From positions 21,204,001 through 21,268,000 of the forward strand of contig JBHGNT010000009.1 in the NCBI GenBank assembly GCA_043228905.1: DNA of 64,000 nucleotides, written 5' to 3'. The stretch comes from Azolla caroliniana (lineage: Eukaryota; Plantae; Polypodiophyta). Position numbers and translations under genes: made by a program. Position 1 is the first letter of the stretch. Every line of letters begins with the position of its first letter. Positions 1-64,000 of the stretch are shown here, piece by piece. Below the pieces are notes generated by a model, which saw only the letters and a list, made by a program, of their open reading frames with translations, was not told the origin of the DNA and made no database searches.

Positions 1-24162: not shown

Positions 24163-27100
24163 TCATGCCCGTAACATACTCCCCCTCTTTAAAACATTGC
24201 ACTCTTGCAATGTAAAGTTAGGGAAGTTAGTTCTAAGAGTATTTTCGCGTTCCCATGTGGCATCTTTTATTGATTTATCCATCCATTTTATTTTAAATTC
24301 TCGGATTTCTTTAGTACGTAATTTTTTTGTTTTAACATCGAGAATTCTTTCTGGTACATGTGGTTTAGAAGATAATTCTTCAGAAGTAACCAGAGTTTTA
24401 GTCGTAACTGTATTGTCGCCAGAACCTAGAAGTTCTTTTAGACGACTCACATGAAAGACTGGATGAATTCCGACACCATCGGGAAGAGCGAGACGATAGG
24501 CTGATGACCCAATGCGTTTGAGGACTGTAAAAGGTCCACAAAACCGTGGGGCTAACTTAGCGCACTTACCCGTAGACAATGTCTTAGAATTGTGAGGTAC
24601 ACGTAAAAATACCTTCTGTCCAGGGTTGAATACACGAGGTTGCCTATGATGATCGGCATAAAAACGCGCTCTATCTTGAGCTATTTTTATATTATCTCGT
24701 GCAATATGCAACATATCTTGCATATCCCGAAGAAAGTTTTGCGTACTTCGCAACTCATCATGATGTATATTAACATCAATCGGGGCTCGTGGCTGAAAAC
24801 CATACATCAACATAAAAGGACTATATCCCGTCGACGTATGCTTGGAGCTGTTATAAGCAAACTCCAAAATTGGGAGATAACGTTCCCATTTTGTTGGTTT
24901 TGCACCAACGTATGCTCGAAGCATGTCCTCAATAATTTGATTTACTCGTTCTGTTTGTCCATCGGATTGAGGATGATCCGTGGAGCTCATGCTCAACGTA
25001 GTTTCTAACTTCTTAAAGACTTGTGTCCAGAAGTCACTAGTAAACTTTGGATCTCGATCACTCACGATATCCATCGGTAACCCATAAAAACGAAACAATT
25101 CGTCAACGAATTGGTAAGCCAATTCAGGAGCTGTTACCATGGTTTTAGTAGCAATAAATCTGGCCATTTTAGTTAGTCGATCAACGACAACCCAGATGGC
25201 ATCATGACCTTTTTGGGTGCGAGGAAGGCTAACAATAAAATCCATGGATATACTTTCCCACTTATTATTGGGAATGTCCAAGGGATGTAAAAGTCATGCG
25301 GCTTTAAGTCGCTCGGCTTTGTTAACCTGACACTGGTGACATTTAGTCACATAGCTATGTATGTCAGGACGCATCTTAGGCCAATAAAATTGAGTGGAGA
25401 TGAGAACGAGTGTACGATGTATTCCAGGGTGCCCTGCTGAGGGTGCATCATGGCATTCAAAAAGAATCCTCTTTTTGACCTCGGGTAAATCTGGAACACA
25501 AACCTTCCCATTACGGTAGAGCAAACCGTTAGCAATGTGGAAGTATTCCTTCGAGGATGTGGTGGTGTCTGTTCCAGACTCAACTCTTGCCCAGTATTTT
25601 GCGAAATAACTGTCATCAGGATACTTTCCTCGAAGGTGATCATAAAGATCTGATGATATTGCAGTGAAGCTAAGCGTGTTAACTTCACGGATGCGACTTA
25701 GTGCATCAGTGACAATGTTCATGGAACCTTTACGATATCGTATGGAAAAATCAAAGTCCTGGATGAGATCAGCCCATCGTGCCTTACGACCTTGCAGGTC
25801 TTGTTGGTCACAAAAATATTTCAAGCACTCGTGGTCCGTAGTTACCACAAAGTGATTTCCATAAAGATAATGGCGCCATGTTTTGAGCGCATGTATAACT
25901 GCAAATAATTCCTTTTCTTGAACGGTATACCGACATTGAGCAGAATCAAGTTTCTTACTCTCGAATGCTATTGGTTTACCATCTTGATACAAGACAGCAC
26001 CTATAGCATAATCGCTTGCATCGGTTTCAACCTCAAAAGGTTTTGAAGGATCGGGTAAAAGAAGTGAAGGAGCCTTGCAAACCAGGTCCTTGAGTTCCTT
26101 AAAGGCAAGGTCTAGTGTAGCATTCCACACAATAGGTTTTGTAGACTTACGCGTTTGACCTTTTAAAAGATCAGTAAACGGCGTCGTCAATTGGGAGTAA
26201 TTACGAAGAGACTTTCGCAAAAACCCCACAAAACCAAGGAATGATCGAACTTCTCGAATATTCCGAAGAGTGGGCCAAAGCTTGATTTTCTCAATGCGAG
26301 AAGGATCAATTTCAACTCCTCGTTCGGTTATGAGATGTCCTAGATAAGTAATTGATTTCTTGAAGAACTCACATTTTGAGATCTTCGCATAAAGTTGTTT
26401 GTCACGCAATGTTTGTAAAACAAAGCGGACATGTCTAGCATGTTCTTGTAATGTACGGCTATAAACTAAAATATCATCCAAGAAAATAATGACAAATTTT
26501 CCAAGTTGTTCTCGGAAAATGTCATTCATTTCTTGTTGAAAAGTAGCCGGAGCATTGGTCAAACCAAAAGGCATAACCAAAAACTCGTAATGGCCATAGC
26601 GCGTACGAAATGCCGTTTTAGGAACATTGTCCTCACTTATTCGTATTTGATGGTAGCCAGTACGGAGATCAAGTTTCGTAAAATACCGAGCTCCTTGGAG
26701 ACGGTCAATTAGATCGTCAGCCCGGGGCAATGGGTACGAATTCTTGATCGTCACTTTATTCAAGCGTCGGTAATTAATACACATACACCATGTGCCCTCT
26801 TTCTTTTTAACCAAGAGAACTGGTGCACCCCATGGAGATTTACTATAACGTATATAACCCATTCGTAAATAGTCCTTGAGTTGCTTAGATACCTCATCTT
26901 CTTCGGATCGACTTAAGCGATACGGAGGTATACTTATTGGTGCAACACTAGGTACAATATCTATACGATGGTCTATATTACGTTTAGGAGGTAACCCATC
27001 AGGTAGTTCACTTGGAAAAACATCATGAAAATCATTTAAGATTTCATCAAGTTGTTGTTGTTCAAAATATGTTAATTGAATCGGGACATTATCGATATTG

Positions 27101-28531
27101 TAAACGTGAATGTCCGGATCAAGTACACAATAATATAACGTAGAACAAGACAACTCGGATATTGATGGGCACGAGGAAACAATCGAGAGGGATTGTTTTT
27201 TTACACATTGAATAAAATGCGTACAATCGTTCAATACAAAAGAAATGGAATGACGAATCCAATCAATAAATAAAGAAGAGTTTTTATTATAAAACCAGGG
27301 ATAACCCAGTATTACATCGGTGGTACAAAGATTCATTACATGGAAGTCTACTTCCTCTATATAAGTATCAATAGAAATTCCTAATGAATGAATCGCCCCG
27401 TTGATGTATTGTACTCTTCCATCAGCCAAGTGCACCGTGTAGGTGTGATCACTTACGGTGGGTTGGATTCCCCATATCTGAACCAAACGATCATTCACAA
27501 AATTGTGTGAGCTTCCTGAATCAAATAAAAATTGTACGGGAGATCCATTGATATACCCGTTTGCACGTAGTAAATCATTGGGACCCAATACATAGTGAGG
27601 GAAAGAACATTGACAATTACTTAAATGATGTGTATAGACCTGAAGGACATTAGGAATCTGACCTTTATGGTCTGCAGCTTTAGCTTTGTTGTCGTGCTCT
27701 TTCCGTTGGAGCTTTCGACATTGATCTTTTGTATGACCCTTCTTTTTGCAGAATACACAAAAAGGATGTTGTCGCTTACAATCGCGATCCAGGAATTCGT
27801 TGGGTGTCTTGCGTTTCCCAACAAATTGCGACTGCTTAGTCCCGGGCGCTTCGTTGGGTTTGTTATGGTCCTTCTTCGAAGTGCGTTGATAGCGAAGAAC
27901 TATTTCAACGGCCTCTTCGAAGGATTTTGGATCCTTATTGTGCACTATCCAGTGATAGTCCGAATTGGGGATGCCATTGACAAAACAAGCTATCAACCAA
28001 TTGTCCCCTTCTAGACCCGATTTTTGGATTTGGGTTCTAGCATGGTGAACATAGTCTTCTAGCGAGGAAAATTTCCTGCTAGAGAGGTTCATTAAAGCTT
28101 GTGCTGCCTCGGTTCGAGAGGGAGGTTGCAGAAATTGGCCCTTAAAAACTGTGACAAAATCTGTCCAGGTATCGGGCAATTTCCCCATAGTACGGAGGCC
28201 ACGCCACCAGGCGGCGGCCTTACCCCCGAGTTCTCGGCCGACATATGCAATCTTCGTACTATCTGGCGTGGGATAGAGCTCAAAATGAGACTCCCATCGT
28301 CCCAGCCATGTGCAGATTGCTTCTTCGGTCCTTTCCTTTTTGTCTCCTGTAAATGGCTTAACGACAAATGATGGTTCACCTTGTCGCTCATCAGGTCTAT
28401 TAGTCTCACGTTGTAGACTAATGACACGTGCCTCAAGAGCACTCTGAGATTGCCGAAGTTCGGTCATTTGTTGAGCGGTGAAACTAAGGTATTGGGTTAT
28501 TTGTGCCAAATACATCTCAGTGGACATTTGT
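24163..28531 (-). pseudogene. gag-pol: Single-ORF gag-pol with chromodomain; in-frame TGA at 25294-25296; the first ~22 codons are displaced to 38019-38083 by the DNA transposon
   Basis: [27 protein letters not shown], integrase SDRD, and ERILD...KIKW...ATWE chromodomain. MAQINDPMSS...NPPG|QMSTEM joins in frame once the insertion is removed. Confidence 0.92.
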
Positions 28532-29583
28532 CCAGAACACGTTCGCGTTCACAAGTGGAAGGATTGCGCATTCCACTTGTAGAATCTTCTTAAAACGAAG
28601 CAAATACACCCTCTCTACAATAATTGGATGCACTAGTATCACATGTTCCTCAACTTGATAAGAATTTGCAAATATAAAAATACATGATAGATCTACGAGT
28701 GGAGATCATTAGAAATCATGCAAGTTTAGACATGTTGATAAGTTAATGTATCTAAATAAAGTTCAACTATGGCTCAATATGGCACTATTGTGCGACAAGG
28801 GAAACACTAACTTAAAGACTTATATTAATTAGGTAGGTTTTACAAAATTATGAGGTGTACTTGTATCCATACTAATAAAATGAGATATAATTTATACTTT
28901 GACCCATACGTGCATATATGTAATTGTCGAAAATGTAGGATAGTGCACATTAGGATAAGTGATTGGAATAACTAACTTATTAAAGTATTCAATACTTATA
29001 TTAAAAGTTGATCTAATCTATTCCTCAGTTTGTTCATATGGGATCAAACCATATGTGTATATAATTGTGCACAATGTAAGGCAGTGAACTTTAGGATAAT
29101 GTCGTGGAAATAACAAACCTATTAGGCTTTCATACCTATATTTAAAATTGATCTACTCTATTGCTTAGGTGATTCACACAAGATCAAACTCCGAACGATA
29201 ACGCAACTGGAACCATTATCAACACACTACACAATCTAAGCAGCAATGGAATAGAAACTAGACCTGTTTTAACAATATAAGACAAAGATCCATAATAACA
29301 ACATGGACAGTCATGGCAATAATTATAGGGCCATGTTCTGTTAAGGTTAGCTTGGACCAAAATCAGCCTCCATTTAAGCTAGTTCATGTTTCTCCATAAG
29401 TTTGGTAGTCAGCTATGCACGCGGTGAAACCAATATCATAAATCTACTAATGAGGTATATAAAAATAAAATTGAAACATATAGATGATTATAAAGAATAG
29501 AATCCACTAGGTAAAACCCAAAATTTGTATTAATAATGTGAAATCTTAACAAATCGTCAGTGTCATATTCTTTATAGAGTCTA

Positions 29584-32500
29584 TTACATAGCAATCAATT
29601 CATCTACGTCATTTTCTTCATCATCTTGTGTAGAACTGTCTTCGGCTATACGTGCATTGGTTTCCCCTGTTAGCCGGGCCAACGAAATATCTTCTATAAG
29701 CTCATCATCAAGCTCTATTAGCTCTCCCGGTTCGCCGGCTAACGGAGGAATAGGCTCTCGCGAAGCGGGTTGAAACCTTTCTGTATTGGCGAGGTTCTTT
29801 GCACCGACCTCCTCATCCTGGTCTGGGCACTCCCACAAAGCCTTAATCCGCATATTAATAAATATAACTTGGTCCTCGTCCTTCTCCAATGCAACTGTAT
29901 TCCTAAACAGCTTCAATGCACATGCTGACGTAGTTCCTATGATGTAAGTAACAAGAAGATTTAGTTGTCAAACGACAAAAGTGATTGGTTATCTCAAGAT
30001 CGTTACCCTAGTTCGAGGAATACCTGTGCCAGAAAAGAGATCTAATATCCAGTCTCCTTCGACAGAAAACATCTCGATCAAGCGCATCATAAGTCGTTGA
30101 GGTTTTTGGTATGGGTTGACAAGTCCCCGTTCTGTCGTGGTGACATGTCGCAATTTCCGAGTCACTGCTGGATATACCAACAGATTTGAACCTCCCACTT
30201 CATTAGAATGCTCTTTGATTCTCTGTTTTTTAATTTCATCGAAGTAGCCAACCGTTATGTATTCAATGGCATTAACGAACCGAAAAGTTGGCCCTCTATT
30301 TACATTGGTCTTGATCCTATAAAAAATAATTCATCGAGTTAAAAATAGATTCAACAACCTTAAGAATTGCAATATAATGAAAGACACCTATAAATAATCC
30401 TTACCATGCAAGGTTCTCGATGCCATGGCAACGAGATCTCAAAGCTTGAGCTACCGAGTACCCTTGGTCCATACTATGAAAGACAACTATTCGCCACAAG
30501 GATGCGGTCGTTAGCTCAGCGAAATCCTTGACCATCTTCTCCAATTGTTTAAACCTAAACGGTTCATCGTCGTATGATGACCCAGCCATTCGAAATCCGT
30601 AAGGAATATCCGCAATCATTAGCGTATATTCCTTCTTTGGCACCTTCTGGATCAAGTCGATGACATCACCGCAAACCACATTGTAGTAAAGATCTCTCGT
30701 AATATCTTTCTTGTGGCTAAATTTTTTAAACGAGCCATCTTCCTCCATTTCGTACGCCTTGACTAAGCGACGATCCTTTTCTTTTCTGGCTCGCTCGAGA
30801 TGTGCAAGGAAGGATGTAGGGAAATCGTGTATATCCTTAACTTCTCCTTGTTTCTTGCCTCGACACGGTTTCTAATAGAAGCAATAGGACATCAGGTATT
30901 ATTACGCAACCTCTACATATGATGAAAGGGTAATGAAAAAATATCAATACTAACCCAATCCTTGAATGCAATAAAATACTCTGATAACGCCTTATACGAA
31001 GACGTTAGAGGATAATCCTCGGTCACTTGTTCCCAAGTTATACATCCAAGTTGTTTCATCATTACTTCTTGGATCTTCATGTACACCTTATGACTGTAAA
31101 ATTAGAAATCAAGATTAGAACTTTGAATTACACCAGATAGACTACAATTTCAGTATTTGAAAGACTTACTTATTGAACTCGGTGACCATTTCTTCAAGGC
31201 TTAAATCTTTCGCCACAACCCTTGACAAAACGGACACAAGAAGCTGCTCGTCCTTAATACCTTGCATCGCTCTCCATAGACAGCTTCATGTCGTCTGCCG
31301 CTTCTTCAATTGTCAAGTCAATTCTCTTGGCGGCTTGTGACTTTAATTCTAGTTGAGGGTCAACCCTACATTTCTTTTGTCGTTGACCCTTTACCTCCTT
31401 ATTCTCCCACATTGAGAAGATTTGATCTTGGAGGTCCCATACTTCTCCATCTCTAAACGCCAATTGAAACCAAGATTCATACTTTCGAAGACCATCGGAC
31501 CTAACATTATCATCTACCACAATGCCGACTTCATGCAGACATTGACGTCGAAGGCCTGGATGTAACTTCACACCAAACTTTTGTTTCACATCTAAATACT
31601 CGTGGTGGAAGAACCGGATACGCTCAATAGACGACATTTTCTGCCTATAGTCATTATCATTATTATGGTCCCATGCCAACAGCTTAGCCTCTTCGGTTGT
31701 GAGCCCAACATATATTTTGCACTCGGCATACTTGAAGAAGAAAGTGGTTGGATGTTCTCTGACAAGTTGTCGACGTGCCTCTGCTGAATGCGATCCACCA
31801 ATGACAAAATAATTATATTGATCATGCTTTCTGATATCAAAATCTTCAATGGTTTCACATTCTTCAGGATCCACCATAACATTCTTCATTTTTTTCTTGA
31901 GATTTTGAACATGCATGCGATGAGGCTCTCTAATCTCAAGTGGTCTTCGACCTGTTTTTTCATCAATAGGGGGCCGATGGATGTGTGTTATAGGCAAATT
32001 AAATACTTGCCCTTTCCTGACCAGCTTCCGTTGCCTTAACTCTCTTCTTATTTTATTCTGCTCGGATGACAAAACACCCGAGGCCAGCTCGGCTCCTGGC
32101 GTCCCCTTATTATCCTCTTCTTCATTGTCACTTGTCGAATCCGTATCCGACATTTTCGTTGTCTTCTTCTTGGCTGGTCTTGACTGGACTTTGGATACCT
32201 TTTTAGTGGCCTTCAAGTGGGAGGGCTCTTCATCTCGTAGAGTTACATGGCCTTGTATATAAGGCCTCAAGGTAACAATCAGGTTTTGTGAGTTATCAAG
32301 TGCTTTTTTGAACACTTCAGGCCCACAAGATTCCTTTACTAAAAGGACTTCTGAAAGGAACACTTTGCGTACCCCCTTGGAGCACTCTATCATTACCAGT
32401 ATGTTGGCCGAATCTGCATCTTCGTAGTCAAATCGTAGAATTCGGCCATACATAAATGGAGTTTTTTTTCCTAGCTGCCCCTCACCCTTCTTCTTTGCTG

Positions 32501-34089
32501 TATACAATACGACTTTTTTCTTTGAGTCGACATATTGCATACACCATTCCTTGTCCGTTAGATCTCGGTCAGGAAGGTCTTCGCCTCCAGTAGCGGCGAC
32601 AATTTTCTTTTGGCTTACATCACTATGGGGCTGAGATTTTGTCTCTTCGTTAAATAGAAGCTTTTTTCCTCTCTTTATGGTCTCCGGAGTTACCTTGGTC
32701 TGGGCTTCGATTGGAGAACCTTGTATGCGAAGCTTAATTTTCTTCACGGGTCGGTCTGACAGATTCTCAAACGACCTATTTAAGAAAGTATATGCAAAAA
32801 CATAAGTTAGACAGTTACGTAGATTGAAGTTGTTATTATAATGAAGAACAGTTTCTAGGAGCAGTAACATATTCAAAAATCTATTCTAGGCAGGGCTATT
32901 CAACCTAGAAAATATATATCGTAATAAGTAAAACGGGTTATATATTCTTTTAAATAGTAGATATGACTTATATAGATTCTAAACCTATATTGATGAGAAT
33001 TTGCCATAGTGAATGCAATTTGTAGATCATTTTCTACTATTTTAAGCTAAAGTAGGTCAAAAAACACCTATAATTAGAGCTTGTATTTGTTTAGAAGTAA
33101 GTAAACTCAACATAAAAAGACTGATTTTGACAGACAATTTGATAACATTTCCACCCCGTAAACGATTTTTCTCTCTCAAAGGCTACACTTTAAACACGAA
33201 CTCGATACGCCGTATCGAGTTCGTGTTTAAAGTTTGAATTTTAAACACGAACTCGATACGGCGTATCGAGTTCGTGTTTAAAGTATAGGTTTTAAACACG
33301 AACTCGATACGCCGTATCGAGTTCGTGTTTAAAGTTTGAATTTTAAACACGAACTCGATACAGCGTATCGAGTTCGTGTTTAAAGTATAGGTTTTAAACA
33401 CGAACTCGATACGGCGTATCGAGTTCGTGTTCATAGTGTAGGTTTTAAACACGAACTCGATACGCCGTATCGAGTTCGTGTTGAAAGTGTAGGTTTTAAA
33501 CACGAACTCGATACGCCGTATCGAGTTCGTGTTTATCGAGTTCGTGTTTAAAACCTACACTTTCAACACGAACTCGATACGGCGTATCGAGTTCGTGTTT
33601 AAAACCTATACTTTAAACACGAACTCGATACGGCGTATCGAGTTCGTGTTTAAAAGGTATGTTTTAAACACGAACTCGATACGCCGTATCGAGTTCGTGT
33701 TTAAAGTGTAGGTTTTAAACACGAACTCGATACGCCGTATCGAGTTCGTGTTTAAAACCTACACTTTAAACACGAATTCGATACGGCGTATCGAGTTCGT
33801 GTTTAAAACCTACCCTATGAACACGAACTCGATACGCCGTATCGAGTTCATGTTTAAAACCTATACTTTAAACACGAACTCGATACGGCGTATCGAGTTC
33901 ATGTATACAATACAAATATTTATACACGAACTCGATACGCCGTATCGAGTTCGTGTATAAATATTTGTATTGTATACATGAACTCGATACGCCGTATCGA
34001 GTTCTTGGGAAACGAAACATATTTAAAAAAATGTCCACAGTGTCAGAGGCCTACCTGGACTCCTCGCGCTCGACTCTCTTGGAAGACAT
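29584..34089 (-). CDS. ParB/Srx-like domain plus beta-class amino (N4C/N6A) DNA methyltransferase; exons 34089-34055, 32775-31170, 31093-30955, 30871-30405, 30316-30024, 29936-29584; one frameshift near 31277
   Basis: All introns are GT-AG and phase-compatible. Motifs in order: VVCGDV, IADIPYG (motif IV), WIKTN..NAIEYI, YQKPQRLM..LIEMFS, DLFSGTGTTSACALKLFRNTVALEKD (motifs I-II). Motif IV before motif I is the beta-class order. VIGGSHSAEA resembles the ParB/Srx GxHR motif. Confidence 0.85.
33187..34003. repeat. Array of 16 palindromes AAACACGAACTCGATACG(C/G)CGTATCGAGTTCGTGTTT at a 51-bp period
   Basis: Directly visible. The ~14-bp AT-rich linkers occur in both orientations. The array lies in intron 1 of the methyltransferase gene. 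Confidence 0.97.
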
Positions 34090-34220
34090 GGTTGATCGTG
34101 TTGTGTGGAGGCGGATATCGCGCTTTCGTGCTTTGTGCCTTGAGTGCTCTGTGTGCTCTGTGTGCTCTGAGTGCTCTGTACGCTCTGTACGCTCTGGTGA
34201 GTGAAATATGATGAGGTCTT

Positions 34221-34230
34221 CCTATTTATA
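34221..34230 (-). promoter_or_regulatory. TATA box of the methyltransferase gene
   Basis: The minus strand reads TATAAATAGG about 135 bp upstream of the ATG at 34089, followed by a CAGAGCAC-repeat leader. Confidence 0.6.
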
Positions 34231-34879
34231 GGGATTGAACCCATGGTTAAAGTAACCATAGTCATCTTAACCAATGTTGGTAACTTTGAGGATAGTTAGT
34301 TTGTAACCATAGTCACATTAACTATAGTAACTTATGATTGTATTAATGATTACAAAGTCAAACTAATATATTGATCAATCTTTTATACTCATAACAACCT
34401 ACAATCACTTCAAAGGTTATGAAGGAGACAATGATAGAGGTTCATGAATGTACCAATGATTGATTACTAAAAGCAAAAAATTTTATGACTCTCAATAGTT
34501 ATGTATTAAAGATGCGGGCATGAATTAACCAATGAGTGAGCCTTAAAGAATCAATGAGTGAGACGTTCTATATCAAAATGGGTGTCATTAATTAGCCAAT
34601 GATTTTAACATTAATCCAACATATTCAAGGCTTGTTAATGATTAGTTTTATATTTTACTTGATTTAACATCATTTAGATCTAGTTTATATAATGATTGAT
34701 AATTTAAGTTAAATTACTTTATTAAAAATAATTTTTAGATGTATTGTATTTTAATAGAATATTACATAATATAGACATTCTATTGATTTGGCTTTTGTTT
34801 AGAGAGAAGTTTATGTTTAGGGAGGAGTATATGGTTAGAGAGGAGTATAACTTAGAGAGCCCTATCTAGACCTTAAGCC

Positions 34880-37660
34880 ATGAGTGAAGATTCACCGTTC
34901 TCGATTGAAGAATATTGTTTGTCATCAGACCCATCGTTTTCTACTGAAGAGTATTGTTTATCAACAGAGTCACCATATTCGATTGAAGAATATTGTCTTT
35001 CGACCGACTCACCATATTCTATCGAAGAATATTGTCTGAGCTCATCTACAGGGAATGCAAATAATGACACATGTGAAGAGTTCTCTATTGAAGAATACGA
35101 TATTAATAAAGATACCGGGAATGAAGGAAGTGCCCAGGAAACATTGAATAACATTGGCGATGGTCAGAACAGAGAATTAGACTGTAACAAGGTTACACCA
35201 ACCTCTATGCAGGAAGAGAAATCTGGGAGCCCTATGCATATTAGAAGAATCCCACGAAGAATTCGTCTGGCTAGATTTAGCTTGGTGACATCAGATAAAC
35301 AGATTGGATTTGATGTCAACAAAATATGTTGTGCCCGTGGTTGTATGTCTATGATTGGAAAATCAAAGTTGCGAGAATTAAGGCGATACTATTTTTCGAT
35401 GACCGGTGATGAGCAAGACACTTACCTCGGATCACATATGCAACTAGTATCTGACAAATGTACGGGGATCAAAGTATCATTCGAGTATTATATCTTCCAT
35501 GCGCAACAGATATGTAGAGTTGCATTCAAAATTGTGTTATGTGTTAGTAACATGCGGCTACATAGAGTACAACAACGTCTACTTAGTGGGGATCAGATGC
35601 TCAATTGTAAAGAGGTTCCAAGTATGAAAGGTGCAATTGGAAGACTAGCTATTGGCTGGATGAAAACTTACTTTCAGTTAAATTGTGAAGTAATGCCCAC
35701 TACAGGTAGGATGCATCTTTCTGATAATTATACCCGTCGGGAAGTTTATGATGTCTATCGATCTGAAATGCTGGGCTCACGTAATAAGTCTATCACCTAT
35801 AGCCAATTCACAAGATTATGGAGAGCTCGGTTTTCAAATGTTATTATTCCTCGTAAAGTACGTATGGGTTATTGCTCCATTTGTGCAAATCTTAAAAGTT
35901 TGGCTAAAGGTGCAAAGACATCACTGGAAAAGGATACGAGTAAGAAGTTACTACAAGAGCATCGTGAGGCACAATCCTTAAAACGAAGGAAGGCGATGCA
36001 TCATAGAGAGAAGTGTTTGAAGAGGCCTGAACAATACATGTGCTTAATGATAGATGGCATGGACCAGAAGAAGACATGCTTGCCGCATATGCGGAGGCTC
36101 CCCAAAGATGTCAATGATGAGTGCCTTGTTCAAATGCACTTGGTGGGATGCTTGGCTTATAATAGGTCTGTTCGACCTCACGTCTTCATTACTTACCCCA
36201 ATGTTCACAATGACCCTAACCTAACAGTTACAGTGATTCACCGAGTTTTGATGTCTTGGGGACAACCTTTCCCCCCTGTTCTATACATTCAATTGGACAA
36301 TACTGCTAGAGAGAACAAAAATTCAACTGTATTTGGCTATCTAAGTATGTTGGTCAACCTAGAATTGTTTAGGAAAGTGAAAGTCAATTTCCTTTTGGTT
36401 GGCCACACACATGACCATATAGATCAGATGTTTAGCACATTCTCCAGACAGTTGTCTCGGCATGATGCTTTCACTTTACCTAAACTATTTGATGTCATTT
36501 GTGATGCATATACACCACGCCCAAAAGTGTTACACTTGAAGGAGGTATATGACTTTAAGAGATATATATTAGATGGGGGTGGTGGGAATGTTAAAGTGCT
36601 TGCTCAGTTAAACAATATAAGTTTCAATCACATTTTTTTGATAAAGAAAAATGGAATAAGTGGTTCTACACTTTTGTATGCTAAACAATATTCATCTTCT
36701 ACAACATGGGAACCTGAAGGTGGTTGCCAGTTATTACTTTGTATGCCGAGTACAATTGTCCATGGAGCTAAGCAAATGCCAATTGAGAAGAAAGGACAGT
36801 TGTAGAGCGACTTGGTATTAGAACAAAAACGGTCATGGCTCCAAGCCTTAGAAGAAAAAAGAAAACATATTGAGGCCGCCAAGAAATATGCCGCACAACA
36901 AGACACGTCATGGTGGGATGTATTTTATAGTGATCAGAAAGAAATTATAGACAATTGTGTATCTGTTGATAATTGGAATTTGGAAACGCCATTCACATGG
37001 TCGCTGCAACATGATCGCGTAAATAGAAGTCCGGAGCGACTAGTAAATGCGATTAATGACAGCTTGGTCCATCCACAACAAAGAGACATTTATGTGGGAC
37101 CAAGGATGACCAAAGCAGCCGAAGCTAGATGGCAAGGAAATTTGCAAGAGCTCACCGCGGGGATGTTGATTGCAACGCCGGCTGATGAGAACTCACATGG
37201 CCACCAATTTTGGGTTGGTAAAATTCTAGAAGTGCTAATGCATGAAATAGATAACACGATCAAGTCTATAAATGTTCATTGGTACAACACTAGAAGTGCA
37301 AATGCTTTTACAGGTAAGTATACATTGGAGATGATTGAATGCCAAACAAGAAGGGGAGGTAGGAAGAGGAAGCGAAACATTCGTAACACCTCGACCCTTG
37401 ATATCTCTGATGTGGATATCATCGTGTACGACTTCACACTTACAAAAGCCGGACGATTAAGGAAGTCAACAATAGATATAATAAAAGAAAAATTACCAGG
37501 TCTACAAGGTGGCTCGAGTCGAAGGCAAACGAGATCTGCTACATATAATCTAGAGTCAAACCATTTGGTTTATGACGAAGATAATGCACTGATTGGTACA
37601 TCCGAGGATGATGAGGAGGAATCGTCATTGTATATTAGTTATAGTAGTGATTCTCCGTAA
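34880..37660 (+). CDS. Sola-like DDD transposase with a C-terminal beta-barrel (BAH/Tudor-like) region; in-frame TAG at 36803-36805
   Basis: Cys-rich CCxxxC, ICRVAF, CSIC, IDGMDQ, YIQLDNTARENKN and FLLVGHTHDHIDQMFS. The ORF at 36812-37660 is in the same frame (FWVGKILEV...VHWY). Confidence 0.85.
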
Positions 37661-40032
37661 AGGAGTGATCATGAATGTATATTTGGCTATTAAGTGTAAC
37701 TACATTCCGCTTGTAACAAATCGAGTAATATAAAATCATGTGTTTTGAATTCTTATGATTTCCCAAAAATCGTTTCTTATAAAATAACATTGGTTGTAAA
37801 GTTTGTGATATAAATTGAGAATGTATGTTTTTGAAATTCGTCTTTTTTTAGTTACTTCTAAATCACGAAAATAGTGGATTTTTAACCTTTTTCATAGTAT
37901 GTTTGAACTTGTATGATACTGGTATCAATGTGTTTTGTAAAATCATTGAAAAACCCCTAAAATTTCCCTTCTCCTTCCATTTATGCGCGATCCTTCCACT
38001 TGTGAACGCGAACGTGTTCCAGGAGGATTCCCTTGAGTTCCTTCCGCTTGAGCGGATGACATCGGGTCGTTAATTTGAGCCATTAAAGATTATTTCTGGA
38101 AAAGAAATAGGATAAGGTCAGAGAGATAGTCATAACATCATGTCGTGATGTAAACATATCATGGGCGAGCATTAATCGATATGATTATCTCACGTCAATA
38201 CCCCTCTAGACGTATGAGATGAGGTTCAAGATCAGGTTACTATGGTAACACAAAGGTGTTTTAAAAACCATGGGGGTGACAAATAAATGTCTTTCCCTAA
38301 TCTCTATATCGATTTTTTCATGGTGGCTCCCCGAGGCTCAACCATGTATGTTCGCGTCATGAATAGTTTATACACGAAAAAAAAATGTTAACAATAAACT
38401 ATGTTTCGGTGCCCACATAAGTGGTTTCGGCTCTTTAAGTCCTATTACGAGGACCCCGAGGTGCACTTAGACCTTAAGTCTAAACATGTGTTATAGTCAT
38501 ATGTATCAAGGATGTTGTATGGTCTTGGTCATATTTGAACTCGAGACCTCGAGAACAAATACATTAAACACTTGAGCCAACCAAGTAAGTTGCTCTTCTC
38601 GAATGCTTAATGTTTGATGCGTATAAGAGATATGCGAGGCAATTGATCATATATGTTTTTTTTAAAAGAACATATATGTCAAGGGTCCTTATTTCGCCCT
38701 CATTTACCAAAACTGTGTTGGTACGTTACCTAACCTCAAGTCTCGTAATTACGATGGCATACGCCAAAGTGCAACCTAATGGTCAAGCCAAATGAGCCCT
38801 TGTTTCGTAGTAGTCTCACGTGGGCCATCACATGGTCACGTCATTACGAATGCCTCTCGTAAGAACGAGCTCATGGTGGCATCGTATCCATGTAACGAGG
38901 GAGGGATGTTGGATACGTGCGTCATTGGAGCGACCTCACTTGAAGTGGGTCAAGCCCTACGTACTCAACATCATTTTGGCTATTGGCGTTTCTTTACGTA
39001 ACGAAATCGAGGTCGTCAACGGGGTTATCAACAATAAAAAAATGTTGAAAAAGGGATGGTGACAACGCCATTCTCACAAAAATGTGAGGACGGCCACCAA
39101 CATCCTTTTCCCGACCATGACAACTTTCGATATAATCATGTAATAACGAATATACACATATGTTTACTTATCACATATATACGATCAAATACGTATATAT
39201 GTGACCACATATGCCTATACTAAACATATCGTTATAGTAAATAGCCACAAATGATGTGATCGAGATACGTAATCAAGGTATATACCTCTACGCACACGAA
39301 ACATCCACAAATAAGAGATCATCGTAATACGCAATGGAGGTATTGACCTCTTACGCATACAAGACCAAACGCATATCGTTTACAACAAATCAAGGTATTA
39401 AACTCATACGCAAACGTAACATATGTTCGTGAACGTAATATGTAATTGAGGTATTAACCTCGTACGCATATGACACTCATCACATATTATTAATATGTCA
39501 AACGAGGTATTGACCTCGTGCACATATGTAAACGTTTTAGATAATCAATTAAAGACCACTACAACATCATTGCTTAATGAAAAAAATTACATATAAACTA
39601 AACACATGATTAGATGGGAGAAGAGAGAATAGAAAGAAAAATTATGGAAAGAGTTACCGAAGTTCTTTGTTGATCGTTGTCTGGATCAAGGCCAACCGCA
39701 CAACGATCGATCAACATCAATCAAAAGACAAATGAAAAACAAAGAAACATTAGTACAAAAATCTGATACCAAATATTATAGATCTAGGTACTAAAGTAAG
39801 CTTAAGATAAGGATAAAGAAATGAAAGATAGAAAGGAGAAAGAGAAAGAAGGGTGCTGATCCACCCGACCACCCCCGAGCGAAGGGATCGAGACGGACTC
39901 GAGCCTCGATCGGCGTCCCATACCACCGCCGTGGCGTCGAGTCGTACCTGGTGCAGGCGCGCTCGCTACGAGAGTTGACCCACCACAGGAGCAGAGTCTC
40001 GATGTAGTCAAAAGATGATCAAATGAGGGTAG

Positions 40033-43000
40033 TGTAGAGAAATCGATGCTCCGATTAACCTTCACCACTCGGCCACAACCGAGTAGGCGCGAATCAATAC
40101 AGCAGAAAATAGGAACCACAGAGAAAGGACACGATTGCACAGAGATTAACGTGGAAAACCCTAGACGGGAAAAACCACGGGAGTCCAAGACTCCAAACCA
40201 AAACTATGCACAGAGAAGTATACAAATGGCGAGCTGCAAGGCGACGACCTTGAGCTCGTTGTCCTCGCCACAGGCGGCGGTATTACACAGAGGCTTCAAC
40301 CTCTTCCTCTCTCACGCTCTATCTCCCTCTCTCTCACGTCTACTCTCTCTTCACTCCTCTTGAGTGGAAAAACAGAAAAATGAGTAGCAACATTAAAACT
40401 GTTTGCCCTAAGTCATATTTATACACATATGACTTTGGGGCTATTTACAACTATAGCCTCAAGGGCCCTTAGCAAACATATTCACGGATATGTCCCCGCA
40501 TCCGGATCTCTCTCCGGTACATTCGTCATCCGGCTCCGAAGCCGGGGTCTTCATCATCCGGTTCCGAAACCGAAAACCGGGCTCGTCGGCATTCATATCC
40601 GACATCCGACCATCCCATCAGAAGGGACCGTAATCCCAACAAACTCCCCCTTCACTTCGGCATGGGATGTCTCTCCAATCCGATCCTCTTCCGGCATGCT
40701 TCCAGCTTGTCGGGTGTGAGCACCTTGGTCAGCATATCCGACCCGTTCTCGTCCGTGTGGACCTTCGTCAGCACGAACTCCTTGTCTTCTATCCTTTCGC
40801 GGATCCAGTGATATCTTCGCTGGATGTGCTTCGTCCGGGAGTGATAGGCCGCGTTCTTCGCAAGGTGGATTGCACTCTGACTGTCGCAGTAGAGTCGGTA
40901 CTCCTCCTGCCGGATACCGAGCTCTCTAATGAAGTCCTTCATCCATATTATTTCCTTGCCGGCTTCAACAGCCGCCATGTACTCCGCCTCCGTGGTTGAC
41001 AACGCAACCGTCTTCTGCAGCCTCGACTGCCATGAAACAACTCCCCCTGCATACGTCATCACATACCCTGATGTGGACCGGCTGGTATCTGCATCAGCCG
41101 ACATATCCGAATCGGTGAAGCCGTCGAGTTCGGGCTTACCGGAGCCGAATCGGAGGCACACGTTTGCCGTGCCCTTCAGGTATCAGAGTATCCACTTGGC
41201 CGCGTTCCAATGCTCTTTGCCGGGATTGCTCATGTACCGGCTCACCACTCCGACTGCATATCCGATGTCCGGTCGGGTACACACCATTGCGTACATCAAG
41301 CTCCCGACGGCTGAGGCATACGGCACTTTCATCATATCCTCCTTTTCAGCCTTTGTCTTGGGACTTTGCTTGTTGGACAGCTTGCAGTTTGCCGGGAGGG
41401 TCGATCCGACCGGTCTTGCTTCCGACATGTTGAACCGTTTAAGCACCTTTGTCACGTACTTTTCCTGTGACAGCCACAACTGCTTCTTGCTCCGGTCCCG
41501 GATGATGTGCATCCCTAGTATTTGTCTCGCCGGACCCAGGTCCTTCATTGAGAAGGTTCGGTGAAGAGCCTTCTTCAGCATCCGTATCTTGGCCTGGTCC
41601 CGTCCGACGATCAACATGTCGTCCACGTACAGGAGGAGTATTAGAAAGTCTCCTCCTTCGAACTTCTTCACAAACACGCAGTGATCCGACTGCGTTTTGT
41701 GGTAGCCTTCGTCGGTCATGAAAGAGTCGAACTTCCGGTACCATTGCCGGGGAGCCTGCTTCAGTCCGTAGAGGCTCTTCTTCAACCGGCATACCAGGTG
41801 CTCCTTCCCTTTCTTCTCGAATCCTTCCAGTTGCTGCATGTAGATCTCTTCTTCGAGGTCGCCATGAAGGAATGCCGTCTTCACGTCCATCTGTTCTATC
41901 TCGAGGTCCATGCTTGCCGCTATGCTCAGCACTGTCCGGATGGAGGTCATCTTCACTACCGGGGCAAATATTTCGTCGAAGTCGACGCCCTTCTTCTGCT
42001 GAAACCCCTTCACCACGATCCTGGCTTTGTATCTCGGAGGGTTTCCGGCATCTCCCGGTTTCAGCTTGAACACCCACTTGTTTCGAAGTGCCCGCTTTCC
42101 TTTCGGCAACTCCACAAGTTCATATGTGTGGTTCTCATGCAGGGAATCCATCTCGTCCTGCATGGCACTCAACCACCTGCGGCTCTGGGTGTCATGCTTT
42201 GCTTCTTCAAAGCTCTCCGGCTCCCCCTCGTCGGTTAGCAACAGGTGCTCTGGTTCCGGAAATCTCCGGGGGGCCCTTCTCTCTCTTAGAGGATATCTCC
42301 GTTCCGGAGCTTCGGTAACCGGTTCTTCCGATTCTTCTTCATCCGAATCCATTTCGGGATCGGGGCCGGTTCCGGTATCATTTTCATCTTCTTCGGCCGG
42401 TTCTGTTTCTTCACCGGCTTCGGCCGGATCCTCGAGTGCTAACCGGTCCCTTGCCGGTCGGGACTGCTCCTCGTAGAGTTGATCCTCACCGGTCGTCTTG
42501 GAGCTCTTCATCTTCTTCTCCGACTCCCAGTCGGCGAGTGTCTTGTTCTCCATGAAGATGATATCTCGACTCCTGAATATCTTCTTGTCGACCGGGTCCC
42601 ATACTCGGTAGCCGAACTCGTCGTCGCCGTAGCCGAGGAATATGCATGGCCGGGTCTTTGGATCTAGCTTTCCTCTCCGGTCCTTTGCCACATGCACGTA
42701 TGCGAGACACCCGAACACCTTCAGATGCCGGTAGGATACTTCCCTACCGGTCCACACTCTCTGCGGCGTGTCTCCGTCCAAAGGTAATAAGGGTGATCGG
42801 TTTATCACATATGTCGCCGTCGACATTGCCTCAGCCCAAAACCCCTTGGGTAATTTCGCATGCGCCAGCATACTCCGGACCCTCTCCATTATGGTCCGGT
42901 TCATCCTCTCGGCCAGCCCGTTCAGTTCCGGCGTCTTCGGCACAGTAAACTCAAGCCGGATTCCCTTCGAGCGACAGTACTCCTGGAACTGCCCCCGGTA

Positions 43001-45364
43001 TTCCCCTCCGTTATCCGCTCGTATCGCTTTCAGCTTCTTGCCGGATTCTCTTTCCACTCTCGCGTGGAGTTCTTTGAAGACGGACAACACTTGGTCCTTT
43101 GTCTTCATCGGTGCCGTCCACAGTCTTCGGCTATGATCATCTATGAATCTTACGAAGTACTGGGCTCCGCCATGTGACTTCGTTTCTACCTGACACACAT
43201 CGGTGTGCACCAACTCCAATGGTGCGCTACGTCTCGTCGGTGGCCTTGAGTGGAAGGAGGTTCGGTTCTGCTTACCGGCCAGACAATCGGTGCACTTCTC
43301 CAGGTGCACATGCTTCACTGGAATAAGGTTGTCTTCTGCAAGCCTCTTCATCCCCTTCTCACTCATGTGGCACAGTCTTTTGTGCCACAGCTCACCGGCA
43401 GTGTCGGCTGCCACATTCAGCTCTTCCGGACATAACCGGGCATTCATCAGGTACAGTGTGTTGATCTTTCGGGCCCGAGCCACTATCAGGCTCCCTTTGC
43501 TGAACTTCATTACGCCGTTCCGGATGCTACCTGTGTAGCCTTCATCGTCTAGCCTCCCGGCCGAAATCAGGTTCAATCGAACCTCCGGAACGTGTCGGAC
43601 ATCCTTCAGCAGCATTTTGCATCCGGTCGGGGTTGTCAACCACACGTCTCCTATGCCGGCAATCCGGCACGTACCTTCATTTCCCATCCGAACACAGCCA
43701 CGCTCACCGGCTGTGTAGGATGAGAAGTATCTTCTTTCCGGGGTCAGGTGGAACGACGCTCCGGAATCGACCACCCAGGTCATCTCATCGCCGGCAATGT
43801 TTAGCTCACCTTCTTCGGTGATGAGCATGATTTCTTCCTCACTTGCCGCGAGTGCCGTCGTTCCTTTCCTGTCCTGCCCTCGCCGATCCGAACCATTCCG
43901 GTACGTGGCTCCCCGGTAAGCACCGTTCCGTTCCGAAGACTTCTTCGAATCGGTGTCGTCGGCTCCGTTGTCTTTTCGGTAATGCCGACAATTCTTTCGG
44001 AAGTGCCCCGGCTTCCCACAGTGGAAGCATGTGGGTCTTCCTCTTGACTGCGACCGGGTCCCCGACTTCTCCCGTCTTTGCAGACTCCGGTTCCATTCTC
44101 TTCCCCGATCCGATTCGGTAAACAACATCTTCGGATCGGAGGCCGGTTCTTTATCTCTCCGACGCGCTTCTTCGTTCAAGATACTTGTCTTCACCGTTTG
44201 TAGGGACAAGTTATCTTCAGTGCAGGAGGTGCTGAGAGTCACCACCAAGTTCTCCCAGCTTTCCGGCAATGTACACATCAGAATGATGGCTTGCATTGCA
44301 TCCTCCAGCGGGAACTTGATCGCCGCAAGCTGGTTCACGAATCCCATGAACGTGCTTACGTGTTCCACCATACTCTCGCCGTCCCGGTACTTGAGGTTCA
44401 CTATCTTCCTCATCAGGGAGGTCCGGTTCAACGCATTCTTCCTCTCGTAGAGGCCCGACAGCTTCTTCCACATCTCATATGCGTTGGTGTCATTCGCCAC
44501 ATGTTGTAGAACACTCACGTCTACGTATTGCCGAATGGTTGCAACGGCTTTCCGGTTCAGAAGCCACCATTCCGACTCAAGTACTCCCTTCGGTATTTCC
44601 GACCTGTCTATCGGTTCGTACAGGTCCCGAACAATCAGAAGATCTTCCATCTTGATCTTCCAGTCGGCGTAGTTCTGCGCATTCAGCACCATCATCCCCG
44701 GCTGCCCGCTGCCGCCGCCTTCCATTTTCTGCAACAGTCGCTCTGATACCAGTTTGTAGAGAAATCGATGCTCCGATTAACCTTCACCACTCGGCCACAA
44801 CCGAGTAGGCGCGAATCAATACAGCAGAAAATAGGAACCACAGAGAAAGGACACGATTGCACAGAGATTAACGTGGAAAACCCTAGACGGGAAAAACCAC
44901 GGGAGTCCAAGACTCCAAACCAAAACTATGCACAGAGAAGTATACAAATGGCGAGCTGCAAGGCGACGACCTTGAGCTCGTTGTCCTCGCCACAGGCGGC
45001 GGTATTACACAGAGGCTTCAACCTCTTCCTCTCTCACGCTCTATCTCCCTCTCTCTCACGTCTACTCTCTCTTCACTCCTCTTGAGTGGAAAAACAGAAA
45101 AATGAGTAGCAACATTAAAACTGTTTGCCCTAAGTCATATTTATACACATATGACTTTGGGGCTATTTACAACTATAGCCTCAAGGGCCCTTAGCAAACA
45201 TATTCACGGATATGTCCCCGCATCCGGATCTCTCTCCGGGTACATTCGTCATCCGGCTCCGAAGCCGGGGTCTTCATCATCCGGTTCCGAAACCGAAAAC
45301 CGGGCTCGTCGGCATTCATATCCGACATCCGACCATCCCATCAGAAGGGACCGTAATCCCAACA
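40033..45364 (-). mobile_element. Young Ty1/copia (Tnt1-like), full length; LTRs 40033-40641 and 44755-45364
   Basis: TSD GGTAG at 40028-40032 and 45365-45369. PBS TGGTATCAGAGC. PPT GGGGGAG. The LTRs differ only by a 1-bp indel as far as can be seen by eye. Confidence 0.96.
40652..44734 (-). pseudogene. gag-pol: Copia gag-PR-IN-RT-RNaseH polyprotein with a single in-frame TGA at 41183-41185
   Basis: CFHCGKPGHFRKNC, VDSGAS, HHCC, RADNGGEY, YVDD, FTDSD. It reads KWIL*YLKG, consistent with CGA>TGA. Confidence 0.93.
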
Positions 45365-47150
45365 GGTAGCTAGGCCTCTTATTTATAGCGATACCCAAGG
45401 CCCCCATGCAAGTTCACACTTGACCTAATGGGTTGTCTCAATCCCGAGGATTAAAAGTAATCCTCCCCTTCTTTACACTCTCGTTTAACCCTCACACTTA
45501 TCCACGTGTATAGAATACTACGGTAATTCTTACCACGGGATATTATATGGTCATGCCCGTAACACGGAGGGACCTGTCTCCCAACAGAGCCGGCAACCAA
45601 GCACGACCGGCTACGAAACCAATCGGGCGGAGACCGGACGGACAAGACTAACAATCATCGATAGCTTCGGCACATACCAGAGGATGTGCGGGTTCGGAGG
45701 GGGCGAGTGTCGTACTGTAATTCGCACACTACGTAAAAAATTGCATTTTTGGTCTCTCCGGATAGGACATGGAGTACTCGGTGAGAACCAGAAGGAGGAA
45801 CCGGTAAGGACCGGACCCGATAAGGAGAACTGGTGAGAACCGGATGAAGAAGGCCGGTGAGAGTCTCTCACCGGATGAAGAGACATATTTGTAAATAAAA
45901 GAAAGTATAAATATACATAGATTACATGCATAGGGCAAGATTCAAACCTTGCACCTCCATGTTTATAATGTAAAGCCTTACCATTACACTAACATATCAT
46001 TAGTGTTAAAAAAGTAAACGTCCCACATAGAAAGGTAAGGTCATGCTAGGATAAACTTCAGTTAGAAGAAAACGCATGATAAAAGAAAAGGCTACGCATG
46101 CACATGTAACGTGCATGAACACCATAATTGATAAAAACGCATCAAGTTAGAAAAAGTAGGATCGCTTTAGAAAAAGCATGTTAGAGAAAGCATAGAGTTT
46201 ATCTATAGAAAAAGCATGCATTGTTAAGACTCTCTTATCACTATATAAGGATGAGGAGCACAATGTAATGGATGTGGAATATTTGGAAATTGGATTTATT
46301 TCCTAAAACACCAATTAATAAAATATAATCGTGGGATTCATGAAGTATTATATAATCTATCTCTTCCAATCTATGATAAATTGTCATTAGGATTCTAAAT
46401 ATTAATAAATATGATCATCTATACTTGTGGGATTCACAAGTTTTTAATATCTCTCTTTTAATCGAAATTCATATTCTTATAATCTATTCATAACCAAACT
46501 TGTCTCAAATTCTTCTTTCTCGTAGTGCAAAACCTCAGTGGTTCCCACCCAACTCACGCAACGATTTGGTGCCGAAAGGCACGACATCGTTCACTGACAG
46601 CATCCTCAATACGGTTGCCGAACACGACTGTTATAGTTTTTCTAGACGGGTTCAGTGGTTACAATCAAATTCGTATGCACCCGAATGATCAAGAAAAGAC
46701 AACATTCGTAACGGAATGGGGTGTGTTCATAGTCGTAGTCATGATGTTTGGATTAAAAACGACACCCGCCACATTTCAACGAATCATCTCCGACTTCGAG
46801 GACTTCATTCCGGCTTTCATGCAAGTCTTCCTTGATGATTTCGCGGTGTATGGGCAGCAGTTGGAGCACCTTGCGCATTTACGATTGTGCCTTGAAAGAT
46901 GTCGGCAGGCACGACTCAACCTAAATCCGGCAAAATGTGCTTTCCACGTTACAAACAGTGCTTTACTCGGTCACATTGTCAGTCAGGATGGCATTTCCAT
47001 GGACCCTAACAAAGTTCAAGCAATCTTGAATGCGCCAGCCCCAACCACAGCCAAAGCACTTAGCTTATTTTTAGGTCAAATACGATGGCCTAGCGGTATG
47101 CTCCGATACCTCGCTGATTTCGCGACCCCCTTACACGCAGTAGTCCACAC

Positions 47151-50100
47151 TGTTAAGAGTCTATTACTAATGAATAGACCAAAGTAAAGTAAAAGAAGGA
47201 AAATAGATTGGATAGAAGAACATGTTCCACCCGACCACCCCGAGCTATGATCTAGACATAGCCAACCTACCATCGACGTCCCATACCGCCGAATATTAGG
47301 ATGACTAATACCTTGGAAGAGATAAACACGATCGTCGAGACGAAAGCCTAGCCCGCACCACCAGTGTCTAAGATAACAACCTTCTGACGTAATGTCCTTA
47401 TGAGGGTAGCTAAGCCTCATATTTATACCTTTTCCTAGGCCCCTTGAATAGATGTGCCTTTCTTAAAGGCTCTCCATTCATTGGTTGTCCAAATCATGAT
47501 AGTGCATGCACCTATCATTCCATCTATCCAATCATTAGTCCCTTCACTAATGTAAATATTAATGACCTACCCTCACCAACGTTATGTGTACATAACATAC
47601 TCCCCCACTTCAAAAGATTGCACTCTTGCAATATAAAGTGAGGAAATTGTGCCTTAAGAGTATGCTCGCGTTCCCATGTGGCATCATCAATAGGTTTATC
47701 CATCCATTTGATCTTGAATAGCCTAATCTCTTTAGAATGTAAACATTAAGTACGAGAATCAAGAATTTGTTCAGGAACATGAGGTTTGTAAGAAAAATCC
47801 TCTAATATTACAAGATCTTGGATTGTAATGGTGTTATCAGGTGTTATCACCAGAGCCTAAAAATGGTTTTAGACGACTGACGTGAAAAACAGGATGAATA
47901 CCAACGTTACGGGGTAAGGCAAGGTGATAACCAGATGACCCAACCTGCTTAAGGATTTCAAATGGGCTACAATATCGTGGGGCTAACTTAGCGCACTTGC
48001 CTGTAGACAATGACGTAGAGTCATTAGGGACACACAAAAAAAGTTTTTGACCACTAGTAAATGCACGGGGATGTTTATCTTGATTAGCATAAAATCGAGC
48101 ACGATATTGAGCCGTCCTGACATTCTCTTTGGCAATATGCAACATTTGGTTCATGTCTTGCAAAAAATTGTGTGTACTATCTAATGTATCACGATGAATC
48201 GTGACATCAACTAGGGCACATGGCTGAAAACCATACATCAACATAAAAGGACTATATCCAGTGGATGTATGTTTAGAGCTATTATAGGCAAATTCTAAGA
48301 TAGGAAGGTATTGCTCCCACTTAGAAGGGGTTTTTGCTACATAAGCTCGAAGCATGTCCTCAATAATTTGATTAACTCGTTCAGTTTGCCATCAGATTGA
48401 GGATGATTTGCGGAACTCATGCTCAACGTATTTTCTAGTTTCTTAAATACCTGAGTCTAAAAGTCACTAGTAAACTTGGAATCTCAATCACTAACAATAT
48501 CCATCGGTAATCCATAAAAGCGAAATAACTCATCAACAAATTGAATCCGCAACAAATTGAATCTGCGACAAATAACTAAGAGAATCCGCAACAATGTTCA
48601 TAGAACCCTTGTGATACCGTATGGAAAAATCAAAATCTTGCATAAGGTCGGCCCAACGGCCTTTACAACCAACAAGATCTGGCTGGTCACAAAAATACTT
48701 CAATGATTGATGGTCTATTGTAACCACAAATTTATTTCCATAAAGATAGTTCACGAATATGACGAGGAATGGGCCAAAGTTTAACCTTTTCAACGCCATT
48801 TTCCATAATTAAATGACCTAGGTACACAATAGATTTTTGGAAAAAATCACATTTTGAATGTTTTGCATAGAAAGAGTTGTCACGCAACTTTTGCAAAACA
48901 AATCGAACATGTTGAACATGATCTGGCAAGGTACGGCTATATATCAAAATATCATCCAAGAAGACGACAACAAAATCACCGAGTTGATCTCGGAAAACAT
49001 CATTCATCACTTGTTGGAATATGGCTGGAGCATTAGTCAACCCGAAAAGCGTGACTAAAAACTCATAATGGCCATAGCATGTACGAAAAGCGGTTTTAGG
49101 AATATCATCCTCGGCAATGCAAATCTGATGATAACCTGTTCGTAAGTCAATTTTCGTAAAATATCGAGCCCCATGCAAATGATCAATCAAAACATCGGCA
49201 CAAGGTAACGGATATGCTTTTTTAATTGTCATTTTATTCTTCTTAACTAATAGAGCTGGCGCACCCCAAGGTGATTTACTATACCTAATGTGGCCCATAC
49301 TCAAGTATTCCTTAAGATGTTTAGCGATCTCATCCTCTTCTAATCGACTAAGTCGGTAAGGTGGAATGCTCACAGGAGCAGCACCGGGGATGAGTTCAAT
49401 TTGATGGTCCACATTACGTTTCGGTGGTAAAGTAAGCGGCAATTCGTTAGGAAACATGTCTTGAAAATCATCTAAAATAGAGTCGAGTAATCGTTGTTCA
49501 TAATGTGGTAATGGTGTGGCGTCAATATTAAAATAATAAAATTGAAGCGCAAGATCAATTATACACGAATAAATTAATGAACCAGAATACCCACTTAAAG
49601 ATTTAGAAGACACAAGTGAACGAGAAGGAAGTTTGGAACATTGAATAAAATGTTTACAATTATTAAGTTCAAATGTGATTGAGTGATTAACCCAATCAAT
49701 GGACAAAGAAGGGTTTTTATTAAAAAACCAAGGGTATCCTAAAATGACATCTACGTATTATAGTTTCATAACATGAAAGTCAATCTTCTCCAAATAAGTA
49801 TCTATTTGAATTGGCAGTTGACAAACAATGTCACTGATGTATTGAAGGCTTCCATTTGCCATGTGAACTTGATAGATATGATCACTTGTGTTTATGTGGA
49901 GTTCCATTTGCTGCACAAAGTGATCCTTAAGAAAATTGTGAGAACTACCGGAATCAAACAAGAAATGTGTTTGTGTTCCATTGATATACCTAACTGCTCG
50001 GAGTAAATCATTAGGTCCAAGTAAATGTGAAGGAAAAGTGCATTCACATGAACTTAAGTGGTTGGTATGAACTTCAACAACATCAAAAGACTCACCTGTG

Positions 50101-64000: not shown

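Follow-up and report, generated by a model that had tools for sequence, protein, structure and literature searches.

What role could a bacterial-type DNA methylase gene play inside a plant DNA transposon, and is it a regular part of that transposon or a gene picked up once? We addressed this question using a locus of the fern Azolla caroliniana, located in a 64,000-nucleotide stretch of contig JBHGNT010000009.1 (the window), where an initial annotation had described a terminal inverted repeat (TIR) DNA transposon with intact TIRs and a target duplication. The ends of the element bear this description out, while the genes between them are broken.

Structure of the transposon and its transposase

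The element spans positions 28536-38018 (~9.5 kb) and is inserted into the gag gene of a Ty3/gypsy chromodomain retrotransposon, whose gag-pol (24163..28548, minus strand), i.e., the host context outside the element, is broken near its start by the transposon. The 36-bp left TIR (28536..28571, plus strand), with the terminus AACACG, pairs with the right TIR (37983..38018, minus strand), with 35 of 36 bases identical, and a 28-nt core of this TIR occurs twice in the window versus zero times in 100 shuffles. Target-site duplications (TSDs) of CCAG flank the left (28532..28535) and right (38019..38022) ends, and the empty gypsy site is represented by contigs with one CCAG, with loose ends at 28535 (runs X10 and X11); in run X3, 51 contigs diverge immediately past 38018 (agreement 0.37). 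A 2-bp CA duplication is geometrically possible and was rejected, since the same terminus is present at 22 other junctions where the base directly outside AACACG varies (A at 12, T at 5, G at 3, and C at 2); we therefore place the terminus at AACACG, with a 4-bp TSD. At the two other loci with both ends, three of four TSD bases match in one (L011), whereas the other (L006) shows no match, in repeat short-read contigs that may be chimeric. The TIR was also sought in viral contigs, and was absent from these.

Only the ends are intact, and the copy in the window is dead: its methylase gene has lost 2 nt at 31277/8, which shifts the frame, as well as 30 nt near 31883, which does not, and its transposase contains an in-frame TAG at 36803-36805. 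The initial annotation overlooked this broken state, and also an array of 16 palindromes in intron 1 of the methylase gene.

The divergent Sola-like transposase that had been proposed is an intronless gene of 926 codons (34880..37660, plus strand), matching DUF7869 with an E value of 1e-51. It contains three acidic motifs, DGMDQ (36053), QLDN (36290), and GHTHDHIDQ (36401), which may be those of a Sola1-type (DDD) transposase. Sola elements are described as having a 4-bp TSD (PMC3627910; also the Ectocarpus supplement, PMC12477816), and the 36-bp TIR with the 4-bp CCAG duplication fits the TIR and TSD pattern of Sola1. An AWWT-type target preference has been described for Sola1 (PMC3845634) and is not seen here, with a TSD of CCAG and mixed flanks at the 22 junctions, where the last flank base is A in 12 of 22 cases (p 0.018 versus an assumed 31% background). 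We take AWWT to be a subgroup trait, because the brown algal element Sola1-1_Ec32 is filed under Sola-1 without AWWT and shows the same bias to end in A. The transposon likely belongs to Sola1, and we refer to it as Sola1-like. Relatives of the transposase with 57% identity are present in the model fern Ceratopteris. Of the 30 bins across the transposase half, 3 are covered by a single, presumed RNA run (X23), which speaks neither for nor against expression. Atlas look-alikes of the transposase tail are unnamed clusters, and serve as leads only.

A spliced gene for a predicted ParB-fold methylase

On the minus strand, divergent from the transposase, we predict a methylase gene encoding 964 aa, with one frameshift read through. 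The initial annotation gave this gene six exons and the beta-class motifs in the order DIPY, KP..L...LI...S, and DLFSGTGTT, and our analysis agrees, with DIPY, YQKP, and DLFSGT|GTT in this order and all five introns bounded by GT-AG. Exon 1 (34089-34055; 12 codons) is placed by a TATA box, an ATG, a GT donor, and phase only, and lies outside all related loci; the TATA-like box is located upstream of this exon, between the two divergent genes (34223..34230, minus strand). Exon 2 (32775-31170), defined by the gene model, the related copy L007, and structure, encodes a basic/acidic N-terminal region, a ParB/Srx-fold domain (about 32040-31600), and a helical domain. Exon 3 (31093-30955) encodes a helical linker region, has identical boundaries in L007, and aligns with an unbroken homologue, P0015. 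Exon 4 (30871-30405), placed by the gene model and its motifs, contains the catalytic motif IV, DIPY (30610-30599), and exon 5 (30316-30024) contains YQKP (30111-30100) and the SAM-binding motif I, DLFSGT. Exon 6 (29936-29584; gene model and L007) encodes the end of motif I (GTT), with the motif straddling intron 5, and then the last strands, an acidic tail, and the stop.

The motif order, IV (aa 682), then YQKP (819), then I (DLFSGTGT, 842), is that of a permuted Rossmann fold, and the methyltransferase assignment made earlier is upheld by both sequence and structure. PF01555 is matched above its curated cut-off by exon 5 (E 3.2e-8) and by 6 of 30 long homologues; an exon 4 query found nothing in a word-indexed search of low sensitivity. 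The model of P0015 aligns with M.BceJIV over 219 residues (Z 22.1, rmsd 3.6), i.e., a full beta-class fold of ~220 residues, followed by CcrM (Z 21.6) and MboIIA (Z 20.3), with METTL3/14 lower among the matches, and the best sequence matches of the Ginkgo homologue are RsrI, MboIIA, and CcrM (E 2-5e-6). M.BceJIV, CcrM, M.MboIIA, and M.RsrI (all 6mA) and M.PvuII (4mC) share the IV-I motif order, with fold Z of 18-22, but identity is ~15-20%, and the plant protein has DxPY for DPPY, lacks a restriction partner, and is fused and spliced.

The fusion to a ParB-like domain, also part of the initial annotation, was recovered by structure only, this region being unmatched by sequence in Pfam, the PDB, and phage records. 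The model of the window domain (pLDDT 86.7) matches Noc (E 3.4e-4) and ParB (E 9.1e-4) in one search, and PadC, KorB, and Pnob8 (Z 7.9, 7.1, and 6.8) in the other, the best match having an rmsd of 3.0 over 92 aligned residues; top matches of both searches were Noc, ParB, KorB, PadC, and sulfiredoxin. These Z-scores are below 8, a range that the search tool calls common, and residues 100-240 of P0015 reach Z 9.6 with PadC. At the nucleotide-binding motif, GGSHS (31799-31785), Ser occupies the place of the arginine in 44 of 69 rows, with Arg outside the five commonest residues, making a ParB-like CTP clamp doubtful; the predicted likeness to ParB is therefore limited to a DNA-binding dimer. Atlas look-alikes of this region are DUF3723 clusters, again leads only.

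All 17 family rows have Asp, and none has Ser, as the first residue of motif IV, and because this motif is D-x-P-Y (x = I, F, L, or A) and never SPPY, the predicted methylase leans to 6mA over 4mC, at about 60:40. The likeness to the rotifer and Marchantia 4mC enzymes that had been suggested is consequently weak. N4CMT of rotifers is a host gene product with SPPY that marks transposons for silencing (PMC8885841), and MpDN4MT1 of Marchantia is a host 4mC writer, also with SPPY (bioRxiv 2021.02.12.428880). Both share with the plant family that they are eukaryotic PF01555 beta-class enzymes of bacterial origin, whereas the plant family is transposon cargo with DxPY; we reject a closer kinship, since the motif differs and N4CMT matches the Ginkgo homologue only at E 0.35.

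Motif IV is also non-canonical: 9 of 17 rows retain three of its four canonical positions, Cys stands in for Tyr in 6 rows and His in 1, and the canonical second Pro is never present, so that individual members, or even the entire family, may be without catalytic activity. The aromatic residue of motif I varies as well. The accessory protein could then bind the element while inactive as a methylase, its fold acting as a DNA-binding or base-flipping shield against silencing. VANDAL accessory proteins shield elements from silencing by other means. Methyltransferases carried by DIRS elements have been described as likely inactive (PMC4738411), and Dam domains of retrotransposons, which belong to another family, failed to produce 6mA in E. 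coli (bioRxiv 10.64898/2026.05.21.726589). The Dam domains of DIRS and LTR retrotransposons resemble the plant cargo in being prokaryotic-type adenine methylases proposed to favor expression of their own element, but they belong to an NPP-motif family of retroelements, and DAM-LTRs are reported as absent from Streptophyta; the accessible part of that text makes no mention of ParB, PF01555, or Sola. We consider a purely protective, inactive protein unlikely, given that the motif IV Asp is invariant, its Pro3 is kept in 16 of 17 rows, the GxG of motif I and YQKP are kept from Chara to ferns, and the full fold is under strong constraint, as follows.

Related copies and selection on the methylase gene

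An independent, TIR-linked copy, L007, with 80% DNA identity to the window copy, contains the left TIR, the full methylase gene (exons 2-6), and one palindrome, in the same position and orientation as in the window. Its exons 2-6 are open (962 aa, no stop), all four covered introns and the intron-1 acceptor are in the same places, and indels are found in introns only. Between the window and L007, dN/dS is 0.028 across the methylase domain (235 aa with 12 changes, most of them conservative; dS 0.82), 0.029 for the ParB domain, and 0.078 overall at dS 0.93; for the transposase, compared with L002, it is 0.154. Two further loci, L006 and L011, contain both TIRs and remnants of both genes. Judged from these coding sequences, the methylase gene is conserved cargo under strong purifying selection, and the earlier view of a mobile, multi-copy element with a spliced methylase as its regular cargo, present in other TIR-bounded copies, is borne out.

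These copies also bear on whether the methylase gene stems from a single capture of host or foreign DNA, in the manner of Pack-MULEs, and is hitch-hiking without a role. Such a capture might be read from the pseudogene state of the window copy and from the fetched loci, none of which contains two full genes together on its short contigs. It is largely refuted, and very improbable, since L007 is open with the same introns and a dN/dS of 0.028, remnants persist in TIR-bounded derivatives, and contig coverage from runs X3 and X10 is similar in magnitude for the two genes (a measure that is not a copy number). Relatives of the methylase are present in Adiantum, Ginkgo, Riccia, and Chara, with multiple copies in Chara, and the same pairing with a transposase is reported in Ectocarpus. 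For example, the Riccia methylase R1sor_010796 sits between the DUF7869 tags R1sor_010795 and R1sor_010797. A methylase tag adjoins a transposase tag in 1 of 3 cases in Riccia, in 0 of 4 in Adiantum (where 2 transposase tags were seen), and in 0 of 14 in Chara (1 transposase tag seen). Brown algae account for 0 of the 24 named relatives, out of at least 150 matches listed, and a metagenome scan with Chara-type patterns returned no relative.

Palindromes in intron 1 and a proposed model for self-methylation

Intron 1 of the methylase gene contains 16 CpG-rich palindromes (33189..34004), each of 23 bp with 10-bp arms and a 3-bp spacer, at a spacing of 51 bp. CpG o/e is 2.86 in this array versus 0.69 in the transposase gene, the array is >4 kb from both element ends, and the palindrome has 0 copies elsewhere in the window. 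All six related loci that reach the intron-1 region contain it (31 copies), with arm columns 87-100% conserved, the middle spacer base 45% conserved, and the spacing between copies not conserved; as L001, L011, and L017 are one family, these loci amount to about three to four independent cases. The palindrome is the likely binding site of the predicted ParB-fold methylase.

We propose, with a probability of roughly 55%, that in intact members of this family the predicted ParB-fold methylase binds its own intron-1 array and methylates the DNA of the element, with 6mA likelier than 4mC. A dimer of the ParB-plus-helical part would recognize the two-fold symmetric palindrome, as ParB, Noc, and KorB do with inverted repeats, and binding would tether the methylase beside the divergent promoter region that it has in common with the transposase. 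The mark or the bound protein may then keep this promoter region from full 5mC silencing, or may tune transposase expression, and deletion derivatives that have lost most of both genes and retain the palindromes could be served in trans.

Alternatively, an active enzyme could have another target (the TIRs, the excised transposon, target DNA, host loci, or RNA), with the array being bound by the transposase or being a passenger satellite. Beta-class folds do include RNA writers, the link of the protein to the array is indirect, and retention of the array is silent on which protein binds it, because non-autonomous copies also need transposase sites. We hold this to be rather improbable: ParB-type dimers suit sites with two-fold symmetry and a spacer of fixed length, the array lies far from either end, and inverted-repeat arrays are also found beside ParB cargo in red algal Plavaka elements, which have a different transposase.

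Extending self-methylation to the whole family, Sola1-like transposons may have carried an active, ParB-guided methylase through streptophytes (Chara, liverworts, ferns, and Ginkgo), writing 6mA or 4mC at a parS-like array by the transposase promoter, countering 5mC silencing, and supplying land plants with a mobile, so far hidden source of a bacterial-type mark placed at specific sites, a broader reading to which we give somewhat less than an even chance. Enzymatic 6mA or 4mC in land plants outside Marchantia sperm is disputed. The family is testable, with the intact allele L007, selection on the catalytic domain, a 23-bp candidate site, and the Ceratopteris transposase relatives. An active protein would give transposons a way around silencing that differs from VANDAL/VANC, and could serve as a compact, site-directed marker of DNA. 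Even an inactive one would account for a gene family that is conserved, yet unannotated, in large plant genomes.

Relationship to known systems

The novelty implied by the initial annotation does not extend to the layout or to the idea of self-marking, both of which are already published for Sola1-1_Ec32 of the brown alga Ectocarpus (2025), where the authors propose that the cargo protein binds and modifies its own element (PMC12477816). Likened by description and not by protein sequence alignment, the two elements share a Sola-1 (here Sola1-like) identity, a 4-bp TSD in which A is favored as the last base, and an accessory gene that runs opposite to the transposase and encodes a ParB-like domain plus an N4C/N6A methyltransferase in one protein, of 1104 aa in Ectocarpus. 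Both termini begin with AAC (AACCG-CGGTT versus AACAC-GTGTT in the window), but Sola1-1_Ec32 is 21.5 kb with 282-bp imperfect TIRs, and its account, as far as accessible, mentions no palindrome array and contains no selection test. Our analysis adds the range in land plants, the evidence of selection, an intact natural allele, and a defined candidate site; our literature search, with subscription papers mostly out of its scope, found no land-plant report of such a transposon. For green algae, PMC12477816 cites Iyer et al. 2011.

Phage ParB-methyltransferase fusions, found at ParB-terminase loci (PMC4738411), share the order ParB_N then PF01555 and are a plausible kind of donor. The methylase of Streptococcus phage Javan93 (QBX22681.1) matches the plant family profile with a probability of 97.8 (E 6.5e-13), but this 418-aa protein is intronless, has canonical GGHQR and DPPY motifs, and lacks the 250-aa helical insert of the plant family. 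Its ParB part gave no alignment with the plant profile, and an origin from an already fused phage gene is not supported, since the methylase part alone aligned.

Binding and marking of their own DNA by algal transposons has been proposed in print, as far as accessible without a test (PMC12477816; bioRxiv 2025.02.11.637652). In the PAG2/PAG3 cassette of red algal Plavaka elements, inverted repeats arranged in tandem next to the ParB gene are proposed as its binding sites (bioRxiv 10.1101/2025.02.11.637652). This cassette is likewise DNA-transposon cargo with a PF01555 methylase and a ParB-like domain, but these are split over two proteins (PF01555 with SET, and ParB with a 2OG oxygenase), and the transposase is of the EnSpm/Plavaka type. 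Further cargo-bearing families are listed in the supplements of the Bostrychia paper (bioRxiv).

Element boundaries and relation to published systems

The initial annotation described a TIR DNA transposon with a spliced ParB-methyltransferase cargo gene. Our analysis confirmed that this feature is real and was correctly read, and that its layout has already been published for Ectocarpus (PMC12477816). There, the Sola1-1_Ec32 element has a 4-bp target site duplication and, opposite the transposase, a gene encoding a 1104-aa ParB-like and N4C/N6A methyltransferase protein, which is proposed to bind and modify its own element. A Bostrychia preprint (bioRxiv 10.1101/2025.02.11.637652) likewise describes PF01555 and ParB cargo genes, with inverted-repeat arrays adjoining the ParB gene. 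Both the design and the self-marking hypothesis are therefore already in print. We found no report of such cargo in a land plant or in Chara in the literature searched, which did not reach Iyer 2011, Bao 2009 or the Bostrychia supplements. Our findings extend this kind of element to land plants, and add evidence of selection, an intact allele and a candidate binding site.

The element (28536-38018) is bounded by 36-bp terminal inverted repeats that differ at a single position and is flanked at both ends by CCAG; the TIR core occurs twice in the window and in none of 100 shuffles. It interrupts the start of a gypsy gag-pol gene, where excising the element together with a single CCAG brings the frame back, and the empty gypsy site is present in public contigs. 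A scan of metagenome contigs identified 22 TIR-bearing loci, and since the base just outside AACACG is variable among them (A in 12, T in 5, G in 3, C in 2), we place the terminus at AACACG and the duplication at 4 bp. In sequencing run X3, 51 contigs depart from the element directly after 38018 into unrelated flanks, indicating that members of the family have inserted in many places.

Plant retrotransposons are nested in one another across the window, which also contains a PPR gene. The two LTR-like repeats of the host gypsy are ~99% identical, which suggests that its insertion was recent, but the element may already have been present in a parental gypsy copy. These direct repeats lie at 23722-24176 and 39774-45564. 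A copia element (40033-45364; LTRs 99.8% identical to each other) splits the upstream one, so that the nest is young and has three levels. Of the long ORFs scanned, just one looks like a host gene, the PPR-repeat ORF (57972-60119, plus strand, 715 aa), and about five short telomere-like AACCCTA repeats occur at 12804-12845.

The transposase

The transposase gene (34880-37660, plus strand) is intronless, matches DUF7869 (E 1e-51) and contains three acidic motifs, and it is interrupted by a TAG at 36803-36805. In locus L002 the frame is open for 826 codons spanning the position of this stop, and comparison of the two copies gave a dN/dS of 0.154. We identified 78 relatives, the named ones being from ferns, Riccia, Chara and marine invertebrates, with the closest named relative in Ceratopteris (57%), which makes a fern the likely source of the sequence. 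We provisionally class the protein as Sola1-like.

Two minor features were seen in this gene. Four 39-bp repeats at its start (34888-35074, plus strand) encode an acidic (S/T)-x-E-E-Y-C-L repeat, and a conserved region, FWVGKI...VHWY, lies downstream of the catalytic domain (37100-37500, plus strand). Two Riccia members of one transposase cluster carry a BAH-domain label in UniRef; Pfam identified no BAH domain in this C-terminal region, and its Atlas matches are unnamed clusters. The region may be a chromatin-reader domain of the transposase.

The cargo gene, its homologues and its linkage to the transposase

The cargo gene lies on the minus strand and has six exons with all five introns GT-AG, and reading through one frameshift gives a product of 964 aa; exon 1 is predicted from a TATA box, an ATG, a donor site and phase only. 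Two lesions are present: loss of 2 nt at 31277/8, which shifts the frame, and loss of 30 nt near 31883. Contigs that retain these bases were found at the first site in all four runs and at the second, as loose ends, in three of four; both lesions thus belong to the window copy or its subfamily.

An independent copy, L007, with 80% DNA identity to the element, retains the left TIR and carries the cargo gene in the same position and orientation, with identical exon 2-6 boundaries and 962 aa without a stop. Apart from the two lesions, indels between the copies are confined to introns, which are 61-78% identical. Nei-Gojobori analysis of this single pair gave a dN/dS of 0.078 overall, 0.029 for the ParB region and 0.028 for the methylase domain (dS 0.82). 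That the gene is a one-off capture we regard as highly improbable.

Searching exon 2 against 1.84 billion representatives returned 370 matches, and PF01555 scored above cut-off in 6 of the 30 long matches scanned. Named homologues are from Chara braunii (at least 14 locus tags), Riccia sorocarpa (at least 3), Adiantum nelumboides (at least 4) and Ginkgo (at least 2), and alignments to one-chain homologues such as P0015 span every window exon junction from exon 2 onward. In exon 2, the N-terminal part (aa 12-13 to 245; 32775-32040, minus strand) is conserved in close relatives, with 70% identity to L007 and many short matches, and is missing from the Chara, Riccia and Ginkgo matches. One homologue of the helical region, P0127 (Logan, 533 aa), is a fusion with a SAM (sterile alpha motif) domain.

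Linkage of the two genes was seen in several settings. Both TIRs are present in L006 and L011, loci of ~3.5 kb in which pieces of each gene persist, and in Riccia one of three methylase tags (R1sor_010796) is flanked by two DUF7869 tags. The tags listed for Chara and Adiantum, which included just 1 and 2 transposase tags respectively, showed no such adjacency, and none of the loci recovered spans the two genes in full. Contig cover, which is not copy number, is similar in magnitude for the two genes in runs X3 and X10. L001, L013 and L017 join L006 and L011 in a family of ~3.5-kb non-autonomous derivatives with the same TIR, in which palindromes and short pieces of the two genes are kept.

A palindrome array in intron 1

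The initial annotation overlooked an array of 16 palindromes in intron 1, each made of two 10-bp arms around a 3-bp spacer, spaced 51 bp apart in 12 of 15 gaps. CpG o/e is 2.86 in the array vs 0.69 in the transposase gene, and the palindrome occurs nowhere else in the window. It is present in all six related loci that reach the intron-1 region, three of which are one family; across these 31 copies the arm columns are 87-100% conserved, and spacer sequence and spacing vary. Palindromes are also retained in derivatives that lost most coding DNA. The array resembles a protein-binding site; the obvious candidate to bind it would be a ParB-type dimer, with the transposase as the alternative.

Predicted folds, catalytic motifs and function

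The P0015 model (pLDDT 75.8) matches beta-class methyltransferases (CcrM, E 2e-11), with Z scores of 22.1 for M.BceJIV, 21.6 for CcrM, 20.3 for MboIIA, 18.4 for PvuII and 18.1 for rotifer N4CMT; this predicted fold does not discriminate between a 6mA and a 4mC enzyme. Some enzymes with an Asp motif make 4mC. The first residue of motif IV is Asp in all 17 family rows and SPPY occurs in none, and since SPPY characterizes most 4mC enzymes and DPPY 6mA enzymes according to PMC8885841, we lean to 6mA as the predicted mark.

The model of the window N-terminal domain (pLDDT 86.7) matches Noc, ParB, KorB, PadC and sulfiredoxin; scores are modest (Z 7.9), and the top six matches are all in the ParB/sulfiredoxin superfamily. 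The ParB arginine is replaced by Ser in 44 of 69 rows, and we therefore make no claim of a CTP clamp. The domains come in the same order in a phage ParB-methylase fusion, whose methylase could be aligned to the plant family (probability 97.8), unlike its ParB part.

We consider it somewhat better than an even chance (about 0.55) that the ParB and helical parts of the cargo protein bind the array, and that its methylase would mark DNA close to the divergent promoter region, where the predicted mark may help the element remain expressible or tune its transposase. An active enzyme with another target seems unlikely. A non-catalytic binding role is similarly doubtful; in its favor are the unusual motif IV, whose second residue is never Pro and whose fourth varies (10 Tyr, 6 Cys and 1 His among the 17 rows), the Cys variants in Chara copies, and the negative result of an E. 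coli assay on a retrotransposon Dam family that is unrelated to this one. One subfamily, with named members from Chara (P0232, P0230, P0235, P0077, P0237 and P0066), has motif IV DFPC instead of DFPY, and its members are predicted to be dead or altered enzymes.
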